A stretch of DNA of 64,000 nucleotides from Candidatus Harrisonbacteria bacterium (GTDB taxonomy: Bacteria; Patescibacteriota; Minisyncoccia; UBA6257; 1-14-0-10-44-23): positions 185,766-249,765 of the forward strand of contig JAHFLF010000001.1 of assembly GCA_023255625.1 (NCBI GenBank). The letters are read 5' to 3'. Below the pieces are notes generated by a model. The model had not been told where the DNA came from. It searched no databases and was given only the letters and a program-made list of their open reading frames with translations. This document shows, one piece after another, positions 1-64,000 of the stretch (positions within the stretch are counted from its first letter, which is position 1; every line of letters begins with the position of its first letter). A program made the translations under genes and the position numbers.

Positions 1-222
1 TTTTTGCTTTTGTGCCATTTGAAATAAGTTTTCTGGAGTCCTTCGTTCCACGCATCATAAGCTTTGAGATCGCGAAATCCTCGCGTGGGTATCGGGCAGC
101 CAAACTGCTCGAACCACCCCTTGAATGCTTTGATCCGTTCCTGAAACTTTTTATCCAGCAATATTTTTTGGACCTTGTAGTAGTTCGCGTCGTAAACAGG
201 ATCTACTTCCCCACGTGATGTC
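1..222 (-). CDS. Hypothetical protein, 5'-partial at window edge (N-terminal 74 aa visible: MTSRGEVDPVYDANYYKVQKILLDKKFQERIKAFKGWF...)
   Basis: Reverse-strand ATG at 220-222 opens a frame that runs off the window start without a stop. It is absent from the ORF track because it is truncated. It is preferred over the short + ORF 12..218. Confidence 0.3.
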
Positions 223-485
223 ATGGCTGTATTCTAGGCCTCCAGGTGAAGACGCGCAAGTTGTAGGTAATCTTTTTTGAAGGTATCATATACGCAACAA
301 CTTAATAGCAGTGTGACCTAACCTCTCCGAGCAATCGGGCAGCATGGTCTTAAGCCCTCAACAGTAAAAAGCTCCTAGTCAGAGCGCTGTTGAGGCCATA
401 TCGGGAAACTGGTATGGGTGCCGCAAGGCATCGCTGGCTGGGGGCTTTTTGTTCGTCAGCCAGCATAACGATTAAAAATATCATT

Positions 486-1205
486 ATGTTTGCACTCGTT
501 CTGATTTTGCTTTTCGTGGTGATCTGTTTGTTGGCAGCGGGCATTATGCGTCCCACCTCGCTGAACTGGGCGTTTAGGGGCAACAGTAGCCGAAAGAAGG
601 TGTTTTCTGTGTTCGGTCTGGGCGCAATAGTTCTGTTTATCATTTTGACCGTGATAACGCCGGGCAGTCAGGATAGCGCCGTCAGTGTCAGTTCGGCTCC
701 GGTTGCTTCGACACCTAGCAGCCCGGTTAGTCAGCCGGTCGCGCAAACTGATCAGCAGAAGCTGGAGGCCGTCGCGCGAGCTGCGTTGAGTGATAACGGC
801 GCCTTACAGGTTTCGTTCAAAGAGGCGGTTATTGAGAAGGACGACCCGATCCGGCCGAAGGGTTCAAGGTTTGTGACCGTTGATCTTAATACTGGTGATT
901 TTTTTAACAAGGACGAGTTCGTGCAAGATAGCAGCAAAGTTTCCTCTGCTATTTTCCAGAATGCCTTTCCGGTCAACGGCAGCTTCTATGATGTGCTGGT
1001 CCGCTATTTTGGTGCCACTAAAGATGCTTACGGCAACACCAAAGATGATCTCATCATGTCTTACACCATCGACCGGCCGACGGCCGCAAAAATCAACTGG
1101 CAAGGGTTTGATCGAGAGAGCCTGTGCTCGTTCCTAAAACAGGAAAGCTCCGCGCAAGGCGGCAATGCTTATGTTGGCTGCAACATGCTGGTGAATATTC
1201 AGTAA
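486..1205 (+). CDS. Hypothetical membrane-anchored protein (2 N-terminal TM helices, Ser/Pro/Val-rich linker, C-terminal soluble domain)
   Basis: ORF 390..1205. The internal Met at 486 (MFALVLILLFVVICLL...) starts the hydrophobic N-terminus. No recognisable family. Confidence 0.5.
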   Translation: MFALVLILLFVVICLLAAGIMRPTSLNWAFRGNSSRKKVFSVFGLGAIVLFIILTVITPGSQDSAVSVSSAPVASTPSSPVSQPVAQTDQQKLEAVARAALSDNGALQVSFKEAVIEKDDPIRPKGSRFVTVDLNTGDFFNKDEFVQDSSKVSSAIFQNAFPVNGSFYDVLVRYFGATKDAYGNTKDDLIMSYTIDRPTAAKINWQGFDRESLCSFLKQESSAQGGNAYVGCNMLVNIQ

Positions 1206-1247
1206 GCAGCTTGCGGTCTTTATAAGCTGAGTGGTAGTCTAGGTGGC

Positions 1248-1736
1248 ATGGATAACCCTATTAGGATAGAAACGCTTGAGAAGGTATTAGATCGTCAAAT
1301 TGCGTGGATTGAGTCCGCAAATACCCGCACCGCTACTGCGATCACTCTTGCAACTGCGATGCTTGGCGTTCTTGCAGCTCTTAGTCCGGCAAAGGGGCTA
1401 CCATGGACGTGGCTACAGTGTCTTTTTGTAGGTCTTTCAGTTTTGAGCCTACTCCTCTGCTTGCTGATGTGCGTACTCGCCGTGTTCCCGCGCACCAAGG
1501 GGCCGGAAGACTCAATGATTTTTTTCGGACCGATTGCTAGGCGTGATCGCAAAGACTTTATTGCGGCAGCTAAAACGCTTACTGCTGAGGAGTATTCGCT
1601 CGATCTTGCAGCACAGGTCCACATAAATGCTCAGATCGCAAAAACAAAGTTTCGTTGGGTGCATTGGGCGATGCGAGCCTTCTTTGTCAGTATTTTGCCG
1701 TGGGTAGTGGCGGTTTACTTCTTTTATCAGGGTTGA
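1248..1736 (+). CDS. Small 3-TM membrane protein; candidate membrane effector partner of the downstream cyclase (Pycsar-type TM effector-like)
   Basis: 162 aa. Hydrophobic segments ATAITLATAMLGVLAAL, LFVGLSVLSLLLCLLMCVLAVF and FFVSILPWVVAVYFF. Its TGA stop lies 5 nt before the cyclase ATG, on the same strand. SD-like taggtgg sits upstream. Confidence 0.6.
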   Translation: MDNPIRIETLEKVLDRQIAWIESANTRTATAITLATAMLGVLAALSPAKGLPWTWLQCLFVGLSVLSLLLCLLMCVLAVFPRTKGPEDSMIFFGPIARRDRKDFIAAAKTLTAEEYSLDLAAQVHINAQIAKTKFRWVHWAMRAFFVSILPWVVAVYFFYQG

Positions 1737-1741
1737 TTTTT

Positions 1742-2437
1742 ATGAGCTTAGCTGATGACCTACGCAAAGAAGTCAGGGATATCTTTCAGGCTCGGTGGTA
1801 TGAACGAGAGGGCAGAGATGTTCCAGATACGGAAAATATCACCCTCAGCAATGAGGCCGTAACTTTAGACGGCACCGTCCTATACGCCGATCTTGTTGCG
1901 TCAACTACGCTCGTCAATTCACGAAGTTCTAAGTTTGCGGCGGAGATTTACAAAGCTTTTTTATATTGCGCAGCGAAAGTCATCCGAGAGAGCGATGGTG
2001 AGATTACGGCCTACGATGGAGACCGTATTATGGCCGTGTTTATGGGCGGCTATAAAAATACCAATGCGGCAAAGGCAGCTCTCCGGATTAACTGGTGCAT
2101 GGATGAACTAGTTAACCCTTTGATGAGAGACCAGTATCCCGATAAGGCTACGGACTCGTATCGAGCAGTTGTCGGTATCGATACTGGCAAGCTGTTTGTC
2201 GCGAAGACAGGCATCCGCGGTTCGAATGACTTGGTTTGGGTCGGTCGCGCGGCAAACTATGCGGCAAAACTTTGCGATCGTCGTCTTGCCAATTACAACA
2301 CATGGATTACCGCTGACGTCTATAACAAATTGGACGGAGTCGCTAAGATGACTTCTGGCGAACACATGTGGCATACAGCTACATGGGAGGTAAGCGGGCA
2401 AACTATTTATGGCTCTACTTGGCGGTGGGCCGCATAA
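1742..2437 (+). CDS. Minimal stand-alone class III nucleotidyl (adenylyl/guanylyl/pyrimidine) cyclase domain protein, PycC-like
   Basis: Internal start MSLADDLRKEV at 1742 within ORF 1655..2437. Cyclase homology-domain motifs: TVLYADLVASTTL (metal Asp), YDGDRIMAVF (second Asp), GIDTGKLFVAKTG, DLVWVGRAANYAAKL (Asn/Arg transition-state residues). 232 aa with no regulatory domains. Confidence 0.7.
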   Translation: MSLADDLRKEVRDIFQARWYEREGRDVPDTENITLSNEAVTLDGTVLYADLVASTTLVNSRSSKFAAEIYKAFLYCAAKVIRESDGEITAYDGDRIMAVFMGGYKNTNAAKAALRINWCMDELVNPLMRDQYPDKATDSYRAVVGIDTGKLFVAKTGIRGSNDLVWVGRAANYAAKLCDRRLANYNTWITADVYNKLDGVAKMTSGEHMWHTATWEVSGQTIYGSTWRWAA

Positions 2438-2444
2438 TGCGGGT

Positions 2445-4439
2445 TCATTTCTTAGCCTCGCTGATGGCTTTCGTAGCTTTTTCTTTCGCCGTCTTCTGTG
2501 CCTCACTATCAATTTTTCTGTATTCGGGCAGTATCCAAACGAAGAGCGGTATCAAGCATTCGGCTACACCTAAGCTTAGTACGAAATATCCCAGGTTAGG
2601 ATTGTCGGCCATGATTGTTTTGATGCCGAAATATGTAAGCGCAGCTCCGATGATCAAAACAGCTAGACCTTTTGCAAATAACCACCATCGCCTTCTACGC
2701 TTCTCTTCGCAATAAATCTGATCGATTAACACCGTCATCACAGCTGCACTATAGCCAGCCTCTTTTTTAAGATCGCCGCCCATCTCCTCAACTCGTCCCT
2801 CAAGCCTCTTCATTTCATCGTCAGCAGTCATTTTTTTGCGCTGGAAAGTCCGCCGGATCTCCAGCTGAAGCTCACTGTCATTCTTTGATTTCCCTGCCAT
2901 TCTCAGGCGACGCATTTTTGCTGCGAATTGTTGGATATCTTCGGTACTCAGTTCTTTCGCCCTTTCGTCTAGATCTAAAAGTGCATCTAAGTCCTCGAGT
3001 GTATATACGCGATCGCTCGCGTGAAGGTCCTCTCTGATGATGGTGCCAAACAATGGAATAAAGTTTTCGGGCTTGTGACCTGGTCCACCAGATGAAATCG
3101 CCAGTATTTGAACAAGGGTATCGATGCCAATCCAGGCCGGAGGTTTCGCTCCAGCCCATCGGGCCGCGAGAGTTTGCATGGGCCCGTCGGAACTTATGAT
3201 CCAAGACTTTGTCCCTCTTCCGCGCAGACACTCCAACACACTATCTAAGGCGGCGTCGTGGATGGTCGAATGCTTTGATTTTTCGTAATGTCTTTGAGCT
3301 TTCCATTCAGCTGCAATTTCAGTCTGCTTTTTTGTGTTCTTTCGTCCAGCTTCAGCAGCAATAGCGACTTCTGGATCTTCCAGCCTTACTATTTTTTCAT
3401 CTCCGATTTTATCTGGAGCATATTGTATGGAGTCAAAAAACCTCGTGAAACTTTCTTTATCTACACAACCACGTGCGAGTGCCGTTTTCAGAAATGGATC
3501 TCTCGCGTCTTCAATGACATCTAGTGAATAGTTGCCAATAGCTCTTAGTGCTTCGCCCCTCTTCCTTGCCACGACTGACTCATATTCATCTTCGGTTTCT
3601 CTTGTAACGTAAAAAGCTGCCTCGATGTGTTTGATAGAAGCTGCAAGAGCAGAAAATGCAGATGCGAGCCGGCTCTTCTCTAGTGCTGCGACGAAAAGAA
3701 CATTCGTATCAAGTAAAAGGCTGGAGCTTTTGAACTCGCTTATTGAAAGAGGGTCTGGTCCCGTTGCTGCTGTAACGAGCCGAGCGGATAGCATCGCTTG
3801 AGCAAATGACCATATCTGTTGCTCGACAGCGATATCTTCATGGTCGCGCAAAAAACTGTTGAAGCCATCGATAAGGTGTGTCTGGTCTTTTTCTAAATGA
3901 TACTCGCCGATGGACGTTGTAATGATATTTTTTATCTGCTCTGCGTCCGGTAGTTTCGCGGCCTCGCGCTTTAGACGCTTGGCCCAAACCTCACCGAACT
4001 TGCCAAAAAATGCAGTTGCAGCATTTTTAAACCACGCTCTCAATGTCGCCCGATCTATCTTCGTACCAAAATGCTTATCGAGGACGTGATCAATCCGTCG
4101 TTCAGCATTACTCAGATCTATTTTTATTCGCTCCGACTCCTCGCTCTTTAGAAACCAGAACTTCCCTTGCTTGATGACGACGCCTTTGTCTTTCAAAAAC
4201 TCTAGCCCACCTTGCACGTCTTGGGGTATGAGATTTCTAACACCAACGATACGCGCGGCTTCCGCGCTGATTTCTGTAAGCCGAGCCTTCTTCTCTGGCT
4301 GAAGGAACAAGATCTTCGTAATGATCTCAGCAAACGCACGCGTTTTTAGTGACCGCGTACCGGCATCGTAGTACAAATGTGTGGGTACTAATAACTCACG
4401 TAGCGACTCAATTTCCAATGATTTTTGCGCGTCATTCAT
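2445..4439 (-). CDS. Large hypothetical protein: N-terminal winged-helix-like region, PIN-like nuclease domain, long charged coiled-coil, C-terminal 2-TM anchor
   Basis: 664 aa. SSLLLDTNVLFVAALEKS (PIN N-terminal Asp motif) and SWIISSDGPMQ (C-terminal PIN-like Asp). C-terminus WWLFAKGLAVLIIGAALTYFGIK...LSLGVAECLIPLFVWILP is hydrophobic. Convergent with the cyclase operon. Confidence 0.5.
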   Translation of the reverse strand: MNDAQKSLEIESLRELLVPTHLYYDAGTRSLKTRAFAEIITKILFLQPEKKARLTEISAEAARIVGVRNLIPQDVQGGLEFLKDKGVVIKQGKFWFLKSEESERIKIDLSNAERRIDHVLDKHFGTKIDRATLRAWFKNAATAFFGKFGEVWAKRLKREAAKLPDAEQIKNIITTSIGEYHLEKDQTHLIDGFNSFLRDHEDIAVEQQIWSFAQAMLSARLVTAATGPDPLSISEFKSSSLLLDTNVLFVAALEKSRLASAFSALAASIKHIEAAFYVTRETEDEYESVVARKRGEALRAIGNYSLDVIEDARDPFLKTALARGCVDKESFTRFFDSIQYAPDKIGDEKIVRLEDPEVAIAAEAGRKNTKKQTEIAAEWKAQRHYEKSKHSTIHDAALDSVLECLRGRGTKSWIISSDGPMQTLAARWAGAKPPAWIGIDTLVQILAISSGGPGHKPENFIPLFGTIIREDLHASDRVYTLEDLDALLDLDERAKELSTEDIQQFAAKMRRLRMAGKSKNDSELQLEIRRTFQRKKMTADDEMKRLEGRVEEMGGDLKKEAGYSAAVMTVLIDQIYCEEKRRRRWWLFAKGLAVLIIGAALTYFGIKTIMADNPNLGYFVLSLGVAECLIPLFVWILPEYRKIDSEAQKTAKEKATKAISEAKK

Positions 4440-4678
4440 AACTGTTTCAATAAACTAGCACTTTCCCCTAGTTTTGCATAGGATCTTTGATCGTCCGACA
4501 ATATAGCGAGCGACACTGGAGTGAAGATAGGCTCGGCTTGGTACCAAAACGCTACTTGAGCGCCGCCGCCTATTTACCCTAAAACAAAACTGGACGCCCG
4601 CTTTGGACGTCCAGTTCGTGATTTCCCTTATGAGTACTGCATTTCTGCCGTTCAACCGGCTGGGACTGAAGCGCTCGT

Positions 4679-5137
4679 TTAGCGCTTCGCCCACTGCGGA
4701 GCACGGCGGGCTTTCTTGAGTCCGTATTTCTTGCGTTCAACATGGCGCGGATCGCGGGTCATGTGGCCGTCGCGGCGCTGGGCTTTGCGAAGTTCCGGAT
4801 CATGCGCAACCAGCGCGCGGGCAATACCATTTCTGACTGCATCTGCCTGGCCCATCATGCCACCGCCATACACATGCGCTGAAACTCCAACCGCATCCTG
4901 CATCTGTGCTGTGATGAGCGGCGCCATAACCGTTGCCTGCTGGCGAAGAGTTGGGAAATACTTTTTAAAATCCTTGCCGTTGACCGTGATACCTGAATGC
5001 TTTGGAAAAATACGCACCTGGGCTGAAGCCGTTTTACGGCCGCCGATGCCCTGCTTATAGCGACCAGTAAATCCGCCGTGCTTAGCCGGTGCTGCGTGCT
5101 CTGCCTTTACTTCTGATTTTGTTTGTTTTGTAACCAT
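4679..5137 (-). CDS. rpsI: 30S ribosomal protein S9
   Basis: C-terminus ...HVERKKYGLKKARRAPQWAKR and a conserved S9 core (GRKTASAQVRI, GGGMMGQADAVRNGIARAL). Confidence 0.9.
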   Translation of the reverse strand: MVTKQTKSEVKAEHAAPAKHGGFTGRYKQGIGGRKTASAQVRIFPKHSGITVNGKDFKKYFPTLRQQATVMAPLITAQMQDAVGVSAHVYGGGMMGQADAVRNGIARALVAHDPELRKAQRRDGHMTRDPRHVERKKYGLKKARRAPQWAKR

Positions 5138-5146
5138 GGTATTCGT

Positions 5147-5246
5147 TAATTTTCAATTTCTAATTTTCAATTTTCAAACAATGATTTAATTTCTAAATTG
5201 ATACATTGGAAATTGTTTAGAAATTAGAAATTGAGAATTGAAAATT
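5147..5246. repeat. AT-rich palindromic intergenic element (family R2), copy 1
   Basis: aattttcaatttctaattttcaattttcaaacaatg...cattggaaattgtttagaaattagaaattgagaattgaaaatt. The two arms are reverse complements. Near-identical copies at 23912-23998 and 62656-62764. Confidence 0.7.
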
Positions 5247-5607
5247 ACCTCTCTATCTTAAGTCTATTCATCCTCACCTGCCGCAGTTTATTCTTCGGCA
5301 GCATGTTAAACACGGCATACTCAACAATGCGCTCCGGGGTGCGCTTACGCATCTCCTCTACCGGCTTTTCGCGCAAGTGGCCCTGGTAACTGGTGTGATG
5401 ATAATACATCTTATCTGTCTCTTTTTTACCGGAAAACTTTACCTTTGCCGCATTCTTCACAATCACGCGATTGCCGCCAGCAAGGCGCGGCTCATACGCG
5501 GCCGAGGTCTTGCCCTGCAGAATGGCAGAAATCTTCGTGGCTAAGCGGCCAACGATTTGGCCCTCTGCATCAATCACAAATTCTTTTATCTTTTCTTTTG
5601 TTTCCAT
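5245..5607 (-). CDS. rplM: 50S ribosomal protein L13
   Basis: VIDAEGQIVGRLATKISAILQGK...MYYHHTSYQG... is the L13 core. Start at the second Met (METKEK) is preferred; the ORF extends to 5634. Confidence 0.9.
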   Translation of the reverse strand: METKEKIKEFVIDAEGQIVGRLATKISAILQGKTSAAYEPRLAGGNRVIVKNAAKVKFSGKKETDKMYYHHTSYQGHLREKPVEEMRKRTPERIVEYAVFNMLPKNKLRQVRMNRLKIER

Positions 5608-5655
5608 ATTTCTATTCGCGATATTACTCTTCAATTCGCGTTATTAGCGATTACT

Positions 5656-5997
5656 CTATACGAATTCAATCGTCGCCATCTTAGTTCCATCGCGCATCCG
5701 CTGAACAGCATGCTTACTAATCCGCAGATAACCGCCGGTGCGATCCTTATACTTCGGTGCAATCTCATAAAAAAGTTTTTCAGCCGCCCCCTTCGGCAGA
5801 TTTGCCAGAAGCATACGCAGCTTGGCAACCTGGCCCGTTTTTGCATAACTAATATAGCGTTCAACCAAAGGCCGAATGTCTTTTGCCCGCGCCTCGGTTG
5901 TAACCATCTGCCCGTACATAATCAAACTGGTCGCAAGTTGTTTGCGAAAAGCTCGACGGCGTCCGGTGGTTCTGGCAAATTTTCTTTGGGAAACCAT
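5656..5997 (-). CDS. rplQ: 50S ribosomal protein L17
   Basis: RKFARTTGRRRAFRKQLATSLIMYGQMVTTEARAKDIRPLVERYIS... has L17 family features. Position after rpoA matches the alpha operon. Confidence 0.9.
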   Translation of the reverse strand: MVSQRKFARTTGRRRAFRKQLATSLIMYGQMVTTEARAKDIRPLVERYISYAKTGQVAKLRMLLANLPKGAAEKLFYEIAPKYKDRTGGYLRISKHAVQRMRDGTKMATIEFV

Positions 5998-6001
5998 AAA
6001 T

Positions 6002-6070
6002 TCAGTTAGTCAGTTAGTTGGTTAGTCAGTTAGTTGGCGGGATGATTTTCGGTTTTAGCTGACTAACTTT
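6002..6070. repeat. GTTAGTTRG micro-repeat hairpin (family R1), copy between rplQ and rpoA
   Basis: ttcagttagtcagttagttggttagtcagttagttggcgg...ttttagctgactaactttttt. Inverted arms gttagtcag / ctgactaac. Confidence 0.6.
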
Positions 6071-6071
6071 T

Positions 6072-6896
6072 TTACTCTTTCTTTTTGCTTTTCTTCTTCG
6101 GCTTTTTCTCAACCTCCGCTTCACTCTCACCTACGGCTGGAGCGGACTCGATTGCGGCTGCGCCACCAAGCTGATCAAAGGCCTTTGTAAAGTGTTCGGC
6201 AAGAATTGCCAGCGCCTGACGCAAAGCCATAGACGGAGACATGCCGCCGTCGGTCTCAATCACCAAACGGGCGCGGTTAAAGTCTGTCTGATCACCCACG
6301 CGCATATTCTCGGTGGTCATCGTAACCTTAGTCACCGGAGAAAATAAAGCATCAATCTGTATAACGCCGACGGCCACTGATCCGCCCTGCTTGACCGTTT
6401 CAACCGGAACATAACCAAAACCCTTTTCGATGGTCAGCTCGATTTCAAGCTCAACGCCTTTTTTGGTAATCGTCGCAATTTTTTGTTCTTTATTCACAAC
6501 AGAAACCCGGCCGCTCTCACTGATATCAGCCGCCGTAACCTCTCCCTCACCCTTTGCTTTAAGAGTTAGCGTTTCTGGCTCAGTGAAACCGGAATCACCC
6601 GGAAACTGGAAGCGCACATTCTTTAGATTCAACATAATCTCGACTACATCCTCCATAACTCCTTCGATAGTCGAAAACTCGTGCAAAACTCCCTTGATCT
6701 TCATCTGTGTTATAGCGGCTCCGGGCAAGGAAGAAAGCAGCACGCGACGCAGCGCATTGCCTATGGTCAAACCATAACCGCGATATAAACCGTCAATATC
6801 AAAAACCCCAACTTTCTCGTTTTCCGAAACCGTCACCACCTTCAAATTTTCTGCTAATGAAATTTTATCCATGAGTATATAATTACTATTTGACAA
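6072..6896 (-). CDS. rpoA: DNA-directed RNA polymerase alpha subunit
   Basis: GYGLTIGNALRRVLLSSLPGAAITQMKIKGVLHEFSTIEGV... is the alpha N-terminal-domain signature. Start may be the internal Met at 6872. Lys-rich C-terminal tail; short overall (274 aa). Confidence 0.9.
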   Translation of the reverse strand: MSNSNYILMDKISLAENLKVVTVSENEKVGVFDIDGLYRGYGLTIGNALRRVLLSSLPGAAITQMKIKGVLHEFSTIEGVMEDVVEIMLNLKNVRFQFPGDSGFTEPETLTLKAKGEGEVTAADISESGRVSVVNKEQKIATITKKGVELEIELTIEKGFGYVPVETVKQGGSVAVGVIQIDALFSPVTKVTMTTENMRVGDQTDFNRARLVIETDGGMSPSMALRQALAILAEHFTKAFDQLGGAAAIESAPAVGESEAEVEKKPKKKSKKKE

Positions 6897-7509
6897 TCTT
6901 TGAATAATAATCTACTACCAAGGAAATGTCAAAACCGGCATCAAGATCCTTCGGTAACATTTTCACTGTACCCTGCAAAGTTTGCGGATTAATCGTCAGC
7001 CAATTCGGCTGCTGAAGTTTAGCAAACCGCTCGGCAACATCCTTGAAAATCTGGAGATCTTTTGACTGCGGCCGGATCGTAACCGTGTCCCCTACTTTTA
7101 TGAGCATGGAGGGGGCAGATCCGCGGCGGCCATTCACGAAGATATGACCATGGCCAACTGCTTGGCGGGCGACGGAACGAGAAGGAGCAAAACCCATCCG
7201 GAAAACAACATTGTCCAGACGCCGCTCGAGCAAAGAAAGCATTTCCTGACCAGTCGGCAGCTTACTCTTATTGGCCTTGGCAAAGGTATTGCGCAGCTGT
7301 TTCTCGCGCAGACCATAGGTATATTTTATCTTCTGCTTCTCGGTCAGCTGCTTGCCAAATTCTGAACCGGCGCGGCGGCGTGAAGCCCCGTGCTGACCTG
7401 GTCGATTTGGCCGGCGGGTAATTGCAGATTTACCGGTCGCGCTACGGAACGGCTTTAAAAACAGGGGCATTCCGAGACGGCGTTCTTTTCTGGCTCTGGT
7501 ATCAAACAT
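6886..7509 (-). CDS. rpsD: 30S ribosomal protein S4
   Basis: RPGQHGASRRR...KQKIKYTYGLREKQLRNTF...LERRLDNVVFRMGFAPSRSVARQAVGHGHIFVNGRR. Confidence 0.9.
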   Translation of the reverse strand: MFDTRARKERRLGMPLFLKPFRSATGKSAITRRPNRPGQHGASRRRAGSEFGKQLTEKQKIKYTYGLREKQLRNTFAKANKSKLPTGQEMLSLLERRLDNVVFRMGFAPSRSVARQAVGHGHIFVNGRRGSAPSMLIKVGDTVTIRPQSKDLQIFKDVAERFAKLQQPNWLTINPQTLQGTVKMLPKDLDAGFDISLVVDYYSKIVK

Positions 7510-7512
7510 GGA

Positions 7513-7612
7513 ATTAGTTACAAGTTTTAAAGTTTATCAAGTTGTAAAGTTGGGGAATGCGTCATCTTGTTTTCCTTGATGAACTTGAAAAACTTGATGA
7601 ACTTTATGAACT
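7513..7612. repeat. Intercistronic repeat family R3 (AAGTTTATCAAGTT / TTGATGAACTTGAAAAACTTGATGAACTT), copy 1
   Basis: agttacaagttttaaagtttatcaagttgtaaagttgg...ttgatgaacttgaaaaacttgatgaacttt. Arms are partly reverse-complementary. Copies at 8069-8170 and 20666-20768. Confidence 0.65.
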
Positions 7613-7613
7613 C

Positions 7614-8066
7614 TTAAATTCTCCGGACTTTCCTCGGTTTAGGACCGTTATGCGGAATCGGAGTTACATCGTGGATAGATAATACATCAAACCCCTGATT
7701 CACAAAGGAGCGGACGCTGGAATCCCGACCGCCGCCGATGCCATTTAAGAAGATGCTAACTTTTTGCAGTCCGGCCTTGCGCAGCTTTTCAGTCAAAGCC
7801 GAGACAACCTTACTGGCAGCGAACGGAGTTGCTTTTTTTGGCCCGCGAAAACCCAGACTGCCGGCGGTGCTCCAGGCCACCAAATTTCCCTTCTCATCAG
7901 TAACTGAAATAATTGTGTTGTTGTAGCTGGCCTTAACATAGACATTACCCCGATCAAATTTCTTGGTAACGGATTTTGCCGAGGTTGCCGCAACAGCACC
8001 CTCGATGGCGCTGGCCTGCCCTATTGCCTCTGCGTCAGTTTGTGTGCCGACTTTTTTCTTACCCAT
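7614..8066 (-). CDS. rpsK: 30S ribosomal protein S11
   Basis: NVYVKASYNNTIISVTDEKGN...GFRGPKKATPFAA...GGGRDSSVRSFVNQGFDVLSIHDVTPIPHNGPKPRKVRRI. Confidence 0.9.
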   Translation of the reverse strand: MGKKKVGTQTDAEAIGQASAIEGAVAATSAKSVTKKFDRGNVYVKASYNNTIISVTDEKGNLVAWSTAGSLGFRGPKKATPFAASKVVSALTEKLRKAGLQKVSIFLNGIGGGRDSSVRSFVNQGFDVLSIHDVTPIPHNGPKPRKVRRI

Positions 8067-8068
8067 GG

Positions 8069-8170
8069 GTTTAGTTACAAGTTCTTCAAGTTTATCAAGT
8101 TATAAAGTTGGAACGATTTCATCCGGTTTTTCATTTGCTTGATGAACTTGAAAAACTTGATGAACTTTTT
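8069..8170. repeat. Intercistronic repeat family R3, copy 2
   Basis: gtttagttacaagttcttcaagtttatcaagttataaagttgg...cttgatgaacttgaaaaacttgatgaactttttac. Confidence 0.65.
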
Positions 8171-8171
8171 A

Positions 8172-8555
8172 CTACTTCAGGTCTACCTTTCGTTTACCGC
8201 TACCAGCCGTTTTACGAGTATTGCCCCGCACCGTACGCGAGTTGGTTTTGGTGCGCTGACCGTGAACCGGCAAACGGCGAGCGTGACGGCTGCCTCGGTA
8301 CGAGCCCATTTCTTTGAGCATAGCTATATTTTGTCGAACCACACTGCGCAGCTCTCCTTCAATCTTGAATTTCTTTTCAATATAATCCTTGATTTGGTTA
8401 ACTTCAGATGCATCTAAATCTTTGGCCTTCTTGCCAACCGGGATGCCAACCTGCTTGATAATCTCAATTGCCCGAGCCGGCCCAACGCCGTAAATATAGC
8501 GAAGAGCAACTTCGATTCGTTTATTGTCTGGAATTGTGATACCGGCGATACGCAT
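8172..8555 (-). CDS. rpsM: 30S ribosomal protein S13
   Basis: MRIAGITIPDNKRIEVALRYIYGVGPARAIEI...GSYRGSRHARRLPVHGQRTKTNSRT. Confidence 0.9.
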   Translation of the reverse strand: MRIAGITIPDNKRIEVALRYIYGVGPARAIEIIKQVGIPVGKKAKDLDASEVNQIKDYIEKKFKIEGELRSVVRQNIAMLKEMGSYRGSRHARRLPVHGQRTKTNSRTVRGNTRKTAGSGKRKVDLK

Positions 8556-8557
8556 GA

Positions 8558-8652
8558 TCAGTTGGTTAGTTACTTAGTTAGTTGGTTAGTTAGCAGATTC
8601 GGGGTTCTTGGTTTTTACAAACTAACTAGCTAACCAAGTAACCAATTAACTT
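8558..8652. repeat. GTTAGTTRG micro-repeat hairpin (family R1)
   Basis: cagttggttagttacttagttagttggttagttagc ... aaactaactagctaaccaagtaaccaattaac. Imperfect inverted arms. Confidence 0.6.
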
Positions 8653-8659
8653 ACCCGCC

Positions 8660-8773
8660 CTATCCTTGTCGTTGCTTATGCTTAGGAATACTGCAAATAA
8701 CAAAAATTCGTCCCTGCCGGCGGACGGTCTTACACTTCTGACAAACTTTTTTTACGGATGAACGAACCTTCAT
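8660..8773 (-). CDS. rpmJ: 50S ribosomal protein L36
   Basis: Hand-translated minus-strand ORF not in the ORF track (too short): [37 protein letters not shown]. Canonical L36 with C-x2-C...C-x4-H zinc ribbon, at the expected site between infA and rpsM. Confidence 0.8.
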
Positions 8774-8880
8774 GATGATTTAACTGGTTACTTAGTTAGC
8801 TGGTTAGTTTGTTAGTTAGCGGGTTCAGGTTTTTGGTTTTTACTAACTAACCAACTCACTAACTAACCAAGTAACTCCTA
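8771..8880. repeat. GTTAGTTRG micro-repeat hairpin (family R1)
   Basis: ggttacttagttagctggttagtttgttagttagcgggttcaggtttttggtttttactaactaaccaactcactaactaaccaagtaac. Long imperfect inverted repeat. Confidence 0.6.
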
Positions 8881-9096
8881 GAGCCGTCTCGTAATCCTGC
8901 CGCGCTCTTTATCGTATGGCGTAAATTCAATGAGCACCCGGTCCCCAAGGGTGATTTTGATGTGGTACATCTTCATCTTCCCCGAGAGATGGCCTAAGGC
9001 CAATGTGTTATCCGGTAATTTGACGCGAAACATGGCGCTCGGAAGGGCCTCTTGAACGATTCCCTCAACCGCGCGGACTGCTTTAGTATCTACCAT
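8878..9096 (-). CDS. infA: Translation initiation factor IF-1
   Basis: MVDTKAVRAVEGIVQEALPSAMFRVKLPDNTLALGHLSGKMKMYHIKITLGDRVLIEFTPYDKERGRITRRL has the S1-like IF-1 signature. Internal Met start at 9096 preferred over the ORF start at 9156. Confidence 0.85.
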   Translation of the reverse strand: MVDTKAVRAVEGIVQEALPSAMFRVKLPDNTLALGHLSGKMKMYHIKITLGDRVLIEFTPYDKERGRITRRL

Positions 9097-9238
9097 TGAT
9101 TGGGAAAGTATACTCGATGAGGAAAAATATGTCAACCAATCAGTAATCGCTAACACGCGAATACAGACAAATACACGAATAGAATCTTGGGTTCATTTGC
9201 GTATTAGTCTTGATTGGCATGTTCGCGATTACTGTTGA

Positions 9239-10948
9239 TTACTGAATTATCACGGCAATCTTATCTAAATCAGACGGCACGGTATGCACATAAAATGGCT
9301 TGAGCGTAACTTTGCCGCCGCTAATTCCTTCAATCGCAAACACGAGCGCATTGAGTTGTGTATCCGGTTGACCGGCCAGTTTCTGGGCGATGTCGACAGC
9401 AGAAACAATCCGCGACAGCGAGACATCGTACTTAATAGGAACTGACATTCGGCCGGAGCCAAGAGCAATCGTCTTTGGATTTAGGGTACCGTAAACTAGA
9501 GTATCGCTGTCTACCTTAAAATCTTTACCAATCGCGTTTTTTAAGCGCTGCGTCAGTAGTAGTCGTAAATCACTTTCTCGGAAAGCCAGAATGCTTAACT
9601 GTGCTTCAGTAACCACGCCGACAGTTCCGTCGCTAGCCGAGACCGATTCAACGACCTGCTTGAGTACCGTTACCTTGGTCGCGCCCGGCAAAACCTTAAA
9701 CTCCGCAGGCACGCTACCGGCTATTTTCTGCTGCAACTGCTCGGTAACAGTTTTTATCCCCTGTTCTTTCGCGGCAACAACATCTTTTTCAGTCGGCACA
9801 CTCGTCTCGCCAACAAACCCGCCGCTGGCGCCTTCTTTGAGCTCGCCGTAAAAACCATCATATTTGGGCGTTTTCAAAAATCCAGGAATCGTCAATTTGG
9901 CCGTCTGGCCCAAATTAGCTTCGGCGCCGGGTTTATCTGCAACTACGGGGACCGAAATTGTCGATGGTATAATCTTGCCATTTTCAATTTTTGCACCAGG
10001 AATAATTAACGGACTGGCAGTTCTAAAGATAATTCCCGCTGGAGTTACAAAACGAGTATTAGCAACAATGCTTTGCGGCTGCGAACTGTAACCGTTGTAA
10101 ACGGTTAAATTAGCCGTCGCCTTGATACTGACATATTTTTTACCGGTAGCCGGTACGCGTTTTGTAAAGCTATCTCGCACAACAAAAATCTGTCCCGGCG
10201 CACGGCTGCCAGATTCATCAATGCTCGTCAGGGCCTTATCAATGCCGATTGAACCATCGAAGCTCCAATTTTTTTTCTCGGTTACCACCGTTATCTCTGC
10301 GTGCGGTAAAACAGCGGCGGCCACATACGAGACGATTGCCAGTCCGACAATTATCGCGCCGGAAATTAAAAATAAAATTTTACGGCGGGAGCGCCGGTTT
10401 GGGCGGATTGGTTCACCTTGTGTCCGGCGCATAACATCGCTTTTAGTAGCTCTGGCCGGCGCGGCTTGAATGAAACTCACATCCGGCTCTGCACTATCCC
10501 CATCAGGAGTCAGCTCGTTCTCCGGTTCTGAATCACGCGAAACTCTCCGAGAAGCAGCCGGCTCTGCCCGACTCCGAGTCGCGCGACGCGGCCGCTCTTC
10601 ATTTTCTGGAACAACTTGGACGCGTACTGAACGACTCCGGCCGGCCCTCGGCTTCGCTGATTTTGTGCCAGTTGCCCCATCATCCCCAACCACCGCCTGC
10701 TCTATGATACCCAGGCCGGATCTGGCGGCGCGCTCGCGAATGCCAAGATCGGTAGTTTCAATAATGACCTCGCGTTTGAGAAGAGAGGCCTCGCGTTTAA
10801 GTAATTTAAAATTATTCAGCAGCTGGCCAAAAATTGCGCCGGGAGCAATCTCAAAAATAACCTGCTCGGACTCGGCGTCAATTAATTGCTCAACAACGAA
10901 GGCGACATCGTCGCTGCGTTTTACAGAAATATGAATTGGTTCAGCCAT
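9239..10948 (-). CDS. Hypothetical protein with Arg/Ser-rich disordered region, single TM anchor and large beta-rich extracytoplasmic domain
   Basis: 569 aa. RAGRSRSVRVQVVPENEERPRRATRSRAEP... is low complexity. ILFLISGAIIVGLAIVSYVAAAVL is a TM segment. No family recognised. Confidence 0.5.
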   Translation of the reverse strand: MAEPIHISVKRSDDVAFVVEQLIDAESEQVIFEIAPGAIFGQLLNNFKLLKREASLLKREVIIETTDLGIRERAARSGLGIIEQAVVGDDGATGTKSAKPRAGRSRSVRVQVVPENEERPRRATRSRAEPAASRRVSRDSEPENELTPDGDSAEPDVSFIQAAPARATKSDVMRRTQGEPIRPNRRSRRKILFLISGAIIVGLAIVSYVAAAVLPHAEITVVTEKKNWSFDGSIGIDKALTSIDESGSRAPGQIFVVRDSFTKRVPATGKKYVSIKATANLTVYNGYSSQPQSIVANTRFVTPAGIIFRTASPLIIPGAKIENGKIIPSTISVPVVADKPGAEANLGQTAKLTIPGFLKTPKYDGFYGELKEGASGGFVGETSVPTEKDVVAAKEQGIKTVTEQLQQKIAGSVPAEFKVLPGATKVTVLKQVVESVSASDGTVGVVTEAQLSILAFRESDLRLLLTQRLKNAIGKDFKVDSDTLVYGTLNPKTIALGSGRMSVPIKYDVSLSRIVSAVDIAQKLAGQPDTQLNALVFAIEGISGGKVTLKPFYVHTVPSDLDKIAVIIQ

Positions 10949-10969
10949 GTTAAAATTTTCGGCCCGGTC

Positions 10970-12112
10970 TTAGGAATGGACTACATCGTGCTGTGCGGCA
11001 ATCCAGCGAGCCCTTTGTCTGGCAGTTTTGCCAACCAATGACTCGTGTGAACCGGCGCAAACACGACGAACTAGAGCCAGCGCCGTATCGTATGACGGAA
11101 TCAAACCGCCGCGCGGCACGCTCCGATTATATTGTACCACAAGCCCGCGGGAGCCAGCCGGATTTTCGTCTGTCAGAATCGTATAATTTCCGGAAACGCC
11201 CAGCCGCTTCAATAATCGATCGTGATTAAGCAGCGCCGGCAGGGCGGTTACGCTATGCACGAAGACCGGCAAACCGCGCCGATTGCGATGCGCCTCTATT
11301 GTATGCATAAGCACAGAAAATTCTGCTTCAAGCGCCCGCTCTATCTGATTCGCAACTGCATCTGAACATTGCCCGGCGGCATACCGATCAATCAGCGCCG
11401 ATGCGACAGTAACCGGTAAACCAAAAGGTGCGACGACCCCGGCGAACATCCCACCGCTCCCCCACTGCACAGTATCGCGATAAGTGACGGCTCCGCCTAC
11501 GAGAGAATAGACTATAGTTTGCCGCTCACCGATCTCTAGAAACAACGCCTCGTCTTTGACTAAAGCCGCGGCGTATCCGGCCCAAAAACCGGTTCGCTCC
11601 GTCACAGACATTATTTTATCTGCAGAAAGCAGATTTAAAATTTCCTGCCACGGCTCGCTGCGAATAAAGGTTGCCCGCAAAAGACAATCAACAACATGGG
11701 AACGAAAACCAACCGGACTAATAACTCGGTGTCCATCTAGTTTAAGCTGCGCGACATCTATATCTGCTAGCCGGAGCTGCAATTCATTTACGCCGAGTAA
11801 TTTTGCGGCTAAACTGCGATCGCGCTGAAAAAGTTTCCAAACTCCGTGCCGCACTATATTTTCCAGTTCAGAAACTGTAATTTCCGCATTCCAGTCCGGC
11901 CTTGTCAGCGCAACACTCTGCTGGATAAGCACCGCATCCTTTGTATCAAATACAAGAATATATTGAGCATCTTCCAGAATGGTCTTGGCGGATAAAAATT
12001 GCTCAAGATCTCTGGCAAACCCACCGCCGGTTTCTGCGCTGCGTGTCATTTGGTTTTGTTTATCAACGGAGATAATTCCGTCAGCGCGGACGCTGATAAT
12101 CACATAGCGCAT
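10970..12112 (-). CDS. Hypothetical protein (possibly actin-like ATPase fold, PilM/FtsA-like); function unknown
   Basis: ORF 10970..12208. Internal Met (MRYVIISVRADGIISVDKQ) at 12112 preferred. Fold assignment is weak. Confidence 0.4.
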   Translation of the reverse strand: MRYVIISVRADGIISVDKQNQMTRSAETGGGFARDLEQFLSAKTILEDAQYILVFDTKDAVLIQQSVALTRPDWNAEITVSELENIVRHGVWKLFQRDRSLAAKLLGVNELQLRLADIDVAQLKLDGHRVISPVGFRSHVVDCLLRATFIRSEPWQEILNLLSADKIMSVTERTGFWAGYAAALVKDEALFLEIGERQTIVYSLVGGAVTYRDTVQWGSGGMFAGVVAPFGLPVTVASALIDRYAAGQCSDAVANQIERALEAEFSVLMHTIEAHRNRRGLPVFVHSVTALPALLNHDRLLKRLGVSGNYTILTDENPAGSRGLVVQYNRSVPRGGLIPSYDTALALVRRVCAGSHESLVGKTARQRARWIAAQHDVVHS

Positions 12113-12193
12113 GAAATTTGCATAAAACTCAAATACGACGAATCGCTGGCTCGAACCGGCGCTTGGCGCTTGTTTTTCGCAGGTTTCTTTCAT

Positions 12194-14227
12194 ATGATTA
12201 GTGTACATCAGTTCTTAATTAACAACGCCAAAATTCTCATGCTTGTAAAAATATCCAGAATTTTCATCTATGCCGCGCTCGTCACGCCTATCTTTTTAAA
12301 TCGCTCCCTTTTTTTCCCGTTCATTTCCGGAAAACAAATATTTTTCCGAGTTTGCGTTGAAGCGGCGCTTGGTTTTTTTCTTTTACATCTGGCTGTCATA
12401 CTTTTTAACCGCAACTCAACCCGCATCAAAACAACGCTGGCCGGACTCAAGCATCATCTGAGCCACCCGATTATAATTTGTCTGGCCATCTTTGCGTTCG
12501 GTTTTGTTATCTCTACCCTCTTCAGTCAAAGTCCGACTGCAGCGTTTTGGTCAAACTACGAACGCGGAGACGGCGCCTTCCAAATTCTCCATTATGTCCT
12601 CTTCGCCATCTTAATAAAAATCCTTTTCACCGAGGAGCGGTTGCTGGCACGGTTAATAATCACAAATATCGTAGTGAGTATTCCGGTTTGTTTTTATGCG
12701 CTAGCTCAAATGCTGGCTGATCCAAGTAACACCACTATCCTTTCCGCAGGCAGCCGAGTTTCCGGAACGCTTGGCAACCCCTCTTATTTGGCTGGCTATT
12801 TAATTTTTAACATATGTTTCATGGTCTACTTTCTGCTTCGCAGCAAAGATACTTTGGTACAAATAGGCCTTGGCTTATTAACCGCGTTGCAAATCTTTCT
12901 GATTATTAAAGCGCAGACGATTGGAGCGGCGCTGGGTATTTTTATCGGACTCGTAGTTTTTGCTATCCATCTAGCATTAACCACCAAAGATAAACGGATT
13001 AAGAAAATCGGCCTGTATGTTGGCGGCGCAGCCGTGGCCTTTACTCTAATTTTCTTTGCGACCAGGAGCGCTCCTTTCTGGCAGAAAGTCCCACTATTTG
13101 AACGCATTACAAATATCAGCCAGGCCTATGAGAATTTAAAACCGCGGCTCTGGGCCTGGAATAGTGCGGTATCCGGTTTTAAAGAAAAACCAATTATAGG
13201 ATGGGGTCTGGAAAACTTCCCTTATGCTTTTGATAAATATTACGATGCCCGTCATTTCGGCCGTGAATCATTCTTTGATCGCACGCACAATTTATTCCTG
13301 GAGTATCTGATTGGCGGCGGACTGCTCTCCTTTATACCTTGGCTGTTAGTCTTTTTCTTCTATTACCGAGGGTTGCGTAAACGGCCGACTTCAATTTGGA
13401 AAAGTATTCTCGTTGCCATGCCGGCTATTTATCTAGTGCAGGGATTCGTTTTATTTGATGTCTTGAGTATCTATCTTCCGCTTTTCCTGCTGCTCATTTT
13501 TGTCGTGAGCACAAATGATCCGCAAAAACACGAACCCCAAATTACCGGCAGAGAAAACCTAAAATTTTCGGGCTTGAATTATCTATCGACAGGACTTATC
13601 TCCATAGCAATTCTGACACTGATATATACCACAAGCTATCTGCCGCTACGCCGCAACCAGCTAATTATAACGGCGCTCGGCGGGGCGGCAGGTTTAATGA
13701 ACGAGGTCTCGAACCGAAATGACGGCAAGCTCACCAAAACCCCAGCAGAGGTTATCGAACTTTTCCATAACGCGATTGACTACCGTTCTCCGGTCGGCAG
13801 GAGTGAGGCGATTGAAATGTATCAAAAATTCGTCCTGGATCTGCTTACTGCCGTAAGCCAAATTCCGGATATAACCAAAAATGAAAACGCGAAGCGCGAC
13901 ACGGAAATGATTTTGGCCGATGTTAACGATTATGTTGATCAAAATGAAAATCTAACTCCCGGCGTTAAAACCCTTTTCATTAATGCCGGCTTGAATATCA
14001 AAATGGGCGTGCTCTTCAAAATGCCGAAAAACATAGAACGCGGCCGAAAAATTAGCGAGGAAAAATTAGCGATAGCACCGAATCGAATAGAGCTAATTAA
14101 TCTGCTTATACAGCTCGCCCAAGATACAAATGATAAAGTACTGCTGTCGAAATGGGCGCCGATTGCCGTATCGCTACGACCGGATTTGTACAAGATTACA
14201 CCGGCAACTACGACCAGTATTCGCTAG
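12194..14227 (+). CDS. O-antigen ligase/polymerase-like (Wzy_C-type) polytopic membrane protein with C-terminal soluble domain
   Basis: Start MISVHQFLINN at 12194 within ORF 11999..14227. About 10-12 hydrophobic helices, then a roughly 230-aa hydrophilic tail. Typical architecture of O-antigen ligase family proteins. Confidence 0.5.
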   Translation: MISVHQFLINNAKILMLVKISRIFIYAALVTPIFLNRSLFFPFISGKQIFFRVCVEAALGFFLLHLAVILFNRNSTRIKTTLAGLKHHLSHPIIICLAIFAFGFVISTLFSQSPTAAFWSNYERGDGAFQILHYVLFAILIKILFTEERLLARLIITNIVVSIPVCFYALAQMLADPSNTTILSAGSRVSGTLGNPSYLAGYLIFNICFMVYFLLRSKDTLVQIGLGLLTALQIFLIIKAQTIGAALGIFIGLVVFAIHLALTTKDKRIKKIGLYVGGAAVAFTLIFFATRSAPFWQKVPLFERITNISQAYENLKPRLWAWNSAVSGFKEKPIIGWGLENFPYAFDKYYDARHFGRESFFDRTHNLFLEYLIGGGLLSFIPWLLVFFFYYRGLRKRPTSIWKSILVAMPAIYLVQGFVLFDVLSIYLPLFLLLIFVVSTNDPQKHEPQITGRENLKFSGLNYLSTGLISIAILTLIYTTSYLPLRRNQLIITALGGAAGLMNEVSNRNDGKLTKTPAEVIELFHNAIDYRSPVGRSEAIEMYQKFVLDLLTAVSQIPDITKNENAKRDTEMILADVNDYVDQNENLTPGVKTLFINAGLNIKMGVLFKMPKNIERGRKISEEKLAIAPNRIELINLLIQLAQDTNDKVLLSKWAPIAVSLRPDLYKITPATTTSIR

Positions 14228-15006
14228 AGAATCCATCTGGTTAGTGAGCCGAGTAGGACGACAGATATAACCAAAATAAAAAATGAGTAACGCAGGAAAC
14301 GGCTGCGCAATGTCCCAAACAAGTATTGTTCGGTGATAGCCGTCGAAATAACCGTCAGTAAGGCAAGCGCTGCCGCCGTATAACCGATTGAAATTGGCAA
14401 AAGTCGCAGCACCCAGGCGATCTCGACAAACTGAATAGCAGTAATCCCGGCGGCAAATCTGATCAAGCGCAGGTCTTTTTGTCCGTGCGTAGTAAAATAC
14501 TCATGCGTAAGACCGTATAAAAAAAATGCGCCGATAATCGTCGCTCGGATCGGGTGCAAACCCGATTGTCCGGTGATAAATAATAAACTTGTTCCCCAAA
14601 CTAGTCCGGCGTGCAAAACCTGATACAACCGAAAATTACTTTTGAAAATCTTAGCCGCAACGCAGATATATAAATAGCAGAGAACGGTAAAAATAATCGC
14701 AAATAAATGCTCCGGCAAAACATGGTAAGGCGCCCATTGCGGAGTTATTAGTGTAAACCGCGAGGGCATAAGCAGCGCCAAACCGCAAAGCGTCACCCAG
14801 CCAATCAGCCCGGTAAATTTTCGCTGCACCGGTGTCACATAAATTATAAATGCCCAAACCAAAAAAATCAGTATTGAAAAACTTGAATACTCTGCTCGTT
14901 GCACATTCAGAATCAATAAACCAAAAACAACCGCCTTCAGCCCGGCGCGTACAGAGGGTTGGTTCAAAAAATTTCGTAATGTTTCCAAATATGACTTGGT
15001 TAGCAT
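14224..15006 (-). CDS. Hypothetical integral membrane protein (about 8 TM)
   Basis: 260 aa, hydrophobic throughout. No family recognised. Confidence 0.5.
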   Translation of the reverse strand: MLTKSYLETLRNFLNQPSVRAGLKAVVFGLLILNVQRAEYSSFSILIFLVWAFIIYVTPVQRKFTGLIGWVTLCGLALLMPSRFTLITPQWAPYHVLPEHLFAIIFTVLCYLYICVAAKIFKSNFRLYQVLHAGLVWGTSLLFITGQSGLHPIRATIIGAFFLYGLTHEYFTTHGQKDLRLIRFAAGITAIQFVEIAWVLRLLPISIGYTAAALALLTVISTAITEQYLFGTLRSRFLRYSFFILVISVVLLGSLTRWIL

Positions 15007-15078
15007 AAGAATTTAGAGCTTGTTAGCAAACAAGCTCTATTCTGCCACAGCATTCGAATGCTGCCAATGCGAAACGAG

Positions 15079-15146
15079 AAAAAGGTGGCTGTGTAATTTT
15101 TCGGCAAACGGGGTTCTATTGCCGAAAAATTACACAGCCACCTTTT
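15079..15146 (-). terminator. Intrinsic terminator (27-bp perfect stem hairpin with flanking T/A runs) downstream of clpB; potentially bidirectional
   Basis: aaaaggtggctgtgtaatttttcggcaa-acggggttctat-tgccgaaaaattacacagccacctttt. U-run follows on the minus strand (ttttctcgtttcg). Confidence 0.75.
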
Positions 15147-15172
15147 ATTCTTCTAAAAAATAGTTCGCGATA

Positions 15173-17887
15173 CTACGCGACTGAAATCACCGGGCGCTCA
15201 TTAGTAAACCCAATTTTCACTTTATCTCCATCTTTAATCTGGCCGCGGATTATTTTGTCTGCCATTGCGTCTAAAATCGTCTTTTGAATCAGCCGGGCAA
15301 TCGGCCGTGCGCCAAAATCCGGATCAAATCCGTGCTCAACGATGTACGCCCGGGCGCTGGCATCAATCGTTACAATGATATTGCGCTTGGCGAGCTTCTC
15401 CCGAATCTCGCCGAGCTGAATATCCACAATCCGCTCAATATCCTCACGGCGCAAACCGTTAAAGATGATAATCTCATCAATTCGATTTAGAAACTCCGGC
15501 TTAAAGTTTCCTTTGAGGGATTCCTTCACGCGATCCTTAAAACTATCCTCCTGCCGGTCTATCTCTTTCTTTGTGTTATTGCCGAAACCAAGAGTAGCCA
15601 TCTCTTTGAAATAATGGCTCCCGACATTGCTGGTCAGAATGATAATCGTGTTTTTGAAATTAACGGTTTTGCCGTGCGCGTCGGTCAGCCGCCCGTTATC
15701 CAAAATTTGCAGCAAAATATTAAACACCTCTGGGTGCGCTTTTTCAATCTCGTCAAAAAGAATCAAGCTGTACGGCCGATGCCGAATAGTTTCGGTCAGT
15801 TGCCCGCCCTCCTCAAACCCAACATAGCCGGGCGGAGAGCCGATCAGACGGCTGACGGCATGCTTTTCCATGTACTCGCTCATGTCCACGCGGACAATCG
15901 CCTTCTCGTCATTAAACATCAGCTGGGCTAGCGATCGAGCCAGTTCGGTCTTGCCAACTCCAGTTGGCCCTAGAAACATAAATGAACCGAGCGGCCGATC
16001 CTCGTGAGAAAGTCCGGCACGAGCCCGGCGCAGAGCACCGGCGACAGAGCCAACCGCCTGATCCTGGCCAATCACGCGCTGGTGCAGCACCTCCTCGAGC
16101 TTGAGCATTTTGTCGGTCTCGGTTTCCAGCATTTTGGTAATGGGAATGCCGGTCCAACGAGCCACAACTGCGGCAATATCCTCTTCATCAACAACCTCTT
16201 TGACAAAGGTCTCGCCGCTGGCTCGTTTCTTTTTCTTGGCCTCGCCGTCCTCGCTAAAATGCTTGCCTTCAAATGCTTTATACTCTTTCTCGGCCTGCGG
16301 CAATTCGCCATATAAAATCTGCGCGACTCTTTCCAGGTTGCCCTCGCGCTCTACCTTTTCAGCTTCTTTTTTCAGTTGATCAATCCGTTTTCGCAGATTG
16401 TGAAAATTTTCCAAAGTCATCGTCTCGCCATGCCAGGCGGCAGAGAGCTCATCATTTTTCTTTTTAAGTTCTGTTAGCTTATCTTCAATTTCTTTGAGTC
16501 GTTTTTCGCTATCGGAAATCACGCTCGCTGTCTTACTACGCCGACTGGTGGATGCGGCAGTTTTTTTAACCGGCACAACTTCGTTTTGCAATGCCTTTTT
16601 TTCAATTTCCAAACGAGTAATTTCGCGGCGGATCTTTTCGATCGCCGCCGGGGTGCTTTCAGTCTCCATTTTCAGCGCCGCCGCCGCCTCATCAATCAAA
16701 TCCACCGCCTTATCCGGCAAAAAACGATCAGTGATATAACGCGTGGAAAGATTAACCGCGGCGACAATCGCCCGGTCGCTAATCCGCAGCCCGTGATGAA
16801 TCTCGTATTTTTCTTTGAGCCCACGCAAAATTGAAATCGAATCTTCAATCGATGGCTCCTCCACCATAATCGGGGCAAAGCGCCTCTCTAGCGCCGGATC
16901 TTTTTCAATATGCCGCTGATACTCACGGGTGGTCGTGGCTCCGATCGCGTGCAGCTCGCCGCGAGCCAGAGCCGGCTTAAGCAAATTCGAGGCATCGATA
17001 GCACCTTCCGCCGCGCCGGCCCCGACGATCATGTGAATCTCATCGATAAATAAAATAATCCGACCAGAGGAATTTTGCAGCTCTTTTATAAAGGCCTTGA
17101 GCCGATCTTCAAATTCGCCGCGGAATTTAGTCCCGGCAATCAAACTACCCAAGTCCAGCGCCACCACCTCTTTCCCTTTGAGTGTCTCGGGAACTTCTCC
17201 GGAAATTATTTTTTGTGCGAGTCCCTCAACAATCGCCGTTTTCCCAACGCCCGGCTCACCGATTAAAACCGGATTATTTTTTGTCCGGCGAGAAAGCACC
17301 TGGATCACGCGGCGCAGCTCCTCTTCGCGACCGATAACCGGATCAAGCTTGCCCTCGCGCGCCTTATTAGTCAGATTCACCGCATATTTTTCCAAAACCT
17401 GAAATTTGCTCTCTGGAGTTTCATCAGTAACTCTGGTGCTGCCTCGCAGCTGCGCTAAAATTTTTACCAGCGCTTCGCGGCGGGCTCCAGCCCGCTCTAA
17501 AATTGCCCTAGCCGTCGAATCAACCTCGAGCATGGCCAGTAAAAGGTGCTCGCAGGAAATAAAATCATCCTTTTGTCCGGCGGCAATCTTAGCCGCTCTT
17601 TCTAATAGAGCCATCAGTTCCTGGGAAAGATATAACTGGCCGACACCGCCGCCAAAAATTTTCGGCATCTCCTGAAGCATCTTGCGCGCCTCTTCATCAA
17701 TAGGAGCCACCTGAACGCCGCTCTTCTCTAACATCGGCACAACTAAAGATTGCTGGTCATTAATTAAAGATGAAAGCAAATGCACGGCCTTAAACTCGCC
17801 ATGGTTATAGCTCGCGGCTAACTCCTGCGCGTTCTGAAGCGCCTCCTGGGCCTTGACTGTGAAACGGTTGAAATTTTTGTTGTTCAT
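15173..17887 (-). CDS. clpB: ATP-dependent chaperone ClpB (two AAA+ modules plus long coiled-coil M domain)
   Basis: 904 aa. Two Walker A motifs ([30 protein letters not shown]), Clp N-domain repeats, and a long coiled-coil between the NBDs. Confidence 0.9.
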
Positions 17888-17980
17888 AGAGTAATCGCTA
17901 ATATTCTAATAGCTAATAACGCTAATAAAAACTAAAGCGAATTCGCATTATTCGATATTCGCATATTAGCGAACACTCGG

Positions 17981-18008
17981 ATTATAGCAGATAAAATTGC
18001 TAATTCAA
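17981..18008 (-). promoter_or_regulatory. Sigma70-type promoter for clpB (TTGAAT-16-TATAAT on minus strand)
   Basis: Minus-strand reading: TTGAATtagcaattttatctgcTATAAT. A ~90-nt 5'UTR follows, containing GCTAAT/ATTAGC and ATTCGCAT dyads. Confidence 0.45.
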
Positions 18009-18023
18009 GCTACAAAAATTTGA

Positions 18024-19232
18024 CTACTTCCTCTCCGTAAGCGTTACGGGAATTTCCATCTCCTTCTCACCCCGTAAAATCTTTAAAGTGACAGTATCGC
18101 CAACACTGGCGCGTTGGATCAACGAGATAAGCGAATGGTCTTTATCAATCTCCACGCCATTGATAGCGGTAATTACATCTTCTGCTTGTATGCCGGCATT
18201 CGCCGCCGCTGAACCTGCGGCCACGGCTGGCCCATCCTCACCGCCGCGCACAAGCGCTCCCTCATTAACCTTGATACCGTCGCGCTTGGCAATCTCCTCG
18301 TTCAATAAAATGTAACGAACGCCTAAAAATGGTGCTGCGATCTTGCCGGTTTTCTTTACAGAATTAATATCGCGCTTAGCATTATTGATCGGTAGAGCAA
18401 ATCCAATACTATTTGCGCCGGAAACAACCGCCGTATTGATACCAATCACCTCGCCCTTCAAATTAATCAACGGGCCACCAGAGTTGCCCGGATTAATTGC
18501 CGCATCGGTTTGAATAACCCCTTCCAGCGTCTCCGTGTCAGAGCCGCGCGTCGAGGCAGTTATCGTCCTGGCCAGCCCCGAAACGATGCCGACTGAAACT
18601 GTATTGCGGAATTCGCCGAGCGAATTACCGATGGCAATCGCCGTCTGGCCTAGCCGGATCCCGTCTGAATCAGCCAGCGCCAACACCGGAAAATTTTTCC
18701 CTTCAATTTTTATTACTGCCAAATCCTGTACCGGATCACGCGCCAAAACCTTGGCGGTATATTTCTTGCCGTCATTAGTAAAAACTGTATAACTGGCCTC
18801 AATATCGGCGACGACATGTTTATTTGTAAGAATCAGTCCGTCTGCAGAAACTATGAAACCACTGCCGCCGCCAATATCCTGCATCCGCGTCCCTTTTTGG
18901 CAGGGCTGGCTGAATTGCATTCCGCCACCAAAAAAATCCTGGAATTCCGGCGGTAAATTACCGAACGGATTTGTCGGGCAATTTTCCAGAATCGGCACAT
19001 TTTTACTCACAGTAATCGAAACAATGGCCGGTGAAACCCGATCAACCGCATCGATAATCGCAGTTTCGTATCCTACGGCTGACTGATACTTAGCCGGCCC
19101 ACTTTGAATTGTGGCTGGAGTGGAGGTGGCGTTGTTACTCAAATTTCCTGGCAGAAAAGCGGCGATAGCAAATATAATAATGATCACAGCCCCGCCACTA
19201 ATATATAGAAGATATTTTTTAGGTATATTCAT
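18024..19232 (-). CDS. htrA: HtrA/DegP-family trypsin-like serine protease with C-terminal PDZ domain
   Basis: N-terminal TM, GSGFIVSADGLILTNKHVV, GNSGGPLINLKGEVIGINTAV catalytic-triad motifs, PDZ-like C-terminus. Confidence 0.85.
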   Translation of the reverse strand: MNIPKKYLLYISGGAVIIIIFAIAAFLPGNLSNNATSTPATIQSGPAKYQSAVGYETAIIDAVDRVSPAIVSITVSKNVPILENCPTNPFGNLPPEFQDFFGGGMQFSQPCQKGTRMQDIGGGSGFIVSADGLILTNKHVVADIEASYTVFTNDGKKYTAKVLARDPVQDLAVIKIEGKNFPVLALADSDGIRLGQTAIAIGNSLGEFRNTVSVGIVSGLARTITASTRGSDTETLEGVIQTDAAINPGNSGGPLINLKGEVIGINTAVVSGANSIGFALPINNAKRDINSVKKTGKIAAPFLGVRYILLNEEIAKRDGIKVNEGALVRGGEDGPAVAAGSAAANAGIQAEDVITAINGVEIDKDHSLISLIQRASVGDTVTLKILRGEKEMEIPVTLTERK

Positions 19233-19246
19233 AATGAAAAATCTCG

Positions 19247-19318
19247 GCGGCGGGCATTTTGGTTTTTGCAGCCATCCCGTAGGGTGGGCCCGGCTGCAAA
19301 AACCAAAATGCCCGCCGC
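19247..19318. repeat. Long perfect hairpin, family R4 copy A (27-bp stem, conserved 18-nt loop)
   Basis: gcggcgggcattttggtttttgcagcc-atcccgtagggtgggccc-ggctgcaaaaaccaaaatgcccgccgc. Directly 3' of the cysteine desulfurase gene. Confidence 0.8.
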
Positions 19319-19324
19319 ATCGTA

Positions 19325-20611
19325 CTATTGTTTTATAGATGATAACACGGTTAAGACCCGATCAATCTCTGCATCCGTTGTTAGCCGCCCCAAACTAAAA
19401 CGAATACTATTTTTAGCCCGGGTGCGGTCAAAGCCCATCGCAAGTAAAACATGCGAGGGGTCAATGGACCGGGCGGAACAGGCCGAGCCGGAAGAAACGG
19501 CTATACCTGCCAGGTCGAGCGCTACAAGCAGCTGCTCCCCTGACCGCCGAGGAATAAAAATATTAAGATTATTTGGAAGTCGACCTTGTGCGCCTCCGTT
19601 AAGTACTACACCGGGGAAAATAATTTTATTTCCTTTAAAAAGCTTGTCGCGTAATTTGGCGATTCTTTGAAATTCTTTTGAGCGCAGTGCCGATGCAATT
19701 TCCACGGCCTTAGCAAATCCGACAATCGCCGAGACATTCTCTGTACCGCTGCGAAGGCCGAATTCCTGACCACCGCCAGTCAGGATAGTGAGTAGTGAGT
19801 AGTGAGTAGTGAGTAGCTTTGAGGCAGGGACGCGACGGGCATACAAACATCCAATACCTTTTGGGCCATAAATTTTATGCGCAGAAAGCGTCATCAAATC
19901 AACTCCGAGCGCATCAACATTGCAGTCTAAATACTGAAAGGCCTGAACCGCATCAACATGAAGGAGAGGATAGTTACTTGGTTGCTTAGTTAGTTGGTTG
20001 GTTGGTTGAGAGGCGCGAAAATCGTTAACGATTTTCGCGATTTCTGCGATTGGCTGGACCGTCCCAACTTCATTGTTAGCGTACATAACTGAAACTAGTA
20101 CAGTCCGCTCGTTCAGCGCAGCTTTGAGTTTTTTTAGATCAACAATGCCTTCCCTTGAAACTGGAATAAGCACTACATCCACTCCGTCTTTTTCTAAATC
20201 ACGCGCCGTCTCTAGCACCGACTCATGTTCAATCGCGGAAATAATTAGGCGAGGTATGAATTTTCCATTCTTCATTCTTAATTGGTCATTCATCATTTGC
20301 TTTACGCTCCCGCGTAAAGCAAGATTATTCGCCTCTGTCGCACTCCCCGTAAAAATAATCTCGCTGTAGTGCGCACCGATAGCGCCGGCAATCGTCTGCC
20401 TTGGCTTAAATACCGCCGCACTCGCTGCTTGCCCAAATGAATGCAAAGACCCCGGATTTCCAAAGCTGGTTGCTTGGTTAGTTGGTTGCTTGGTTAGTTG
20501 GTTGGGAAACGATGCGCCAAACCACGGCAGCATGGCTTCAAGCACGCGCGGGTCAAGCGGAGTGGTGGACGCGTAATCAAGATAAATTCTTTTTTGCTTC
20601 ATAAAGCTCAT
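19325..20611 (-). CDS. Cysteine desulfurase (IscS/NifS family, PLP-dependent) carrying three in-frame repeat-derived insertions
   Basis: SAHKIYGPKGIG (PLP Lys), HVDAVQA, GGGQEFGLRSGT, SSGSACS. Extra segments PNQLTKQPTNQATS, SQPTNQLTKQPSNYP and LLTTHYSLLTIL are encoded by GGTTAGTTGG / AGTGAGT micro-repeats. Confidence 0.85.
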   Translation of the reverse strand: MSFMKQKRIYLDYASTTPLDPRVLEAMLPWFGASFPNQLTKQPTNQATSFGNPGSLHSFGQAASAAVFKPRQTIAGAIGAHYSEIIFTGSATEANNLALRGSVKQMMNDQLRMKNGKFIPRLIISAIEHESVLETARDLEKDGVDVVLIPVSREGIVDLKKLKAALNERTVLVSVMYANNEVGTVQPIAEIAKIVNDFRASQPTNQLTKQPSNYPLLHVDAVQAFQYLDCNVDALGVDLMTLSAHKIYGPKGIGCLYARRVPASKLLTTHYSLLTILTGGGQEFGLRSGTENVSAIVGFAKAVEIASALRSKEFQRIAKLRDKLFKGNKIIFPGVVLNGGAQGRLPNNLNIFIPRRSGEQLLVALDLAGIAVSSGSACSARSIDPSHVLLAMGFDRTRAKNSIRFSLGRLTTDAEIDRVLTVLSSIKQ

Positions 20612-20665
20612 AGTACGGCTAAAATCCTATTTGCAAAATACACTAAGTTGCATCATACTGCAACT

Positions 20666-20768
20666 ATTAAGTTTTTAAAGTTCATCAAGCAGAAAGTTAT
20701 CAAGCAAGAAATTTCCGCCCCTTCATTCCCACTTGAAAAACTTGATGAACTTTAAAACTTGATGAACT
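20666..20768. repeat. Repeat family R3, copy 3 (upstream of fur)
   Basis: aagtttttaaagttcatcaagcagaaagttatcaagcaag...cttgaaaaacttgatgaactttaaaacttgatgaactcc. Confidence 0.6.
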
Positions 20769-20772
20769 CCCC

Positions 20773-21198
20773 ATGAACCTAGCCACCACCATCCACATGC
20801 TCCAGGGCCGCGGATTCCGGATGACTACTGTCCGCCGATTTTTGCTGCAAACATTTAAAGATACAAAAGCTCCCCTTTCGGCTAACGACCTCATAGGAAT
20901 TCTCAAAAAAGCTCATCTGGAGTGTAACCGCACAACGGTCTACCGTGAGCTTACTTTTTTAGTTGAGCAGACACTCCTACGCGCGGTTGACTTTGGCGAC
21001 GGCGCAAAACGCTACGAGCTCGCCGGTGGCGAGCATCACCATCACTTTATTTGCAGTAACTGCAAAGCCGTCTCTGATGTCAACTTGAAAAATGATCTTG
21101 AGCAACAGGAGCGAATTTTAGAAAAAATTCTGGGCGCAACGATTGAAAGCCACTCTCTGGAATTTTTCGGGATTTGCAAAAACTGTGGGACGAAATAA
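20773..21198 (+). CDS. fur: Fur-family metal-responsive transcriptional regulator
   Basis: 141 aa. wHTH region RTTVYRELTFLVEQ. Metal-site residues GGEHHHHFICSNCKAV and CKNCG are characteristic of Fur/Zur/PerR. Confidence 0.8.
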   Translation: MNLATTIHMLQGRGFRMTTVRRFLLQTFKDTKAPLSANDLIGILKKAHLECNRTTVYRELTFLVEQTLLRAVDFGDGAKRYELAGGEHHHHFICSNCKAVSDVNLKNDLEQQERILEKILGATIESHSLEFFGICKNCGTK

Positions 21199-21202
21199 AG
21201 CC

Positions 21203-22345
21203 ATGAAGATACTCATTGTTGGCGGCGGGATTGGCGGGCTTGCACTTGCTGCATTTTTAGAAACATACAAGATTGAGTACGACCTCATTGAAAAAGCGCC
21301 GAACTGGCAGCAGCAGGGATTTTCAATTGGCCTGTGGAACAACGGCCGCATTATGCTAAAAAAATTGGGTCTTGCGCAGGAGTTTGACCGCCAGGCGACG
21401 CGTATAAAGCACTACATTATCGCAAACGGCGCAGGAAAATTACTCCGCCAGTATGATCTAGACTCTTTCTACAATCGCTACGGTACCAGCTACTCTCACA
21501 TTGATCGGCAAAGTCTGCACGAATTACTACTAGGTAAGATTGATGCTGCGCGTCTTGGCTTGAGCACAACAATTAAAGAGCTTACGCAAACACCTGATCG
21601 GGTGAGCGTAACTCTAAGCAATGGGAAAACCAAAGTATATGACCTTGTTGTTGGTTGCGATGGAGCAAAATCAGTGCTGCGCAGCTTTATCTCTCCCGGC
21701 ACGAAAACACTCTGCTACGAGGAGTGGCGGGCTTGGTACGGTTGGATAAGCAACACTCTGAAAACAAAGGCGACAGTATCAGAGTATATTGAACCTAGCC
21801 AATTTGCGGCGGTCTTTGATGACGGCGCTAAAACATTGCTGGTACTTATGGCGCCGGCCAGTCACGGAGTATGGGACGATACGGCTGGCCGGATTGCCCG
21901 ACTCAAAACCATTTTCAAAAATGAAGCCGCCATCATCCCGCAGGCATTTGAGAATCTCCACGATGAACAGATTATGCCGTTTGACCTATGCAGCGTAGAA
22001 ACAAAACGCTGGTTTGCCGGGCGCATAGCACTACTTGGCGATGCCGCACACGCCCTACCACCTCATGCTGGCCTCGGTGGAGGAATGGCGATGGAGGATG
22101 CGTATGTGCTTGCCGGAGAGCTGTCGCGGATAGATAAAGATTACTCGCTCCAGGCGGCGCTCGCCCGTTATGAATCTGTGCGCAAACCGCGAGTTGCTCT
22201 TGCCCGTACGCTTACAAACCGCATGCGTGGCTGGGCGATGATAAAATCCCCGCTTCTACGGAAAATTCTTAATAGCTGCATAGCGGTTGTACCGGAACGC
22301 TTTTTTATACAACCGTACCAGAAATTACTAGACCAGGAAATTTAG
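21203..22345 (+). CDS. FAD-dependent monooxygenase (UbiH/salicylate hydroxylase-like)
   Basis: MKILIVGGGIGGLALAAFL (GxGxxG Rossmann), DGAKSVLR, GRIALLGDAAHALPPHAGLGGGMAMEDAYVLA (FAD-binding fingerprint 2). Start at 21203 inside ORF 21143..22345. Confidence 0.8.
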   Translation: MKILIVGGGIGGLALAAFLETYKIEYDLIEKAPNWQQQGFSIGLWNNGRIMLKKLGLAQEFDRQATRIKHYIIANGAGKLLRQYDLDSFYNRYGTSYSHIDRQSLHELLLGKIDAARLGLSTTIKELTQTPDRVSVTLSNGKTKVYDLVVGCDGAKSVLRSFISPGTKTLCYEEWRAWYGWISNTLKTKATVSEYIEPSQFAAVFDDGAKTLLVLMAPASHGVWDDTAGRIARLKTIFKNEAAIIPQAFENLHDEQIMPFDLCSVETKRWFAGRIALLGDAAHALPPHAGLGGGMAMEDAYVLAGELSRIDKDYSLQAALARYESVRKPRVALARTLTNRMRGWAMIKSPLLRKILNSCIAVVPERFFIQPYQKLLDQEI

Positions 22346-22373
22346 AGCTTACCGGCAAACCCGCTCCGGCCGC

Positions 22374-22462
22374 GATCAAGGTTAATTTTTGAAAGGTCGC
22401 GAAGACTCGCCGCATGGAGTAGCTTCAGCTACTTTGAGGACGAGTCGACAATGACCTTTCAA
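22374..22462. terminator. Complex nested hairpin between convergent genes (terminator-like)
   Basis: ggttaatttttgaaaggtc ... gacctttcaaaaattaacc outer stem, with nested gactcg/cgagtc and agtagc/gctact stems. Confidence 0.5.
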
Positions 22463-22615
22463 AAATTAACCAGATCCCAAAGGGTTGCGGTTAGTTTCGC
22501 CGTCTGCGTTGTTGCGAGCAGTATGCCGAAGCTCAAGCTTCTGTCATACCGCTCGCGCCTAGCAGCCAGACGAAACTAGCAAGCAACGCGGCTCGGATGG
22601 GGTTTGCCGGTAAGC

Positions 22616-23197
22616 TCAGGAAAGGTGGGCATACTTGGCTGCTTTTCGTGGCAGCCAGTGTTTGCGATGCAGCACAACAATGAGCACCGCGATAAGCGCG
22701 GCAAATACGGTAATGGCCATAACAGGAATCGTCAGGAAACCGAAAAGGTTAATATACTTCGTGGCGCAGGAAACCAGAGAGATAAGAGTTGTGCACGGAA
22801 TAAGATCCGGCGCACTCCCGTTCTCAAGCAAAATCTGATACCCGCTGACTAAAAATCCGGCAACTGACATTGCGAGTGCTGTATATAAAAGACTCTTGTG
22901 CGGTTTATACAGATACCAGCCAAAAAGAATAATCTCCGGGTACATAAGAGCGCGCTCAATCCAACATAGAAAACAAGCTGGAAACTGCGCAACCTCTGAA
23001 AAAAATAAACTGCCGACGATTGAGCCACCCACAATGGTAAGAGCTACCAGCACGCCGTGCCGGCCCAACCGTTCATGGAGCCACTCGCGTAAATCAGCAC
23101 TGGAAATCGTTGCGATAATAAAAAACACCAGCAGAAGCTGCATGAGAGCGGTCATCGCACCAACAAAATATATAACGCCAATAACAAAAGAACTCAT
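22616..23197 (-). CDS. Disulfide bond formation protein B-like (DsbB/BdbC family) membrane protein
   Basis: Four TM helices. FPACFLCWIERALMYP matches the BdbC/DsbB first-loop CxxC region; a second Cys pair sits in the later loop. Start at internal Met (23197); the ORF extends to 23245. Confidence 0.55.
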   Translation of the reverse strand: MSSFVIGVIYFVGAMTALMQLLLVFFIIATISSADLREWLHERLGRHGVLVALTIVGGSIVGSLFFSEVAQFPACFLCWIERALMYPEIILFGWYLYKPHKSLLYTALAMSVAGFLVSGYQILLENGSAPDLIPCTTLISLVSCATKYINLFGFLTIPVMAITVFAALIAVLIVVLHRKHWLPRKAAKYAHLS

Positions 23198-23255
23198 GCA
23201 GGTATTGTACCGCGAGCCAGTTAATCTGCAAACTCTTGTTTGCATGATCTTTTAC

Positions 23256-23330
23256 GCCGCGCCTGAAATTGCATTTTACAGCCATTCGCTTGCGATGAGC
23301 CCGGCTGTAAAATGCAATTTCGGGCGCGGC
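23256..23330. repeat. Long hairpin, family R4 copy B (28-bp stem, conserved 19-nt loop)
   Basis: cgccgcgcctgaaattgcattttacagcc-attcgcttgcgatgagccc-ggctgtaaaatgcaatttcgggcgcggc. Confidence 0.8.
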
Positions 23331-23372
23331 CTCCCTCTTGCCTCTTGCGAACGAGGCGAGTAATCTTGGGGC

Positions 23373-23903
23373 ATGGCACCGAAAAAAATCACACAATCTA
23401 CTCTTCCCCAACCATTTCTCTTTAAAAACGGCCGCGGCGAACAACTGCACACCGATCAGGTAGTCCGCGAAATTGCCCGCTTTATGCTCCTACAACCACA
23501 GCGAGCATATAAGATCACTATTGGTTCAGACTCTGAACAGCTCGCCGACAAGCGTGCGGACTTTGTGACGGCCATCGTCGTGCACCGCGTTGGTAACGGC
23601 GGTATGTATTTTTGGCGACGTATTGTAGACAGCACAAAATTCCATACGCTGCGCGACAGAATTCTCCAAGAGGTGTTGCTTTCGCTGGAAATTTCGCAAC
23701 TCTTCATTGAAGAGGCAAAAATTGGCGGGCTTCCCCACTTTGATTTTGAAATCCACATTGATATTGGCGAACATGGCGCCACAAAAGTGATGATTCAGGA
23801 GCTCGTCGGCATGATCCGTGCAAATAATTTCACCGCAAAAACCAAACCCGACAGCTACGCCGCCAGTAAGGTGGCGGATAGGCATGGACTGAAGAATGAT
23901 TGA
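23373..23903 (+). CDS. YkuK/DUF458-family RNase H-like fold protein
   Basis: KITIGSDSEQ, ADFVTAIVVHRVGNGGMYFW, and C-terminal KPDSYAASKVADRHG match the YkuK-family pattern as recalled. No database check possible. Confidence 0.5.
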   Translation: MAPKKITQSTLPQPFLFKNGRGEQLHTDQVVREIARFMLLQPQRAYKITIGSDSEQLADKRADFVTAIVVHRVGNGGMYFWRRIVDSTKFHTLRDRILQEVLLSLEISQLFIEEAKIGGLPHFDFEIHIDIGEHGATKVMIQELVGMIRANNFTAKTKPDSYAASKVADRHGLKND

Positions 23904-23911
23904 GTACAGTC

Positions 23912-23998
23912 AAATTTTCAATTTCTAATTTTCAAACAATGATTTAATTTCAGAATTTCTAAATTGGAAATTGTTTAGAAATTGAAAATTGAAAATTA
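23912..23998. repeat. AT-rich palindromic element family R2, copy 2
   Basis: aattttcaatttctaattttcaaacaatgatttaatttcagaatttctaaattggaaattgtttagaaattgaaaattgaaaatt. Over 85 percent identical to copy 1. Confidence 0.7.
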
Positions 23999-24591
23999 AT
24001 GAACCAATGGACACTATTGTCCTCGACATCGAAACCAAAGACATGTACGGTGGGGCATCGGGAAAAATAATTTCCGACCTCTCGCCGTCTTTTGTTGGAA
24101 TTTATTCATATTCTGGAAATAAATATTCTGGCTATTTTGAAAGTGATTTCCCTGACCTAAAAAAACTGTTGAGCGAACCGGCACTCTTAGTCGGCTTTTC
24201 TTCAAATCGGTTTGACCTGCCGATTTTAAGCCGCGTACTGAATCTTGTTTTTGATAAGCATCCGAAAGTAGACCTTTGCGAAGAACTGGAAATACGCACC
24301 GGCCGGCGGGTTGGTCTGAATACGCTCGCCCTCATCAATCTGGGCAAAGGCAAAACCGGCGCCGGGCTGGATGCTCCACAACTTTTCGCCGAAGGAAAAC
24401 TTGAAGAGCTCAAAAGCTACTGTCTGAATGATGTGCAACTCACAAAAGAACTATATGACTTAATTCGTACAAAAAAAGAATTAAAAATCCCAAAGCAAGA
24501 AAGTGTCTTTTCAAATCAGCTCGGACTTTTTGAAAAAGATAAGCTAGAAAAAGTAAAAATAGATTTGGGGCCATTACTAACTTTCATATAA
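23989..24591 (+). CDS. DEDD-family 3'-5' exonuclease (DnaQ/RNase T/RNase D-like)
   Basis: TIVLDIETKD (Exo I DxE), FSSNRFDLPIL (Exo II), YCLNDVQLTKELY (Exo III Y-x3-D). Confidence 0.6.
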   Translation: MKINEPMDTIVLDIETKDMYGGASGKIISDLSPSFVGIYSYSGNKYSGYFESDFPDLKKLLSEPALLVGFSSNRFDLPILSRVLNLVFDKHPKVDLCEELEIRTGRRVGLNTLALINLGKGKTGAGLDAPQLFAEGKLEELKSYCLNDVQLTKELYDLIRTKKELKIPKQESVFSNQLGLFEKDKLEKVKIDLGPLLTFI

Positions 24592-24600
24592 TGAACCCTG

Positions 24601-24674
24601 CGCGGTGGCAATATGTTTTTGCCAGCCATTCGCTTGCGATGGGCCCGGCTGGAAAAAACATATTGCCACCGCGC
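24601..24674. repeat. Long hairpin, family R4 copy C
   Basis: cgcggtggcaatatgtttttgccagcc-attcgcttgcgatgggccc-ggctggaaaaaacatattgccaccgcg. Confidence 0.8.
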
Positions 24675-24726
24675 CCCCATTCGTACTCCTGCCTACCGGC
24701 AGGCAGGTTCGTAAAAAATTCGTAAT

Positions 24727-24804
24727 TCACGAGCCATCAGTTTGCATTTTGAAGCCATCCCGAAGGGTGAGCCCGGCTTCAAAATGCAAACTGATGGCTC
24801 GTGA
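24727..24804. repeat. Long hairpin, family R4 copy D (30-bp perfect stem)
   Basis: tcacgagccatcagtttgcattttgaagcc-atcccgaagggtgagccc-ggcttcaaaatgcaaactgatggctcgtga. Confidence 0.8.
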
Positions 24805-24884
24805 TTAAATCCGGGTATAAAAAAGCGGGGCCTCGACATGCGTCTTGGCCCCCATTCCCGGATTGTGCGCCGGGGCGCTGCGAG

Positions 24885-25058
24885 GAGCTAGTCCTCGCTC
24901 TCCCACCGCAGATGCGCGATTGCACTGCGCGGAGACCAGACGAGCAGGACCAGCCAGCCAAGGAACCCCATGAGCCAGTTATCGCCAGGCGTCATGTTGT
25001 ATCCGCCCGCTTGCTTCGCCGATCCCTCTGTCTCCACTCTCTTCTTGAACCACAACAT
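24885..25058 (-). CDS. Small hydrophobic protein (57 aa, one TM helix) in GC-rich island
   Basis: MLWFKKRVETEGSAKQAGGYNMTPGDNWLMGFLGWLVLLVWSPRSAIAHLRWESED. SD GGAGGAG 5 nt upstream, -35 TTGACA / -10 TACTAT promoter at 25136-25165. Intrinsic terminator at 24815-24850 (ggggcc...ggcccc + T-run). Confidence 0.35.
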
Positions 25059-25270
25059 GGTCTCCTCCACCCACCGCCACAAAACGGGCGGCAGAATTGA
25101 CCGTTCCCTCCCAGCGCACGCCGGGAAGACCAAAAATAGTATGTTCCTTTTTATTCGCTTGTCAAGCATCTAAAAAAATGGTCTTGGCTCTTTACTGCAC
25201 AATCCAAAAAAGTAGTATACTGATTTTGTCATGGGCTTAGACCTTTGTCCGAAGAACGGGAGGTGCGGGA

Positions 25271-25471
25271 ATGTTGAGGATGCAGAATGAATACTGCAGG
25301 AATTGTCTTTCAACCCAGCGGTTCCTGGACCTCGGCGCGAGTCTCGTGTGCGAGCGCTGCACGGCGCGCCTGTACAGAGTCGCGGATCGCCCAGCGCCGC
25401 ATCCAGAAGGCCAGATCGCCGCCGTGAGGGCGGTGCCGGAGAGCTTGCTTCGCGAACGCGAAGCTGGCTGA
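25271..25471 (+). CDS. Small Zn-ribbon-like protein (66 aa, CxxC-x17-CxxC) in GC-rich island
   Basis: MLRMQNEYCRNCLSTQRFLDLGASLVCERCTARLY... SD GGGAGGTG upstream. Terminator gcgagtccggc...gccggactcgc + T-run at 25470-25515. Divergent from the small TM gene. Confidence 0.4.
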   Translation: MLRMQNEYCRNCLSTQRFLDLGASLVCERCTARLYRVADRPAPHPEGQIAAVRAVPESLLREREAG

Positions 25472-25526
25472 CGAGCAGCGAGTCCGGCCTCCCGTGGGAA
25501 GCCGGACTCGCACTATTTTTATCTTT

Positions 25527-26342
25527 TTATACTTTTGCTAAAAGTTTTTTTATAACTTGTTTCGCCTCTTTCGGCCCGGGGACTTGAATGTAATCCACGC
25601 CGGTTTTGACAACGGCGTAATCATTACCGCCCGGCACAATCTGATCACCAATAAAAATCATATCTTTGATTGGGATATGTAAATGTTTTTGAATCTGTAA
25701 AATTCCGTACCCTTTATCAATCCCCTTCCGGACAACATCCACCGTACTGTACCCGCCGGCTTTTGCCTCAAGCTCCGGCAATTTCTTTTGCATCGCCGCG
25801 GCAATTTTTTCCCGCCAACCGGTTTTGCGAAATGCGAGCTTGATAGCGACTCCCCTCTTCGCGCCAAGTTGCTCCACGATATCCTGACCGACCGCCGTAA
25901 AAGCTATCTGCGTGCCGCGATCCTGGATCAATTCGCCATACACTTTTTTCGGATGCTGGTACCCTAACTCCTTAAAAACATCGTTAAATGTTTTAATAAT
26001 TTTCCGGCGAGTTTTAAGCGGCAACATATGCGCATATACACGCCGCCAGCCGCCCTGGCTGGCCGAGCCGGGCCCCTTACGATACTCATACATGCTGGTC
26101 GCGGTTGTTGGGAACAGCCATAGATTACGCATCAATGCAGGCGATAGATGTAAATGTTCTAAAAACTGATCCTGAAACTGCTCGTACCGGCCGCCGCTGA
26201 TCACAGCGATTTTTTTCTGGCCGAGGAGTTGCGTAAAAAGCCGCGCCATCTCTTTATCCGGCGATGCCTTGCTTTCCGTGAGCGTCCCGTCTAAATCAAA
26301 CACAATCAGTTTTTTGTTAAAAGTCAGTTTGTTCTCTGCCAT
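25527..26342 (-). CDS. HAD-superfamily hydrolase (Cof/IIB-like sugar phosphatase)
   Basis: LIVFDLDGTL (motif I DxD), VISGGR, FIGDQIVPGGNDYA (motif IV). Confidence 0.75.
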   Translation of the reverse strand: MAENKLTFNKKLIVFDLDGTLTESKASPDKEMARLFTQLLGQKKIAVISGGRYEQFQDQFLEHLHLSPALMRNLWLFPTTATSMYEYRKGPGSASQGGWRRVYAHMLPLKTRRKIIKTFNDVFKELGYQHPKKVYGELIQDRGTQIAFTAVGQDIVEQLGAKRGVAIKLAFRKTGWREKIAAAMQKKLPELEAKAGGYSTVDVVRKGIDKGYGILQIQKHLHIPIKDMIFIGDQIVPGGNDYAVVKTGVDYIQVPGPKEAKQVIKKLLAKV

Positions 26343-26389
26343 AGTGAAATGATATACTAAATCACACTAGTTAAACAACTACGCCCAGT

Positions 26390-28630
26390 ATGGCCAAATC
26401 TAAAAAAGACAAAAAGTCCAAGGGAAAGGATTTTGAAATTCCGAATCCGCTGGCCAGCGTCAGCGAGGCAACCAAAAAAAGCGTTGCTGGCATTCTGCTT
26501 GTCGGTGTCTCCATTATTCTTTTTCTGGCCGCCTTTAATTCGGCCGGCCCGGCCGGCACAGCGACCTTTAACCTACTCCACCGCTTTGTGGGTGTCGGCT
26601 ACTACCTTATCCCCATCATCGCCCTAACCGTCGGAATCCTCTTCTTAGTCAGCCATGAGAAAAAGTTTTTTGGTATTGTCTTTGCCGGCATGGCCGGATT
26701 TGTCCTTTCCTGCCTCGGGCTGATCGATGTACTCTTCCCGGCCGAAAAAGGATTGCCCGACTCGGCGGGCTGGCTTGGCCATCTTGTTGGGCTTCTGGAA
26801 ATCCCCTTTGGCTACGCCGCCTCAATCATTTTACTCATCACGCTGGTAGTTGTTTGCCTGATGATCACCCTGAATGCTTCAGTTAATTTGAAAAAATTGA
26901 AAAAACCGTGGAAGACAGAGATCGAAGAAGAGGAAAAAATTGAAGAGGAGGAGCTAATTATTACCGGTGCAGATGAGCAGCCAAAAAAACGCAAGCTCTT
27001 CGGCGGGCAAGACGATGAAGACGAGGAGAAAGATTTAAAAAAACCGATTAAGCCAGTTGCCGTACCTGCGGATGTTGAAGTGAAAGTTGCGGAGCAGCCG
27101 CTAATTAGTCTTGGCCGCGGCAAACTAAAAGAACACGCTAACTATATCGCTCCCCCGCTGGCCCTCCTTGCGGCAACGGTTGATAAACCAATGCCTGGCG
27201 ACTTAAAAGCCAACGCGAATATTATTAAACGCACACTGGAAAGTTTCGGCGTACCGGTGGAAATGGGCGAGGTCAACATCGGCCCAAAATTTACTCGCTA
27301 CACTTTGAAGCCGGCCGAGGGTGTTAAGCTCACCCGTATCACGGCGCTTCAACAAGATCTCGCGCTTGCTCTGGCCGCACCGAGCTTACGGCTTGAGGCA
27401 CCAATTCCCGGCAAGTCCTTAGTTGGCATTGAAATCCCAAACCGCACGGTCGCCACGGTTCATCTTGGCTCAATGCTGACCTATCCGGATTTTACGAGTG
27501 GCGGCCCACTTGTTTTTCCGATCGGCCGCGATGTTACCGGCGACGCGCTCTTTGGCAACATTGAAAAACTGCCGCACATCCTTATTGCCGGAACAACCGG
27601 CAGCGGTAAATCAATTTTCATCCACTCGGTTATCATTCCGCTGCTCTATAAAAATTCGCCGGAGCAACTTAAATTAATTTTGATTGACCCGAAACGGGTC
27701 GAGCTTTCAATTTATGAGGGCATCCCGCACCTCATCGCACCGGTCATTGTCGAGGCCAAAAAATCAATCGCCGTCTTCCGCTGGGCTGTTTCAGAAATGG
27801 ACAGGCGTTATGAAATTTTTATGAAAGCCGGCGTGCGCGACATCCGCAGTTACAACAAATCCAATAAAAATGACGCGCTACCATTTGTTGTTATCGTGAT
27901 TGACGAAATGGCCGACTTGATGAGCACCTTTGGCAAAGAAATTGAGGCCTACATTGTGCGCATTGCGCAGATGGCGCGCGCCACAGGTATTCATCTTGTT
28001 CTGGCCACCCAGCGGCCTTCAGTCAATGTTGTGACCGGACTGATTAAGGCGAACATCCAGGCCCGCGTCGCACTACAAGTCGCCAGCCAGATTGACTCGC
28101 GTACGATTATTGACACCGCCGGCGCCGAACGCCTGCTCGGTAAGGGCGATTTACTTTTTGTCTCAAATGATTTCAGCAAACCAAAAAGAATTCAAGCCCC
28201 ATTTGTCAGCGAAGAGGAGATCCGCGAGGTAGTGGCCTTCATTAAAGAACACAACGAAGTACTCACGCCCAGTGAGCCGACCGAAGAAAGCAAGGCGATC
28301 CAAAATTCTATGACTGAAACAAGCGGTCCCTCCTTCGCTAAAGCTTCGGAGGGCAAGGATATTTTTGATGACTATGGCGGCACAAACAGCGACAATGCAG
28401 AAGATGAACTGCTGACGCAGGCAATTCAAACGGTTAAAGAGGCGAAAAAGGCCTCGGCCTCCCTGCTCCAACGCCGACTTGGTGTTGGCTACGCTCGTGC
28501 CGCACGGCTCTTAGACATCATGGAATCAAAAGGACTTATCGGCCCGGGCGATGGCGCCAAACCCCGCGAGGTATTTATTGTTGACGAGGCAACTGACGGC
28601 GGCGTGCCACCGGAATTGCCAGTTGGATAA
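26390..28630 (+). CDS. ftsK: DNA translocase FtsK/SpoIIIE
   Basis: N-terminal TM helices, linker, Walker A GTTGSGKS, Walker B VVIVIDEMADLM, LVLATQRPS, C-terminal gamma wHTH domain (LLQRRLGVGYARAARLLDIMESKGLIGP). Confidence 0.9.
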   Translation: MAKSKKDKKSKGKDFEIPNPLASVSEATKKSVAGILLVGVSIILFLAAFNSAGPAGTATFNLLHRFVGVGYYLIPIIALTVGILFLVSHEKKFFGIVFAGMAGFVLSCLGLIDVLFPAEKGLPDSAGWLGHLVGLLEIPFGYAASIILLITLVVVCLMITLNASVNLKKLKKPWKTEIEEEEKIEEEELIITGADEQPKKRKLFGGQDDEDEEKDLKKPIKPVAVPADVEVKVAEQPLISLGRGKLKEHANYIAPPLALLAATVDKPMPGDLKANANIIKRTLESFGVPVEMGEVNIGPKFTRYTLKPAEGVKLTRITALQQDLALALAAPSLRLEAPIPGKSLVGIEIPNRTVATVHLGSMLTYPDFTSGGPLVFPIGRDVTGDALFGNIEKLPHILIAGTTGSGKSIFIHSVIIPLLYKNSPEQLKLILIDPKRVELSIYEGIPHLIAPVIVEAKKSIAVFRWAVSEMDRRYEIFMKAGVRDIRSYNKSNKNDALPFVVIVIDEMADLMSTFGKEIEAYIVRIAQMARATGIHLVLATQRPSVNVVTGLIKANIQARVALQVASQIDSRTIIDTAGAERLLGKGDLLFVSNDFSKPKRIQAPFVSEEEIREVVAFIKEHNEVLTPSEPTEESKAIQNSMTETSGPSFAKASEGKDIFDDYGGTNSDNAEDELLTQAIQTVKEAKKASASLLQRRLGVGYARAARLLDIMESKGLIGPGDGAKPREVFIVDEATDGGVPPELPVG

Positions 28631-28793
28631 AAAACACTCAAAGTTGTATAGTAGAAATGTAGGTCCCCTGCACGGAAAAATACCGAGGATCCGTAAAGGG
28701 CATGGCAACTCAAACCGGTGAAAGGAGTCGACCGACCAAAGAGCCGTGAGTTCGTTCTGACCTTGTTCTGACCAGTCCACACACGGAGGTTCG

Positions 28794-29018
28794 ATGCCCA
28801 TCGACGACGATCGTGATCGCGCTACCTGCCTAGTGCTCCTTGCCTATCGCGTGCTGCTTGCGTGTAGGAAAAAGGGGTACAGAGGTCCGCTACTCATGAC
28901 GGAATCGATGGACCGCGCCTGGTACTACCACCTGGGAGCGAAGCGGGCTCTCTTCGGAGAGTTCGAGTCAGCGGTGATGGAGGAAGTCTTCCAAGCACTG
29001 CATCTTCGCTACAAGTAG
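28794..29018 (+). CDS. Hypothetical small protein (74 aa) in GC-rich segment
   Basis: SD acggagg 6 nt upstream. Possible TTGGAT-18-TATAGT promoter at 28625-28653 gives a ~134-nt GC-rich leader. No similarity recognised. Confidence 0.3.
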   Translation: MPIDDDRDRATCLVLLAYRVLLACRKKGYRGPLLMTESMDRAWYYHLGAKRALFGEFESAVMEEVFQALHLRYK

Positions 29019-29164
29019 TATATCCGGGCGCACCGGCCCTGTGCGATATCGTGGAGCGCCACAACCGCCGATGGCAATCAGGCGCCAACCGCATAGCTGG
29101 TACTGGTCCACATTCCAGCCGGCGAACCCCTTGCGGGATTCGCCGGCACCAAACTCTACTTTAA

Positions 29165-29458
29165 ATGACAAAACGCAATTGGAATAACGATAAGACAAAT
29201 GAACTGGTCGGCGCGCTTCTCTCGTTAAAAAACGCGACCGACATGAAAAGTTTTTTACGCGATCTACTCACCGAGGATGAAATTATTGAATTTGGAAAAC
29301 GCTGGGAGGCGGCCCGCATGCTGGCTGCCGGCGTTCCCTACTCTGAAATAAGCAAAGCCGTTGGCCTCTCGTCCCGCACCGTGGCACGGGTGGCGCAGTG
29401 GTTTCACGCCGGCAAAGGCGGCTACAAACTCGCCATCGGCTCACTCAAAAGAAAATAA
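29165..29458 (+). CDS. TrpR-like YerC/YecD-family DNA-binding protein
   Basis: LLTEDEIIEFGKRWEAARMLAAGVPYSEISKAVGLSSRTVARVAQWFHAGKGGYK matches the YerC/YecD (TrpR-related) family pattern. Confidence 0.7.
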   Translation: MTKRNWNNDKTNELVGALLSLKNATDMKSFLRDLLTEDEIIEFGKRWEAARMLAAGVPYSEISKAVGLSSRTVARVAQWFHAGKGGYKLAIGSLKRK

Positions 29459-29496
29459 TCTCCTGCTTTACAATTCAGTTAAATTGTTAAGTACCC

Positions 29497-29528
29497 TTGA
29501 CGCTAGCACTTTACTATAGTAAAGTGCT
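29497..29528 (+). promoter_or_regulatory. Promoter-like -35 TTGACG overlapped by a perfect 24-bp palindrome AGCACTTTACTATAGTAAAGTGCT (CIRCE-like operator)
   Basis: Self-complementary 29505-29528. Half-sites TAGCACT / AGTGCTA with 9-nt spacer resemble CIRCE TTAGCACTC-N9-GAGTGCTAA. Confidence 0.5.
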
Positions 29529-29649
29529 ATTTATGACTGTTTTCACAACACAACTGCATCATCTGCATACCGATACCCTCCCCGGGAGTGGTTTGTGTTG
29601 ATTGAGTAGTTACGCTTACAAATAGCGCACACGAATAGAATCAACCCAA

Positions 29650-29700
29650 TCCCCTCCTGAAAACTCCGGCGCGTCGCCGGAAAACTGGGAGGGGTTTTGA
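29650..29700 (+). terminator. Leader-embedded intrinsic terminator/attenuator 25 nt upstream of the 29719 CDS
   Basis: cccctcc-tgaaaactccggcgcgtcgccggaaaactg-ggagggg-ttttgattt. An upstream ccctcccc (29572-29579) could form an alternative antiterminator. Confidence 0.5.
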
Positions 29701-29718
29701 TTTGGGAAAGGCAAGGCA

Positions 29719-30426
29719 ATGACTAAGGAACTTGTCCGAGTGAAGCTGCTCATCTTCGCCATCGCACCGAACGAAAAGGAGCGACGGACCGCTGCCGCAA
29801 GTCACACGGCCGAAGGGTATATGCGTGATGGCCCACAGATGCTCGGGATCTGTCTGGCAACCTTCGACCAACTGCCTCAGCTGCTCGCGGCCGTCCGGAA
29901 GACTGAAGAGTTCAGGCGCGATGCCGCGGGTCGGGCGGAAAGCGAGGCTGGCAGGATGTTCGCTGCTGCACTGCGCAACGAATCGGATCGGGAAGAGTTC
30001 TATGCTCACACCGTCGCCATCGGCATCATGATGAGTATCGCCGCAGCTTGTCAGGATGCGGGCATGCTCTTCACGCCGGAATTCCCGCGCTACAACCTCC
30101 GCGCTGCCTCAGATACCTACATTAAGACATCCATGAAGGTGGTCCCAGGGATCACGATCTGCATCGGCCCGCATTTCCAGAAGGAGCATCCCTACCTGGT
30201 CATGATCTACGACAAGCCGGGGCTGCTCTGGTGCGGCGAGGCGGCCAAGCTCCCGGAGATCAACTTCGAGACCAGCGCGTGCACACCCGACCCAACGGAT
30301 GTCGCGTGGACGGAGTCCTACTACACCATGTTCTGCTACCACACCGGCATGAAGACCAAATGGCGTAAGAAGGACTCGCCATTCACCAGTGTCGGTGGTC
30401 ACGGCGGATCCTACGGCGGGCACTAG
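29719..30426 (+). CDS. Hypothetical protein (235 aa), GC-rich island gene 1
   Basis: High-GC codon usage. Gly/His-rich C-terminus SVGGHGGSYGGH. No family recognised. Confidence 0.45.
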   Translation: MTKELVRVKLLIFAIAPNEKERRTAAASHTAEGYMRDGPQMLGICLATFDQLPQLLAAVRKTEEFRRDAAGRAESEAGRMFAAALRNESDREEFYAHTVAIGIMMSIAAACQDAGMLFTPEFPRYNLRAASDTYIKTSMKVVPGITICIGPHFQKEHPYLVMIYDKPGLLWCGEAAKLPEINFETSACTPDPTDVAWTESYYTMFCYHTGMKTKWRKKDSPFTSVGGHGGSYGGH

Positions 30427-30462
30427 GCAACATCAACCCATAACTGAACGAAGGAGAATCAG

Positions 30463-31710
30463 ATGAACAAGGCGCTTCTCGTCGTCTACCCGGGCGGGCT
30501 CGCTGGCGGCGGTACGCTCCAGCAGATCCGCGCCAGCTACACCGACCTCGCCGCTCTGGCGGCGAGTCTCGGCATGAGGTTCGAGACGGCCTGGGATCCG
30601 CGCTCGAATCTGCCTGCGCCTACATTTCCGCTGGTCCTGGGCAGTGCCGGCTACTACGCCCGGCATCAGGAGCTCAAGCAGTGGGCAGGCGAGGTGCGCA
30701 CACGGCTGCACGAACAAGGCGTGAGCGAGCTGACGGTGTATGGCTTCGGGTACACCAGCTTCATCCCCTACGCCTTCGAAGGATACGACGATGTTCGGGT
30801 GATCTGGGGAGACTGCTCCCCGCCTGACACCGATGTTCTCGGCGGCGATCTCTCGTCGCGCTTCTACGGCAAGGCCTACGAACGGACGCGCGGCCTCTGC
30901 TACGGCTGGCATGAGGGAGGGCCACTCACGCGCCGGCCACTGATGTATTCGTACTCCATGACCGCGCAACCGTTTGGCAAGGAGTATGTCGGGTCTCTGC
31001 TGGCGCAGCGTCTCACAACTCCCGAACCGCTCGGTGGCGAGGGGGCGATCAGGATTGTGCTCTCGGCTTCAGACATCTGGTCGCCGAATGCAATCGGTGT
31101 CTGGATGACCGAGCAGCAGCACCGTGACACCGTTCTCCGGACGGCGCTTCTCATGGACGCCATTCGAACCTGCGCGCAGCAACTCGGGCGCAAGGTTGTC
31201 CTCTACGCGCACCCGACTCTTCGCAAGGTCAATGTTCCGACGCGCAGCTTCTATCCCAACCAGAGCGGACTGGAGGGATTTGCGGAGGCCGGAGGCATCA
31301 CCCTGGTGGACACGCACACGAGCGCGTGGACACCGGAGCAGTATCGGGCGCTCTTGCGAAGCGCCAACCTGGTCGTAACTCGCGCGTCGCATTCGGTAAC
31401 CTCTGCCGAATGTGCAGCGATGGGAATCCCCCAGGCACTCTGCCCCATGCCGTCAATGGGGTACATGAACGAAGGAGAGTTCACCTCTGACATTCGGGAC
31501 CGCGGGCTGGCCATGGTCCTCGATCCTCTGTCGCGGGGGCTGTGGCGACAGATCGCCACGGCGCTGACCGACGACAATCTGCGGCGCGACACCACCCGCC
31601 GCGCCTGCGAAGAGTTCGACAGGATCAATGACCGCCAGAACTTCTTCAAGAATCTAGCAACCCTCATCGAAGTTTCCTGGAGAAATTCAGATGACTACGA
31701 AGTAGCATAG
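30463..31710 (+). CDS. GT-B fold glycosyltransferase-like protein (GT1/GT28-like), GC-rich island gene 2
   Basis: N-terminal ALLVVYPGGLAGGGTLQQI (Gly-rich loop after beta1). C-terminal SANLVVTRASHSVTSAECAAMGIPQALCPMP resembles the GT1/MurG donor-binding motif. SD gaaggag upstream. Confidence 0.5.
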   Translation: MNKALLVVYPGGLAGGGTLQQIRASYTDLAALAASLGMRFETAWDPRSNLPAPTFPLVLGSAGYYARHQELKQWAGEVRTRLHEQGVSELTVYGFGYTSFIPYAFEGYDDVRVIWGDCSPPDTDVLGGDLSSRFYGKAYERTRGLCYGWHEGGPLTRRPLMYSYSMTAQPFGKEYVGSLLAQRLTTPEPLGGEGAIRIVLSASDIWSPNAIGVWMTEQQHRDTVLRTALLMDAIRTCAQQLGRKVVLYAHPTLRKVNVPTRSFYPNQSGLEGFAEAGGITLVDTHTSAWTPEQYRALLRSANLVVTRASHSVTSAECAAMGIPQALCPMPSMGYMNEGEFTSDIRDRGLAMVLDPLSRGLWRQIATALTDDNLRRDTTRRACEEFDRINDRQNFFKNLATLIEVSWRNSDDYEVA

Positions 31711-31718
31711 CAACCTGA

Positions 31719-31747
31719 CCCGGGCGGCGCTTGCAAGCGCCGCCCGG
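31719..31747 (+). terminator. GC hairpin between GT and GH84 genes (ccgggcggcgc-ttgcaa-gcgccgcccgg)
   Basis: 11-bp perfect GC stem with no clear U-run. May be a processing site or weak terminator. Confidence 0.35.
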
Positions 31748-31769
31748 ACAGACACCATACTTATATACT

Positions 31770-33314
31770 ATGCAGAAAAAATTATTCGGAATCGTTGAAG
31801 GATTCTTTTCAAGCCCGCTGCCGCTCTGGTCAAATTCAGAGCGTATTTCGATTATTCAACTTCTCGCAGAACAACCTTCTTTGATTAACGCATATCTTTA
31901 TTGCCCTAAAAATGATGTCTACGTAACTTCGGAATGGGCAACTCTATATACTCAAAAAAATATTAAGCCCATTATAAAAGCAGCACGATTATGCTCACGC
32001 ACTAATATCAATTTCTACTACGGCCTCAACCCAACTCTTACAGATTTCTCAGAAAGATCATCAAAAAATACGGCACGAAAGATTATTAAAAAATTAGAAC
32101 AACTTAGAACATTAGGCATAGACTCGTTTTGTCTCCTATTTGATGACATACCCTTTGCCTATAATATTCTTGCTGACGAAAAATCAATACGGGACGCACA
32201 AGCAGGCGCGGCACAAGCCATCATTGCCAATGTAGTGTACGATTGGCTCGGTAATAAACCGGGGGCACTACTGGTCTGCTCATCAGAATATTTTTTTACA
32301 CGCAAAACAAAATTTCTTGAGGCATTTGACAGCACTCTTAAAAAAGATATTCCTGTGCTCTGGACGGGGTCAGGCGTGTATGAAAAAAATCTCGGAAGCA
32401 GTACTGTTGTCGCGGCTCAAAATTCTATTGCCGCAGAGAGGCCCCTCATATGGTGGAACAATTATCCGGTTAATGATTGCGAACACATTCCTGGAACATT
32501 CCACTTCGGTGCTTTTAACGGCCCACCCATAAAAGCCTTCCAAAAACTAGATGGCATTTTTGTTAATCCCATGCGAGAAGCCATGCTGAATATAGGAGTG
32601 CTCGCGACATTCAAACAATACCTGGAAAATCCTAGACAATATAATCGCGATAGAGCACTTAGGGTGGTATGTACAGAAAAATTTGGTAAAGCGGGCAGGG
32701 CTCTCTACCGGCTTGGATCTTCATTCGCAGATAAAAATACGGTTGATGCTGAACCAAGAGAATATGCTAAAAAAATCCTCGCTGTAAAAACTAATGAGCA
32801 GCTACGGATTGTATATGCATCTATCAACGCGGACCAAAAACTTATTGAGGCATATAAAAAGAACGACGCTGACTCTGCGTGGGGATCATTTTGCTTGTAC
32901 ATAGCAATGCTTTTAAAGCCGCGCATCAAAGCAGCTATGCAAGTAGCTCAAACTAACAAGGCGGGCTTTGAGAAAATAACAGAGCCGTTACTTAGATTTC
33001 CTGTTGTAACCGAAAAACGCTACCTTACTAAAATCTATAAAACAATCATGGATAGGCAGAGGATGATCTCTGCCTGGCAAAACTTCGGGAATGTAGCATT
33101 ATTAAATGCCATTTCAAACCTCGGTATCCTCTATGGGAAATATAACGGGAAAAATCGTCTCTCTATCAGCAGTTCCGATGAAGCAATGTTGCGAAAAAAT
33201 ATCAAAATTACTATCAGGAAACAAAAGGAACTTCTAGTTAAGTATTGTTTAGTCGCCGATAAAATTAAAAAAATAAAAACACTAATAAGATGGTGGAATA
33301 TGAATGGTTATTGA
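31770..33314 (+). CDS. Glycoside hydrolase family 84 protein (O-GlcNAcase / beta-N-acetylglucosaminidase NagJ-like)
   Basis: LFGIVEGFFSSPLPLW, YLYCPKNDVY, FYYGLNPTLT, FCLLFDDIP (catalytic Asp-Asp), LLVCSSEYFF, RPLIWWNNYPVNDC, DGIFVNPMREA are the GH84 catalytic-domain motifs, in order. ATG at 31770 preferred over the TTG at 31731. Confidence 0.7.
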   Translation: MQKKLFGIVEGFFSSPLPLWSNSERISIIQLLAEQPSLINAYLYCPKNDVYVTSEWATLYTQKNIKPIIKAARLCSRTNINFYYGLNPTLTDFSERSSKNTARKIIKKLEQLRTLGIDSFCLLFDDIPFAYNILADEKSIRDAQAGAAQAIIANVVYDWLGNKPGALLVCSSEYFFTRKTKFLEAFDSTLKKDIPVLWTGSGVYEKNLGSSTVVAAQNSIAAERPLIWWNNYPVNDCEHIPGTFHFGAFNGPPIKAFQKLDGIFVNPMREAMLNIGVLATFKQYLENPRQYNRDRALRVVCTEKFGKAGRALYRLGSSFADKNTVDAEPREYAKKILAVKTNEQLRIVYASINADQKLIEAYKKNDADSAWGSFCLYIAMLLKPRIKAAMQVAQTNKAGFEKITEPLLRFPVVTEKRYLTKIYKTIMDRQRMISAWQNFGNVALLNAISNLGILYGKYNGKNRLSISSSDEAMLRKNIKITIRKQKELLVKYCLVADKIKKIKTLIRWWNMNGY

Positions 33315-33317
33315 AAT

Positions 33318-34061
33318 TTAATCTTTCTTCTCTCCCTCCCTATTTTTCGCAATCTTATTCAGCAACTTATCCAAATCCCCATCCAGCACCGTCTCAATTT
33401 CATGCACTTTTGCATTAAATCGGTGGTCGGTAATCCGGTCATCTGGAAAATTGTAGGTACGGATTTTTTCTGACCGGTCGCCGGTGCCTACTACATCACT
33501 GCGACTGCCCGAAAACTGGCTAAGCTCTTTTTCGCGCTGCATAGCAAACAACTTAGCGCGCAGTACCGACATCGCCGTCTCGCGATTAGCGTGCTGGCTA
33601 CGCTCGGCGCGGCTGCTTACCACAATGCCGGTTGGCTTGTGTGTTACGCGCACGGCCGTTTCAACTTTGTTCACATTCTGGCCGCCCGGCCCGCCGGCCC
33701 GGCTAAAAGTTACTAAAATATCACTGTCATTGATGACAACCTCTTTTGGCTCAACCTCCGGAAGTATGGCAACGGTTGCAGTTGAGGTGTGTACTCTCCC
33801 CTGTCTCTCGGTAGCCGGAACACGCTGCACGCGGTGCGTACCGCTTTCTAACTTAAGCGCATCATACGCGCCTGTTCCGGTAATCCGCGCGGCAAAAAAC
33901 TTATACCCGCCATTACCCATGTCGTTTGAATCAAGCAATTGAAAAGCCCAGCCCTTATTCTGACTGTAGCGCTGATACATGCGCGCTAAATTACCGGCAA
34001 ACAGCCCGGCCTCGTCGCCGCCGACACCTGCTCGAATTTCTAAAATAACTTTGTTGGTCAT
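33318..34061 (-). CDS. prfA: Peptide chain release factor 1 homolog lacking the N-terminal domain 1
   Basis: 247 aa. [40 protein letters not shown] (PxT = PAT, RF1-type), [26 protein letters not shown] (GGQ). Starts where RF1 domain 2 begins; upstream 174 bp is non-coding. Confidence 0.75.
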
Positions 34062-34194
34062 ACCCTTTTAAAGTGGAGGCACTGGGTTTGACCCTAGACG
34101 GCCCTCTCGCAGGCCGAGGAGGCCGAGAGGAGTCGCTGCGCGAGCCGCGCGCAGATAGACGGGGCCGGTCTGGGGCAAAACCAGTGCCGAAACA

Positions 34195-34215
34195 TTGTGC
34201 TATAATACAATAAAG
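34195..34215. promoter_or_regulatory. Overlapping divergent promoters (extended -10 TGcTATAAT for + strand receiver gene; TTGCCT-17-TATTAT on minus strand for prfA-like gene)
   Basis: cattgtgctataatacaataaagcatgctgttaggcaacaaacATG. Minus-strand reading gives ttgcctaacagcatgctttattgtattat. Confidence 0.4.
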
Positions 34216-34235
34216 CATGCTGTTAGGCAACAAAC

Positions 34236-34634
34236 ATGAAAAATTTACTGCCACTTATATTGGTCGCTGACGAGGAAAAAGAATTCCGCGATCTGATCGT
34301 CGATGTACTACACACCAAAGGATTTCAAACTGCAACCGCAAGCAACGGCGAAGATGCCGTCGCCGCGGCCCGCAAATATCATCCGGCGCTTATTCTAATG
34401 GATGTGGATATGCCGAAAAAAAACGGGATTGAGGCCACGCTAGAACTACAGCAGGATCCGCACACTAAGAATATCAAAATCATGTATCTTTCTAATCTCG
34501 GCGACGCTTCCTGGGCGGCGGCGACCGAAACAAATCGAAAATTGGCAAAACAAATAGGGGCCGTTGATTATTTTAAAAAAGGCGGCAATTTAGATACGCT
34601 GATTGATCGCATCAGATTCCACTTGGCCTCCTGA
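34236..34634 (+). CDS. Stand-alone response regulator receiver domain protein (CheY-like)
   Basis: LILVADEE...LILMDVDMPKKNG...KIMYLSNLG... Conserved acidic pocket and phospho-acceptor Asp (ILMDVD). Confidence 0.75.
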   Translation: MKNLLPLILVADEEKEFRDLIVDVLHTKGFQTATASNGEDAVAAARKYHPALILMDVDMPKKNGIEATLELQQDPHTKNIKIMYLSNLGDASWAAATETNRKLAKQIGAVDYFKKGGNLDTLIDRIRFHLAS

Positions 34635-34654
34635 TATAAGATACCAATATACAA

Positions 34655-35071
34655 ATGGTACTAATGCAACGAATGAATACTAATCAGACAACTCAAAAAT
34701 CTGAACTTCTGTATCCTCAACTTTCATTTACTATTGTCGGTGTACTTTTTGACGCCCATAATGAGCTCGGGCCCTATGCCAGAGAAAAACAATACGGCGA
34801 TAGCATCGAGGCAAAATTTAAGTTTGCAAAAATACCCTATCGACGAGAATGCGCTATTGGAACATCCACAAATATAGCTGATTTTATTATCAATGATTTA
34901 ATATTGATTGAACTAAAAAGTAAGCGACTCCTGTTGCGAGAAGATTATGAACAAACACAGCGCTACTTGCAGGCAGGAAATTTACGCCTTGGCTTACTGG
35001 TGAATTTCCGGAATAAGTATTTGAAACCTGTTCGCGTTGTTAAAATAGATAGCCCTCATCGTAACTATTAG
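34655..35071 (+). CDS. GxxExxY-family protein (PD-(D/E)xK nuclease-like fold)
   Basis: ELGPYAREKQYGDSIEAKFKFAKIPYRRE...ADFIINDLILIELKSKRLL...YLQAGNLRLGLLVNFRNKYLKPVRVV matches the family pattern along its length. Confidence 0.65.
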   Translation: MVLMQRMNTNQTTQKSELLYPQLSFTIVGVLFDAHNELGPYAREKQYGDSIEAKFKFAKIPYRRECAIGTSTNIADFIINDLILIELKSKRLLLREDYEQTQRYLQAGNLRLGLLVNFRNKYLKPVRVVKIDSPHRNY

Positions 35072-35118
35072 TAATTATTGGTATCATTCGTTTAATTAGT
35101 AAATTAGTATCTTCCATC

Positions 35119-35520
35119 ATGCGTCAACAACCCCTCGTACTCCTAGCCGACGATAATGCTGATTTTAAAGAGATTATCTCTGCTAAACTTGTGCAGCAGG
35201 GTTTTGAAATTGCCGAGGCAAATGACGGAGAGGAGGCAATCGCGAAAGCAAAAGCTCTGAAACCGGATCTGATCGTCATGGACATTGATATGCCCCATGT
35301 AAACGGCACCGAGGCCGTGCTGGAAATTAAGGGCAATGCAGATACTAAAGATATTCCGATTATTTTTTTCTCAAGTTTGGAACACCCCTGGCCCGGCAAT
35401 GTTTCGGCCGACAAAACAGAGTTTGCCAAAGACCTTGGCGCGGTAACCTTCCTGAAAAAAAGTGAAGACTTGAATGTGATCGTGGAGACGATCAAGAAGT
35501 TGGCTAAACCCATTGGCTAA
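35119..35520 (+). CDS. Stand-alone response regulator receiver domain protein (paralog of 34236..34634)
   Basis: LVLLADDNADF...LIVMDIDMPHVNG...IIFFSSLE. Same architecture and length as the upstream receiver. Confidence 0.75.
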   Translation: MRQQPLVLLADDNADFKEIISAKLVQQGFEIAEANDGEEAIAKAKALKPDLIVMDIDMPHVNGTEAVLEIKGNADTKDIPIIFFSSLEHPWPGNVSADKTEFAKDLGAVTFLKKSEDLNVIVETIKKLAKPIG

Positions 35521-35702
35521 ACAACCGGGCCGAAGAAGTGTACGCCGGCTCCAAAAAGCAGGATGGCCAAAAGCCCGAGCATAATCGCGGAGAAATACTC
35601 TTCGTTTTCGTTCATGGCGGCAAAACCAACCCCGCCAATGATGAGTGACGCGGCAATACAAATGATGCCAAATATTTTGGAGACTACTCCAAGGATAACC
35701 AT
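35517..35702 (-). CDS. Small 2-TM membrane protein (61 aa)
   Basis: MVILGVVSKIFGIICIAASLIIGGVGFAAMNENEEYFSAIMLGLLAILLFGAGVHFFGPVV. Plausible but unsupported beyond hydrophobicity. Confidence 0.3.
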   Translation of the reverse strand: MVILGVVSKIFGIICIAASLIIGGVGFAAMNENEEYFSAIMLGLLAILLFGAGVHFFGPVV

Positions 35703-35756
35703 TTAGGTGCTATATCTAACTAATTTTAGTATAGCATTTTCCGGGCAGGATTAGCA

Positions 35757-36164
35757 TTATCGCGACTTTGGCCATGGATTTTCGGGAAGAGCGAAAACGA
35801 ATTCGCTTATCTCAAAAGCTGCAAGCTCATCTCCGACTTTAGTATTCCACTCTTTCCTAATCATATTAATAATTTCCTCGGGAGTTCCCGCGACATCTTT
35901 CATGATTGACTCTCCAATCTTAACTGTTCCTTTTTCATGCCAGCGCCCGACTCTCAACTTACTACTCTTGAGCAGAGGGAGAAGATATTCAAGAACCTTC
36001 TCGGGAGCTAGGGAATTTTTTGCTCTCATCTCCTCTATATTTTTATAATCAGTACTTTGGTCTATAAATTCTCCCAAAAAATCGTTCAATGTTAACCACT
36101 CCTTGGCTTCATGCAATTTATAGTGCGCATGTTTCTGAAATTTTGGAGTTAGCTCTTCAAACAT
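35757..36164 (-). CDS. Hypothetical protein (135 aa)
   Basis: ORF immediately downstream of the 1082-aa surface protein on the same strand. No family recognised. Confidence 0.45.
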   Translation of the reverse strand: MFEELTPKFQKHAHYKLHEAKEWLTLNDFLGEFIDQSTDYKNIEEMRAKNSLAPEKVLEYLLPLLKSSKLRVGRWHEKGTVKIGESIMKDVAGTPEEIINMIRKEWNTKVGDELAAFEISEFVFALPENPWPKSR

Positions 36165-36166
36165 AT

Positions 36167-39100
36167 TTACTGTAATTTGCCGAACTTAATTTCCATCCCA
36201 TCAAATAGCTTATTAGCTCCACTCTTGGCGACAACATCAATCGTCGCCTCAATAGATTTGAACGGCGCTTGGGCTACGGAAGAAGAAAAGCTACGCAAAT
36301 TTATATTAGTAAGACCATCGAGAGATTGTCGGACAATTAATCCTTCTTTCGAAGTCGGTAATTCTCTCCATCCGTTAGTCATCTTATTAAACCATGAAAG
36401 CCCTGTAGTGTAGTCACCCTCGATGACCTTGACCAAGTCTTTGCTGGCCAGTGGATTTGCAAGCGATTTTGCCGCTTTTACCGCAGATGTAACATCGGTA
36501 ATTTTTGCAACGGTCTTGGCAATTTCTGCGGCCTTTGCGGCAGCCGCCGCTGCCTGCTTTTCAATCGCTTTAAAATCCACCACAATTTTAGCGAACTGCT
36601 CATCTGCAGTCTTAATTACGGAATTGGCAGCATCCTTAACAATTGTTGAAGAAATAACTGCGGTATCCCAAGCCATCCAGGCGTTTATAGCCGTTGTGAC
36701 AGATGCCAAAGCCCACCGAAAATTATCAGCTCTTTCACCATTATTATCTTGGCCAATGAGCGTAATACTCAATTCATTTACAACGCCCACCGGAATGTCT
36801 ACTAGGAAGCCAATAATCGGAGTTCCCGGAGAAATAGAATTAGGGCTAATCGCCAATTGCTGCTGACTTATTTTCTTCTGAATATCAGCGATTTGCTGAA
36901 TAGCTGCTGCCTGCTCTTGACTTCCGCCGACAAGGCCTGCGTTGATCATTTGGACCGCAGCATCAGCCGTGCTCGCCCTACCAGATTTACTGATGAGTAC
37001 AAAAACATCAATAATTTTTTTCTCAAGAGTGGCTATCTGGCGTAGGTAAAGAAAAGTTTTCTCGAGAGATGATGGTGAGTTAATTTCCGAGAACAAAAGT
37101 TTAAGGTTGAATAGAGTGCCAGAGGCATCTTCTAAGAATTTTACGGTATCTTGGTTACTAACCAATTGGAGAATTGCTGTTTGCTGAAGCAACGCAGTGG
37201 CTATTGCTTGAGAATCGCGACCGATAGATTGCTTAAAGGTAGATTCCAGATCCACAAGCACCGGAAGGAGATATTTAGAATACTTGCTTCGTGCCTGCAA
37301 CCCCTCAACGCGAAGGGCAATGGCGGCCTGATTGATTAAAGCGATCTGCTCTGCAGTAATGGCGCGTTGTCCGTCTCGAACCATCATTAACAGATTGTCA
37401 GTTTGAACTTTCATCCGATCGATATCGCGAGGTAAGTTGGAAATCAAACTAGCCCTGATTCTATCCTGTGACCAACCAACTACTCCCGTTGACATTGATT
37501 TCAAAACAGGCGTAGCGGCAAGAATGAGTCGAACAAGGTATCTGTCGACCGCTTCTGAGACGAATGAGGTAGACGGAGTGCTCGTGCCAACAGCGCCGAT
37601 AGGGCCGGCAATTGTAGAGTGCGAATTATCTGTCGGCTCAAGCGGCGGTAGGAATAATAACGGAGAGGTGGTGGTTGAAGAAGCCGTCGGTGTTACCGGA
37701 GCAGTAACCGGTTTTGTGCTGGTTGCGACAACCGGAGCCGGTGCTGCAGTTGGCTGTGTAGTTGTCGGTGCAGCCGTAGTCGGGGTAGTAGATGTGGCAG
37801 CTGGTGCTGGGTCTGGGTTCGGAGCTGGCGCAACCGGATAACGAACATACTGGCTGTCATCGTAAAGTCCGGGCGTAGTCGCCCCCGATGGGGCATAACC
37901 AAGCGCCCTCTCAAGATCAGTAAATGAAACTACCGAGAAAAGTTCGCTCGCCGCGAAAACAATCGTTTGCGGAGCACCTGCTACTCCGCCCTGCGAAGCG
38001 GAAATAATACCGCCAACATAGCTCGGCGCCAGGAAATGATACTGGATTTGCGAAGACCGGCGATACTCCTCAGGAGTAGCGTCGCGAAAGCCGTGAGCTA
38101 GAGCTTCGTCGGTTGACCACGCGAGCCGAAGAATTCCATGGCCCGAATTCCAGGGAGAATTCATGTTGCCATTCACCGGCCCCCGCACCATCCCGTTGCA
38201 GGCAAGTTCCGCGAGCGGCGTAAACCGCTCGTCCCAACCCTGCGGATACACACCAGTGGCCCCGCCGTTCATCATCGGCTTGACTGCGCCACTTTTAAGC
38301 GATTGATAGATCGAGTCAAGTTTTCCGAATGTTAAACCATACTTGAAAGTCTGCTCCGGCGCAGGCGGTGAAATCGGAGTAATTGCTGCTTGGTCAAGCA
38401 TCTGCCGTACTTGTTCGTATGTTATAGATTCACCAAGATTATTTCCCAGGAGAGAAAGACATTCTGGTGCGAGTCCCGCAGTAGGAATACCTGGCCCGGA
38501 CTGAATAAAATTAAAGCTTTGCCCAGCCACAGTCGCGCCCGCACTACGACTTTCCAACGCAGTATGTTGAGGGAACACATAGGTCACTGTGCCACTGCCG
38601 CGCAGCCCATTCAGATACGGAGTACCAGTCCAGCTCGAATTAATGTTATGTGGCCACGGGCCAGGTTGGGCCGTACCAAACGTATTCCAAAAATTAGTAG
38701 CGGACCACTCGCACCCCGGTGACGTTGTCACGGTGATTTTTCTGCTGCCGCCGGACGGCCCAACCTGCAAGTCATCAGCCGACACATCATATGTACAAGG
38801 CATAACATTGACGGTGATCGACTTGGTCACCTTGTCGCCCACTGCGCTGGTAGCCGTAATCGTATAGGTTGTTGTACCGCTTGGTTTTGCATCATACCCG
38901 CCGCTCTCACCCACATTGCCAATCCCTTGATTAAGCGAGGTCACTTGCGCATTTGTCGTGGTCCACGAAAGCGTTGCGACTTCGCCTGGCCTGACCGTAG
39001 TTGGACTTACGGAAAGATCTGCACGAAGCACGCCGTCTGACTGAATCACCTTGATCTCTCGGTTGGCAATCGTCAGAATTGCAGTTCGTGAATACGAATT

Positions 39101-39415
39101 ATAATTTGCCTGTATATCAAAGCCGATCGTAGCACTACCCTTTCGCCCAAAGCCAATATTAAGCCACTGGGTGTTATACAACACCGTACCTTGAGTATCA
39201 ATCGACCAGTAGCAGTCTGGCTGCGTTGATACCGTAATCCAGTATGTCCCCATCTTCGGACCAACATTGATCGTGCTGGGACCGGAGACATCGTAACTGC
39301 ACGAAACAGCTGATGCCACCGGAATATTTAGCGCCAAGGGAGAAAACAAAAAGTTCAGAACAAAGAGGATGAAAAAGATATTTTTTAGATTTCGACTTTG
39401 GAGTGTATATTTCAT
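36167..39415 (-). CDS. Large secreted/cell-surface protein (signal peptide, repeated Cys-bracketed Ig/BACON-like beta domains, Pro/Thr-rich linker, C-terminal alpha-helical region)
   Basis: 1082 aa. N-terminal FFILFVLNFLFSPLALNIPVASA. Repeated C-x-Y-D-V-S...C-x-W-S modules. PAPNPDPAPAATSTTPTTAAPTTTQPTAAPAP linker. Confidence 0.6.
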   Translation of the reverse strand: MKYTLQSRNLKNIFFILFVLNFLFSPLALNIPVASAVSCSYDVSGPSTINVGPKMGTYWITVSTQPDCYWSIDTQGTVLYNTQWLNIGFGRKGSATIGFDIQANYNSYSRTAILTIANREIKVIQSDGVLRADLSVSPTTVRPGEVATLSWTTTNAQVTSLNQGIGNVGESGGYDAKPSGTTTYTITATSAVGDKVTKSITVNVMPCTYDVSADDLQVGPSGGSRKITVTTSPGCEWSATNFWNTFGTAQPGPWPHNINSSWTGTPYLNGLRGSGTVTYVFPQHTALESRSAGATVAGQSFNFIQSGPGIPTAGLAPECLSLLGNNLGESITYEQVRQMLDQAAITPISPPAPEQTFKYGLTFGKLDSIYQSLKSGAVKPMMNGGATGVYPQGWDERFTPLAELACNGMVRGPVNGNMNSPWNSGHGILRLAWSTDEALAHGFRDATPEEYRRSSQIQYHFLAPSYVGGIISASQGGVAGAPQTIVFAASELFSVVSFTDLERALGYAPSGATTPGLYDDSQYVRYPVAPAPNPDPAPAATSTTPTTAAPTTTQPTAAPAPVVATSTKPVTAPVTPTASSTTTSPLLFLPPLEPTDNSHSTIAGPIGAVGTSTPSTSFVSEAVDRYLVRLILAATPVLKSMSTGVVGWSQDRIRASLISNLPRDIDRMKVQTDNLLMMVRDGQRAITAEQIALINQAAIALRVEGLQARSKYSKYLLPVLVDLESTFKQSIGRDSQAIATALLQQTAILQLVSNQDTVKFLEDASGTLFNLKLLFSEINSPSSLEKTFLYLRQIATLEKKIIDVFVLISKSGRASTADAAVQMINAGLVGGSQEQAAAIQQIADIQKKISQQQLAISPNSISPGTPIIGFLVDIPVGVVNELSITLIGQDNNGERADNFRWALASVTTAINAWMAWDTAVISSTIVKDAANSVIKTADEQFAKIVVDFKAIEKQAAAAAAKAAEIAKTVAKITDVTSAVKAAKSLANPLASKDLVKVIEGDYTTGLSWFNKMTNGWRELPTSKEGLIVRQSLDGLTNINLRSFSSSVAQAPFKSIEATIDVVAKSGANKLFDGMEIKFGKLQ

Positions 39416-39469
39416 AGTATTGATTAATATTTGTTTACGAGCTACGGGTACAAATCTATCGATCGTTGT

Positions 39470-39715
39470 CTATGGGGGTGGCGACTCGCCGAACACCTTA
39501 ATGATTTCGACCTCATGATTGTTGCCCGCTGCGTGATAAGAAACATGCTCCCCTTCCCCCCGACCAGAAAGCGCCTGGCCTAAGGGCGAGCCGAATGAAA
39601 TAACACCGCGCTCGGGCGCGGTGTTATGTAAACTGATCAAAAACGTTTTAGTGGATCCATCTTGGAACCGAACAGTGGCAATCGAATTAAGTCCGATTTT
39701 TTCAGAGCTAACCAT
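39470..39715 (-). CDS. GreA/GreB C-terminal (FKBP-like) domain-only protein
   Basis: ATVRFQDGSTKTFLI...PERGVISFGSPLGQALSGRGEGEHVSY...EVEIIKV aligns with the GreA C-domain (ISVNSPIARGLIGK...EFEVIKV). The N-terminal coiled-coil domain is absent. Confidence 0.55.
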   Translation of the reverse strand: MVSSEKIGLNSIATVRFQDGSTKTFLISLHNTAPERGVISFGSPLGQALSGRGEGEHVSYHAAGNNHEVEIIKVFGESPPP

Positions 39716-39748
39716 ATGCCATCAATCGTAATCTATACCCTGGATGTT

Positions 39749-39823
39749 GTCAATAATTGACAACAATATCCTGTGGATAACCCTTTTGTTTTCGCTTGAC
39801 AACCTTATATTTGTCAATTATTA
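39749..39823 (+). promoter_or_regulatory. Sigma70 consensus promoter TTGACA-17-TATTAT with flanking palindromic operators (TTGTCAATAATTGACAA and TTGTCAATTATTATCAACAA) upstream of the TrmB-like regulator
   Basis: -35 at 39795-39800, -10 at 39818-39823. Perfect 17-nt palindrome at 39749-39765. Second related site overlaps the -10. Confidence 0.55.
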
Positions 39824-39831
39824 TCAACAAT

Positions 39832-40332
39832 ATGGAAAGACTAAAAAACCTGCTGAAAAAATCCGGCTTCTCGGAAAAAGAGATTGAGGTCTATCTTGCT
39901 TTAATCGAAAAAGGAACCTCGGTGGCCAGCGATATTGCCCAGCAGGCCGATATTAATCGCAGCACGACTTATGTTATCCTCGATTCCCTGCTAAAGCGGG
40001 GCCTAGTTACTGAAACCGAGCGCCGAGGGGTCAAACTTTTTAGCAGCAACGAGCCGGAAAAGCTGATGAAGTATTTTGAACAGGCCTCGCGCCGGTATGC
40101 TGAATTTGCTGAAGAAGCACGAACTCTAATCCCGGCAATCACCGCAAAAATGCAATCGCGGGCTCAACAGGAGAATATTGCAACTCACCCGGAAAATGTC
40201 TACGAACATGCGCTTGACTCGCTCGAAACTATTCGCGCACAGGTCCAGCAAACTGGCACTACGGACAAAATAAAAAATCCAAACCATAACCGGAATAAAT
40301 TACACCCAGAGGTGGCTAAAGGATCAATTTAA
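39832..40332 (+). CDS. TrmB-family HTH transcriptional regulator
   Basis: MERLKNLLKKSGFSEKEIEVYLALIEKGTSVASDIAQQADINRSTTYVILDSLLKRGLV is the TrmB N-terminal wHTH pattern. Start at 39832 within ORF 39796..40332. Confidence 0.6.
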   Translation: MERLKNLLKKSGFSEKEIEVYLALIEKGTSVASDIAQQADINRSTTYVILDSLLKRGLVTETERRGVKLFSSNEPEKLMKYFEQASRRYAEFAEEARTLIPAITAKMQSRAQQENIATHPENVYEHALDSLETIRAQVQQTGTTDKIKNPNHNRNKLHPEVAKGSI

Positions 40333-40333
40333 A

Positions 40334-41959
40334 ATGACGCTTACGATTACTGCGCTAAGTTTTCTCCTACTCTCTTCAGGACTGGCCTGCTGCGGCTGGC
40401 GATTTCTCGCTGCGCTTCGGCAAGCCAAAAACTCAACCGGACTGCACACTATCGGCCGGCTATTATCTGCATTATTCTTCCTATCGGCAACCTACAATGG
40501 CATCATCGGTCTTGGTTCTCTCTTCTTTTCAAAAAGCCCTAACGGGCTTTTTATTATTGCCATACTCGCACACCTTTTACTGACCGCTCTCGCTCTAGTT
40601 AGTGTCTTTACGGTTTATTACATCTTCTGGCCGAAAGATTCAGCGCGACTACTGCTCGGCACACTTGGAATGACTGGCAGCGCCGGTACATTATTTTATC
40701 TGACCGCGAAGCTCCGACCGTTTGTAACAACTGAACATAGCATAAACTGGAATCTGTCTCCGGGTCTTGCTCTTCTCACCTTCTGCCTGCTGACAATCAG
40801 TCTCTTGGCAACTTTATACATTTTTGCGCAGCTTTTCCGGAAAACAAATTCGCGCAGTTTAAAAACACTTTCTCTAATCTTTTCTGCACTCTCCTGCGCC
40901 AGCGTGTTATATGCAATTATCAAGCTGGCGACCTCTTTAGAAAATAATTTATTCTTCGGCCCGCTGATTGATTGGGCTCCCTGGCTGCTTGGGGCAAGTT
41001 TCCTAGTCTTAGTTGTGAGACGCCCCGCCATGCGCGCCACCATGATCATTTTCTTAGTCTTCCTTGGCTGGTGGGCAAGTTTCTATTTTGGATCAAATGA
41101 TCCGACCGTGAATAATGCAAACATTTACATATCAGCATGGTTCAATGTTTATACTCTGCTCGCACTCTGGGGCGTCTGGTGCGGATTTAAAATTGCAAAA
41201 AAACAAGGAGGATTTAGAAATGACTTTGGCAAAAGCATTGGGCTCTTTACGCTGGGGTTACTCTGCCAAGTTTTTGGACAAGTCACTTTCGGGCTTTACA
41301 ACAATGTCCTGAATGTCGCCCTCCCTTATCCATCACTGGCCGATCTTGCTTACATAGCCAGTCCAATCATCTATCTTTTGGCGCTCGTCCAATTCGGCCG
41401 CGCAGCGGGAATAAATTGGAATCTAAAATTAATGCGCGGCAAAATCTCGGCGACCGGCTTCTTTATCGGCCTGCTTAGCGTGTATTGGGCAGTACTGTTA
41501 TGGCAGGGCTATGCTTTTGACTTACAGCAACCGATTAAAATTATTCTGGACTTAGCGTATCCGCTGCTCGAAACACTTTTCCTGGCGGTGGGAATACTTG
41601 TGTATAGATCATACAGAAAAACTAAAATTAGCAGCCCGCTAACCAAAATTCGTTTTGTTCTAATCCTGGCGGCGCTGGGCATGCAATACTTGGCCGACGC
41701 ATTCTTCAGTTTTCTGGTGCAATCAAATAAATGGTCGGGAAACTCTTTCGGTGATCTGCCTTATTTTCTGGCGTATTTCCTGATGACGGTGGCCATTATT
41801 CACCTTGGCGACAACAAAAAACCTGTGCCGGCACAAGTTTCTCAAACAGAGGAGTTATCTCCTGGTTTCTATGTAAATCCAGGGAGAGCAACCGGATTTA
41901 ATCCGTTTTCCAATATCCTAGATTTTTTAAAATCTGTCCGAATAACTGAAAAAGCATGA
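40334..41959 (+). CDS. Hypothetical polytopic membrane protein (541 aa)
   Basis: About 14 hydrophobic helices. The N-terminus is paralogous to the downstream 242-aa protein. Confidence 0.55.
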   Translation: MTLTITALSFLLLSSGLACCGWRFLAALRQAKNSTGLHTIGRLLSALFFLSATYNGIIGLGSLFFSKSPNGLFIIAILAHLLLTALALVSVFTVYYIFWPKDSARLLLGTLGMTGSAGTLFYLTAKLRPFVTTEHSINWNLSPGLALLTFCLLTISLLATLYIFAQLFRKTNSRSLKTLSLIFSALSCASVLYAIIKLATSLENNLFFGPLIDWAPWLLGASFLVLVVRRPAMRATMIIFLVFLGWWASFYFGSNDPTVNNANIYISAWFNVYTLLALWGVWCGFKIAKKQGGFRNDFGKSIGLFTLGLLCQVFGQVTFGLYNNVLNVALPYPSLADLAYIASPIIYLLALVQFGRAAGINWNLKLMRGKISATGFFIGLLSVYWAVLLWQGYAFDLQQPIKIILDLAYPLLETLFLAVGILVYRSYRKTKISSPLTKIRFVLILAALGMQYLADAFFSFLVQSNKWSGNSFGDLPYFLAYFLMTVAIIHLGDNKKPVPAQVSQTEELSPGFYVNPGRATGFNPFSNILDFLKSVRITEKA

Positions 41960-42684
41960 TCCTCACCACTACCTCCACCGCCTTTCTGACACTCTCGGCT
42001 GGTTTGGCTTTTTGCGGCTGGCGTTTTCTGCGATGCTACCGGCAAACCGTAAAAAGCGCTAAAGGTAAAAAAATCGGCTCGCTGCTCGGCTACCTGTTTA
42101 TCGGTGCTGCTTTGCAAAATGCAATCATGGGCTTTGGCCTGCTTATTTTTGCGGAAAACTCGGCAGCGATGGCTCTGGTTCTGTTGCTTTGCAACATTGA
42201 GCTAACCCTCGTCGCCTTACTTGGCGTCTATGCCGCATATTATATATTTTCTCCGAAGGCATCTCCGTATCCGCTCATGACCGTCTCTGGGATAGTCGGC
42301 ATAATTGCATTTGTCGCGGCGATGGTTAATCCCCCAAACCCGTTTCTGACCCCTGCAAACGGCATTGATCTGAACATGAGCTTCCCTCTGGCGCTAGCAA
42401 CTTTTTATCTATTACTAATCAGCATCGGCGCAAACGGCTATATTTTTTCGCGACTTTATCTGACTGTAGCTGAACGAAAAACAAAACGGCTGGCCGGAAT
42501 ACTGGCGATTTTAGCGATAGCCGGAATCATCAATGTATTTATTCGGCTTGTGCTACTATCTGACTATTCGGCGGTCGGCCGAACGCAATCGCTAGACAGC
42601 GGGATAGCGCTCGTTGGTATCGGGTTTATTTTTGCGCTGGTCATCGCGCCAAAAATCCGCGACTGGTTTCCCAAAAAAATCTAA
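41956..42684 (+). CDS. Hypothetical membrane protein, paralog of the N-terminal part of 40334..41959
   Basis: MILTTTSTAFLTLSAGLAFCGWRFLRCYRQ vs MTLTITALSFLLLSSGLACCGWRFLAALRQ. Overlaps the upstream stop by 4 nt. Confidence 0.5.
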   Translation: MILTTTSTAFLTLSAGLAFCGWRFLRCYRQTVKSAKGKKIGSLLGYLFIGAALQNAIMGFGLLIFAENSAAMALVLLLCNIELTLVALLGVYAAYYIFSPKASPYPLMTVSGIVGIIAFVAAMVNPPNPFLTPANGIDLNMSFPLALATFYLLLISIGANGYIFSRLYLTVAERKTKRLAGILAILAIAGIINVFIRLVLLSDYSAVGRTQSLDSGIALVGIGFIFALVIAPKIRDWFPKKI

Positions 42685-42691
42685 AACCCAT

Positions 42692-42874
42692 CTAGAAAAT
42701 CTCCCTGTATTCGGTGCATTTATTACCGTCTTTATCTGTGTATTCCATCAGTTCGTAATCGCCAAACTCGCTGCGTTTACCCAAATGCCGCCAGTTGCGG
42801 CGCCGGAAAATTAAATGCATAAGTCCGCGCCGAAAATTCTTGACTGTTTTTGACAATTTTGAGGATAAATTCAT
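42692..42874 (-). CDS. Small hypothetical protein (60 aa) immediately downstream of a terminator-ended structured RNA
   Basis: MNLSSKLSKTVKNFRRGLMHLIFRRRNWRHLGKRSEFGDYELMEYTDKDGNKCTEYREIF. ATG lies 8 nt after the terminator U-run; the longer ORF (to 42916) is rejected. Confidence 0.3.
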   Translation of the reverse strand: MNLSSKLSKTVKNFRRGLMHLIFRRRNWRHLGKRSEFGDYELMEYTDKDGNKCTEYREIF

Positions 42875-42884
42875 AGAACAAAAA

Positions 42885-43095
42885 ATACTCCGCGGGGAGT
42901 ATTGGTAAAACGACAATTATCTCCCCTTTCGGGACCGAATTAGCACTTACTGCGGTTTTGCCGCAGAGTTGCTGGTGGTTAAGGGCCGGTTGCCCATGCC
43001 CAGTCGTGAGTTTCGCTCTACGCCGGGACCTGCCACGCTCTTGATAACTTATTTAGTTGTGTTTTCATTATATAATATATCGGTAAAAACGCAAT
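42885..43095 (-). ncRNA. Candidate structured non-coding RNA or riboswitch-type leader (about 185 nt; own promoter and intrinsic terminator)
   Basis: Minus-strand TTGCGT-16-TATAAT promoter (43067-43094), GC-rich core (rc of 42935-43060, contains cccGAAAggg GNRA hairpin and cugcggCAAAAccgcag), terminator tactccCCGCggagta + UUUUUU at 42885-42905. No match to RNase P/SRP/tmRNA motifs. Confidence 0.35.
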
Positions 43096-43147
43096 ACTCG
43101 CATGTACGCTATCTTTATGTTGACAAAACAATGTTATCATAATTAAT

Positions 43148-43753
43148 ATGTTTGCTATCTCGCTGGGCATCCTGTCCGGACTTTTACAAATTTACGGATA
43201 CATATTCTATGCTCGCAAGACAATTCTCGGCCACATTAAACCAAATACCGCCAGCTGGGGATTATGGGCTTTCGGCGCAGTCCTTGAGTCCGGCTCCTAC
43301 ATCTTCGCCACGGGCGACTGGGCAAAAAATATCCTGCCGGCCGCCTGCGCTTTATCGGCGATCGCCTTTTTCTTTCTGGCGCTCTATAAGGGCCATTTCC
43401 GAAAGCTAGATTCATTCGAGTACTTAATTATCACCCTCGATCTTATAGCAATTTTAATCTGGTGGTACACTGAATCTGCGCTCTACGCCAACATTTATAT
43501 AGTTCTGACTGCGGTTATTTCCTTTATTCCGATTTTCCGACATGCCTGGAAGAACCCCGAGCAAGAAGATGCTGGCCCGTGGTTTATCTGGACCTGGGCC
43601 TATGCCCTGCTGACGGTAATAGTTATTTTAAACTTTACCATCTGGCAAGAATTGATTTTCCCGGTAACTTATATTTTCCTTTCGCTAACCCTAGCAATCT
43701 TATCTTTAGATAGCAGAATCCCGAAAACATTTTCATTCAGACGACTTCAATAA
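43148..43753 (+). CDS. Hypothetical integral membrane protein (6 TM)
   Basis: 201 aa, hydrophobic. No family recognised. Confidence 0.5.
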   Translation: MFAISLGILSGLLQIYGYIFYARKTILGHIKPNTASWGLWAFGAVLESGSYIFATGDWAKNILPAACALSAIAFFFLALYKGHFRKLDSFEYLIITLDLIAILIWWYTESALYANIYIVLTAVISFIPIFRHAWKNPEQEDAGPWFIWTWAYALLTVIVILNFTIWQELIFPVTYIFLSLTLAILSLDSRIPKTFSFRRLQ

Positions 43754-43757
43754 TTTT

Positions 43758-44261
43758 ATGAAAAAACCTGTTCTATCAAATGGTTACAAGAAAATACTCC
43801 CACAAAAAAGCCGCATCGAAGGTACCGGCATTCATGCAACAAAATCTTTTAAAAGAGGCGAAACGATTTTTATATTCAACGGGGATCCTATCCACTGGGT
43901 TGTGAAGGATCAAAAAACATCTTTGGCAGGCCCCAATTGGGTCGGCTTTAAAAAAGATACCTGGATCGTAGTCAAAGCTCCGGGTATTTATCTAAATCAC
44001 TCCTGTAAACCAAATGCGGGCATCCAAGGAGCAAAAAAAATTGTCGCCCTTCGCCGAATCAAGGCCGGCGAAGAAGTTACGATTGATTACTCTATTACTG
44101 AAGAAGATCCGCTCTGGTATATGAATTGCCTGTGTGGCGAACCGGACTGCCGCAAAAAAATCCGATCTATACAAAGTCTCCCAATTGCCGCCTTCAAACG
44201 CTATCTCCCGTTCGTGCCTACATATTTTAAAAAGGTTTATTTGAAGTATACTGAAAGATAA
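43758..44261 (+). CDS. SET-domain protein (putative protein-lysine methyltransferase)
   Basis: GIYLNHSCKPNAGIQGAKKIVALRRIKAGEEVTIDY (SET motifs NHSC and ELxxDY-like) and CLCGEPDCRKKI (post-SET Cys cluster). Confidence 0.7.
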   Translation: MKKPVLSNGYKKILPQKSRIEGTGIHATKSFKRGETIFIFNGDPIHWVVKDQKTSLAGPNWVGFKKDTWIVVKAPGIYLNHSCKPNAGIQGAKKIVALRRIKAGEEVTIDYSITEEDPLWYMNCLCGEPDCRKKIRSIQSLPIAAFKRYLPFVPTYFKKVYLKYTER

Positions 44262-44436
44262 TGATTACTAAATCCTCAAAATTATTCTTTTTAGCACTCT
44301 TAATCCTCGTCTTATTTTCTGTAGCGCTTACTTTTTATAAAAAAGTTGTTCTCCACGATTTTAATTATCTTACTCCAGAAGAAGTAAAGCCTTCTACAGA
44401 ATCCCTGATATTCAACAACGAATAAAATTAATTTTT

Positions 44437-46113
44437 ATGGAAACGATTCAAGCGCTGATCGCCGCCTGCCAGTGGGATACCTCCCAATTTTTCATAATTT
44501 CCAAAAATGTTTTCGATCCTTTTATTTACTACTCTCACCTTTTACCGCTTGGCTTATCCATAATTTTAGGCGGATTCGTTTTTATAAAAAATCCGAAGTT
44601 GATGACATCCAAAATTCTTTTTTTTATAACAGTAATTTTTTCTATTTGGGTATTTTGCGATTTGGTTACCTGGGCAACAGAAAAACCGCCCATAACAATG
44701 TTTTCTTGGTCAATTTTAGTCATAATTGAACCGCTGATTTATGCTGCATGTCTTTATTTTGTCCAAATTTTTATAAACGGGAAAGACACGGAACTTTGGA
44801 ATAAAATACTGATTGGCATTCTACTGCTGCCAACTTTCCTTCTGGCCCCAACCGGCTTATCTTTGCCAGCATATGACCTGACAAATTGCGATCGCAGCGC
44901 CATCGAAGGACCGCTTGCGCAGTATGGTTATATTATTGAAATTCTCTTCACGCTCTGGATAGTAGTCATCGCCATGGAAGCATTCAAAAAGACAAAGGAT
45001 CGGGAGTCGCGTCAAAAAATCGTACTCGTAACAACCGGTATACTTTTGTTTCTGCTTACATTCTCTTGGGGTAATATTGTCGGCGCTCTTAGCTCATCCA
45101 CTGATTGGCGCCTCCCCCAATGGGGTTTATTCGGTATGCCACTTTTTATAACTCTTTTGGGATATTTAATCGTCAAATTCAAAACTTTCAATATTAAGGT
45201 TTTGGCTACTGAAGCTCTGATCTGGTCTCTTTGGATTATGATCGGCTCAATCCTGCTCATTGCAAAAACTACTCCAACAAAAATTGTTACCGGCGTTACC
45301 GAAATCCTGGCTATTATCTTCGGTATCATGCTGATCCGCAGCGTCCGCCGCGAAGTTAAACAGCGCGAACAGCTGGAGGTGCTGACCCAGGAACTGGAAA
45401 AGAAAAATATTAAGCTCAAAGAACTTGACGAGCAGAAGAGTCAGTTTCTATCCTTCGCCAGCCACGACTTAAAATCACCGATGAATATTATCAAGCAGTT
45501 TTCTGCCCTGATAATTGATAAAACTTATGCCGCGCCGGAAAAAATCATGGAGACGGTTGTAAAAATAAGAAATAATGCCGAACGAGGCATCCGATTGGTT
45601 GATGACTTTTTGGATATTCGTAAGATCGAGGAGGGCAAAATGGAATATAATTTCGAGAAGAAAAACTTGGTCGTGGTTGTTCGCGAACTAGTTGAAGAGT
45701 TCCGCGTGCTGGCAATGGAGCAAAAGAAAATCGATGTCAGTTTTACCAGCAATCAGCAGAAAATTCCGGCGATGCTTGATGTGAATCGGTTTAATCAGGT
45801 CATTCAAAACCTCCTTTCCAATTCCCTGAAATATACTGAAGCCGGCACTATTCAGGTTGATATTGTCGAGGAACAAAATTCTGCATTAATTACTGTAAAA
45901 GATACCGGCATTGGAATTAGCAGCGAGGTTCTGCCAACTCTTTTTGAACAATTCCGCCGGGCCCCGGGAGTCGCGAAAAAAATCCAAGGCGTTGGTTTGG
46001 GACTATATATTTCCAAACAGATTGTACTTGGTCATGGCGGAGAAATTTGGGTTAGTTCCGAGGGGGCCGGGCATGGATCTACATTTTCCGTCAGAATTAA
46101 AAAAGCGGCCTGA
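44437..46113 (+). CDS. Membrane-bound sensor histidine kinase (multi-TM sensor, HisKA, HATPase_c)
   Basis: About 8 TM helices, coiled-coil, H-box LSFASHDLKSPMN, N/G-boxes LLSNSLKYT, DTGIGIS, GVGLGLYISKQIV. Confidence 0.8.
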   Translation: METIQALIAACQWDTSQFFIISKNVFDPFIYYSHLLPLGLSIILGGFVFIKNPKLMTSKILFFITVIFSIWVFCDLVTWATEKPPITMFSWSILVIIEPLIYAACLYFVQIFINGKDTELWNKILIGILLLPTFLLAPTGLSLPAYDLTNCDRSAIEGPLAQYGYIIEILFTLWIVVIAMEAFKKTKDRESRQKIVLVTTGILLFLLTFSWGNIVGALSSSTDWRLPQWGLFGMPLFITLLGYLIVKFKTFNIKVLATEALIWSLWIMIGSILLIAKTTPTKIVTGVTEILAIIFGIMLIRSVRREVKQREQLEVLTQELEKKNIKLKELDEQKSQFLSFASHDLKSPMNIIKQFSALIIDKTYAAPEKIMETVVKIRNNAERGIRLVDDFLDIRKIEEGKMEYNFEKKNLVVVVRELVEEFRVLAMEQKKIDVSFTSNQQKIPAMLDVNRFNQVIQNLLSNSLKYTEAGTIQVDIVEEQNSALITVKDTGIGISSEVLPTLFEQFRRAPGVAKKIQGVGLGLYISKQIVLGHGGEIWVSSEGAGHGSTFSVRIKKAA

Positions 46114-46124
46114 ATCAGCACCCG

Positions 46125-46215
46125 TCGACTTCGGTATGACGCGGCGCTGCAGCTCATAGGGAGCACTAAAAGGTATCCGTGCTCATCTTGAGCGGCAGTG
46201 CCGCGTCATGCAAGC
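46125..46215 (+). terminator. Large nested inverted repeat between kinase and receiver genes (terminator/processing structure)
   Basis: atgacgcggcgctgcagctcat...(gagcac/gtgctc inner hairpin)...atcttgagcggcagtgccgcgtcat. Followed by extended -10 TGcTATAAT at ~46228-46240. Confidence 0.45.
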
Positions 46216-46261
46216 GCTTTCTTAAATAGCCGGTTGTGCTATAATCTGCGGAAACAAGGAT

Positions 46262-46645
46262 ATGCCAACTGATGAAAAGAAAAAAATCCTGCTTGCCGAG
46301 GATGATGAATTTCTCTCCACCTTGCTTAAAACCCGACTTGAACGCGAGGGCTTTGTAATCACGATCGTCAGAAGCGGCGATGAGGTCATCCCCACTCTGA
46401 AACTAGTGAAGCCGGATCTGATGTTGCTAGACATTATTTTGCCCGGAAAAAGCGGCCACGAAATTTTGGATAATCTGATCAAGGCAGAGACAAAAATTCC
46501 GCCCTTCATGGTTCTTTCCAATCTTGGCCAGGAAGAAGATATAAAAAGGGCGACACAATTCGGGGCTATTGAATATTTTGTAAAATCCCATACAGCGCTC
46601 GATGACCTGGTAAAGAAAATTGCGGAGTTTTTGAAAAAATCCTAA
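46262..46645 (+). CDS. Stand-alone response regulator receiver domain protein
   Basis: KILLAEDDEFL...LMLLDIILPGKSG...FMVLSNLG. Third receiver-only protein in the window. Confidence 0.75.
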   Translation: MPTDEKKKILLAEDDEFLSTLLKTRLEREGFVITIVRSGDEVIPTLKLVKPDLMLLDIILPGKSGHEILDNLIKAETKIPPFMVLSNLGQEEDIKRATQFGAIEYFVKSHTALDDLVKKIAEFLKKS

Positions 46646-46812
46646 ATTGGGCTTGGATATAAGTTATCCACAAGCTGGGCAATCTACAGCGATTGGTATT
46701 TAGGGTATTATTATGTCAGTTGAAATGCGGTACTTATCTTGTTCGCTATTTAAAAAGCGCAAGAAGTTTCGTAATTATTAAAAATAGGTCTTAATTAAAA
46801 ACATTTATTTAT

Positions 46813-47418
46813 ATGCAGACGCAGAATAAAAAAGGGTTCACTTTGATCGAGTTGCTCATCGTGATCGGAATTCTCGCAGTTTTGGCCACTGTAACAGTCT
46901 TAGTCTTAAACCCGGCTGAACTCTTCCGGCAGGCCCGCGACAGTCAGCGACTCTCGGATTTGGGATCGCTGAAAGGTGCTCTGGCTCTTTATTTGACAAC
47001 TGCCAGCACTCCTGACCTTTCTGGAGGTACTTTCAGCTGTGCCACAAATTTTGGCGCGGACAAAGCTGCTCTTGCCTCAACCGCTTTTGCAGGTGGTGCG
47101 GCTTCAGCATATACACTCAAGACCAGCGCAGCTACAACCTCGATTACTGGCACCGGCTGGGTTCCGGTTGACTTCAATGGTATGAATGGCGGCTCTCCAT
47201 TATCTGTTTTGCCGCGCGATCCGAATGTTGGTGATGCAACCACCTACTACGCTTATGCCTGCAGCGAAATATCTGGGGCGACCAACTTGACATTTGAACT
47301 GAATGCCAAAATGGAGTCCACTCGTTACACAACCGCTCCTGACGATGTAATTACCACTGACGGTGGCAACCAGGCGGCTCGCTACGAAACCGGCACTTAT
47401 CCGGCTTTGGCCCTTTAA
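46813..47418 (+). CDS. Type IV pilin (prepilin-type N-terminal cleavage/methylation domain)
   Basis: MQTQNKKGFTLIELLIVIGILAVLATVTVLVL has the class III signal with G-F-T-L-I-E. 201 aa. Tandem paralog follows. Confidence 0.8.
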   Translation: MQTQNKKGFTLIELLIVIGILAVLATVTVLVLNPAELFRQARDSQRLSDLGSLKGALALYLTTASTPDLSGGTFSCATNFGADKAALASTAFAGGAASAYTLKTSAATTSITGTGWVPVDFNGMNGGSPLSVLPRDPNVGDATTYYAYACSEISGATNLTFELNAKMESTRYTTAPDDVITTDGGNQAARYETGTYPALAL

Positions 47419-47459
47419 ATCTGCTGATTTCCCTAATTAACGGTTATATTATCTAAATT

Positions 47460-48065
47460 ATGCAGACGCAGAATAAAAAAGGGTTCACTTTGATCGAGTT
47501 GCTCATCGTGATCGGAATTCTCGCAGTTTTGGCCACTGTAACAGTCTTAGTCTTAAACCCGGCTGAACTCTTCCGGCAGGCCCGCGACAGTCAGCGACTC
47601 TCGGATTTGGGATCGCTGAAAAGCGCCTTGGCTCTTTATTTAACCACTGCCAGCACTCCTGACCTCTCTGGCGGAACTTTTAGCTGCGCCACAAATTTTG
47701 GCTCTGACAAGGCCGCTTCTGCCGCCACGGCATTTGCAGGAGGTGCGGCTTCAGCATATACACTCAAGACCAGCTCTGGCACTTCTACGATCACTGGAAC
47801 TGGCTGGGTACCAGTCAACTTCAGCGGAATGACTGTTGGATCCCCTTTGTCTGTCCTGCCAACCGATCCGAATGTCAGTGATGCAACCACCTACTACGCT
47901 TATGCCTGCAGCGAAATATCTGGAGCGACCAATTTTACATTCGAACTGAATGCCAAGATGGAGTCTACCCGTTACACAACCGCTCCGGACGATGTAATTA
48001 CGACTGACGGTGGTAACCAGGCGTTGCGCTACGAGACAGGTACTTATCCGGCCTTGGCTCTGTAA
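47460..48065 (+). CDS. Type IV pilin, tandem paralog (about 90 percent identical; first ~160 nt identical)
   Basis: Same N-terminal 55 aa. Divergence is concentrated in the C-terminal globular region. Confidence 0.8.
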   Translation: MQTQNKKGFTLIELLIVIGILAVLATVTVLVLNPAELFRQARDSQRLSDLGSLKSALALYLTTASTPDLSGGTFSCATNFGSDKAASAATAFAGGAASAYTLKTSSGTSTITGTGWVPVNFSGMTVGSPLSVLPTDPNVSDATTYYAYACSEISGATNFTFELNAKMESTRYTTAPDDVITTDGGNQALRYETGTYPALAL

Positions 48066-48073
48066 CATTTCGG

Positions 48074-48664
48074 ATGACGAAGTCCATTCTCGACATCGTC
48101 ACTCTGATACTGCTTTGTTCCCTAATGGGGGCGCACTACCTGCGTCCCCTTTTGGTTAAAAAACGCGCCGCATTAAATGCCGCCATCATTGGTTCGATTT
48201 TTCTTACTCTGTTTATTTTAATCGCAACTGACTACGGAAAAATATACTACAGCCCGCCGCCACTGCGTTATTTGCTACCCCCATATATTCCAGTCTCCTC
48301 ATATCTTTCCACTGTCTGGCTGCGAATTCTTGCGCCATACACATTTTCTTTAGTTCTTAGCTGCCTGGTTTATCTAATACTTACCCGAATAAAATTCTTT
48401 ACTGATCGGCTCTTTGAGCATGAAGCATTTTTTATCGCCACGGCAATCTTTTTAATGCGCCATCCTTACTGGATTGCTTATCTTCCGTCTCTGTTACTGT
48501 TAGGGGTCTTAGCTGGCTGCTACGGAACCATCCGGCATGGCAAAACATACCGTTTTTCCCTTTATCATCTCTGGCTGCCGAGCGCTATCTTGGCAGTACT
48601 GCTTTTTCCAATTTTGCAGACTATTCCTTTTTTTAATACGCTCGGCTTCCCGAATCTGTACTAG
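48074..48664 (+). CDS. Hypothetical membrane protein (6 TM) within the pilus locus; prepilin-peptidase-like role possible but not supported by motifs
   Basis: 196 aa, hydrophobic. Positioned between the pilins and pilB. Confidence 0.4.
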   Translation: MTKSILDIVTLILLCSLMGAHYLRPLLVKKRAALNAAIIGSIFLTLFILIATDYGKIYYSPPPLRYLLPPYIPVSSYLSTVWLRILAPYTFSLVLSCLVYLILTRIKFFTDRLFEHEAFFIATAIFLMRHPYWIAYLPSLLLLGVLAGCYGTIRHGKTYRFSLYHLWLPSAILAVLLFPILQTIPFFNTLGFPNLY

Positions 48665-48784
48665 GATAAAGGGATTAGAGGGATTAGCCGTGGTATACTT
48701 TCAAAAAGCCGTTCTTTAATCTATAGCGCTAGAAGCTTCTAGCAACTTCTAGCCGCTTCTATCACATCTAATCCCTCTATCCCC
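48664..48784. repeat. Repeat family R5 (CTAGAAGC/GCTTCTAGCAACTTCTA palindromic units), copy 1, with embedded extended -10 TGGTATACT
   Basis: gggattagagggattagc...gctagaagcttctagcaacttctagccgcttcta...ctaatccctctatcccc. Outer inverted repeat plus a 16-nt perfect palindrome gctagaagcttctagc. Confidence 0.6.
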
Positions 48785-50494
48785 ATGGTTGAACTCCCGC
48801 TAGAAAGACTGAAAAAAATACTCATCGAAGATGGCATCGTCACCGATGCGCGCTTTGAAGAATTAGTCGGAGACTCGATGCGAATCGGCCAGGGAGTTGC
48901 GTCGCTACTCATCAGTAAAAATATAATTACTGATGAGTACTACATGAACCTGCTTTCCAGGTTTTATGGCGTACCGATAGCCACGCTAGACCCGGGCAGC
49001 GCCAACGAAGAGTCATTAAGGATGCTCACTGAAGATTTTGCCAGAGAGAAAAAGGTGGCTATTTTCAAGAAAGAGCCAAATGGCTCGCTGGATGTAGCAA
49101 TGGAGGACCCGAGCGACCTGACCACTATTGAATATCTGCAGACTAAATTCCAGCAAAAAGTAATCCCCTTCCTGGTCTCCTCGGCCAGTCTGGCCAGAAT
49201 CTTTGCCTTTTACGGCAAAGAGCAGGTTGAAGGATTTCGAAAAATAATTCAAGACAATATCGGTGCCTCGCTGCAATTAACGGGCAAGAAAGCGGCCGAG
49301 GCGGCCGTTCAGGTGCCAATTATTGCGATTACCGACAATATCATCTCTTATGCTGTCTCTCTGCGCGCTTCAGACATTCACATTGAAGCCCTGGAAAGAG
49401 AAATTCTGATCCGATACCGCGTTGACGGAATTTTACACGAAATAATCCGTATCCAAAAAGAAATCCATCCGGCCATTGTTGCCCGTTTTAAAATTCTCGC
49501 GGGTATGAAACTAGACGAGCACACGAATCCGCAGGACGGAAGATTCCGCTACAAGATTGGCACAGAAAATGTCGACATCCGTGTTTCCATTCTCCCGACC
49601 TTATACGGCGAAAAGGTTGAGTTGCGTTTGCTGACCAGCGCCGGGCACATTCTTTCCTTCGAAGAACTGGGAATGTCGCCGGAGATCATTAAGTCGCTCA
49701 CTGATAATGTTACAAAAAGTTACGGAATCGTCCTTGTTACGGGGCCAACCGGATCCGGTAAAAGCACCACATTGTATTCAATCTTGAATCTAATCAATCG
49801 GCCGGAGGTAAATGTTATTACGGTTGAAGACCCTGTCGAATATGATATTAAATATGTTAATCAAACCCAGATCAACGAGCAGGCCGGCACCACCTTCGCC
49901 TCGGCGCTGCGGGCAATTTTGCGGCAAGACCCAAATGTCATCATGGTTGGTGAAATCCGAGACGAAGAAACCGCCGAGATCTCTGTGCATGCGGCTCTGA
50001 CCGGCCACATGGTTCTCTCTTCGCTACACACCAACGATGCGCCGACAGCAATCCCCCGCATGTTCGATATGCATGTCGCTCCATTTCTCCTTTCTGCTGT
50101 CTTAAACGCAGTCCTCGCCCAACGACTCGTACGCAGAATTTGCTATGACTGCTTGTATTCATACCCAACCCCGATTGAAATCAAAAGAGTGATTGAGGGA
50201 GAGATAAAAGATTTGGGACTAGCCCTTGATGTACAAGTCCCAAAAACTCTTTTTAAGGGCAAAGGATGCCCAAATTGCGGACACACCGGCTATCGTGGTC
50301 GAATGGGTATTTACGAACTCTTAAAAATTACCGAAGAATTACGAACTTATATTGTCGGCGACAACTTTACGCTAGAAAAACTTCGGCAACTGGCCCGTTC
50401 CGGCGGCATGCAAACCATGTTCGAAGATGGTCTGCTCAAAGCCGGGCAGGGTAAAACAACGATTGAGGAGGTGCTTCGCGTGATTCGTGAATAA
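48785..50494 (+). CDS. pilB: Type IV pilus assembly ATPase PilB (GspE family)
   Basis: N-terminal GSPII_E domain, Walker A VTGPTGSGKSTT, Asp box, Walker B IMVGEIRDEETA, His box LSSLHTND, tetracysteine CYDCL...CPNCG. Confidence 0.9.
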   Translation: MVELPLERLKKILIEDGIVTDARFEELVGDSMRIGQGVASLLISKNIITDEYYMNLLSRFYGVPIATLDPGSANEESLRMLTEDFAREKKVAIFKKEPNGSLDVAMEDPSDLTTIEYLQTKFQQKVIPFLVSSASLARIFAFYGKEQVEGFRKIIQDNIGASLQLTGKKAAEAAVQVPIIAITDNIISYAVSLRASDIHIEALEREILIRYRVDGILHEIIRIQKEIHPAIVARFKILAGMKLDEHTNPQDGRFRYKIGTENVDIRVSILPTLYGEKVELRLLTSAGHILSFEELGMSPEIIKSLTDNVTKSYGIVLVTGPTGSGKSTTLYSILNLINRPEVNVITVEDPVEYDIKYVNQTQINEQAGTTFASALRAILRQDPNVIMVGEIRDEETAEISVHAALTGHMVLSSLHTNDAPTAIPRMFDMHVAPFLLSAVLNAVLAQRLVRRICYDCLYSYPTPIEIKRVIEGEIKDLGLALDVQVPKTLFKGKGCPNCGHTGYRGRMGIYELLKITEELRTYIVGDNFTLEKLRQLARSGGMQTMFEDGLLKAGQGKTTIEEVLRVIRE

Positions 50495-50614
50495 TCGAGA
50501 GCTACGAATAACGAATCATTTCGCGAAAGTACGAATTGACTACTTGAATTATCTGATATACTTAGCAGTAGGTTTTGTTCGTACTTTCGTAAAACATTCG
50601 TAATTCGTAGATCT

Positions 50615-51826
50615 ATGCTATTCCACTACACTGCCACTACAGCCGATAACCACACTATCGAAGGCAACCAGGAGGCGCAAAGCACCGCCGAACTGCTCGC
50701 ACTTCTATCCAGCCGCAACCTGAAACCAATTACCGTCAAACAGGTAAAAGAGGCGGAGCGGCGCAGCAATCACAGTGGGCTTTTGCATACTGCTATCACG
50801 GTCAACGATAAAATCTTTTTGACAAAATACCTGTCGATCATGCTCAAGGTCGGCATTGATCTTTTCCAGGCGATCAATATTTTGATTAGCGATTTTAAAC
50901 AACCCGGACTGCGCGCGTTACTGACTGAAACCAGAGAGAGCTTGGAGGCCGGCCGACCTTTCTATAGCACCTTTGCAAATTATCCCCGGTACTTTTCAAA
51001 TGTCTTCGTAAACTTAGTTAAAGCCGGAGAGGCCTCCGGAAATTTGGACAATGTCTTTGACACGCTCTCATTAAACTTCGCCAAAGAAAAAGAACTCCGG
51101 GGTAAAATCCGGGCCGCGCTAGTTTATCCAATGATGCTTTTCGCTCTCTCTATCTTGATTCTTTTAGGACTTGTAACTTTCGCACTGCCTAAACTGGCCA
51201 ATGTGTTTACCGGTAGCGGTTTTAACCCTCCGGCATTTAGTCGAATTGTTTTCGGCGTCGGCGGATTTGTTAATTCTTATATCTGGGTGATTTTGGGCGG
51301 GGGTATCTTAATCGTCATCGGTCTCATCGTTGCCAGTCGCACATCCTCTGGACTAGCCATGCTGAATCGCATACTGCTCGCAACGCCAATCATCAAAAAT
51401 ATAAAATACAATTTGGCGATTCAAAGGTTTGCCAGCACTCTTTCTTCGCTTCTAAAAGCCGGCGTGCCGATTCTCGAGGCGCTGCGGATTACTGCGGATA
51501 CAGTCGGACATCCGGACTTGCAAGCAAGTTTAGAGCGGATTGCAAATCAGGGACTGGCGCACGGCTTAACGCTGGGCGATGCATTCCGTAGGGAAACCTC
51601 TTTTCCGGCCGTTGTTACCAACCTGGTTGCCATCTCTGAAAAAGCCGGCCACCTGGATGAAATTTTAGAAACTCTCTCTCGTTTCTATGAAAGCGAAATT
51701 GATTCTGCAATTAAAAACTCGATAACTTTTATCGAGCCAATCCTGCTGCTCATCATTGGTGTCGTAATTGGAACAATCGCCCTCGCCATCATCGTGCCAA
51801 TCTATCAGCTCGTCGGCAAGTTCTAA
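50615..51826 (+). CDS. pilC: Type IV pilus inner-membrane platform protein PilC (GspF family)
   Basis: Two GspF repeats (LSIMLKVGIDLFQAINIL... and LSSLLKAGVPILEALRITADTVG...), 3 TM segments. Confidence 0.85.
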   Translation: MLFHYTATTADNHTIEGNQEAQSTAELLALLSSRNLKPITVKQVKEAERRSNHSGLLHTAITVNDKIFLTKYLSIMLKVGIDLFQAINILISDFKQPGLRALLTETRESLEAGRPFYSTFANYPRYFSNVFVNLVKAGEASGNLDNVFDTLSLNFAKEKELRGKIRAALVYPMMLFALSILILLGLVTFALPKLANVFTGSGFNPPAFSRIVFGVGGFVNSYIWVILGGGILIVIGLIVASRTSSGLAMLNRILLATPIIKNIKYNLAIQRFASTLSSLLKAGVPILEALRITADTVGHPDLQASLERIANQGLAHGLTLGDAFRRETSFPAVVTNLVAISEKAGHLDEILETLSRFYESEIDSAIKNSITFIEPILLLIIGVVIGTIALAIIVPIYQLVGKF

Positions 51827-51840
51827 CCGTATTCGCCAAC

Positions 51841-52407
51841 ATGCGAGTTCAAACCGAGACACTAAAAAAACGACATTGTTTTTATTCGCGTATTTGCGTA
51901 AATTCGCATGTTCGCGATTACTGCCGAGGATTCAGTCTAATCGAGATGCTGATCGTCATCGGCATCATCGCAATAGTTGGAACCGGCGGTGCGCTATACC
52001 TGGGCAATAATGATCCGGGCATTCGGCTTGAGAGAACAACCAGCCGAGTTGTAACTTTTATTCGAAATGCCCAGCAAAAGGCAACAAATCAGGAAGAAAA
52101 TGTTCGCTGGGGCGTCTATGTTGATAACCTGGACTCAAGCCAGCCGACATTGTCCATTTTCAAAGTTGTTGAAGAACTTGCTGCTGATCCTGACCACGAC
52201 GGAATTGATGGACTCTCGATGGAGCGGATCATCCTCTCCGGCAACCTACAGCTGCTGACACCTGCGAGCGGAACATCTTCAGATATTCTTTTTGCAAAAG
52301 GAACTGGTCTGCCGGAAACCCCAAGAACAATTGTGATTGCAACTGCTGACAGCCAAATCCAAAAAACAATCAGTATTGACGGAAACGGCCGCATCGACAG
52401 CCAATAA
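51841..52407 (+). CDS. Prepilin-type N-terminal domain protein (minor pilin/pseudopilin-like); start uncertain
   Basis: GFSLIEMLIVIGIIAIVGTGGALYL is the class III signal core. The unusually long leader if ATG 51841 is used suggests an unrecognised downstream start. Confidence 0.55.
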   Translation: MRVQTETLKKRHCFYSRICVNSHVRDYCRGFSLIEMLIVIGIIAIVGTGGALYLGNNDPGIRLERTTSRVVTFIRNAQQKATNQEENVRWGVYVDNLDSSQPTLSIFKVVEELAADPDHDGIDGLSMERIILSGNLQLLTPASGTSSDILFAKGTGLPETPRTIVIATADSQIQKTISIDGNGRIDSQ

Positions 52408-52446
52408 TAACTCCCGACTTGCCAAGCTATAGGGTATACTTATGCC

Positions 52447-53958
52447 ATGGACCGCTTCTCTCATCGTGGTCAATCGCTTATTGAACTGGTCGTTGCCATC
52501 GGCATCGGCATTCTTTTAATTGTTGGCGCTATAGGCGCGCTCACTGTTTCATTACGGCTGGAGAGCCAGAGCTCTCACAGCCAGCCGGCTCTGGAACTCG
52601 CCGGTGAACTATCGCAGCGGCTGCACACTATCGCAAATAATGACTGGCATGCCCTGGATGGAATTGCAACCAGCAGCCAATCAGTAACCAATCAATATAA
52701 AATCTCGACCACCACCACTTTTTATGCGATTGCGCCCGGCTACACTAATGTAACCCTAAATGCGATCACCTATCGGCAATATTTCCTGCTAGAAGATGTA
52801 TTTCGAGATGCCAGCGATAGCTTGGTGAGCTCGGGCGGAATTTTCGATCCCTCAACTCGCAAAGTAACCCTCGTAGCAGAGTGGGACGAGTATGGCCAAA
52901 CGAGCGATGTCCGCTTTGTCTCGTATCTTACCAGAATTCGTAATCGCCTTTGGACGCAGACTAACTGGGCGGGCGGCCCTGGCTTAAACGGCCCCAGCCC
53001 CAACCCAGGCCCGAATTTCGCCAGCGAAACCAATATTAAATATGATTCTGCGGGTGAGATAACAATCAACGATTTAACTGCAAATCTGGCCGCCACTAGT
53101 GGCAACGGCATTGACCCTGTCTATCGCTATGCCCGCAATGATGTTATCGGTTGGCTAGACTTCGGCGCCTACAACAATGTAACTTTTGCGCCAAATTCCT
53201 CGGCAACATACTATGGCTCAAGTTCAGTTGGTTATATTGCCCTCGACTGCGCCACATCTCCCGGGGGCAACATTTGTGAAATCTCACCCTTTGGCGTTAA
53301 AGAAAATGGTAGTGGAATTCTTTCCGGATTTGGCTGGAATGATACAATCGGCTGGATCAGCTTCAATTGTGATCACACCGGAGATGTTATCAGCCAAAAC
53401 AACTGCGCGAGTCAGGGTGGCTTTGACTATAATGTCAGCATTGACCAGACAACCGGATTTTTCTATGGCTGGGCCTGGAACGATGCAGTGGGCTGGATCA
53501 GCTTCAATTGCGATCATAAGACCGACGGTACCTTACAACCGGAAAATCTGAACATTTGCTCGACTAGCCGTGGCGGAACCAATCAATCTGATTATGCCGT
53601 AAAAACCGGCGCCTCTACTGTTTCAACTGCCAATCTTGTCTCAACGATTTTAGATACAACTAGAGCGCCCGGTGTCTCAATAAATTCCTTGACTTGGAAT
53701 GGCACTCAACCGGTGGGTACAAATGTCCTATTCCAGATAGCCACCGGCAATGATGCGGGGAATATGCCAGGATTTGTCGGCCCGGATGGAACGGCCAATA
53801 CCTTTTACCGGCCAATCGCCCCCGGACTCCTAATGAAAATTAATAAAGCAAATCATCCGGACGCACAATATTTGCGCTACATGATCTTTCTTGAATCAGA
53901 CCCTTCGCAAACCAATGCGCCGACGGTTCAAGATATACAAATAAACTATACGCTCTGA
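52447..53958 (+). CDS. Large minor pilin-like protein (prepilin N-terminus plus about 450-aa beta-rich domain with GWISFNCDH repeats)
   Basis: GQSLIELVVAIGIGILLIVGAIGAL. Internal repeats IGWISFNCDHTGD / VGWISFNCDHKTD. Confidence 0.6.
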   Translation: MDRFSHRGQSLIELVVAIGIGILLIVGAIGALTVSLRLESQSSHSQPALELAGELSQRLHTIANNDWHALDGIATSSQSVTNQYKISTTTTFYAIAPGYTNVTLNAITYRQYFLLEDVFRDASDSLVSSGGIFDPSTRKVTLVAEWDEYGQTSDVRFVSYLTRIRNRLWTQTNWAGGPGLNGPSPNPGPNFASETNIKYDSAGEITINDLTANLAATSGNGIDPVYRYARNDVIGWLDFGAYNNVTFAPNSSATYYGSSSVGYIALDCATSPGGNICEISPFGVKENGSGILSGFGWNDTIGWISFNCDHTGDVISQNNCASQGGFDYNVSIDQTTGFFYGWAWNDAVGWISFNCDHKTDGTLQPENLNICSTSRGGTNQSDYAVKTGASTVSTANLVSTILDTTRAPGVSINSLTWNGTQPVGTNVLFQIATGNDAGNMPGFVGPDGTANTFYRPIAPGLLMKINKANHPDAQYLRYMIFLESDPSQTNAPTVQDIQINYTL

Positions 53959-54434
53959 TGAAAACTATAAACTGTAAACTGAAAACTACAAATTCTGTGC
54001 GCCGCAGGCGAACCACCGGCATTGCAGCACTGCCGGTCATGCTGCTGCTTGGTGGTATCATTATCGAAGCGGCCATCGCTGGGGCCTTTATCCTCTACTA
54101 TGTGAACAGCGGCGTCTACGGCACAAAATTAGCCACCCAATCTTCGATCTTGGCCCACGCAGCCGTGGACGATGCTATTTTCCGAATAATATTAAATCCA
54201 AATTGTGGCAACGATACCAGCTGCCTGGGCACCGGAACACCTTTTACATTTACTGCCGGCGGTGGCAATGCGCAGGTTACGATCGAAAAAGATACGCCGT
54301 CTAGCGGATTGACCCAAATTACCGCCACCGCAGAAACATTGGGCAAAGAGCACCGAGTTGTTGCAATCGTTACAACCAGCAGCACGGCGCCACTGGTAAC
54401 GATTCGTTCAATCATCGATCAACCAGAACAATGA
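53958..54434 (+). CDS. Hypothetical pilus-associated protein (N-terminal TM/pilin-like hydrophobic segment)
   Basis: TGIAALPVMLLLGGIIIEAAIAGAFILYYV. Located in the pilus operon; pilX-like role is inference only. Confidence 0.4.
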   Translation: MKTINCKLKTTNSVRRRRTTGIAALPVMLLLGGIIIEAAIAGAFILYYVNSGVYGTKLATQSSILAHAAVDDAIFRIILNPNCGNDTSCLGTGTPFTFTAGGGNAQVTIEKDTPSSGLTQITATAETLGKEHRVVAIVTTSSTAPLVTIRSIIDQPEQ

Positions 54435-55972
54435 GCACTCAACCTTCAAAATTGGTCAACTGGCTCTCAAGATTGCGCACCATCTTAACCGCGCCGACTC
54501 CCATCGGCGGGCTGGAAATTTCAACTACCTCGCTCAAATACCTGCTGCTGCGTAATAATTCAATCGTCCAGGCATCGCTCCGATTGCCGCCGGGTATCAT
54601 TGAGGCCGGAAAAATTAAAAATACGCTCCTTCTTGAGCAGGCCCTAAGAGATCTGCATGCGCAAATTTTACCTCTTTCAAAACCAATCAGCGTTGTCCTT
54701 TGCCTTCCCCAAAGTACGACATATACTCAAGCATTCACGGTTCCGATAATTGCCAGCGGCCAGATGGTAGAATCCGTCATGCTCAATTTGCAGATGATCT
54801 CTCCGACTAATATCGAGGATTCTTTTTATGATTATCAGGAGGTTCAGGAGCGCAGTGATACCGGACAATTTGAACTGCTCGGTGCTTTCGCGCAAAAATC
54901 GGTAGTCCAGGAATATGCAAACGCGCTGAAAAATGCCAACTTTATACCGGTTGTTGTCTGCTTCCCGGCGCTGGCAATCGCCCGACTGATTCGTCTCCGT
55001 TGGGGCGGCCTGGCCACGACCGAGGATTATCTGGTTTTGTATGTAAGCAGCGAAGGAGTTTTAACTTTGATTTTGAAAAATGGAAACCTTAGCTTTGACC
55101 GGTTCACCCCCTGGCACGAAATCACTAAAGAAGGTTCGGTGGAATCCCTGACATTTTCACAAATCAAAGAATTCATCGCTGAAGACATGCGTCGGGTTTT
55201 AAACTTTTATCTGGGCCGAACCGGCAAACAGCTCACAAATGCAATTTTAATTTCACCCGTCTTTAATTATGAACTGATTACCCTTCTGCAGGAGCGGCTC
55301 AATATTACCCTACACAACCTAGCAATCGCCGAGCTACCAAAACTCCAACCGAGTTGGTTCTCGGTGCTCGGATCAGCCACCCGAGGGTCAATGCCCAGAA
55401 GTAAAGACACGGAAATCAGTCTGACTCCGGAAAACTCGCAAACCGAATATCTGGAACAGCGTATCGTAGACTTTATCAAGCTCTGGCGCAATATTATTGC
55501 CAGCACTCTCGTTTTCGTATTAGCCGCTTTCACATTCACCAATATTATCTTTGATCGGCAACAAAATTATCTGGAGCGCCGGCTGCAAACCGAGTTCAAT
55601 ACTCCGGCTCTGACCGGCAATACCGCCGTTCAGGAAAAAATCCAAAATTTTAATCAGCAAGTCGATATCATCAGTCAAACGCAGCAGAGTGAAAATAACT
55701 TAACGCCGCTTCTGGAAATTATGCAGAAAACTGCCGGCAAAGATATTGTGATTAAAAAAATGTCTGTTGACCCCAACTTGAACTTCATCATAAACGGCAA
55801 TGCCAAGGCAGACGATCTGGCTTTTGCCTTTCTTAACCGCATACTCAATCTATCATTTGTACAATCCGCTGATCTACCGATCAAAAAAGTGGTCAGCGTA
55901 GGAGAAAACAGTGTTTTCTTTGATGATCTGCGCGGCGTATTTAAAGAAATGCCGACTGGAACTATCAAATAA
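54431..55972 (+). CDS. Type IV pilus assembly PilM-like (actin-fold) fused to PilN-like (TM plus periplasmic) module
   Basis: 513 aa. N-terminal ~330 aa resembles the PilM/FtsA fold, then a TM segment (IIASTLVFVLAAFTFTNII) and a ~170-aa C-terminal domain. Assigned by position after pilB/pilC and by architecture. Confidence 0.5.
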   Translation: MSTQPSKLVNWLSRLRTILTAPTPIGGLEISTTSLKYLLLRNNSIVQASLRLPPGIIEAGKIKNTLLLEQALRDLHAQILPLSKPISVVLCLPQSTTYTQAFTVPIIASGQMVESVMLNLQMISPTNIEDSFYDYQEVQERSDTGQFELLGAFAQKSVVQEYANALKNANFIPVVVCFPALAIARLIRLRWGGLATTEDYLVLYVSSEGVLTLILKNGNLSFDRFTPWHEITKEGSVESLTFSQIKEFIAEDMRRVLNFYLGRTGKQLTNAILISPVFNYELITLLQERLNITLHNLAIAELPKLQPSWFSVLGSATRGSMPRSKDTEISLTPENSQTEYLEQRIVDFIKLWRNIIASTLVFVLAAFTFTNIIFDRQQNYLERRLQTEFNTPALTGNTAVQEKIQNFNQQVDIISQTQQSENNLTPLLEIMQKTAGKDIVIKKMSVDPNLNFIINGNAKADDLAFAFLNRILNLSFVQSADLPIKKVVSVGENSVFFDDLRGVFKEMPTGTIK

Positions 55973-56480
55973 TTTGTATTTCTTTCCACGCCCGCTGCGC
56001 TACAGCAACAAACTGCTGTTCATCCTGCGCGTTCCACTGTTTGAGCACAAAATCTCCGGATTTCGCGCGAACCGCTTCATTGGGATTACGGATACCTACG
56101 CGTAAACGCAAAAAGCCCTCTGTGCCAAAATGGCTGACTAGACTCTCAATTCCTTTATGACCGGCGCTACCGCCGCCTTTAACTAATTTATACGAACCGA
56201 CCGGCAAATCACTATCATCATGCACTACAACTGCGTCGTCTAAAGATAAGTTGTGATACTTGAGCCAGCTCTTAGCCACTGCTCCGGACTCATTCATAAA
56301 TCCTACTGGCTCATACAACTGAATCTGCCCTGCCCCCTCCTCTGCAACCAGCCGGGCAATAACTGCGGACACAAAAACGCCGACATTGTGATATGTCTTT
56401 TTGTACTCTTCGCCCATATTTCCCAGCGCAATTAGTGCTTTAATCATTTTGCTTGTTTGTTCCATCATATTATAGTACAA
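55965..56480 (-). CDS. pth: Peptidyl-tRNA hydrolase
   Basis: ALIALGNMGEEYKKTYHNVGVFV...GHKGIESL. Pth signatures with catalytic His in HNVG. Confidence 0.85.
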   Translation of the reverse strand: MYYNMMEQTSKMIKALIALGNMGEEYKKTYHNVGVFVSAVIARLVAEEGAGQIQLYEPVGFMNESGAVAKSWLKYHNLSLDDAVVVHDDSDLPVGSYKLVKGGGSAGHKGIESLVSHFGTEGFLRLRVGIRNPNEAVRAKSGDFVLKQWNAQDEQQFVAVAQRAWKEIQII

Positions 56481-56496
56481 TCTTACGCATTAGCGT

Positions 56497-57060
56497 ATGC
56501 CAATGCCAGATTCAGTCAAGCGTTTTCTCCGCCATAGCTGGGATAATCTCCAGATTATAGTCATTGCGCTGGCTGCGGCCTTTTTTGTCCGTTATTTTAT
56601 CGCTCAACCCTTCCTGGTCTCTGGCGCGAGTATGGAACCGAGCTTCCATGACGGCAATTTCCTGATCGTAGATGAGCTGACTTATCGCCTTAAAGAGCCG
56701 GAGCGGGGTGATGTAATCGTCTTTAAATACCCGGGCAATGAGAAAGAATACTTTATTAAAAGAATTATCGGCATTCCTGGAGAGACAATTGTAACTAGCG
56801 GTGATGTTATCACTATTACTGCTCAAGATGGAACAATGACAACACTCGTCGAGCCATATATCAAGCCAGACCTGCGAATAGCCGAGAATAAATCTGTAAC
56901 ATTATCAGAGAAAGAATATTTTGTAATGGGCGACAACCGGGGCAACAGTTTCGACTCCCGCAGTTGGGGCCCGCTCAACCAAAAAGAGATTACTGGGCTA
57001 GTCCGTCTGCGCGTCTTCCCCTTTAATGAGTTCGGCATAACCCCTGATGTAACCTACTAA
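56497..57060 (+). CDS. lepB: Signal peptidase I
   Basis: VSGASMEPSF (catalytic Ser box), KRIIGIPGE (Lys box), VMGDNRGNSFDSRSWG (box E). Confidence 0.85.
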   Translation: MPMPDSVKRFLRHSWDNLQIIVIALAAAFFVRYFIAQPFLVSGASMEPSFHDGNFLIVDELTYRLKEPERGDVIVFKYPGNEKEYFIKRIIGIPGETIVTSGDVITITAQDGTMTTLVEPYIKPDLRIAENKSVTLSEKEYFVMGDNRGNSFDSRSWGPLNQKEITGLVRLRVFPFNEFGITPDVTY

Positions 57061-57067
57061 TCTTCAC

Positions 57068-58390
57068 ATGCAAACCAAACCAAAAAATAAGAAACCAGCC
57101 GGCGAAGCATCGACCACTTTTCAATCGGTCAAAGGCATGCACGATGTGCTGCCGGCGGAGTCCTGTGTTCAAGAAAAGATCTACCGTCTGGCCAGAGAAA
57201 TTCTTGAATTCTACAATTTTAACAGCATAGCCACCCCGCTGGTTGAATATCTTGGACTATATAATCGCACCACCGGCGAGGCCACCGATATTGTTGAAAA
57301 GCAAATGTTCACTCTAAAGACTAAGGGCGGCGAAACCCTGGCGCTACGCCCGGAATTCACGCCGGGGATTGGCCGTGCCTATATCCAGCACGGAATGAGC
57401 CACTACCCGCACCCGGTTAAACTTTTTACAATCGGGCCGCTTTTCCGCTATGAGCAACCCCAGGCCGGCCGTTTTCGCCAGTTTAACCAAATCGATGCTG
57501 AAATTTTCAGTACAGAAAATGATGCAATTTATGATGCACAGGGTATCTTGGCCTGCTACCGCATCTTGGATGAACTGAAAATAAAAAATCTGATCATTAA
57601 TATCAATACTATTGGTTGCATAACTTGCCGGCCAAATTACCGGAAAGCGCTCGTTAGTTACTATAAAAATAAAGAGAAGCAGCTTTGCACAGATTGCAAA
57701 CGCCGTTTGCCGGTAAATCCGCTGCGACTTTTGGATTGCAAGGAGCCGATTTGCCAACCCCTAAAAGAACAAGCCCCGAACACGCTCGACTATGTCTGCG
57801 CTACCTGTAAAAAACACTTTAAGGAAGTTTTAGAATATCTGGATAATTTAGCTCTCCCATATGCTCTCAATCCCTATCTGGTTCGGGGTCTAGATTATTA
57901 TTCCAAAACGGTTTTCGAAATAAATACTCAACCCGCAGAGGGAGAAGAAAAAATCGACTTTGCTCTTGGCGGCGGCGGCCGCTATGACTACCTTATTGAA
58001 GAACTCGGCGGCCGACCAACTTCGGCCTTTGGCTGGGCGCTTGGCGTTGAACGGATTATCGATGTCCTGCACACCCGGAATATCCTCCCCTCCTCCCGAC
58101 CGAAAGAAAAAGTATTCTTAATCCACATCGGCGACCTGGCTAAGAGAAAATCACTCTGCTTAATCGAAACCCTGCGCCACGCTCACATAAATGTAATTGA
58201 ATCTCTTGGTAAGGAATCGTTGGCAGCACAGTTGCGCGCGGCCGACAAAGCAGATGCGCCACTCGCCCTGATTTTTGGTCAAAAGGAGGCCTATGAAGAA
58301 TCGATAATTATTCGCGACATGAAAACTGGTGCGCAGGAGATGGTGCCACTGACTAAGCTGCCGGAAATGATTAAGAGGAAACTCAACTAG
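57068..58390 (+). CDS. hisS: Histidine--tRNA ligase
   Basis: Class II aaRS motifs: GMHDVLP, FTIGPLFRYEQPQAGRFRQFNQIDAEIF (motif 2), GGGRYDYL (motif 3). C-terminal anticodon-binding domain. Confidence 0.9.
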   Translation: MQTKPKNKKPAGEASTTFQSVKGMHDVLPAESCVQEKIYRLAREILEFYNFNSIATPLVEYLGLYNRTTGEATDIVEKQMFTLKTKGGETLALRPEFTPGIGRAYIQHGMSHYPHPVKLFTIGPLFRYEQPQAGRFRQFNQIDAEIFSTENDAIYDAQGILACYRILDELKIKNLIININTIGCITCRPNYRKALVSYYKNKEKQLCTDCKRRLPVNPLRLLDCKEPICQPLKEQAPNTLDYVCATCKKHFKEVLEYLDNLALPYALNPYLVRGLDYYSKTVFEINTQPAEGEEKIDFALGGGGRYDYLIEELGGRPTSAFGWALGVERIIDVLHTRNILPSSRPKEKVFLIHIGDLAKRKSLCLIETLRHAHINVIESLGKESLAAQLRAADKADAPLALIFGQKEAYEESIIIRDMKTGAQEMVPLTKLPEMIKRKLN

Positions 58391-58495
58391 ATGATACTAG
58401 AAGCTGCTAGATGCTACTAAAGATGCTGCTAGTAGAATAAAATTCTAATTCGTATCCCCTAGCAGCATCTAAAACTTCTAGCAACTTCTATGGAT
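58391..58495. repeat. Repeat family R5, copy 2 (nested palindromes gatgctgctag/ctagcagcatc, tagaataaaattcta)
   Basis: ctagatgatactagaagctgctagatgctactaaagatgctgctagtagaataaaattctaattcgtatcccctagcagcatctaaaacttctagcaacttcta. Shares the 15-mer cttctagcaacttcta with copy 1. Confidence 0.6.
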
Positions 58496-58906
58496 TGCCT
58501 CTTCTGCTCTATCATCGCCAAAAATATTCCTAGTAAGATCGTCTACGAAGACGATCAAACACTCGCCTTTTTAGATATCCAGCCACTCGCCGCCGGCCAC
58601 ACCGTGATTGTGCCAAAGCATCACGCAGACCGCATCGCTGCTCTACCAGAAGAATTCGCCGGCCCGCTCGGATTGACGGTCAGGCGAGTTTCTGATATCT
58701 TACATAAATCGCTGGCACCGGAGGGATTTACTATTGGTATCAATGATGGGGTTGGCGCTCACCAAGGAGTCGGCCACCTGCATATCCATGTTATCCCCCG
58801 CTGGCTCGCTGATCAAGGCGGCAATCTGCACAGCATCATCAAAAACCCGCCAACCATGTCTCTCGACGAAGTCGCAAAAAAACTAGCAGCTTCTAGCAGC
58901 ATCTAA
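58490..58906 (+). CDS. HIT-family (histidine triad) nucleotide hydrolase
   Basis: CLFCSII...AAGHTVIVPKHH...GVGHLHIHVIPR (HxHxHxx motif). Confidence 0.85.
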   Translation: MDCLFCSIIAKNIPSKIVYEDDQTLAFLDIQPLAAGHTVIVPKHHADRIAALPEEFAGPLGLTVRRVSDILHKSLAPEGFTIGINDGVGAHQGVGHLHIHVIPRWLADQGGNLHSIIKNPPTMSLDEVAKKLAASSSI

Positions 58907-58935
58907 TACCTCTAATTACTAATTCCTCTACCCCT
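58873..58935. repeat. Repeat family R5, copy 3
   Basis: aactagcagcttctagcagcatctaatacctctaattactaattcctctacccc. Overlaps the 3' end of the HIT gene. Confidence 0.5.
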
Positions 58936-59160
58936 ATGCTCTCTGTCCGAAAACGAGAAAGTGAATCCGCCACCTCGCTCATGTACCGTTTCAACAAACG
59001 GATGAAACAAAGCGGTGTGGTCAAGGAGGTGCGCAAGCGCCGCTTTACCGACCGTCCGGTGTCTAAACTCAAACGAAAGCAATCAGCAGTGCACCGCGAA
59101 GTTATGAAAAAAGATTTCCTGCATAAGAAAAAAATGGGTCTGACCAGTCCCCTGCGATAA
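58936..59160 (+). CDS. rpsU: 30S ribosomal protein S21
   Basis: 74 aa, highly basic. RKRESE...YRFNKRMKQSGVVKEVRKRRFTDRPVSKLKRKQSAVHRE. Pattern typical of S21. Confidence 0.7.
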   Translation: MLSVRKRESESATSLMYRFNKRMKQSGVVKEVRKRRFTDRPVSKLKRKQSAVHREVMKKDFLHKKKMGLTSPLR

Positions 59161-59269
59161 TACTATGATTACCAAATTTACAAACATCTGCAGCCGTCGT
59201 GCGGCCTCACAATTCGAGGTCGTCTTCGAGTGTTTGTAATACTGATTTACTAAATCTACGAACTTTCCA

Positions 59270-59302
59270 AAGCGGCCTCGAGTACAGGCCGCTTTGCGTT
59301 TA
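59270..59302 (+). terminator. Intrinsic terminator after rpsU (agcggcct-cgagtaca-ggccgct + ttgcgttt)
   Basis: 7-bp GC-rich stem followed by a T-rich run. Confidence 0.5.
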
Positions 59303-59364
59303 TCGGAGAAGCTAGCGTAGAAGAATAAAAAAACAAGGTTCGCCCTGCGGGGCAAGGAGGAGAG

Positions 59365-59823
59365 ATGTCGAAGCAAACACTGACTGTCGTAACCGAGCTC
59401 AAGCTCGGCAGAGTAACCAGGGCGCATGTGGCGTCCGTCGAGCAACTCCGCGCGAATCGCGAAGAGGCCTGCAGCTACTCTCGCCTGCTCATGCCGAGGC
59501 AGATCAGATGGTCGCTCGGGACAATCCAAATCGTCTGCGCTACCGCCGAAGAAGTTCAGGGTATCGGCGTTGGTGTCTGGGAGGCGGTCGCGGCGGCGAC
59601 ACTGCTCGATCAGAAGGAGGATCTCCTAGAAGTTTACTTCTGCCCGCCAAAGGCGGAGTGGGAGGAGATCACCTTCATGCCCCTGGATCAGTGCGACAAG
59701 CGTGCTGTCGTATCCTTGGTCACAATATATCGTCGAGAACCGCGCAGGAACCGACGATGCCTATATCTACGCCCCTCTGTACCACGACTGCGCAAGGAAC
59801 AACTCTTCGCGGTTCGTATCTGA
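59365..59823 (+). CDS. Hypothetical protein (152 aa) in GC-rich insertion between rpsU and argH
   Basis: Perfect SD aaggaggagag before the ATG. GC-rich codon usage. No family recognised. Confidence 0.45.
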   Translation: MSKQTLTVVTELKLGRVTRAHVASVEQLRANREEACSYSRLLMPRQIRWSLGTIQIVCATAEEVQGIGVGVWEAVAAATLLDQKEDLLEVYFCPPKAEWEEITFMPLDQCDKRAVVSLVTIYRREPRRNRRCLYLRPSVPRLRKEQLFAVRI

Positions 59824-59898
59824 CCGGGCAAGAACACGCACCATTGGAGTCGGCCGCTGAGGCGACCGACTCCAAGGAAAGATAAATTAATAACATCT

Positions 59899-61212
59899 AT
59901 GAAAAAACTCTGGCAGAAAAATTGGCAACTCAATAAAGCAGTAGAAATTTTTGAAACGCAAGACGACATCGCCCTTGATAGCTTTATTGCTCCTTTTGAT
60001 ATCTTAGCTTCAATTGCCCACGCAAAGATGCTTTCCAAAATCGGAATTATCACTCAAATAGAATATAAAAAACTGTGTGCTGGCTTAACAGAAATCCAGA
60101 CTCTTGTTGACACCGGAAAGTTTAAGCTAAAAATTGGCGATGAAGACATACATACAAAAATTGAAAACTTTTTAACGAAACGCTATGGCACGGCCGGCAA
60201 GAAAATTCATACCGGTAGGTCTAGAAATGATCAAGTGCTAACGGCATTACGACTGTTCATGATAGACGCCTTACTTGATATACATACACAAACCTTGGAT
60301 CTTGCCGCTGCATTTGTAAAAATTGCTAAAAAATACGAATTTGTGCCAATGCCCGGCTACACCCATATGCAAAGAGCGATGCCTTCATCTGTTGGTGTCT
60401 GGCTCGGCAGCTTCACAGAATCACTCCTCGATGACGCAAGCGCAATTAGCGCGGCTATTACCCTTATTAATCAATCCCCGCTCGGCTCTGCCGCGGGCTA
60501 CGGTGTGCCGCTTAAACTGAATAGAGAGATGACCGCAAGGTTGCTGGGCTTCGATCGAATACAAGCAAATGTGCTCTACTGCCAAAACTCAAGAGGCAAA
60601 CTCGAAGCGGTTGCGCTCGCAGCGCTCGTGAACATATTAAGCACCGTCAACCGGTTCGCAAACGACCTCCTACTCTTTACTACAAAAGAATTTGATTTTT
60701 TCTCGCTGAACGATAGTCTTTTTTCTGGCAGCAGCATCATGCCGCAAAAACGGAATCTTGATCTCGCGGAGCTTCTGCGTGCAAGTGTCAAAAAAGTTTT
60801 GGCAAATTACACGCTTGTCGCCAACCTCCCGCTTGATCTCATGTCAGGATATAATCGAGATTTGCAGGATTGCAAAAAACCAATCATCGAGAGCATGATC
60901 ACTACTAAGCAATCTCTTAAAATGATGCAACTGCTTATCCATTCTCTAAAACCTAATCAAAAGAAGCTCACAGGTGCATGTTCAAAAGAAATATTCGCAA
61001 CGCATGCAGCGCTCAAATTAGTTAAGCGCGGTTCATCGTTCAGAGATGCATATCGTATAGTCGCTGGCGGGATTGAAAACCTGGACAGTATCAATGTCGA
61101 AATGATTCTACGCGAGAGCACACACACGGGCGCAACAGGAAATCTGCAGCTTGGGAAACTTGCTCAGAAAATAAGGGAAAAACAAAAAATATTGCTACGC
61201 AATAACAAATAA
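59899..61212 (+). CDS. argH: Argininosuccinate lyase (fumarate-lyase superfamily)
   Basis: TGRSRNDQVLTALRL and GSSIMPQKRNLDLAEL (lyase signature, with Gln as in ArgH rather than the His of PurB). Confidence 0.8.
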   Translation: MKKLWQKNWQLNKAVEIFETQDDIALDSFIAPFDILASIAHAKMLSKIGIITQIEYKKLCAGLTEIQTLVDTGKFKLKIGDEDIHTKIENFLTKRYGTAGKKIHTGRSRNDQVLTALRLFMIDALLDIHTQTLDLAAAFVKIAKKYEFVPMPGYTHMQRAMPSSVGVWLGSFTESLLDDASAISAAITLINQSPLGSAAGYGVPLKLNREMTARLLGFDRIQANVLYCQNSRGKLEAVALAALVNILSTVNRFANDLLLFTTKEFDFFSLNDSLFSGSSIMPQKRNLDLAELLRASVKKVLANYTLVANLPLDLMSGYNRDLQDCKKPIIESMITTKQSLKMMQLLIHSLKPNQKKLTGACSKEIFATHAALKLVKRGSSFRDAYRIVAGGIENLDSINVEMILRESTHTGATGNLQLGKLAQKIREKQKILLRNNK

Positions 61213-61226
61213 CGTACAATATCATC

Positions 61227-61706
61227 ATGGAAACACCAAGCAAATTACCAGCCATCGTTAAGGTGAACTTGCAGCAAGCTAATGCTATCTTCCAAGAATA
61301 TACACACGAGCCGGTACTTAATTACGAGACGGCTGCAAAAGTTTCTGCGCGGCTCGGCATCACCGGAACCGAAAGTAAATGTCTTTTTGCGAAGACGAAA
61401 TCAAATCGCTATTTCATGCTTGTGACAACCCAAGAAACTCGGGCAGATTGGAAAGCACTCAAGCAGCTCACCGGCGAATCATTATCGATGTGTTCTGGCG
61501 ACGAGCTGCTGTCGGTAACGGGATATGTTCCCGGCTGTGCAGGACCCTTCGCTCTTCCTGCGAGCGTAATCGTTATTGCTGATTCAAAGATATTTACTCT
61601 AGAAAAGTATGTCTTTTCCGGCGGCATACCGGAAATAACGCTAGTCATTTCCGGGGCGGATCTCAAGAAAGCAATTGATATTATTCCGAGGCATCTTATT
61701 CTATAA
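61227..61706 (+). CDS. ybaK: YbaK/ProX-type aminoacyl-tRNA deacylase (Cys-tRNA(Pro) editing domain)
   Basis: TGTESKCLFAKTKSNRYFMLVTT...SGDELLSVTGYVPGCAGPFAL. YbaK family pattern with a conserved Lys. Confidence 0.7.
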   Translation: METPSKLPAIVKVNLQQANAIFQEYTHEPVLNYETAAKVSARLGITGTESKCLFAKTKSNRYFMLVTTQETRADWKALKQLTGESLSMCSGDELLSVTGYVPGCAGPFALPASVIVIADSKIFTLEKYVFSGGIPEITLVISGADLKKAIDIIPRHLIL

Positions 61707-61817
61707 GTAGACAGAGCATGCCTGAATTGGTATCATTCGCATTATTCAGTAATCACTAACACACTAATCAATACCGAATGCGCGAATGAATCTATTAGCA
61801 TATTAGCTTCAATTCGT

Positions 61818-62291
61818 ATGTTCGCGAATACTGTTATGACATTCAAAGAACAACTGATGACTGATATTAAGACCGCTATGAAGGCGGGAAATCATGAAGA
61901 ATTAACCACCTTACGCGGGCTTTCTTCGGTTATTAAAAATACAGAAATTGCCAAACAGATGAAACAGGGCGCATCGGCAACTATCACTGATGAGGAAATC
62001 ATGAATGTTCTTTTAACTGAAGCTAAAAAGAGAAAAGACGCCATCGCCGCTTTTATGACTGGCGGCCGACCGGAACTGGCCGAAGCAGAACAAAAAGAGT
62101 TGCTAGTTGTCGGCCGGTATCTGCCAAAGCAAATGTCAGCAGAGGAAACAGCAGCAGCAGTGGAGACAATTATTGCTGCTGCAGGTGCGAAAGACTTCCC
62201 GGGTGCGATGAAGGCAGTGATGGCCGAGCTCCGTGGCAAAGCAGATACCGGTGCGATCGCGGAGCAGATCAAAAAGAAATTCGGAAAATGA
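61818..62291 (+). CDS. GatB/YqeY-domain protein
   Basis: LMTDIKTAMKAGNHEELTTLRGLSSVIKN...ERRKDAIAAF...QLLVVGRYLPKQMSAEE. True start may be the Met at 61836. Confidence 0.7.
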   Translation: MFANTVMTFKEQLMTDIKTAMKAGNHEELTTLRGLSSVIKNTEIAKQMKQGASATITDEEIMNVLLTEAKKRKDAIAAFMTGGRPELAEAEQKELLVVGRYLPKQMSAEETAAAVETIIAAAGAKDFPGAMKAVMAELRGKADTGAIAEQIKKKFGK

Positions 62292-62665
62292 TCTCTGTTG
62301 CTGTTCTTGATGTGTCGGCTAAAAGGTACGAGAAAAAAATTACACATGCAGCCCACGAGCTTGTCATTCTTTTATCTATTACAAGAAAGCATGTTGATAT
62401 CCTGCTCGTTGGCGACAAGCAGATGCAAAAAAATGTTCTGGCCTTTCCGGCCGATCCTGGCTTCCCCCGCCCAGACCTAACTGAACCATCGCTTGGCGAG
62501 ATTCATCTAAACCCAACATATATTCAAGCGCATAATGAAGACTTATTACTCATGCTCACACATGGATTTCTACATCTGCTTGGCTACGATCACGAGAACA
62601 GCCGTGATAGAATAGTGATGGAGAAAAAGGAGCGAGAACTTCTCGCGAAACTGGCTAATTTCTAA
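62288..62665 (+). CDS. ybeY: rRNA maturation endoribonuclease YbeY
   Basis: LTHGFLHLLGYDHE is the H-x3-H-x5-H zinc motif. Confidence 0.8.
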   Translation: MISVAVLDVSAKRYEKKITHAAHELVILLSITRKHVDILLVGDKQMQKNVLAFPADPGFPRPDLTEPSLGEIHLNPTYIQAHNEDLLLMLTHGFLHLLGYDHENSRDRIVMEKKERELLAKLANF

Positions 62666-62764
62666 TTTAAAATTTCTAATTCCTAAACAATTTCTAATGT
62701 TTTAATTTTGAAATTTAAGCATTGAGATATTGTTTGAAAATTGAAAATTAGAAATTGAAAATTA
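62656..62764. repeat. AT-rich palindromic element family R2, copy 3 (diverged)
   Basis: aatttctaatttaaaatttctaattcctaaacaatttctaatg...cattgagatattgtttgaaaattgaaaattagaaattgaaaatt. Confidence 0.6.
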
Positions 62765-62776
62765 CTCTGCTACCCC

Positions 62777-64000
62777 ATGACCTATCGCATCGGCCTCGAC
62801 ATCGGCAGTCATACTATCCGGCTCGCGCTCGCGACTGTTGAGCGCGACGGCCTTGTTACACTAACGCATCTTTTACAAAGCCCTTCTGCTGGTATGCGCC
62901 GCGGCGTAGTTGATAACCCAACGCAGCTAACCCAAGCTCTTTCTGTACCAATTGGCACGATAAAAAATATCGCCCGCAGCTCACTTAAACATATCTCTCT
63001 GGCAGTAGCCAGTCCGGATTTCCGGGTTCAGCTAAGCCGTGGTGTAGTCGCTGTCTCGCGGGCAGATGACGAAATTCAGACTGATGACATGCAGCGAGCA
63101 CTACAATCGGCTCGTGCTATAACCACGCAACAAAATCGCATGATTATCGACTCGACAATCAAAGAATTTGTCGTCGATGGCATTAATAATATTATGGATC
63201 CAATCGGCATGCTCGGAAAACGATTGGAGGTTGTTTTAATGCTCATCGATGCATTTGCCCCAGCGCTAAAATCAATGCAGCGCACAGTAGAAACGCTCGG
63301 TGGCGGAGTCGAAAATCTGATCATCAGCCCACTCTCCGCCAGCCATGCCGTGCTTTCCCGCGATCAAAAAGAGCACGGCGTTCTTTTGGTTGATATTGGC
63401 TATGCCAAGACCGGCGTCGCTATTTATGAAGAGGGTCGGCTGGCGCATGTTGCAGTTCTACCGGTCGGTAGTGGCGCGGTCACAAACGACCTGGCAATTG
63501 GCCTGCGCATACCTATAGATATAGCCGAAACTATCAAACTTTCTTACGGATCGGCCCTCGCAAAAGAGGTCTCCTCGCGTGATGCTATTGAACTTGGCAA
63601 AATAGACCCGCGTGTTAAAGGTACGGTAACGCGCAAGTTCATTGCCGAGATTATCGAGGACAGACTTGCCGAAATCTTTGAACTCGTGAATAATGAGGTC
63701 AAACGGGCTCATAAACTAAGTCGAATCCCGGCAGGTATCTTGCTGACGGGCGGCGGGGCCAAAATGCCCGCTATAACTGAATTAGCCCGCCAGGAGCTCC
63801 GGTTGTCAGCCCAAGTGGGTATTCCATCTCTTTCCAGCATCACTAGCCCGAATACTGATCTGACTATCGCAGCAGAGGATCCGGCCTGCGCCACGGTTTT
63901 GGGGCTGCTCACATACCCAGGCCAAGAAGGAAAGCCGGAGCAGGGATCCAAATATATTTCCCTTGGTGGCTCAACTTTAAAAAGAGTGCTCAACTACTTC
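62777..64000 (+). CDS. ftsA: Cell division protein FtsA (3'-partial, runs off window)
   Basis: IGLDIGSHTIRLAL (phosphate-1), VLLVDIGYAKTGVAIY, ILLTGGGAKMPAITELA (adenosine motif). Not in the ORF track because there is no stop before the window end. Confidence 0.8.
   Translation, partial: MTYRIGLDIGSHTIRLALATVERDGLVTLTHLLQSPSAGMRRGVVDNPTQLTQALSVPIGTIKNIARSSLKHISLAVASPDFRVQLSRGVVAVSRADDEIQTDDMQRALQSARAITTQQNRMIIDSTIKEFVVDGINNIMDPIGMLGKRLEVVLMLIDAFAPALKSMQRTVETLGGGVENLIISPLSASHAVLSRDQKEHGVLLVDIGYAKTGVAIYEEGRLAHVAVLPVGSGAVTNDLAIGLRIPIDIAETIKLSYGSALAKEVSSRDAIELGKIDPRVKGTVTRKFIAEIIEDRLAEIFELVNNEVKRAHKLSRIPAGILLTGGGAKMPAITELARQELRLSAQVGIPSLSSITSPNTDLTIAAEDPACATVLGLLTYPGQEGKPEQGSKYISLGGSTLKRVLNYF

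What the first reader, a model, noticed from the sequence alone, without database searches (positions are those of the whole stretch)
19247..24804. Family of four very long perfect hairpins (27-30 bp stems) with conserved ~18-nt loop and fully covarying stems
Seen in sequence: copies at 19247-19318, 23256-23330, 24601-24674 and 24727-24804. Each has the architecture [unique 27-30 nt arm]-GCC-AT-(mini-hairpin CCCGNAGGG or TCGCTTGCGA)-TG(A/G)GCCC-GGC-[perfect complement of arm].

What makes this interesting:
- The stem sequences are unrelated between copies but perfectly self-complementary. This is compensatory covariation across whole stems.
- The loops fall into two closely related types: atcccgNagggtgRgccc and attcgcttgcgatgRgccc.
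- All copies lie at 3' ends of genes. Two sit back-to-back at the edge of a GC-rich island.

Inference: this pattern is expected for a structured functional element. It could be a mobile hairpin such as a REP/RAYT or IS200-type substrate, a ribozyme-like or processing motif, or a protein-binding terminator. It is not expected for random palindromes.
Basis: seen in the sequence. Interest (0 to 1): 0.7.

Follow-up and report, generated by a model that had tools for sequence, protein, structure and literature searches.

The report
Palindromic hairpin repeats, shared tip
Four near-perfect 27-30 bp hairpins sharing one conserved tip are real and form a new small repeat family in a Parcubacteria-type bacterium, but related genomes suggest the matching arms are kept complementary by DNA copying errors at palindromes, not by selection on a functional RNA.

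Summary
The four hairpins sit at the stated coordinates, all in + orientation. Stems are 27-30 bp with 0-1 non-Watson-Crick pairs. The centre is AGCC-AT-(CCCGNAGGG | TCGCTTGCGA)-TGRGCCC-GGCT.

No Rfam family matches, and there are no true matches in GTDB representative genomes, IMG/VR, phages or plasmids. The host is a Paceibacterota (CPR) MAG.

I found seven more copies in other Paceibacterota metagenome contigs. They represent three independent sites, two of which could be compared between close relatives.

Those comparisons change the interpretation:
- One site is filled in three lineages and empty in a fourth.
- At another site the arms differ completely between relatives but each is self-complementary. 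A third relative has non-complementary flanks, one resembling each.
- Loops drift at about the neutral rate.
- A neighbouring hairpin family shows a flipped loop and symmetric indels.
- Arms diverge much faster than the adjacent intergenic DNA.
- Copies lie sense, antisense or in promoter regions, and both strands fold equally well.

Best reading: a DNA-level palindromic repeat family, REP/MITE-like in lifestyle. It has a conserved core of about 26-45 nt, and its arms are built and renewed by replication template switching.

How the core spreads, and whether any protein reads it, is unknown. This is a new variant of a known kind, of moderate interest.

The parts
19247..19318 (+). hp1: 27-bp perfect stem, with type-A loop ATCCCGTAGGGTGGGCCC at 19274-19291. 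It lies in the 92-nt iscS-htrA spacer, antisense to both genes.
   Evidence: The same spacer is 17 nt in L030, 24 nt in L031 and 141 nt in L028, without a hairpin in any of them.
23256..23330 (+). hp2: 28-bp stem with one T.G pair, and type-B loop ATTCGCTTGCGATGAGCCC at 23284-23302. It lies between the divergent dsbB (-) and RNaseH-like (+) genes.
24600..24674 (+). hp3: 28-bp stem with one G.A mismatch, and type-B loop ATTCGCTTGCGATGGGCCC at 24628-24646. It starts 8 nt after the stop codon of a 194-aa exonuclease-like gene. Its arms are homologous to those of hp1.
   Evidence: The sequence is 100% identical in the independent assembly L156.
24727..24804 (+). hp4: 30-bp perfect stem (34 bp if two mismatches are allowed, 24723-24808), with type-A loop ATCCCGAAGGGTGAGCCC at 24757-24774. 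It lies 52 nt downstream of hp3 in the same orientation, in a convergent spacer. Its arms are homologous to those of hp2.
   Evidence: The 38-nt core is 95% identical to that of the copy in L123.

Best explanation
The four hairpins belong to a lineage-restricted family of DNA palindromes in Paceibacterota. In lifestyle they resemble REP, MITE and other stem-loop repeat families.

The heritable unit is a core of about 26-45 nt. It comprises an apical 4-bp stem (GRCY/RGYC, AGCC/GGCT in the window), a loop reading AT, then a 3-4 bp mini-hairpin, then TGAGYCC, and in the window about 8 further bp of T/A tract.

The long arms outside the core are not conserved information. I infer that they are created, extended, overwritten and kept perfectly complementary by intramolecular template switching during DNA replication or repair (quasipalindrome correction), and possibly by recombination between arms. 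This mechanism turns one change into a matched change on the other arm, can replace an arm with the reverse complement of the other flank, and can flip the loop.

The apparent 'compensatory covariation' is therefore a mutational by-product, not evidence of selection on an RNA helix.

Copies spread mostly over short distances: four lie within 5.6 kb here, and two within 0.8 kb in the L120/L162 clade. They later decay.

Any effect on expression, such as an RNase III target, a 3' end barrier or a transcriptional insulator, would be incidental.

Shown: family membership, the filled and empty site, arm replacement patterns, loop flip, symmetric indels, decay, and mixed orientation. Inferred: template switching as the mechanism. 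Unknown: how the core reaches new sites and new genomes.
For: 1. Family and core. There are 4 window copies plus L123, L120a/b, L159a/b and L162a/b. All share the loop, while the distal arms are site-specific.

2. Watson-Crick symmetry. 18 of 27 stem pairs change on both sides and only one pair shows a one-sided change. The five pristine copies have 2 non-Watson-Crick pairs in about 146. Folding energy is the same on both strands.

3. Orthologous site 2.
- In L162 the 5' arm equals the reverse complement of the 3' arm (32/34).
- L120 is also self-complementary but with a different sequence (20-21/35 identical to L162).
- L159 has non-complementary flanks. Its 5' flank carries the L162-type blocks and its 3' flank the L120-type blocks.
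- Segment lengths are conserved at 46-48 nt and 32-34 nt, so this is replacement, not insertion.

4. Neighbouring hairpin family. Its 17-nt loop in L159 is the reverse complement of the loop in L162 and L120. It also shows a symmetric CGCC/GGCG indel and a compensated T-A to C-G change.

5. Centre-out growth. A 45-nt palindromic segment is nested inside an 18-bp hairpin in L159 and L162 but not in L120.

6. Rates. By inspection of the alignment, non-hairpin intergenic DNA is roughly 95% identical among L120, L159 and L162. Arm identities computed are 50-75%, yet the arms stay paired.

7. Weak constraint. Site-1 loops differ at 2-3 of 18 nt between close relatives. Site 2 is decayed in L159 and unrecognisable in L160.

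8. Presence and absence. Site 1 is present in the lineages with NusA 100%, 94% and 92% identical to L120. It is absent, about 105 nt shorter, at 89% identity.

9. Orientation. It is mixed relative to transcription and to local GC skew.

10. Literature. PMC8794818 lists multi-base compensatory changes, stem extension and loop inversion as footprints of template switching.
Against: - The core is 100% identical over 26 nt between hp4 and L123. These contigs otherwise share no DNA similarity, and a Clp-family ATPase pair is only about 42% identical and may be paralogous. That requires strong constraint or recent horizontal spread, which template switching alone does not explain.
- The pristine copies are GC-richer (53-76%) than their genomes. 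This hints at selection or a biased process favouring stable stems.
- The L159 site-2 pattern could also arise from allelic recombination with a crossover in the loop between two perfect-palindrome alleles.
- The sample is small: 11 copies, about 7 independent sites.
- No expression data are available.
Confidence: 0.5

Rival explanations
1. The hairpins are a non-autonomous mobile element moved in trans by a single-strand DNA enzyme (an HUH/Y1 transposase as for REP/RAYT or IS200/IS605, or a rolling-circle type Rep). The enzyme would recognise the conserved loop and apical stem on an extruded hairpin, and the arms would be needed only for extrusion.
For: - One site is filled in some lineages and empty in another.
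- hp1 looks like an insertion of about 72 nt.
- The core is identical in unrelated contigs.
- All four window copies, and both copies in L120/L162, share one orientation.
- 'Conserved loop, variable stem' is the layout of HUH Rep origins (my own knowledge).
- Copies cluster locally.
Against: - No transposase, Rep or integrase is encoded in the window or near any copy.
- There is no target-site duplication and no conserved flank motif.
- There is no GTAG-type 5' motif.
- Orientation does not track local GC skew consistently.
- This model does not by itself explain arm replacement at fixed sites or the loop flip.
Confidence: 0.2
2. The hairpins are a functional RNA element: a cis-acting hairpin whose conserved loop binds a protein, or an RNase III processing or 3'-end stabilising site. 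On this view the stems are kept paired by selection, as in IRE-like or phage T7 RNase III sites.
For: - The helices are very stable.
- Several copies start 6-34 nt after a stop codon.
- The mini-hairpin covaries (CCC/GGG, TCGC/GCGA, TCC/GGA).
- L159a has three G.T pairs, all tolerable only on the sense strand.
Against: - hp1 and L123 are antisense to both neighbouring genes, and hp2 sits in a divergent promoter region.
- Taken over all copies, neither strand folds better.
- No Rfam match was found.
- No U-tract follows the stems.
- Loops drift and copies decay among close relatives.
- Arms evolve faster than neighbouring DNA.
Confidence: 0.13
3. The hairpins are ordinary long-stem transcription terminators or insulators of this clade. 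They would share a loop only because they arose by local duplication.
For: - Long perfect hairpins with other loops are common in these genomes. Several have A/T-flanked bases typical of bidirectional terminators (window 15076-15150; L120 6216-6274; L123 6890-6961).
- hp3 and hp4 lie in a convergent spacer.
Against: - Family-1 stems have GC-rich bases and no T-run after them.
- hp1 interrupts a gene pair that is 17-24 nt apart in relatives.
- The same core occurs in unrelated genomes.
Confidence: 0.1
4. The hairpins are a guide- or spacer-bearing system in which the variable arms carry captured or targeting sequences, like TIGR stem-loop arrays or CRISPR.
For: - The arms are 23-30 nt and variable around a conserved centre.
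- TIGR stem-loop arrays in CPR have variable palindromic stems (PMC12045711).
Against: - The loop is only 18-19 nt, with no box C/D pair and no variable spacers.
- No Nop-domain (Tas) or Cas gene is present.
- The arms have no match in IMG/VR or elsewhere in the window.
- The copies do not form an array.
Confidence: 0.02

Closest known systems
REP / BIME sequences and REPINs mobilised by RAYT (TnpA-REP)
   Same: Both are short intergenic palindromic repeats that form hairpins, cluster, sit near gene ends and are non-coding. Both show compensatory changes in the hairpin (PMC3116915).
   Different: In REPINs the conserved parts are the two REPs at the base of the hairpin, and the middle is free to vary. 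Here the tip is conserved and the base is site-specific. No GTAG-like 5' motif and no RAYT gene were seen.
Template-switch (quasipalindrome) mutations that create and maintain hairpins (Mönttinen and Löytynoja 2022, PMC8794818; E. coli quasipalindrome work, PMC7202029)
   Same: Both show perfect stems, several matched changes at once, stem extension and loop inversion.
   Different: Those events are described at unrelated loci. Here they act on a multi-copy family with a shared centre, and that centre is itself unexplained.
Bacterial MITEs that fold into long hairpins (Correia, ERIC, RUP, Nezha)
   Same: Both are small non-autonomous intergenic insertions showing presence/absence between relatives.
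   Different: MITEs have conserved terminal inverted repeats and target-site duplications. Neither is present here.
Integron attC sites
   Same: Both are hairpins conserved in structure but variable in sequence, lying next to genes in one orientation.
   Different: attC sites are conserved at the base (R and L boxes) and have extrahelical bases and an adjacent IntI gene. None of this is seen here. The stems here are perfect and the conserved part is apical.
Origin hairpins of HUH Rep replicons (CRESS viruses, pT181-type plasmids)
   Same: Both have a conserved loop on a stem of variable sequence.
   Different: Those occur as a single copy next to a rep gene on a small replicon. Here there are several chromosomal copies and no rep gene.
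TIGR stem-loop arrays (PMC12045711)
   Same: Both occur in CPR bacteria and have variable palindromic stems around a conserved interior.
   Different: TIGR units carry box C/D motifs and two 8-12 nt spacers, and they lie in arrays beside a Tas gene. None of these features is present here.

Membership tests
REP/REPIN-RAYT | Conserved REP sequence (with a GTAG-type 5' tetranucleotide) forming the conserved part of the hairpin, i.e. the arms or base | tested here: not met
   Conservation is in the loop and apical stem. The distal arms and flanks are unrelated between sites.
REP/REPIN-RAYT | A RAYT (Y1 transposase) gene in the genome, often flanked by REPs | tested here: inconclusive
   None is encoded in the 64 kb window or in the related loci. 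The rest of the genome (about 600 kb contig) could not be read.
MITE | Conserved terminal inverted repeats and a target-site duplication | tested here: not met
   The outer ends differ between copies. No flanking direct repeats or shared flank motifs were found.
IS200/IS605 ends or PATE | Two different subterminal imperfect hairpins (left and right ends) with conserved cleavage tetranucleotides, and TnpA/TnpB nearby or elsewhere | tested here: not met
   Each copy has a single symmetric hairpin. No tnpA or tnpB gene is present in any locus.
Integron attC | Conserved R''/R' (RYYYAAC/GTTRRRY) and L boxes at the base, extrahelical bases, and an IntI gene with a cassette array | tested here: not met
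   The bases of the stems are unrelated and the stems are perfect. The only tyrosine recombinases seen lie about 20 kb away, outside the window.
Intrinsic terminator | GC-rich stem-loop immediately followed by a U-tract on the transcribed strand | tested here: not met
   The scan does not flag any of the four hairpins and no T-run follows the stems.
Known structured RNAs and ribozymes (Rfam 15) | A score at or above the family gathering threshold | tested here: not met
   Only sub-threshold microRNA-precursor hits caused by the hairpin shape. The only true hit in the window is LOOT RNA at 315-432.
TIGR stem-loop array | [quoted passage not shown] | tested here: not met
   The loop is 18-19 nt and conserved, with no D box. 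The copies are dispersed and no Nop-domain gene is present.
Template-switch-maintained palindrome | Multi-base matched changes, arm replacement by the reverse complement of the other side, stem extension or symmetric indels, and loop inversion between relatives | tested here: met
   All four kinds are seen at orthologous hairpins in L120, L159 and L162. They could not be tested for the window copies themselves, because no close relative of the window organism is available.

The most novel reading that the evidence does not exclude
The conserved tip of about 26-45 nt may be a new kind of minimal selfish element, a 'palindrome seed'. It would spread between sites and between Paceibacterota genomes as a hairpin tip. 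It would then recruit replication template switching to build perfect arms specific to each site. Alternatively, the tip is the recognition site of an as yet unknown CPR-specific hairpin-binding nuclease or recombinase.
Probability: 0.2. Interest if true: 0.7.

Novelty: new variant of a known kind. Interest (0 to 1): 0.45.

Why it matters
- It is a clear natural case where 'perfect covariation' in a hairpin family probably comes from a DNA copying mechanism and not from selection on RNA structure. That is a caution for motif-discovery pipelines that score covariation.
- It adds an undescribed repeat family to the very small, repeat-poor genomes of CPR bacteria, and it shows that their intergenic hairpins are hotspots of rapid structural change.
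- If the conserved tip proves to be mobile or protein-bound, it would define a new minimal mobile element or a new nucleic-acid recognition system in an uncultured phylum.

Tried and rejected
- Rfam at gathering and E-value thresholds gave only microRNA-like noise.
- An exact-pattern scan of GTDB representative genomes gave 3 hits, all without arms, so chance.
- A scan of IMG/VR gave 23 hits, all chance.
- BLAST against phages and plasmids found nothing relevant.
- Arms as captured spacers: no match in IMG/VR for four arms and none elsewhere in the window.
- Arms as pre-existing terminators split by an insertion: rejected for hp1, because two relatives have only a 17-24 nt spacer there. A nested insertion into an older hairpin is, however, seen at another site.
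- A conserved promoter-like -10 box upstream, or a CGTAYT motif downstream of the hairpins: not significant in an unbiased k-mer test.
- A link between orientation and the replication strand through GC skew: inconsistent between loci.
- TIGR-Tas stem-loop arrays: the layout does not fit.
- LOOT RNA at 315-432: unrelated.
- A transposase among the window ORFs that lack annotation: none found.
- Strain-level empty sites for the window copies could not be obtained. The other assemblies are identical, and the nearest relatives are only 62-65% identical in IscS.


Full report
**1. The observation**

- hp1, 19247-19318: 27 bp, perfect.
- hp2, 23256-23330: 28 bp, one T.G pair.
- hp3, 24600-24674: 28 bp, one G.A mismatch.
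- hp4, 24727-24804: 30 bp, perfect.

All four carry the centre AGCC-AT-(CCCGNAGGG or TCGCTTGCGA)-TGRGCCC-GGCT on the + strand. A pattern for this centre matches only these four places, against 0 expected in shuffles. As RNA, each folds at -51 to -60 kcal/mol, with z-scores from -6.5 to -12.2, equally on both strands.

Two covariance models, one run with filters off, find no other copy in the window or in 7 kb beyond its right end. By my own estimate, four copies falling within 5.6 kb of a 64 kb window has a probability of about 0.003.

The region is 100% identical in an independent assembly from another sample, so the hairpins are not assembly artefacts.

- The arms are not wholly unrelated. 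The loop-proximal 9-12 nt are conserved. The hp1/hp3 arms (18/21) and the hp2/hp4 arms (17/23) are significantly similar, while the distal ~14 nt are essentially unrelated.
- The purine in TGRGCCC follows the arm subfamily, but the mini-hairpin type does not. The parts therefore appear to have been reshuffled between copies.
- hp2 is not at a gene 3' end. It lies between divergent genes, and hp1 is antisense to both of its neighbours.

**2. Host and distribution**

Protein homologues place the window in a Paceibacterota/Parcubacteria (CPR) MAG. The nearest IscS relatives are only 62-65% identical.

Those relatives keep the gene order HAD, small ORF, exonuclease, (variable genes), DsbB, Fur, IscS, HtrA, ClpB, but they have none of the hairpins. 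Their IscS-HtrA spacer is 17 nt (L030), 24 nt (L031) or 141 nt (L028). In the window it is 92 nt, of which 72 nt are hp1.

The searches gave:
- Rfam: no match.
- Exact-pattern scans of 185,579 representative genomes and of IMG/VR: only chance hits without arms.
- Phage and plasmid collections: nothing relevant.
- JGI metagenome scan, cut at 120 rows: two true members, L123 and L120.

L123 has a 34-bp perfect stem and a loop identical to that of hp4. L120 is a degenerate copy. Both come from other Paceibacterota (for L120). They share no other DNA similarity with the window.

**3. Comparative evidence**

The L120 lineage is well sampled. Three sets of relatives were fetched: L159 (NusA 94% identical to L120), L162-L164 (92%) and L160/L161 (89%).

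*Site 1 (yraN-nusA spacer).*
- The hairpin is present in L120, L159 and L162.
- It is absent in L160/L161, where the spacer is about 105 nt shorter. The nusA promoter (TTGACA, 17-18 nt, TAYAAT) is retained to the right.
- Among the three filled alleles the loop differs at 2-3 of 18 nt.
- The 'invariant' apical stem changes from AGCC/GGCT to GGCT/AGTC and to GACT/AGCC.
- One A-T pair has become T-A.
- L120 has accumulated an internal loop.

*Site 2 (about 0.7 kb upstream).*
- L162 has a pristine 34-bp hairpin. Its loop is ATCCCGCAGGGTGAGTCC.
- L120 has a 22-bp hairpin with completely different arms and a drifted loop.
- L159 keeps the loop (19 of 21 nt match the consensus) between flanks that do not pair.
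- The L159 5' flank carries the L162-type sequence blocks, and its 3' flank carries the L120-type blocks.
- The lengths of the segments are the same in all three.
- In L160 the segment has the same length but is unrecognisable.

The simplest reading is that one flank was copied in reverse complement over the other, in opposite directions in two lineages. Allelic recombination with a crossover in the loop is an alternative.

*Neighbouring hairpins behave in the same way.*
- A second family (TTGAACC, a 17-nt loop, GGTTCAA) has its loop reverse-complemented in L159 relative to L162 and L120. It also shows a symmetric CGCC/GGCG indel and a compensated transition.
- A third hairpin has 13 identical outer base pairs. 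Its interior is 5 bp plus a tetraloop in L120. In L159 and L162 the interior is a 25-bp-arm palindrome, with arms that differ between the two yet are each perfect.

*Rates.* By inspection of the alignment, the non-hairpin intergenic DNA is roughly 95% identical among the three genomes. The arm identities computed are 50-75%.

**4. What this means**

Selection for a helix slows stem evolution and lets changes pass through G.U intermediates on the transcribed strand. Here the arms evolve faster than their surroundings. They change in blocks, gain symmetric indels and remain almost purely Watson-Crick:
- 18 of 27 stem pairs change on both sides, and only one pair shows a one-sided change.
- Both strands are equally stable.

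Loops flip, and whole copies decay in some lineages. These are the published footprints of replication template switching at quasipalindromes: multi-base compensatory changes, stem extension and loop inversion (PMC8794818).

Orientation relative to genes is mixed:
- Sense: hp3, hp4 and site 1.
- Antisense to both neighbours: hp1 and L123.
- Divergent promoter regions: hp2 and site 2.

Orientation does not follow local GC skew consistently. No U-tract follows the stems. A loop-specific RNA function is therefore unlikely.

**5. What remains unexplained**

The centre is the real family signature. It is identical over 26 nt between contigs that are otherwise unrelated. Yet it drifts at roughly the neutral rate in the L120 clade. 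This combination suggests recent spread of active copies followed by neutral decay, as for selfish repeats.

I found no transposase, Rep, integrase, reverse transcriptase, Cas or Tas gene in the window or beside any copy. There is no target-site duplication and no shared flank motif. The arms match nothing in IMG/VR or elsewhere in the window.

Local clustering and the shared orientation within clusters fit short-range copying or local hopping. The mechanism of spread is not shown.

**6. Comparison with known systems**

In lifestyle the family resembles REP/REPIN and MITE repeats. It fails their defining features, which are conserved arms or termini, target-site duplication and, as far as could be read, a RAYT gene. 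Its geometry is the reverse of REPINs and of attC sites: the tip is conserved and the base is free. It shares the 'conserved loop, variable stem' layout of HUH Rep origins but has no rep gene. It does not fit TIGR stem-loop arrays.

The mechanism that keeps the arms perfect matches template-switch mutagenesis. That mechanism is known in general but has not, to my knowledge, been described for a multi-copy family with a shared centre. I found no paper describing such a family in CPR bacteria.

**7. Verdict**

This is a real, non-random and possibly mobile hairpin family, but the covariation is not evidence for a functional RNA.
- It is a new variant of a known kind (intergenic palindromic repeats), of moderate interest.

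The main limits are the small number of copies, the truncated metagenome scan, the lack of access to the rest of the host genome, and the absence of expression data. The template-switch evidence also comes from a related clade, not from the window organism itself.

Noticed in passing
window 315-432 (+): A full-length LOOT RNA (Rfam RF03000, 79 bits against a gathering score of 46). It overlaps the start (390) of the mechanically listed TTG ORF 390-1205, whose real start is presumably further downstream. That ORF is followed by a PycTM-domain gene (1248-1736), which may form a Pycsar-like defence pair.
   Followed up: partly
window 15076-15150: A fifth long perfect hairpin (28-32 bp stem, loop acggggttcta) lies just after the clpB stop codon. 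It has A-run and T-run bases like a bidirectional terminator. It is unrelated to the family in its loop and apical stem.
   Followed up: partly
L159 8522-8602; L162 1037-1123; L120 6216-6274: A second hairpin family in a related Paceibacterota clade (TTGAACC, a 17-nt loop containing a CGAG-NAGA-CTCG mini-hairpin, GGTTCAA). Its loop is reverse-complemented in L159 relative to L162 and L120, and its arms differ by a symmetric 4-nt indel.
   Followed up: yes
L159 8970-9060; L162 1475-1565; L120 5800-5839: An orthologous hairpin with identical outer 13 bp. Its interior is 5 bp plus a tetraloop in L120. In L159 and L162 it is a 41-bp stem with loop GAAGATTAA. The inner arms differ between L159 and L162 but are complementary in each (perfect in L162, one mismatch in L159).
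   Followed up: yes
L123 6890-6961 and L159 16267-16338: Long hairpins with apical CTCTT/AAGAG stems and 26-30 nt loops bounded by GAGCGA-type sequences in opposite orientations. They may represent a third family with a flipped loop.
   Followed up: no
L120 5470-5710 (-), L159 9140-9400, L162 1670-1920: An AT-rich intergenic segment of about 230 nt upstream of yraN is roughly 95% identical (by inspection of the alignment) among three genomes whose coding DNA appears more divergent. It contains a twice-repeated GTTTTACGGAAAACACAATTAAAAT motif and may be an ncRNA or a regulatory region.
   Followed up: no
window 29700-31700: A segment with 60-65% GC in a genome of 47% GC. It holds two ORFs (235 aa and 415 aa) with no Pfam match and may be foreign DNA.
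   Followed up: partly
window 23913-23994, 5196-5239, 62657-62757: AT-rich inverted and direct repeats built on AATTTCTAA / TTAGAAATT units lie upstream of genes. The stretch 23954-23997 is 86% identical to 5196-5239. This may be a shared promoter or operator motif.
   Followed up: no
about 2-5 kb left of window position 1 (Logan contig from SRR14366772, gene table only): Two Phage_integrase (tyrosine recombinase) genes lie just outside the window.
   Followed up: no
window 21143-22345: A FAD-dependent monooxygenase gene lies between fur and dsbB. It is absent from that position in all three syntenic relatives and is not flanked by family hairpins.
   Followed up: partly

What the first reader, a model, noticed from the sequence alone, without database searches (positions are those of the whole stretch)
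19325..20611. Three in-frame insertions of the intergenic GTTAGTTGG-type micro-repeat inside the cysteine desulfurase gene
Seen in sequence:
- The DNA segments at 20466-20508, 19975-20010 and 19787-19815 are the same simple repeats that form intergenic hairpins in the ribosomal operon (ggttgcttggttagttggttgg... and agtgagtagtgagtag...).
- On the coding strand they translate in-frame as PNQLTKQPTNQATS, SQPTNQLTKQPSNYP and LLTTHYSLLTIL.

Inference:
- These insertions interrupt otherwise canonical IscS/NifS motifs, such as the FGNP...H..FG region and the region before HVDAVQ.
- The PLP-Lys (SAHKIYGPKG) and active-site Cys loop are intact.
- An essential Fe-S/thio-cofactor enzyme has therefore absorbed three copies of a genomic micro-repeat without losing its frame. 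They are either tolerated surface-loop expansions or elements removed post-transcriptionally.
Basis: seen in the sequence. Interest (0 to 1): 0.65.

Follow-up and report, generated by a model that had tools for sequence, protein, structure and literature searches.

The report
Hairpin-repeat arms translated inside IscS
A cysteine desulfurase gene of an uncultured Patescibacteria (CPR) bacterium carries four short, in-frame, translated pieces of the same repeat elements that form hairpins just upstream of start codons elsewhere in the genome, and the same four protein loops hold such pieces in related genomes, so this one housekeeping gene is a recurrent host for them.

Summary
ORF 19325-20611 (-) is an intact IscS/NifS-type cysteine desulfurase. 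It holds four, not three, in-frame stretches of periodic DNA whose units (7, 8/16 and about 4 nt) are not multiples of three.

- **Match to intergenic repeats.** Two stretches (CCAACTAAC type) match the arms of intergenic hairpins in the ribosomal-protein operon, with up to 18 of 19 bases shared. The (TAGTGAG)x4.4 array has no other copy in the window.
- **What the hairpins are.** They are dispersed repeat families that follow gene orientation and end 2-20 nt before an ATG.
- **Orthologues.** In 20 Paceibacteria loci the same loops (E. coli IscS positions ~27, 92, 171, 221, 292) hold whole hairpins, either arm alone, or nothing. Each genome has its own repeat sequence type ("flavour"). Periodic segments are about 39 times denser in IscS than in other long ORFs.
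- **Age.** The site-3 insert is shared with orthologues of 57-69% identity and is conserved at codon level (10/10 against a 34% background). It is old and held at the DNA level, not a recent invasion.
- **Fate.** All inserts are stop-free and keep the frame, and they fall in low-confidence loops of the predicted structure, so they are translated, not excised.

Best reading: colonisation of permissive loops by repeat elements, as in Rickettsia palindromic elements, followed by slippage or gene conversion. It is a new variant of a known kind.

The parts
19325..20611 (-). IscS/NifS-type (class I) cysteine desulfurase gene, 428 aa, intact
   Evidence: NCBIfam NifS/IscS models score E 1e-112 to 1e-101, below the equivalog cut-offs. 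PDB IscS chains score E 1e-82. AF2 model: pTM 0.84, Foldseek TMt 0.85-0.9 to IscS/NFS1. K246, C378, H129, D220 and Q223 are invariant in alignment A1.
20462..20508 (-). Site 1 insert (aa ~35-50, FPNQLTKQPTNQATS). The sense strand is a CCAACTAACCAAGCAA 16-nt unit x2.4. It sits just before the FGNP motif, at E. coli IscS position ~27
   Evidence: TRF 100% match. 15 aa are absent from A. fulgidus IscS2. Absent in orthologues L002 and L004, present with other sequences in L003, L005 and L008. pLDDT <50. Shares 11-mers with hairpins 6012, 8573 and 8861.
20258..20299 (-). Site 2 insert (aa ~105-118, QMMNDQLRMKNGKF). The sense strand carries GAATGAA-type 7-nt units. E. coli position ~92.
   Evidence: TRF CATTCTT x4.6 and periodicity scan. 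Extra relative to PDB IscS. The same flavour at the same site in L008, L013, L014 and L015; the opposite arm in L005. pLDDT 63-70.
19973..20011 (-). Site 3 insert (aa ~201-213, SQPTNQLTKQPSN). Sense strand CCAACCAACCAACTAACTAAGCAACC. It sits before YPLLHVDAVQ, at E. coli position ~171
   Evidence: 16 aa extra against A. fulgidus IscS2. Orthologous in L002, L003, L004 and L007; codon identity with L002 is 10/10 against 87/255 outside the inserts. 18/19 match to the 3' arm of hairpin 8555-8655. pLDDT about 64.
19784..19816 (-). Site 4 insert (aa ~266-276, LLTTHYSLLTI). Sense strand (CTCACTA)x4.4, a perfect array. It lies between YARR and TGGGQE, at E. coli position ~221-231
   Evidence: TRF 100%. 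7-9 aa extra against PDB IscS. Related 7-nt-periodic versions at the same site in L004, P0004 and L005. pLDDT <50 over aa 262-288. No other copy in the window. In E. coli this loop carries R220, R223 and R225, the CyaY/IscX/ThiI docking patch (PMC2854127).
8555..8655 (-). GTTAGTTGG-family hairpin element ending 3 nt before the rpsM ATG; closest source-like copy for sites 1 and 3
   Evidence: Inverted repeat I13/I19; fold dG -37.7; family alignment; rpsM identified.
8777..8877 (-). GTTAGTTGG-family hairpin element ending 8 nt before the rpmJ ATG; contains one TAGTGAG unit
6002..6071 (-). GTTAGTTGG-family element (long 3' arm, short 5' arm) ending 4 nt before the rplQ ATG
20677..20768 (+). AAGTTCATC-family hairpin ending 4 nt before the Fur ATG (20773), in the divergent IscS-Fur spacer. 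It shows that these elements go with gene starts rather than gene ends
   Evidence: The orientation of this family flips with gene strand while GC skew does not.
20647..20664 (.). Fur-box-like palindrome GTTGCAGTATGATGCAAC upstream of IscS
   Evidence: The same palindrome occurs in the IscS-Fur spacers of L002-L005.

Best explanation
The four segments are translated, single-arm remnants or derivatives of a class of dispersed hairpin repeat elements.

**The elements.** Each has two arms of about 30-40 nt built from 7-9-nt (or 4/8-nt) units around a loop of about 20 nt. In this Patescibacteria (Paceibacteria-like) genome they follow gene orientation and fill the space immediately upstream of start codons.

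**History.** Such elements entered permissive surface loops of the IscS enzyme in an ancestor of this lineage, and probably again later. The behaviour resembles that of Rickettsia palindromic elements.

**What has acted since.**
1. Slippage and/or gene conversion keep the tracts periodic and similar to the genome's own intergenic copies. This explains perfect arrays, flavours specific to each genome, and codon-level conservation.
2. Palindrome decay removes one arm in some lineages.
3. Purifying selection on an essential enzyme passes only versions that keep the frame and have no stop codon.

The peptides are loop extensions with no shown role.

**Shown here.** The segments exist, are periodic and are in frame. 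They match intergenic hairpin arms. The host loops are shared hot spots in orthologues. Orthologues carry whole in-frame hairpins. Sequence sharing is stronger within a genome than between genomes. Site 3 is conserved at codon level. The inserts fall in low-confidence loops of the model.

**Inferred.** The insertion mechanism, gene conversion, arm loss, neutrality of the peptides, and why IscS is favoured.
For: 1. **Real, non-random periodic DNA in frame.**
2. **Inserted relative to solved IscS structures.** Four extra stretches of 15, about 7-10, 16 and 7 aa. They lie between secondary-structure elements, with pLDDT <50 or 60-70, while the core fold is IscS.
3. **The intergenic hairpins are true multi-copy families.** Copies align collinearly, loops included. 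All end 2-20 nt before an ATG. Orientation follows gene strand while GC skew stays negative across the window.
4. **IscS sites 1 and 3 match those arms.**
5. **Shared hot spots.** In 20 Paceibacteria loci the same loops carry periodic inserts. There are 40 segments in 25.6 kb of IscS against 9 in 224 kb of other long ORFs. Neighbouring genes keep constant lengths.
6. **Whole hairpins in frame in orthologues.** L013 has two copies of about 85 nt, about 90% identical, at sites 171 and 221. L015 has three, L014 two, L006 one. L005 holds the opposite arm at site 92.
7. **Genome-specific flavours.** Different sites in the same genome share a 10-mer in 19% of pairs, against 2.2% between genomes. Sharing between inserts and their own flanks gives permutation p = 0.01.
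8. **DNA-level conservation at site 3.** Codon identity is 10/10 (L002), 5/5 (L007) and 6/8 (L003), against a background of 0.34-0.40.
9. **Selection for an open frame.** Whole intergenic elements are stop-free in 6 of 90 frames, and 36-nt arms in 28 of 90, yet every in-gene copy is open and in frame. This also explains why this genome holds only single arms of the stop-rich GTTAGTTGG family.
10. **Precedent.** Dispersed repeats fused in frame into genes are known, for example RPE (PMC3184786).
Against: - No target-site duplication or terminal inverted repeat could be defined. Only an ambiguous TTT / 'FG...FG' duplication flanks site 1. No transposase or other mobilising gene was looked for, so the insertion mechanism is unknown.
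- The heptamer array at site 4 has no counterpart elsewhere in the 64 kb. The rest of the genome could not be searched.
- Some arrays absorb native codons, for example NWK / AATTGGAAATTG in L008 and L009. That pattern could equally arise from local slippage.
- The roughly 39-fold enrichment rests on loci that were all chosen through IscS, on few neighbouring gene families, and on related genomes that are not independent. Other hosts exist: PGM/PMM, ClpB, FtsK.
- Plain neutral tolerance does not explain why IscS is so favoured, nor why site 3 is conserved at synonymous positions.
- Surface exposure rests on a predicted model, not on solved coordinates.
Confidence: 0.62

Rival explanations
1. 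The in-gene tracts are kept because they work at the nucleic-acid level. They would be recognition or processing sites in the IscS mRNA (or DNA) for the same trans-acting factor, for example an RNase III-like enzyme or a sequence-specific binding protein, that acts on the hairpins upstream of start codons. The peptides would be passengers. IscS, which sits next to Fur behind a Fur-box-like palindrome, would be tied to that circuit.
For: Site 3 is conserved at synonymous positions between genomes whose other synonymous sites are saturated. The CCAACTAAC flavour is conserved across WIN (this window), L002, L003 and L007. Orientation is consistently gene-sense. IscS is strongly enriched. Whole stable hairpins persist inside orthologous coding regions. 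The hairpin makes up the whole 5' UTR of clpB, from the promoter to the ATG.
Against: No factor has been identified. In this window the IscS copies are single arms with no partner, so they do not form the hairpin. Flavours differ widely between genomes at the same site. Some close orthologues lack most inserts: L002, L011, L016, L019. Gene conversion from conserved intergenic copies would also give the codon-level identity.
Confidence: 0.2
2. The tracts arose on the spot by replication slippage at mutation-prone loop codons, as ordinary coding microsatellites or minisatellites, independently of the intergenic hairpins. The resemblance would come from a shared mutational or compositional bias.
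For: Arrays are perfect and short. Some arrays incorporate native codons. This window holds single arms only. Slippage alone could generate different flavours at the same site.
Against: There are 15-18-nt matches to specific hairpin arms against about 1 expected. Orthologues carry complete hairpins with loops, and two copies of about 85 nt lie in one gene. Both arms of one flavour occur at the same site in different genomes. Units are not multiples of three, unlike selected coding repeats such as the Borg tandem repeats (PMC9879509). Sharing is stronger within a genome than between genomes.
Confidence: 0.1
3. The segments are not part of the mature protein. They would be removed from the mRNA or skipped by the ribosome, as with the programmed translational bypass elements of phage T4 gene 60 or yeast mitochondria, or spliced out as protein.
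For: Site 1 is flanked by identical TTT codons, and removing the insert restores the canonical PYFxxxFGNP spacing. Some orthologous inserts form stable hairpins.
Against: All inserts in about 20 genomes have lengths that are multiples of three and no stops, although the parent elements are stop-rich (6 of 90 frames open). No stop or rare codon follows a putative take-off codon. At 27-45 nt they are far too short for introns or inteins, and Rfam finds nothing there.
Confidence: 0.03
4. Assembly artefact: repeat-induced misassembly placed intergenic repeat sequence inside the gene.
For: The source is a short-read metagenome assembly. The only other contig with this gene is 100% identical over 21 kb and so is probably not independent.
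Against: Four separate artefacts would all have to preserve the frame. Independent assemblies of more than 15 related genomes show the same architecture at the same loops. The site-3 sequence recurs codon for codon in another genome.
Confidence: 0.02

Closest known systems
Rickettsia palindromic elements (RPE; Ogata et al. 2000, as reviewed in PMC3184786)
   Same: A dispersed, hairpin-forming repeat family in a small genome. It occurs both between genes and fused in frame inside housekeeping protein genes, at positions the fold tolerates. No transposase is known.
   Different: RPEs are about 105-146 bp, belong to defined sequence families, and are scattered over many genes. Here the arms are built of 7-9-nt units. 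The copies in this gene are single arms of 27-45 nt. Flavours differ between genomes at the same site. One gene, IscS, holds 4-5 recurrent sites. Intergenic copies abut start codons in gene orientation. No sequence relationship was tested or is expected.
Neisseria REP2 and similar repeats lying at the 5' UTR (PMC3184786)
   Same: Repeats lying immediately upstream of ORFs that supply 5' UTR sequence, with predicted internal stem-loops. They can be fused to reading frames.
   Different: REP2 carries a promoter, a ribosome-binding site and the ATG. The elements here end before the ATG, show no Shine-Dalgarno sequence, and for clpB lie downstream of the promoter.
Tandem repeats in Borg elements that create disordered regions (PMC9879509)
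   Same: Rapidly evolving, genome-specific nucleotide repeats that add low-complexity, probably disordered stretches to existing proteins. Homologous proteins carry repeats at similar places.
   Different: Borg repeats inside ORFs have unit lengths divisible by three and give perfect amino-acid repeats. Here the units are 7, 8/16 or about 4 nt, so the peptide is not a simple repeat and a one-unit slip would break the frame. The link to hairpin elements is also absent in Borgs.
MITEs and REP/BIME elements of bacteria (PMC3184786, PMC3733652)
   Same: Short, non-coding, hairpin-forming, multi-copy elements, mostly intergenic and sometimes fused to ORFs.
   Different: No terminal inverted repeats with target-site duplications were found. 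The arms are AT-rich and periodic, not the 20-40-nt GC-rich REP palindromes with GTAG/CGTC tags.
Short tandemly repeated repetitive (STRR) heptamers of cyanobacteria (from my own knowledge, not checked here)
   Same: Genome-wide families of heptanucleotide tandem repeats of unknown function.
   Different: STRRs are described as intergenic tandem arrays. They are not paired into hairpins next to start codons and are not recurrent in-frame inserts in one enzyme.

Membership tests
IscS/NifS class I cysteine desulfurase (Aminotran_5) | Fold-type I PLP enzyme fold with full-length similarity to IscS/NifS | tested here: met
   PDB IscS E 1e-82 over aa 9-426. Foldseek TMt 0.85-0.9 to IscS/NFS1. PF00266.
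IscS/NifS class I cysteine desulfurase (Aminotran_5) | PLP-binding Lys (SxHK) and catalytic Cys in the SSGSAC loop | tested here: met
   K246 in SAHKIYGPKG and C378 in SSGSACSA; both columns are invariant in A1.
IscS/NifS class I cysteine desulfurase (Aminotran_5) | Score above the NCBIfam equivalog cut-off for NifS or IscS (assignment to a subfamily) | tested here: not met
   375 bits against a cut-off of 531 (NifS), and 338-347 against 548-643 (IscS). The family is clear but the subfamily is not resolved.
Rickettsia-palindromic-element-like in-frame repeat | Member of a multi-copy dispersed repeat family in the same genome | tested here: met
   Sites 1 and 3 match GTTAGTTGG-family hairpins at 6002, 8555 and 8777. 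This does not hold for site 4.
Rickettsia-palindromic-element-like in-frame repeat | The inserted copy is itself palindromic (forms a hairpin) | tested here: not met
   The four inserts in this window are single arms with no complementary partner in the gene. Whole in-frame hairpins do occur at the same loops in L006, L013, L014 and L015.
Rickettsia-palindromic-element-like in-frame repeat | Inserted in frame in a protein gene at a site compatible with the fold | tested here: met
   The ORF is intact. The inserts lie between secondary-structure elements with low pLDDT.
Rickettsia-palindromic-element-like in-frame repeat | Sequence homology to the RPE families; about 105-146 bp | not tested
   No RPE sequences were compared. 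The size of 27-45 nt here (85-100 nt for whole copies in orthologues) is shorter than RPE.
MITE | Terminal inverted repeats flanked by a target-site duplication | tested here: inconclusive
   Comparing filled and empty sites gives only TTT or 'FG..FG' at site 1 and no consistent duplication at the L013 or L015 copies.
REP/BIME | 20-40-nt GC-rich palindrome with a GTAG or CGTC tag, associated with a RAYT transposase | tested here: not met
   Arms are AT-rich, periodic and 30-40 nt, with loops of about 20 nt. No tags were seen by inspection. RAYT was not searched for.
Selected coding tandem repeats (Borg-type amino-acid repeats) | Unit length divisible by three, giving an amino-acid repeat | tested here: not met
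   Units are 7, 16 (8) and 4/12 nt. In orthologues period 7 is the commonest, with 8 and others also seen.
Phase-variable contingency locus | Non-triplet repeat within the coding sequence | tested here: met
   Units of 7 and 8/16 nt.
Phase-variable contingency locus | Length polymorphism of the array in the population, switching the frame on and off | not testable with these tools
   No reads are available. The only second contig is identical, and the 90% cluster has one member.
Translational bypass element, intron or intein | Segment not required to be in frame or stop-free; take-off and landing codons with an adjacent stop, or splice or intein motifs | tested here: not met
   All inserts are in frame and stop-free in about 20 genomes. 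There is no Rfam match. They are too short for an intein or intron.

The most novel reading that the evidence does not exclude
The periodic-arm hairpins would be a functional RNA module that follows gene orientation and is widespread in Patescibacteria. One possible role is as processing sites that turn cistrons lacking a Shine-Dalgarno sequence into near-leaderless mRNAs. A trans-acting factor would recognise their sequence flavour. The copies inside IscS would then be maintained at the nucleic-acid level, by selection or by directed gene conversion, as regulatory sites in an iron-linked mRNA next to Fur. That would make them a translated cis-regulatory element embedded in an essential enzyme, conserved as DNA rather than as peptide.
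Probability: 0.15. Interest if true: 0.8.

Novelty: new variant of a known kind. Interest (0 to 1): 0.6.

Why it matters
**Raw material for insertions.** In the tiny genomes of the Candidate Phyla Radiation, short hairpin repeat elements appear to supply insertions in housekeeping proteins, as first described for Rickettsia. Three features are unusual here:
- The repeat units are not multiples of three.
- Several sites recur in one essential enzyme across many genomes.
- One insert is conserved at the DNA level while neighbouring synonymous sites are saturated.

**Annotation.** IscS orthologues in this group range from 379 to 576 aa and score below the curated subfamily cut-offs.

**A wider architecture.** The work points to a pervasive and apparently undescribed arrangement, long hairpins abutting start codons with no Shine-Dalgarno sequence. 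This bears on how these organisms start translation and process operon transcripts.

**A natural test case.** The IscS loops offer a way to see how repeat turnover, gene conversion and purifying selection interact.

Tried and rejected
- **Rfam.** A gathering-threshold scan of the whole window gave only a LOOT RNA at 315-432 and nothing at the repeats or hairpins.
- **Literature.** Searches for Patescibacteria/CPR/Parcubacteria combined with low-complexity insertions, tandem repeats, hairpins or palindromic in-frame repeats found no report of this. They returned only analogues: Borg tandem repeats, RPE, MITEs.
- **Replication origin.** I asked whether the IscS/Fur strand switch is an origin, which could explain element orientation or density. 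GC skew stays negative across the whole window, so it is not.
- **Target-site duplications.** A search at filled and empty sites was ambiguous.
- **Independent assembly.** ENA contig L001 is 100% identical over 21.3 kb, so it gives no independent or population information.
- **Flavour-based metagenome scan.** The hits mix microsatellites that look eukaryotic with CPR-like hairpins. None of 83 hits lies in IscS, so the scan does not help judge the hot spot.
- **First periodicity threshold.** It was too strict and found only site 4, so it was relaxed.
- **Pairing within the mRNA.** Both CCAACTAAC-type inserts (sites 1 and 3) are in the same orientation, and no complementary GT-rich tract lies on the sense strand, so they cannot pair with each other.
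Full report
**The gene and the segments.** ORF 19325-20611 on the minus strand encodes a 428-aa protein. It matches NifS/IscS models over its full length, with E 1e-112 to 1e-101, although below the curated equivalog cut-offs. It also matches solved IscS structures at E 1e-82. PLP-Lys K246 (SAHKIYGPKG), catalytic Cys C378 (SSGSAC), and H129, D220 and Q223 are all present and invariant among orthologues.

- 20467-20505: a 16-nt unit x2.4, 100% match.
- 19974-20008: period 4/12.
- 19786-19816: TAGTGAG x4.4, 100% match.

A fourth periodic stretch, 20258-20299 (CATTCTT x4.6), was missed. Against A. fulgidus and E. coli IscS the protein has four extra stretches, of 15, about 7-10, 16 and 7 aa. In a periodicity scan of the 64 kb, the strongest five segments are these three plus two hairpin arms; shuffles give none. 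At a looser threshold all four IscS segments appear. The only other coding candidates are 52667-52697 and 53959-53994.

**The intergenic repeats.** The region 4.6-9.2 kb is a ribosomal-protein operon: infA, rpmJ, rpsM, rpsK, rpsD, rpoA, rplQ, rplM, rpsI. Almost every spacer there holds a long hairpin whose arms are built of short units. Other spacers do too, including those upstream of clpB, fur and several genes at 23.9-62.8 kb. Features of these hairpins:
- **Families.** They fall into at least four flavour families (AATTTTC, AAGTTCATC, GTTAGTTGG, ATTCGCG). Copies within a family align collinearly, loops included, so they are dispersed repeat families.
- **Position.** Of the 15 hairpins folded, 13 end 2-20 nt before an ATG, and no Shine-Dalgarno sequence is visible. 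No ATG lies within the folded stretch after the hairpins at 9141-9234 and 51829-51921.
- **clpB.** A TTGAAT-17-TATAAT promoter sits 2 nt before the hairpin, so the hairpin is the whole 5' UTR.
- **Orientation.** It flips with gene strand while GC skew stays negative across the window. The elements therefore follow transcription, not replication.
- **Fur spacer.** The hairpin in the divergent IscS-Fur spacer abuts the Fur ATG, so these elements go with gene starts.

**Link between in-gene and intergenic copies.** GGTTAGTTGGTTG with up to 2 mismatches gives 12 hits against 1.24 expected, essentially confined to three hairpins and IscS sites 1 and 3. Site 3 shares 18 of 19 bases with the 3' arm of hairpin 8555-8655. 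On the sense strand both sites carry the CA-rich arm, the same arm that lies next to the ATG in the ribosomal operon. The heptamer array at site 4 has no other copy in the window.

**Orthologues.** The closest proteins come from Patescibacteria metagenome-assembled genomes (Harrisonbacteria / Paceibacteria), at 50-69% identity and 379-576 aa. Four syntenic loci (Fur-IscS-HtrA-ClpB) and 15 further Paceibacteria loci were compared at DNA level. Main results:
- **Shared sites.** The same loops, at E. coli IscS positions ~27, 92, 171, 221 and 292, carry periodic inserts in most genomes. Period 7 is the commonest, with 8 and others also seen. Each genome has its own flavour. Some genomes (L002, L011, L016, L019) have few or none.
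- **Density.** Periodic segments number 40 in 25.6 kb of IscS against 9 in 224 kb of other long ORFs. Neighbouring genes keep constant lengths.
- **Whole hairpins in frame.** Several orthologues carry complete hairpins in frame. L013 has two copies of about 85 nt, about 90% identical, at sites 171 and 221. L015 has three, L014 two, L006 one, and L008 has a GC-rich one at an extra site.
- **Opposite arms.** At site 92, L005 has the opposite arm of the flavour that this window, L008 and L013 carry. This fits an ancestral hairpin that lost one or the other arm.
- **Sharing within genomes.** Different sites in one genome share 10-mers in 19% of pairs, against 2.2% between genomes. Inserts also resemble their own genome's flanking hairpins (p = 0.01).
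- **Outside the group.** More distant CPR relatives, including a Shapirobacteria genome (L041) and an unclassified bacterium (L036), also have periodic inserts at site 171, whereas the Armatimonadota (L033) and Dehalococcoidia (L050) hits are ordinary GC-rich coding sequence.
- **Other hosts.** PGM/PMM, ClpB and FtsK occasionally host inserts, so IscS is a hot spot and not the only target.

**Age and constraint.** Site 3 is orthologous in this window, L002, L003, L004 and L007. Where the residues are identical, codons are identical in 10/10 cases (L002), 5/5 (L007) and 6/8 (L003). In the rest of the gene the figure is 34-40%. This insert is therefore old, and it is kept at the DNA level either by constraint or by repeated conversion from conserved copies. 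Perfect arrays at sites 1 and 4 in an otherwise diverged gene point to recent homogenisation by slippage or conversion.

**Translated, not removed.** The predicted structure has the IscS fold (pTM 0.84; TMt 0.85-0.9 to IscS/NFS1). All four inserts lie between regular secondary-structure elements. pLDDT is below 50 for aa 35-56 and 262-288, and 60-70 for aa 101-120 and 201-210. The site-4 loop corresponds to the E. coli R220/R223/R225 patch that docks CyaY, IscX and ThiI (PMC2854127). Whole intergenic elements are stop-free in only 6 of 90 frames, and 36-nt arms in 28 of 90. Yet every in-gene copy in about 20 genomes keeps the frame and is open. That is what selection on a translated protein predicts. 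It is not expected for segments that are excised or bypassed. It also explains why only single arms of the stop-rich GTTAGTTGG family sit in this gene.

**Interpretation.** The best account has three parts:
1. Dispersed hairpin repeat elements colonised permissive IscS loops, in the manner of Rickettsia palindromic elements (PMC3184786).
2. Slippage, conversion and arm loss followed.
3. Purifying selection kept the frame open.

It differs from RPEs, MITEs and REPs, and from Borg coding repeats, whose units are multiples of three (PMC9879509). Still unexplained are the preference for IscS and the codon-level conservation. Both leave room for a role at the nucleic-acid level.

**Limits.**
- Only 64 kb of the source genome could be read.
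- All comparison loci were chosen through IscS, and the genomes are related.
- The insertion mechanism is unknown.
- Surface exposure rests on a predicted model.

Noticed in passing
window 19247-19318, 23256-23330, 24600-24674, 24727-24804 (and 15080-15146): A second class of hairpin. Stems are perfect, 27-30 bp, and unrelated in sequence. The apical loops are conserved: AGCC-atcccgWagggtgRgccc-GGCT or AGCC-attcgcttgcgatgRgccc-GGCT on the + strand. Perfect covariation of the stems around a fixed loop suggests a structure-selected element. One lies between IscS and htrA.
   Followed up: partly
15 hairpins folded, e.g. window 5138-5249, 7520-7614, 8072-8174, 17889-17978, 48671-48779, 62655-62764: Thirteen of the 15 periodic-arm hairpins end 2-20 nt before an ATG, often with ...CC/CCCC ATG, and no Shine-Dalgarno sequence is visible. 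For clpB a TTGAAT-17-TATAAT promoter sits 2 nt before the hairpin. In relatives L002 and L004 the clpB ATG is only 8 nt after a TATAAT, which is near-leaderless. The hairpins may mark processing sites or 5'-end structures in an organism that starts translation without a Shine-Dalgarno sequence.
   Followed up: partly
window 20647-20664: Fur-box-like palindrome GTTGCAGTATGATGCAAC between IscS and fur. It is conserved as GTTGCATnATnATGCAAC in the same spacer of L002-L005, so IscS and/or fur are probably under Fur control.
   Followed up: partly
window 315-432 (+): LOOT RNA (Rfam RF03000), 79 bits against a gathering score of 46. It is the only Rfam family found in the window.
   Followed up: no
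window 53959-53994: A periodic AAACTGT-type tract encodes the first 12 residues (MKTINCKLKTTN) of ORF 53958-54434, which follows a type IV pilin-like ORF (52447-53958). Alternatively it is the leader of that ORF, if the true start is the GTG at about 53998. This may be another case of a repeat arm fused to a reading frame.
   Followed up: partly
L010 2527-2564 and 3302-3334; L015 2397-2435; L017 1980-2007 and 10091-10134: Other housekeeping genes in related genomes carry in-frame periodic or palindromic inserts. These are a phosphoglucomutase/phosphomannomutase-like gene (by inspection; no family search was run), hit three times in two genomes, and ClpB and FtsK, the latter with a GC-rich palindrome translated as RRLPAGRQAA.
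   Followed up: partly
L005 4524-4722; L003 about 2462-2560: In relatives, the region just upstream of the fur ATG holds long single-arm periodic tracts (GACTTTATA x about 6 in L005; CTGATTAAC units in L003) in place of the hairpin seen in this window. The position next to the ATG is conserved while the sequence and the arm number vary.
   Followed up: no
window 4679-5137 and 7614-8066: Ribosomal proteins S9 (152 aa, domain from residue 32) and S11 (150 aa, domain from residue 40) have N-terminal extensions of about 30-40 residues outside the Pfam domain. Whether these derive from repeats was not examined.
   Followed up: no

What the first reader, a model, noticed from the sequence alone, without database searches (positions are those of the whole stretch)
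24805..25515. 710-bp GC-rich islet carrying a divergent pair of tiny genes (57-aa TM peptide and 66-aa Zn-ribbon protein), each with its own promoter, SD and terminator
Seen in sequence:
- GC content jumps well above the flanks exactly between hairpin R4 copy D and the HAD gene.
- Minus strand: TTGACA-18-TACTAT promoter, GGAGGAG SD, ORF MLWFKKRVETEGSAKQAGGYNMTPGDNWLMGFLGWLVLLVWSPRSAIAHLRWESED, and a ggggcc...ggcccc-T6 terminator.
- Plus strand: SD GGGAGGTG, ORF with CxxC-x17-CxxC, and a gcgagtccggc/gccggactcgc-T terminator.

Inference: a self-contained divergent small-gene cassette of foreign composition resembles a toxin/antitoxin-like or small membrane toxin plus regulator module acquired horizontally. 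Two of the R4 hairpins abut its left edge.
Basis: partly seen in the sequence, partly recalled or inferred. Interest (0 to 1): 0.55.

Follow-up and report, generated by a model that had tools for sequence, protein, structure and literature searches.

The report
Conserved zinc-ribbon and membrane microprotein pair
A GC-rich 0.7-kb stretch of a Saccharibacteria-type genome carries two tiny back-to-back genes, a rare unannotated zinc-ribbon protein shared with Planctomycetes and a fast-evolving small hydrophobic protein; related genomes keep both at the same spot, so this is an old small-gene locus of unknown function and not a freshly acquired toxin-antitoxin cassette.

Summary
Corrections: the minus-strand ORF is 56 aa, not 57. 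The zinc motif is CxxC-x14-CxxC, not x17. The hydrophobic segment is only borderline for a membrane helix.

The 66-aa ORF is a real gene. It belongs to a rare family (99 cluster representatives among 1.84 billion proteins) with a nearly invariant 35-residue zinc ribbon and synonymous variation. It matches no curated Pfam, NCBIfam, PADLOC, PHROG or PDB family.

In Planctomycetota the gene stands alone beside fmt-scpA, behind a sigma-54-type promoter. In eight related Saccharibacteria loci it occupies the same slot as here (exonuclease – small ORFs – ZnR – HAD/PGM – FtsK), and a ninth relative has lost it. Small hydrophobic ORFs sit opposite it. They share the promoter but not recognisable sequence.

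All these small genes keep high GC3 (0.60-0.92, against a background near 0.5). That persistence is unexplained.

The two genes occur without each other, are not co-transcribed and show no antisense complementarity. They match no toxin or antitoxin family, and nothing suggests mobility. The toxin-antitoxin and recent-transfer readings are therefore not supported. Function remains unknown; interest is moderate.

The parts
24819..24852 (-). Intrinsic terminator of the minus-strand small gene: GGGGCC, 14-nt loop with an inner 3-bp stem, GGCCCC, GC, then U6
   Evidence: Read from the sequence. Present in the MFE fold of the transcript. The scan tool missed it because the loop exceeds 8 nt.
24888..25058 (-). 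56-aa ORF (MLWFKKRVETEGSAKQAGGYNMTPGDNWLMGFLGWLVLLVWSPRSAIAHLRWESED). It is an orphan small protein with a Trp-rich, borderline hydrophobic segment at residues ~28-42.
   Evidence: ORF list. Gene callers called it in three assemblies. GC by codon position is 0.54/0.46/0.79, permutation p = 0.0002. No homologue was found. Positional analogues with the same promoter and SD occur in 8 related loci.
25059..25102 (-). Leader hairpin directly before the AUG. UUCUGCC pairs with GGUGGAG of the SD region (SD GGAGGAG at 25068-25062), and GGUC pairs with GACC.
   Evidence: dG -22.5 kcal/mol, z -2.95. The same architecture appears in L008 and L019, with 2 compensatory pairs. This is a prediction only.
25136..25165 (-). 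Sigma-70-type promoter of the small-ORF gene: TTGACA, 18 nt, TACTAT (or 16 nt, CATACT)
   Evidence: Scan, 10 of 12 matches. TTGAC and TATACT boxes are conserved at the same spacing in related loci.
25191..25221 (+). Inferred promoter of the zinc-ribbon gene: TTTACT / TTACTG as -35, TATACT as -10 at 25216-25221
   Evidence: Read from the sequence. A TATACT-like box occurs at the equivalent place in L017, L009 and L007. The consensus scan did not call it, so this part is inferred.
25258..25265 (+). Shine-Dalgarno GGGAGGTG, 5 nt before the ATG
   Evidence: Sequence.
25271..25471 (+). 66-aa zinc-ribbon protein (ZnR): C9xxC12-x14-C27xxC30, a disordered Pro/Ala/Arg/Glu tail, and a C-terminal REREAG that corresponds to the family's RREA[VM] end
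   Evidence: 27 homologues at 50-82% identity, with 18 invariant columns. 99 representatives at E <= 1e-3. Synonymous third-position changes relative to the Planctomycete genes. In the AF2 model the ribbon at residues 8-35 has pLDDT 70-81 and the rest is disordered.
25478..25525 (+). Intrinsic terminator of the zinc-ribbon gene: 16-bp stem GCGAGTCCGGCCTCCC/GGGAAGCCGGACTCGC followed by a T-rich tail
   Evidence: Inverted repeat I15, scan, MFE fold.

Best explanation
The window comes from a Saccharibacteria-type (CPR) genome. The islet is a lineage-conserved small-gene locus made of two independent transcription units that fire outward from a ~100-bp AT-rich back-to-back promoter region.

Unit 1, plus strand. 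It encodes a member of a rare, unannotated zinc-ribbon microprotein family (ZnR). The family has a basic, almost invariant 35-residue ribbon and a disordered tail ending in a short conserved motif. Planctomycetota carry it as a stand-alone gene beside fmt-scpA, behind a sigma-54-type promoter. From the composition and the family distribution I infer that an ancestor of this Saccharibacteria clade acquired the gene from a high-GC donor of that kind, and that it has been inherited in place since. From the invariant basic ribbon, the disordered tail and the terminal motif I infer that the protein is a cytoplasmic adaptor or regulator that docks onto a conserved nucleic-acid or protein partner.

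Unit 2, minus strand. It encodes a very fast-evolving small hydrophobic protein. Translation is probably throttled by a leader hairpin that pairs with the Shine-Dalgarno sequence.

The two genes are neighbours that share a control region. They are not an obligate pair and not a toxin-antitoxin system.

Shown: gene reality for ZnR, synteny, promoter conservation, the composition anomaly, and separability of the two genes. Inferred: direction and age of the transfer, translation of the 56-aa ORF, the role of the leader, and the biochemical role of ZnR.
For: ZnR is a real, constrained gene:
- 27 homologues with invariant Y8, C9, N11, C12, L13, T15-F18, D20, L25-C30, R33 and L34.
- Third-position variation in the alignment with L003 and L004.
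- 99 representatives in 1.84e9 proteins.

Family distribution: Planctomycetota and Saccharibacteria MAGs, plus one short contig titled Nanoarchaeia.

Planctomycete context is constant: ZnR sits next to fmt and scpA. TGGCAC-N5-(G)TGC lies ~100 nt upstream in L003, L004, L005, L006, L011-L013 and L016; L014 has TGGCAT.

Saccharibacteria context is constant: DsbB, RNaseH-like, exonuclease(+), 1-2 hydrophobic small ORFs(-), ZnR(+), HAD or PGM/PMM(-), FtsK(+). This holds in the window, L007, L008, L017, L019, L021 and L022. L009 shows the right-hand part of the slot.

The minus-strand promoter boxes TTGAC and TATACT align across loci.

All small ORFs have strong SDs and GC3 of 0.75-0.92. ZnR has GC3 of 0.60-0.75. 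The local background is 0.47-0.60.

Separability: no hydrophobic ORF lies upstream of ZnR in 6 Planctomycete loci. L020 keeps a 53-aa hydrophobic ORF but has neither ZnR nor HAD.

Leader hairpin.

No mobility signs: no tRNA, and no plasmid, phage or IMG/VR relatives.
Against: - No expression or proteomic data exist for either gene.
- The 56-aa protein has no detectable homologue at all, not even among its positional analogues, and its hydrophobic segment is borderline.
- GC3 periodicity cannot by itself exclude the plus-strand frame whose third positions coincide with it.
- A composition anomaly that persists in an old syntenic locus is not what simple ancient transfer followed by amelioration predicts.
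- Each Saccharibacteria ZnR core is closer to the Planctomycete sequences than to other Saccharibacteria copies. That could also mean repeated replacement.
- The functional assignment of ZnR rests only on generic features. All fold and profile matches are sub-threshold.
- The sigma-54 reading is a motif match only.
Confidence: 0.55

Rival explanations
1. Toxin-antitoxin-like module. The small hydrophobic peptide is a membrane toxin. The zinc-ribbon protein, or its mRNA, is the antitoxin or regulator.
For: The peptide is small and hydrophobic. The arrangement is divergent, as in tisB/istR-1 or zorO/orzO (my knowledge of those systems). A stable leader hairpin is predicted to occlude the SD. Small hydrophobic ORFs turn over rapidly at this site.
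Against: ZnR occurs without any hydrophobic partner in 6 Planctomycete loci. A hydrophobic ORF occurs without ZnR in L020. Each gene has its own promoter and terminator, so they do not form an operon. Duplex energy between the two transcripts is no better than shuffles. The longest complementary word is 11 nt in the window and in L008, at different places, and 7-9 nt in the other six loci. Neither protein hits PADLOC, Pfam or PHROG. The locus is single-copy and syntenic.
Confidence: 0.1
2. Only the zinc-ribbon gene is real. The minus-strand unit yields a non-coding or leader-type RNA, and the 56-aa ORF is a by-product of GC-rich sequence.
For: The ORF has no homologue and no similarity to its positional analogues. 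Its hydropathy is borderline. The transcript folds better than shuffles, z = -2.5. GC-rich DNA throws up ORFs on several frames; a 99-aa and a 67-aa ORF lie on the opposite strand.
Against: The 3-base periodicity has the typical GC1 > GC2 << GC3 order in exactly the frame that carries the SD and ATG (p = 0.0002). The same signature holds in all eight analogues (GC3 0.75-0.92). Every analogue has a GGAGG-type SD 4-8 nt before an ATG. The L009 and L022 peptides are 91% identical with no indels. No Rfam match was found even at E <= 10.
Confidence: 0.2
3. A recently acquired mobile cassette or genomic islet specific to this genome, possibly delivered with the flanking R4 hairpins.
For: The composition is foreign. 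Hairpins sit at the left edge. Other GC-rich inserts exist in this genome and in its relatives.
Against: The same two-gene arrangement occupies the same slot in 8 relatives. Those relatives lack the hairpins entirely. There are no mobility genes, no tRNA and no target duplication. No relatives were found on plasmids, phages or viral contigs.
Confidence: 0.05
4. ZnR is a DNA-binding transcription factor. It acts on the shared intergenic region to control the divergent hydrophobic-protein gene, itself, or both.
For: The promoters are back-to-back with -35 boxes about 30 bp apart. The ribbon is basic: 6 K/R against 3 D/E in residues 1-37. There are weak sub-threshold resemblances to TFIIB/RpoP-type ribbons. 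The intergenic region between L009 and L022 is almost invariant, more conserved than the coding sequence.
Against: Across the loci no conserved operator-like repeat appears beyond the promoter boxes. In Planctomycetes ZnR has no divergent partner and a different promoter type. A single zinc ribbon without a further DNA-binding domain is an unusual bacterial repressor (my knowledge).
Confidence: 0.1

Closest known systems
Type I toxin-antitoxin loci with divergently encoded partners (tisB/istR-1, zorO/orzO, shoB/ohsC)
   Same: A small hydrophobic peptide gene with its own strong promoter. A structured 5' leader is predicted to hide the ribosome-binding site. A divergent neighbour is transcribed from the same intergenic region.
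   Different: The neighbour is a conserved protein-coding gene, not an sRNA. The transcripts share no conserved complementarity. The locus is single-copy and syntenic. The hydrophobic segment is only borderline. Toxicity is untested.
MqsR/MqsA-type type II TA, in which the antitoxin carries a CxxC...CxxC zinc-binding domain
   Same: A small protein with a four-cysteine zinc-binding module encoded next to a small partner gene.
   Different: There is no HTH domain. The genes are not in an operon. Neither protein matches a toxin or antitoxin family. The partners occur separately.
Classic zinc ribbons of the transcription and translation machinery (RpoP/Rpb12, TFIIB/TFS N-terminal ribbons, ribosomal S27ae/L37ae-type ribbons)
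   Same: Two CxxC knuckles 14 residues apart, and a predicted three-stranded sheet. The best sub-threshold profile and fold matches are to these proteins.
   Different: All matches are below significance: Pfam 15 bits against a cut-off of 29, NCBIfam E >= 0.01, Foldseek E >= 0.35. Those proteins are archaeal or eukaryotic subunits. ZnR also has its own invariant motif, NKYCSNCLxTQRFLDL...LVCERCxKRL, and a disordered tail with an RREA[VM] end.
One-domain zinc-finger micro-proteins of Haloferax volcanii (PMC6562870; title and abstract as listed, paper not read)
   Same: Proteins under ~70 aa that consist essentially of one zinc-binding module and have regulatory or stress-related roles.
   Different: No sequence relationship was tested or is claimed. 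The phyla differ. This is cited only as the nearest functional category.

Membership tests
Zinc-ribbon fold | Two CxxC knuckles contributing four zinc ligands | tested here: met
   C9, C12, C27 and C30 are invariant in 27 sequences.
Zinc-ribbon fold | Three-stranded antiparallel sheet between and after the knuckles | tested here: met
   The AF2 model has strands at 18-20, 24-27 and 33-35 with block pLDDT of 69-81. Confidence is moderate only.
Zinc-ribbon fold | Zinc actually bound | not testable with these tools
   Needs metal analysis of purified protein.
Any curated protein family (Pfam, NCBIfam, PADLOC, PHROGs, PDB sequences) | Score above the curated or significance threshold | tested here: not met
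   Best Pfam hit is Zn_Ribbon_TF at 15.1 bits against a cut-off of 29. FtrD-like scores 14.4 against 26.3. NCBIfam best E is 0.005-0.01. PDB profile search E >= 0.29. PADLOC and PHROGs give nothing.
Type I toxin-antitoxin | Toxin of 60 aa or fewer with a transmembrane helix | tested here: inconclusive
   The ORF is 56 aa. Its best 17-residue Kyte-Doolittle mean is 1.45 (Trp/Gly-rich), against 1.9-3.2 for the analogues.
Type I toxin-antitoxin | Antisense RNA complementary to the toxin mRNA | tested here: not met
   No plus-strand promoter was found in or next to the ORF. The duplex with the divergent transcript is not better than shuffles. The longest shared word is 11 nt and is not conserved among loci.
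Type I toxin-antitoxin | Toxicity on overexpression | not testable with these tools
   Needs an experiment.
Type II toxin-antitoxin | Two genes co-transcribed as an operon | tested here: not met
   The genes are on opposite strands, and each has its own promoter, SD and terminator.
Type II toxin-antitoxin | Strict co-occurrence of the two partners | tested here: not met
   ZnR is alone in L003, L004, L006, L011, L014 and L016. The hydrophobic ORF is alone in L020.
Horizontally acquired genomic islet | Composition unlike the host genome | tested here: met
   GC 0.58-0.63 against 0.476. GC3 0.73 and 0.79 against 0.50 +/- 0.07.
Horizontally acquired genomic islet | Absent from related genomes (patchy presence) | tested here: not met
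   ZnR is present in the same slot in 8 of 9 related loci (L007, L008, L009, L017, L019, L021 and L022 with ZnR; L020 has lost it).
Horizontally acquired genomic islet | Mobility hallmarks (integrase, tRNA target, flanking direct repeats) | tested here: not met
   No tRNA in the window. No integrase-like ORF nearby. No flanking direct repeats. The abutting hairpins are genome-specific palindromes.
Horizontally acquired genomic islet | Relatives in a plausible donor lineage | tested here: met
   For ZnR only: Planctomycetota MAGs of 70-72% GC carry it in a conserved core neighbourhood. No donor was found for the 56-aa ORF.

The most novel reading that the evidence does not exclude
The slot between the exonuclease gene and HAD/PGM-FtsK is a microprotein hot spot of an episymbiotic Saccharibacteria clade. 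A zinc-ribbon factor captured from Planctomycetota-like bacteria (possibly hosts or neighbours) is kept there next to hypervariable small membrane proteins. Their persistently high GC3 and tightly gated translation reflect ongoing cassette replacement, or selection tied to host interaction. Under this reading ZnR would be a new conserved regulator that is sigma-54-controlled in free-living Planctomycetes and has been co-opted by ultra-small symbionts.
Probability: 0.12. Interest if true: 0.6.

Novelty: new member of a known kind. Interest (0 to 1): 0.35.

Why it matters
The locus defines an uncharacterised, very small zinc-ribbon family with an unusually invariant core. Its distribution is odd: Planctomycetota, where it sits behind a sigma-54-type promoter, and a clade of genome-reduced Saccharibacteria. 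A reduced genome of ~0.6 Mb that keeps this gene, together with strongly promoted and translationally gated small hydrophobic proteins, suggests these microproteins do something useful for the symbiont. Automated annotation ignores them.

The persistent codon-composition anomaly in an old syntenic locus is a small but concrete puzzle for models of amelioration after gene transfer.

Nothing found here changes a major concept. The value is mainly as a well-delimited candidate for small-protein functional work.

Tried and rejected
- Known RNA families. Rfam at gathering thresholds over the whole window, and at E <= 10 over 23200-25600, found nothing in the islet.
- Known protein families. Pfam, NCBIfam, PADLOC, PHROGs and PDB sequence profiles gave only sub-threshold generic zinc-ribbon hits. 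Foldseek against the PDB gave only generic ribbons at E >= 0.35.
- Homologues of the 56-aa ORF. The search found none. The 432-aa DnaB-like protein that shares its 90% cluster is a clustering artefact. All-against-all BLASTP of the positional analogues links only some of them (L009-L022 strongly; L021_38-L022_109, L009_43-L019_78 and L009_43-L021_152 weakly) and never the window peptide.
- Closer relatives for a dN/dS test. The nearest genome has only 82% exonuclease identity, so no such test was possible for the window ORF. L009 against L022 gave 4 synonymous and 4 non-synonymous changes, too few to decide.
- Metagenome scan with the exonuclease profile. It returned only two loci.
- Mobile-element origin. 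No ZnR was found on plasmids, phages or IMG/VR contigs.
- Antisense interaction between the two transcripts. It is not significant and not conserved.
- The plus-strand 99-aa ORF (24801-25100) and 67-aa ORF (24970-25173). Both rejected. The 99-aa ORF has no SD and starts inside a hairpin. Neither has a promoter. Their codon-position GC order is atypical, and the 99-aa ORF has no Pfam match.
- The archaeal (Nanoarchaeia) member. It rests only on the title of a 3.8-kb contig. Pfam did not confirm an archaeal marker next to it, so I do not rely on it.
Full report
1. What is in the sequence

The stretch 24805-25515 has GC 0.58 in a window of 0.476. It consists of two lobes of GC 0.60-0.63 separated by an AT-rich core of 0.45. 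Windows of 200 bp with GC >= 0.62 make up 2% of the 64 kb, and those >= 0.66 make up 0.3%.

On the minus strand a promoter matches the consensus at 10 of 12 positions: TTGACA at 25165-25160, then 18 nt, then TACTAT. After it come a ~70-nt leader, the SD GGAGGAG (25068-25062), a 56-aa ORF (25058-24888), and a hairpin followed by U6 (24852-24819).

On the plus strand there is a TATACT box (25216-25221), the SD GGGAGGTG (25258-25265), a 66-aa ORF (25271-25471), and a 16-bp hairpin with a T-rich tail (25478-25525).

The minus-strand ORF is 56 aa, not 57. The motif is CxxC-x14-CxxC, not x17. The hydrophobic segment is only borderline, with a Kyte-Doolittle 17-residue maximum of 1.45.

The region is not an assembly artefact. 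An independent Logan assembly contig of 4403 bp is identical across the islet and both flanks, and related genomes have the same arrangement (section 3).

2. The zinc-ribbon gene is real and belongs to a rare, unannotated family

A search of 5.8 billion proteins returned 26 relatives at 50-82% identity. In the alignment Y8, C9, N11, C12, L13, T15-F18, D20, L25-C30, R33 and L34 are invariant. The consensus is MLRMRNKYCSNCLSTQRFLDLGxCLVCERCSKRLERV, followed by a variable Pro/Ala/Arg/Glu-rich linker and, in most members, a C-terminal W...RREA[VM].

A profile search of 1.84 billion cluster representatives found only 99 proteins at E <= 1e-3. Nearly all are 40-180 aa long.

The nucleotide alignment with two Planctomycete genes shows that most differences in the conserved part fall on third codon positions. 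That is selection on the protein, not on an RNA.

No curated library recognises the family. Pfam's best hit is 15 bits against a cut-off of 29, and NCBIfam, PADLOC, PHROGs and PDB profiles give nothing significant. AlphaFold models a three-stranded ribbon for residues 8-35 at moderate confidence and leaves the rest disordered. Foldseek returns only generic ribbons (RNA polymerase subunits, TFIIB, ribosomal proteins) at E >= 0.35.

3. Where the family lives

Named members are Planctomycetota MAGs. In six such loci (GC 70-72%) the gene always lies beside fmt and scpA. It is preceded, about 100 nt upstream, by TGGCAC-N5-(G)TGC, the pattern of sigma-54 promoters, plus two further conserved boxes. 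A sigma-54 activator gene is nearby in two loci. No small hydrophobic ORF lies upstream in any of them.

The genome scan also found the gene on 128-kb and 267-kb contigs of Candidatus Saccharibacteria MAGs. These share the window's gene order: DsbB, RNaseH-like (PF04308), a 194-200-aa exonuclease at 78-82% identity, then the islet, a HAD phosphatase and FtsK. The window is therefore from a Saccharibacteria-type genome; its contig is 601,890 bp.

Using the exonuclease as an anchor I retrieved five more loci. In the window, L007, L008, L017, L019, L021 and L022, and at the right-hand end of L009, the slot contains one or two small hydrophobic ORFs on the minus strand and ZnR on the plus strand. 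L020 has lost ZnR and HAD but keeps a 53-aa hydrophobic ORF.

One further member sits on a 3.8-kb contig titled Nanoarchaeia. I could not confirm that assignment.

4. The minus-strand gene

The 56-aa protein has no homologue. It shows no BLASTP similarity even to the ORFs that occupy the same position in relatives.

Several points still argue that it is translated:
- The TTGAC and TATACT promoter boxes align across the loci.
- Every analogue has a GGAGG-type SD 4-8 nt before an ATG.
- Every analogue has a hydrophobic stretch, with Kyte-Doolittle maxima of 1.9-3.2.
- In every one the codon-position GC has the coding order GC1 > GC2 << GC3, with GC3 of 0.75-0.92. In the window the values are 0.54/0.46/0.79, permutation p = 0.0002.

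One caveat applies. The plus-strand frame whose third positions coincide shows the same GC3. However, that frame lacks a promoter, has a stop inside the region, and has the wrong GC1/GC2 order.

Some analogues are visibly related to each other. L009 and L022 are 91% identical, with 4 synonymous and 4 non-synonymous codon changes and no indels. L021-38 and L022-109 share ...ESL(F/W)AR. L007, L020, L009 and L022 share (G/A)DW(R/D)(R/T). This looks like one or a few very fast-evolving small-protein families.

I put the probability that the window ORF is translated at about 0.75.

5. Regulation

The two -35 boxes are about 30 bp apart and the transcripts do not overlap.

In the window the 44 nt before the AUG fold into a hairpin (dG -22.5 kcal/mol, z -2.95) in which UUCUGCC pairs with GGUGGAG of the SD region. 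L008 and L019 have the same design, with two compensatory pairs.

In L009, L021, L022 and L017 the SD instead sits in a loop closed by a 4-5-bp stem that ends at the AUG. Base changes there keep the stem.

These are predictions. They suggest that translation of the hydrophobic protein is gated.

A toxin-antitoxin pair should co-occur and be coupled. Here each partner occurs without the other. They are separate transcription units. The duplex energy between the two RNAs is no better than shuffles. The longest complementary word is 11 nt in the window and in L008, at unrelated places, and 7-9 nt in six other loci. No TA or defence profile matches.

A recently acquired cassette should be patchy and show mobility marks. 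Here the slot is syntenic across a clade whose exonuclease has diverged to 70-82%. There is no tRNA, integrase or direct repeat. No relative is found on plasmids, phages or viral contigs.

The two long hairpins at the left edge are insertions peculiar to this genome. They are missing from every related locus and belong to a family with copies elsewhere in the window.

7. What remains unexplained

A donor's codon signature should decay in an old locus. Instead all the small genes of this slot keep GC3 far above their hosts. In addition, each Saccharibacteria ZnR core is closer to the Planctomycete near-consensus than to other Saccharibacteria copies.

This could be fast divergence from a consensus-like ancestor. 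It could be repeated replacement from high-GC donors. It could also be selection or biased gene conversion acting on synonymous sites in a recombination-prone slot. Relatives carry extra, unrelated GC-rich ORFs next door, and the window has another GC-rich island at 29.7-31.7 kb. I cannot decide among these options with the data at hand.

8. Most likely mechanism, and verdict

Shown: a conserved locus with two independently transcribed microprotein genes, one of them a member of a rare, strongly constrained zinc-ribbon family.

Inferred:
- ZnR is a cytoplasmic adaptor or regulator that uses its basic, invariant ribbon to dock on a conserved nucleic-acid or protein partner, and its tail motif to recruit or be recruited.
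- In Planctomycetes ZnR is expressed conditionally, through sigma-54.
- In this Saccharibacteria clade ZnR was captured once or repeatedly and is transcribed from a sigma-70-type promoter.
- The neighbouring hydrophobic microprotein is a separate product under translational gating.

The locus is not a member of any described TA family. By fold it is a zinc ribbon, and by family it is new and unannotated. Interest is moderate (0.35). It is a clean candidate for small-protein work and poses a modest evolutionary puzzle, but it is not a new kind of system on present evidence.

Noticed in passing
window 19247-19318, 23256-23330, 24600-24674, 24727-24804 (possibly also 15080-15146): A family of long hairpins with perfect 27-30-bp stems. 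The stem sequences differ between copies, but the apex is conserved: GCC-AT-[3-bp mini-stem that covaries: TCG-CTTG-CGA / CCC-GAA-GGG / CCC-GTA-GGG]-TG(A/G)GCCC-GGC. The hairpins are absent from all related loci. One copy lies between divergent gene starts, so they are not simply terminators.
   Followed up: partly
window 315-432 (+): A LOOT RNA (RF03000) match at 79 bits, above the gathering score of 46.4.
   Followed up: no
window 29719-31710: A second GC-rich island (GC >= 0.62 over ~1.7 kb) with a 235-aa and a 415-aa ORF. Both have GC3 of 0.76 and no Pfam match. These are the only other clearly high-GC3 genes in the 64 kb.
   Followed up: partly
L007 6100-6700 and L008 6100-6700: The relatives carry a further GC-rich insert (GC ~0.66) between HAD and FtsK, with unrelated 160-aa and 150-aa ORFs. 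The window has only 47 bp there. The neighbourhood therefore seems prone to taking up GC-rich genes.
   Followed up: no
L003 5883-5897, L004 5897-5911, L006 4923-4937, L011 3901-3915, L016 3921-3935: In Planctomycete loci the zinc-ribbon gene is preceded by a conserved TGGCAC-N5-(G)TGC (sigma-54 type) and two conserved upstream boxes (TGGAAACGCCCGATCTCAGC and CTGGACACGGACGTCGTCA). A sigma-54 activator gene lies nearby in L004 and L016.
   Followed up: partly
L020 3573-4060: One relative has lost both the zinc-ribbon gene and the HAD gene. It keeps a 53-aa hydrophobic ORF between the exonuclease gene and FtsK.
   Followed up: yes
L009, L019, L021, L022 and P0046, P0054, P0060, P0080: A long-tailed subfamily of the zinc-ribbon protein (124-183 aa). 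Its Pro-rich tail carries conserved motifs (PPxGDLP / PEPWH..NWPAD) and a G(R/G)(I/L)I(I/V/R)P C-terminus. Between L009 and L022 the tail is more conserved than the ribbon core.
   Followed up: no
window 23913-23997: An AT-rich palindrome with 28-nt arms, plus AATTTC-type short repeats, just upstream of the exonuclease gene start (I4, D2).
   Followed up: no
window 25009-25019 and 25443-25453: The 11-nt word GCTTGCTTCGC occurs once in each small gene. About 3% of shuffles do as well, and the word is not conserved in relatives.
   Followed up: yes
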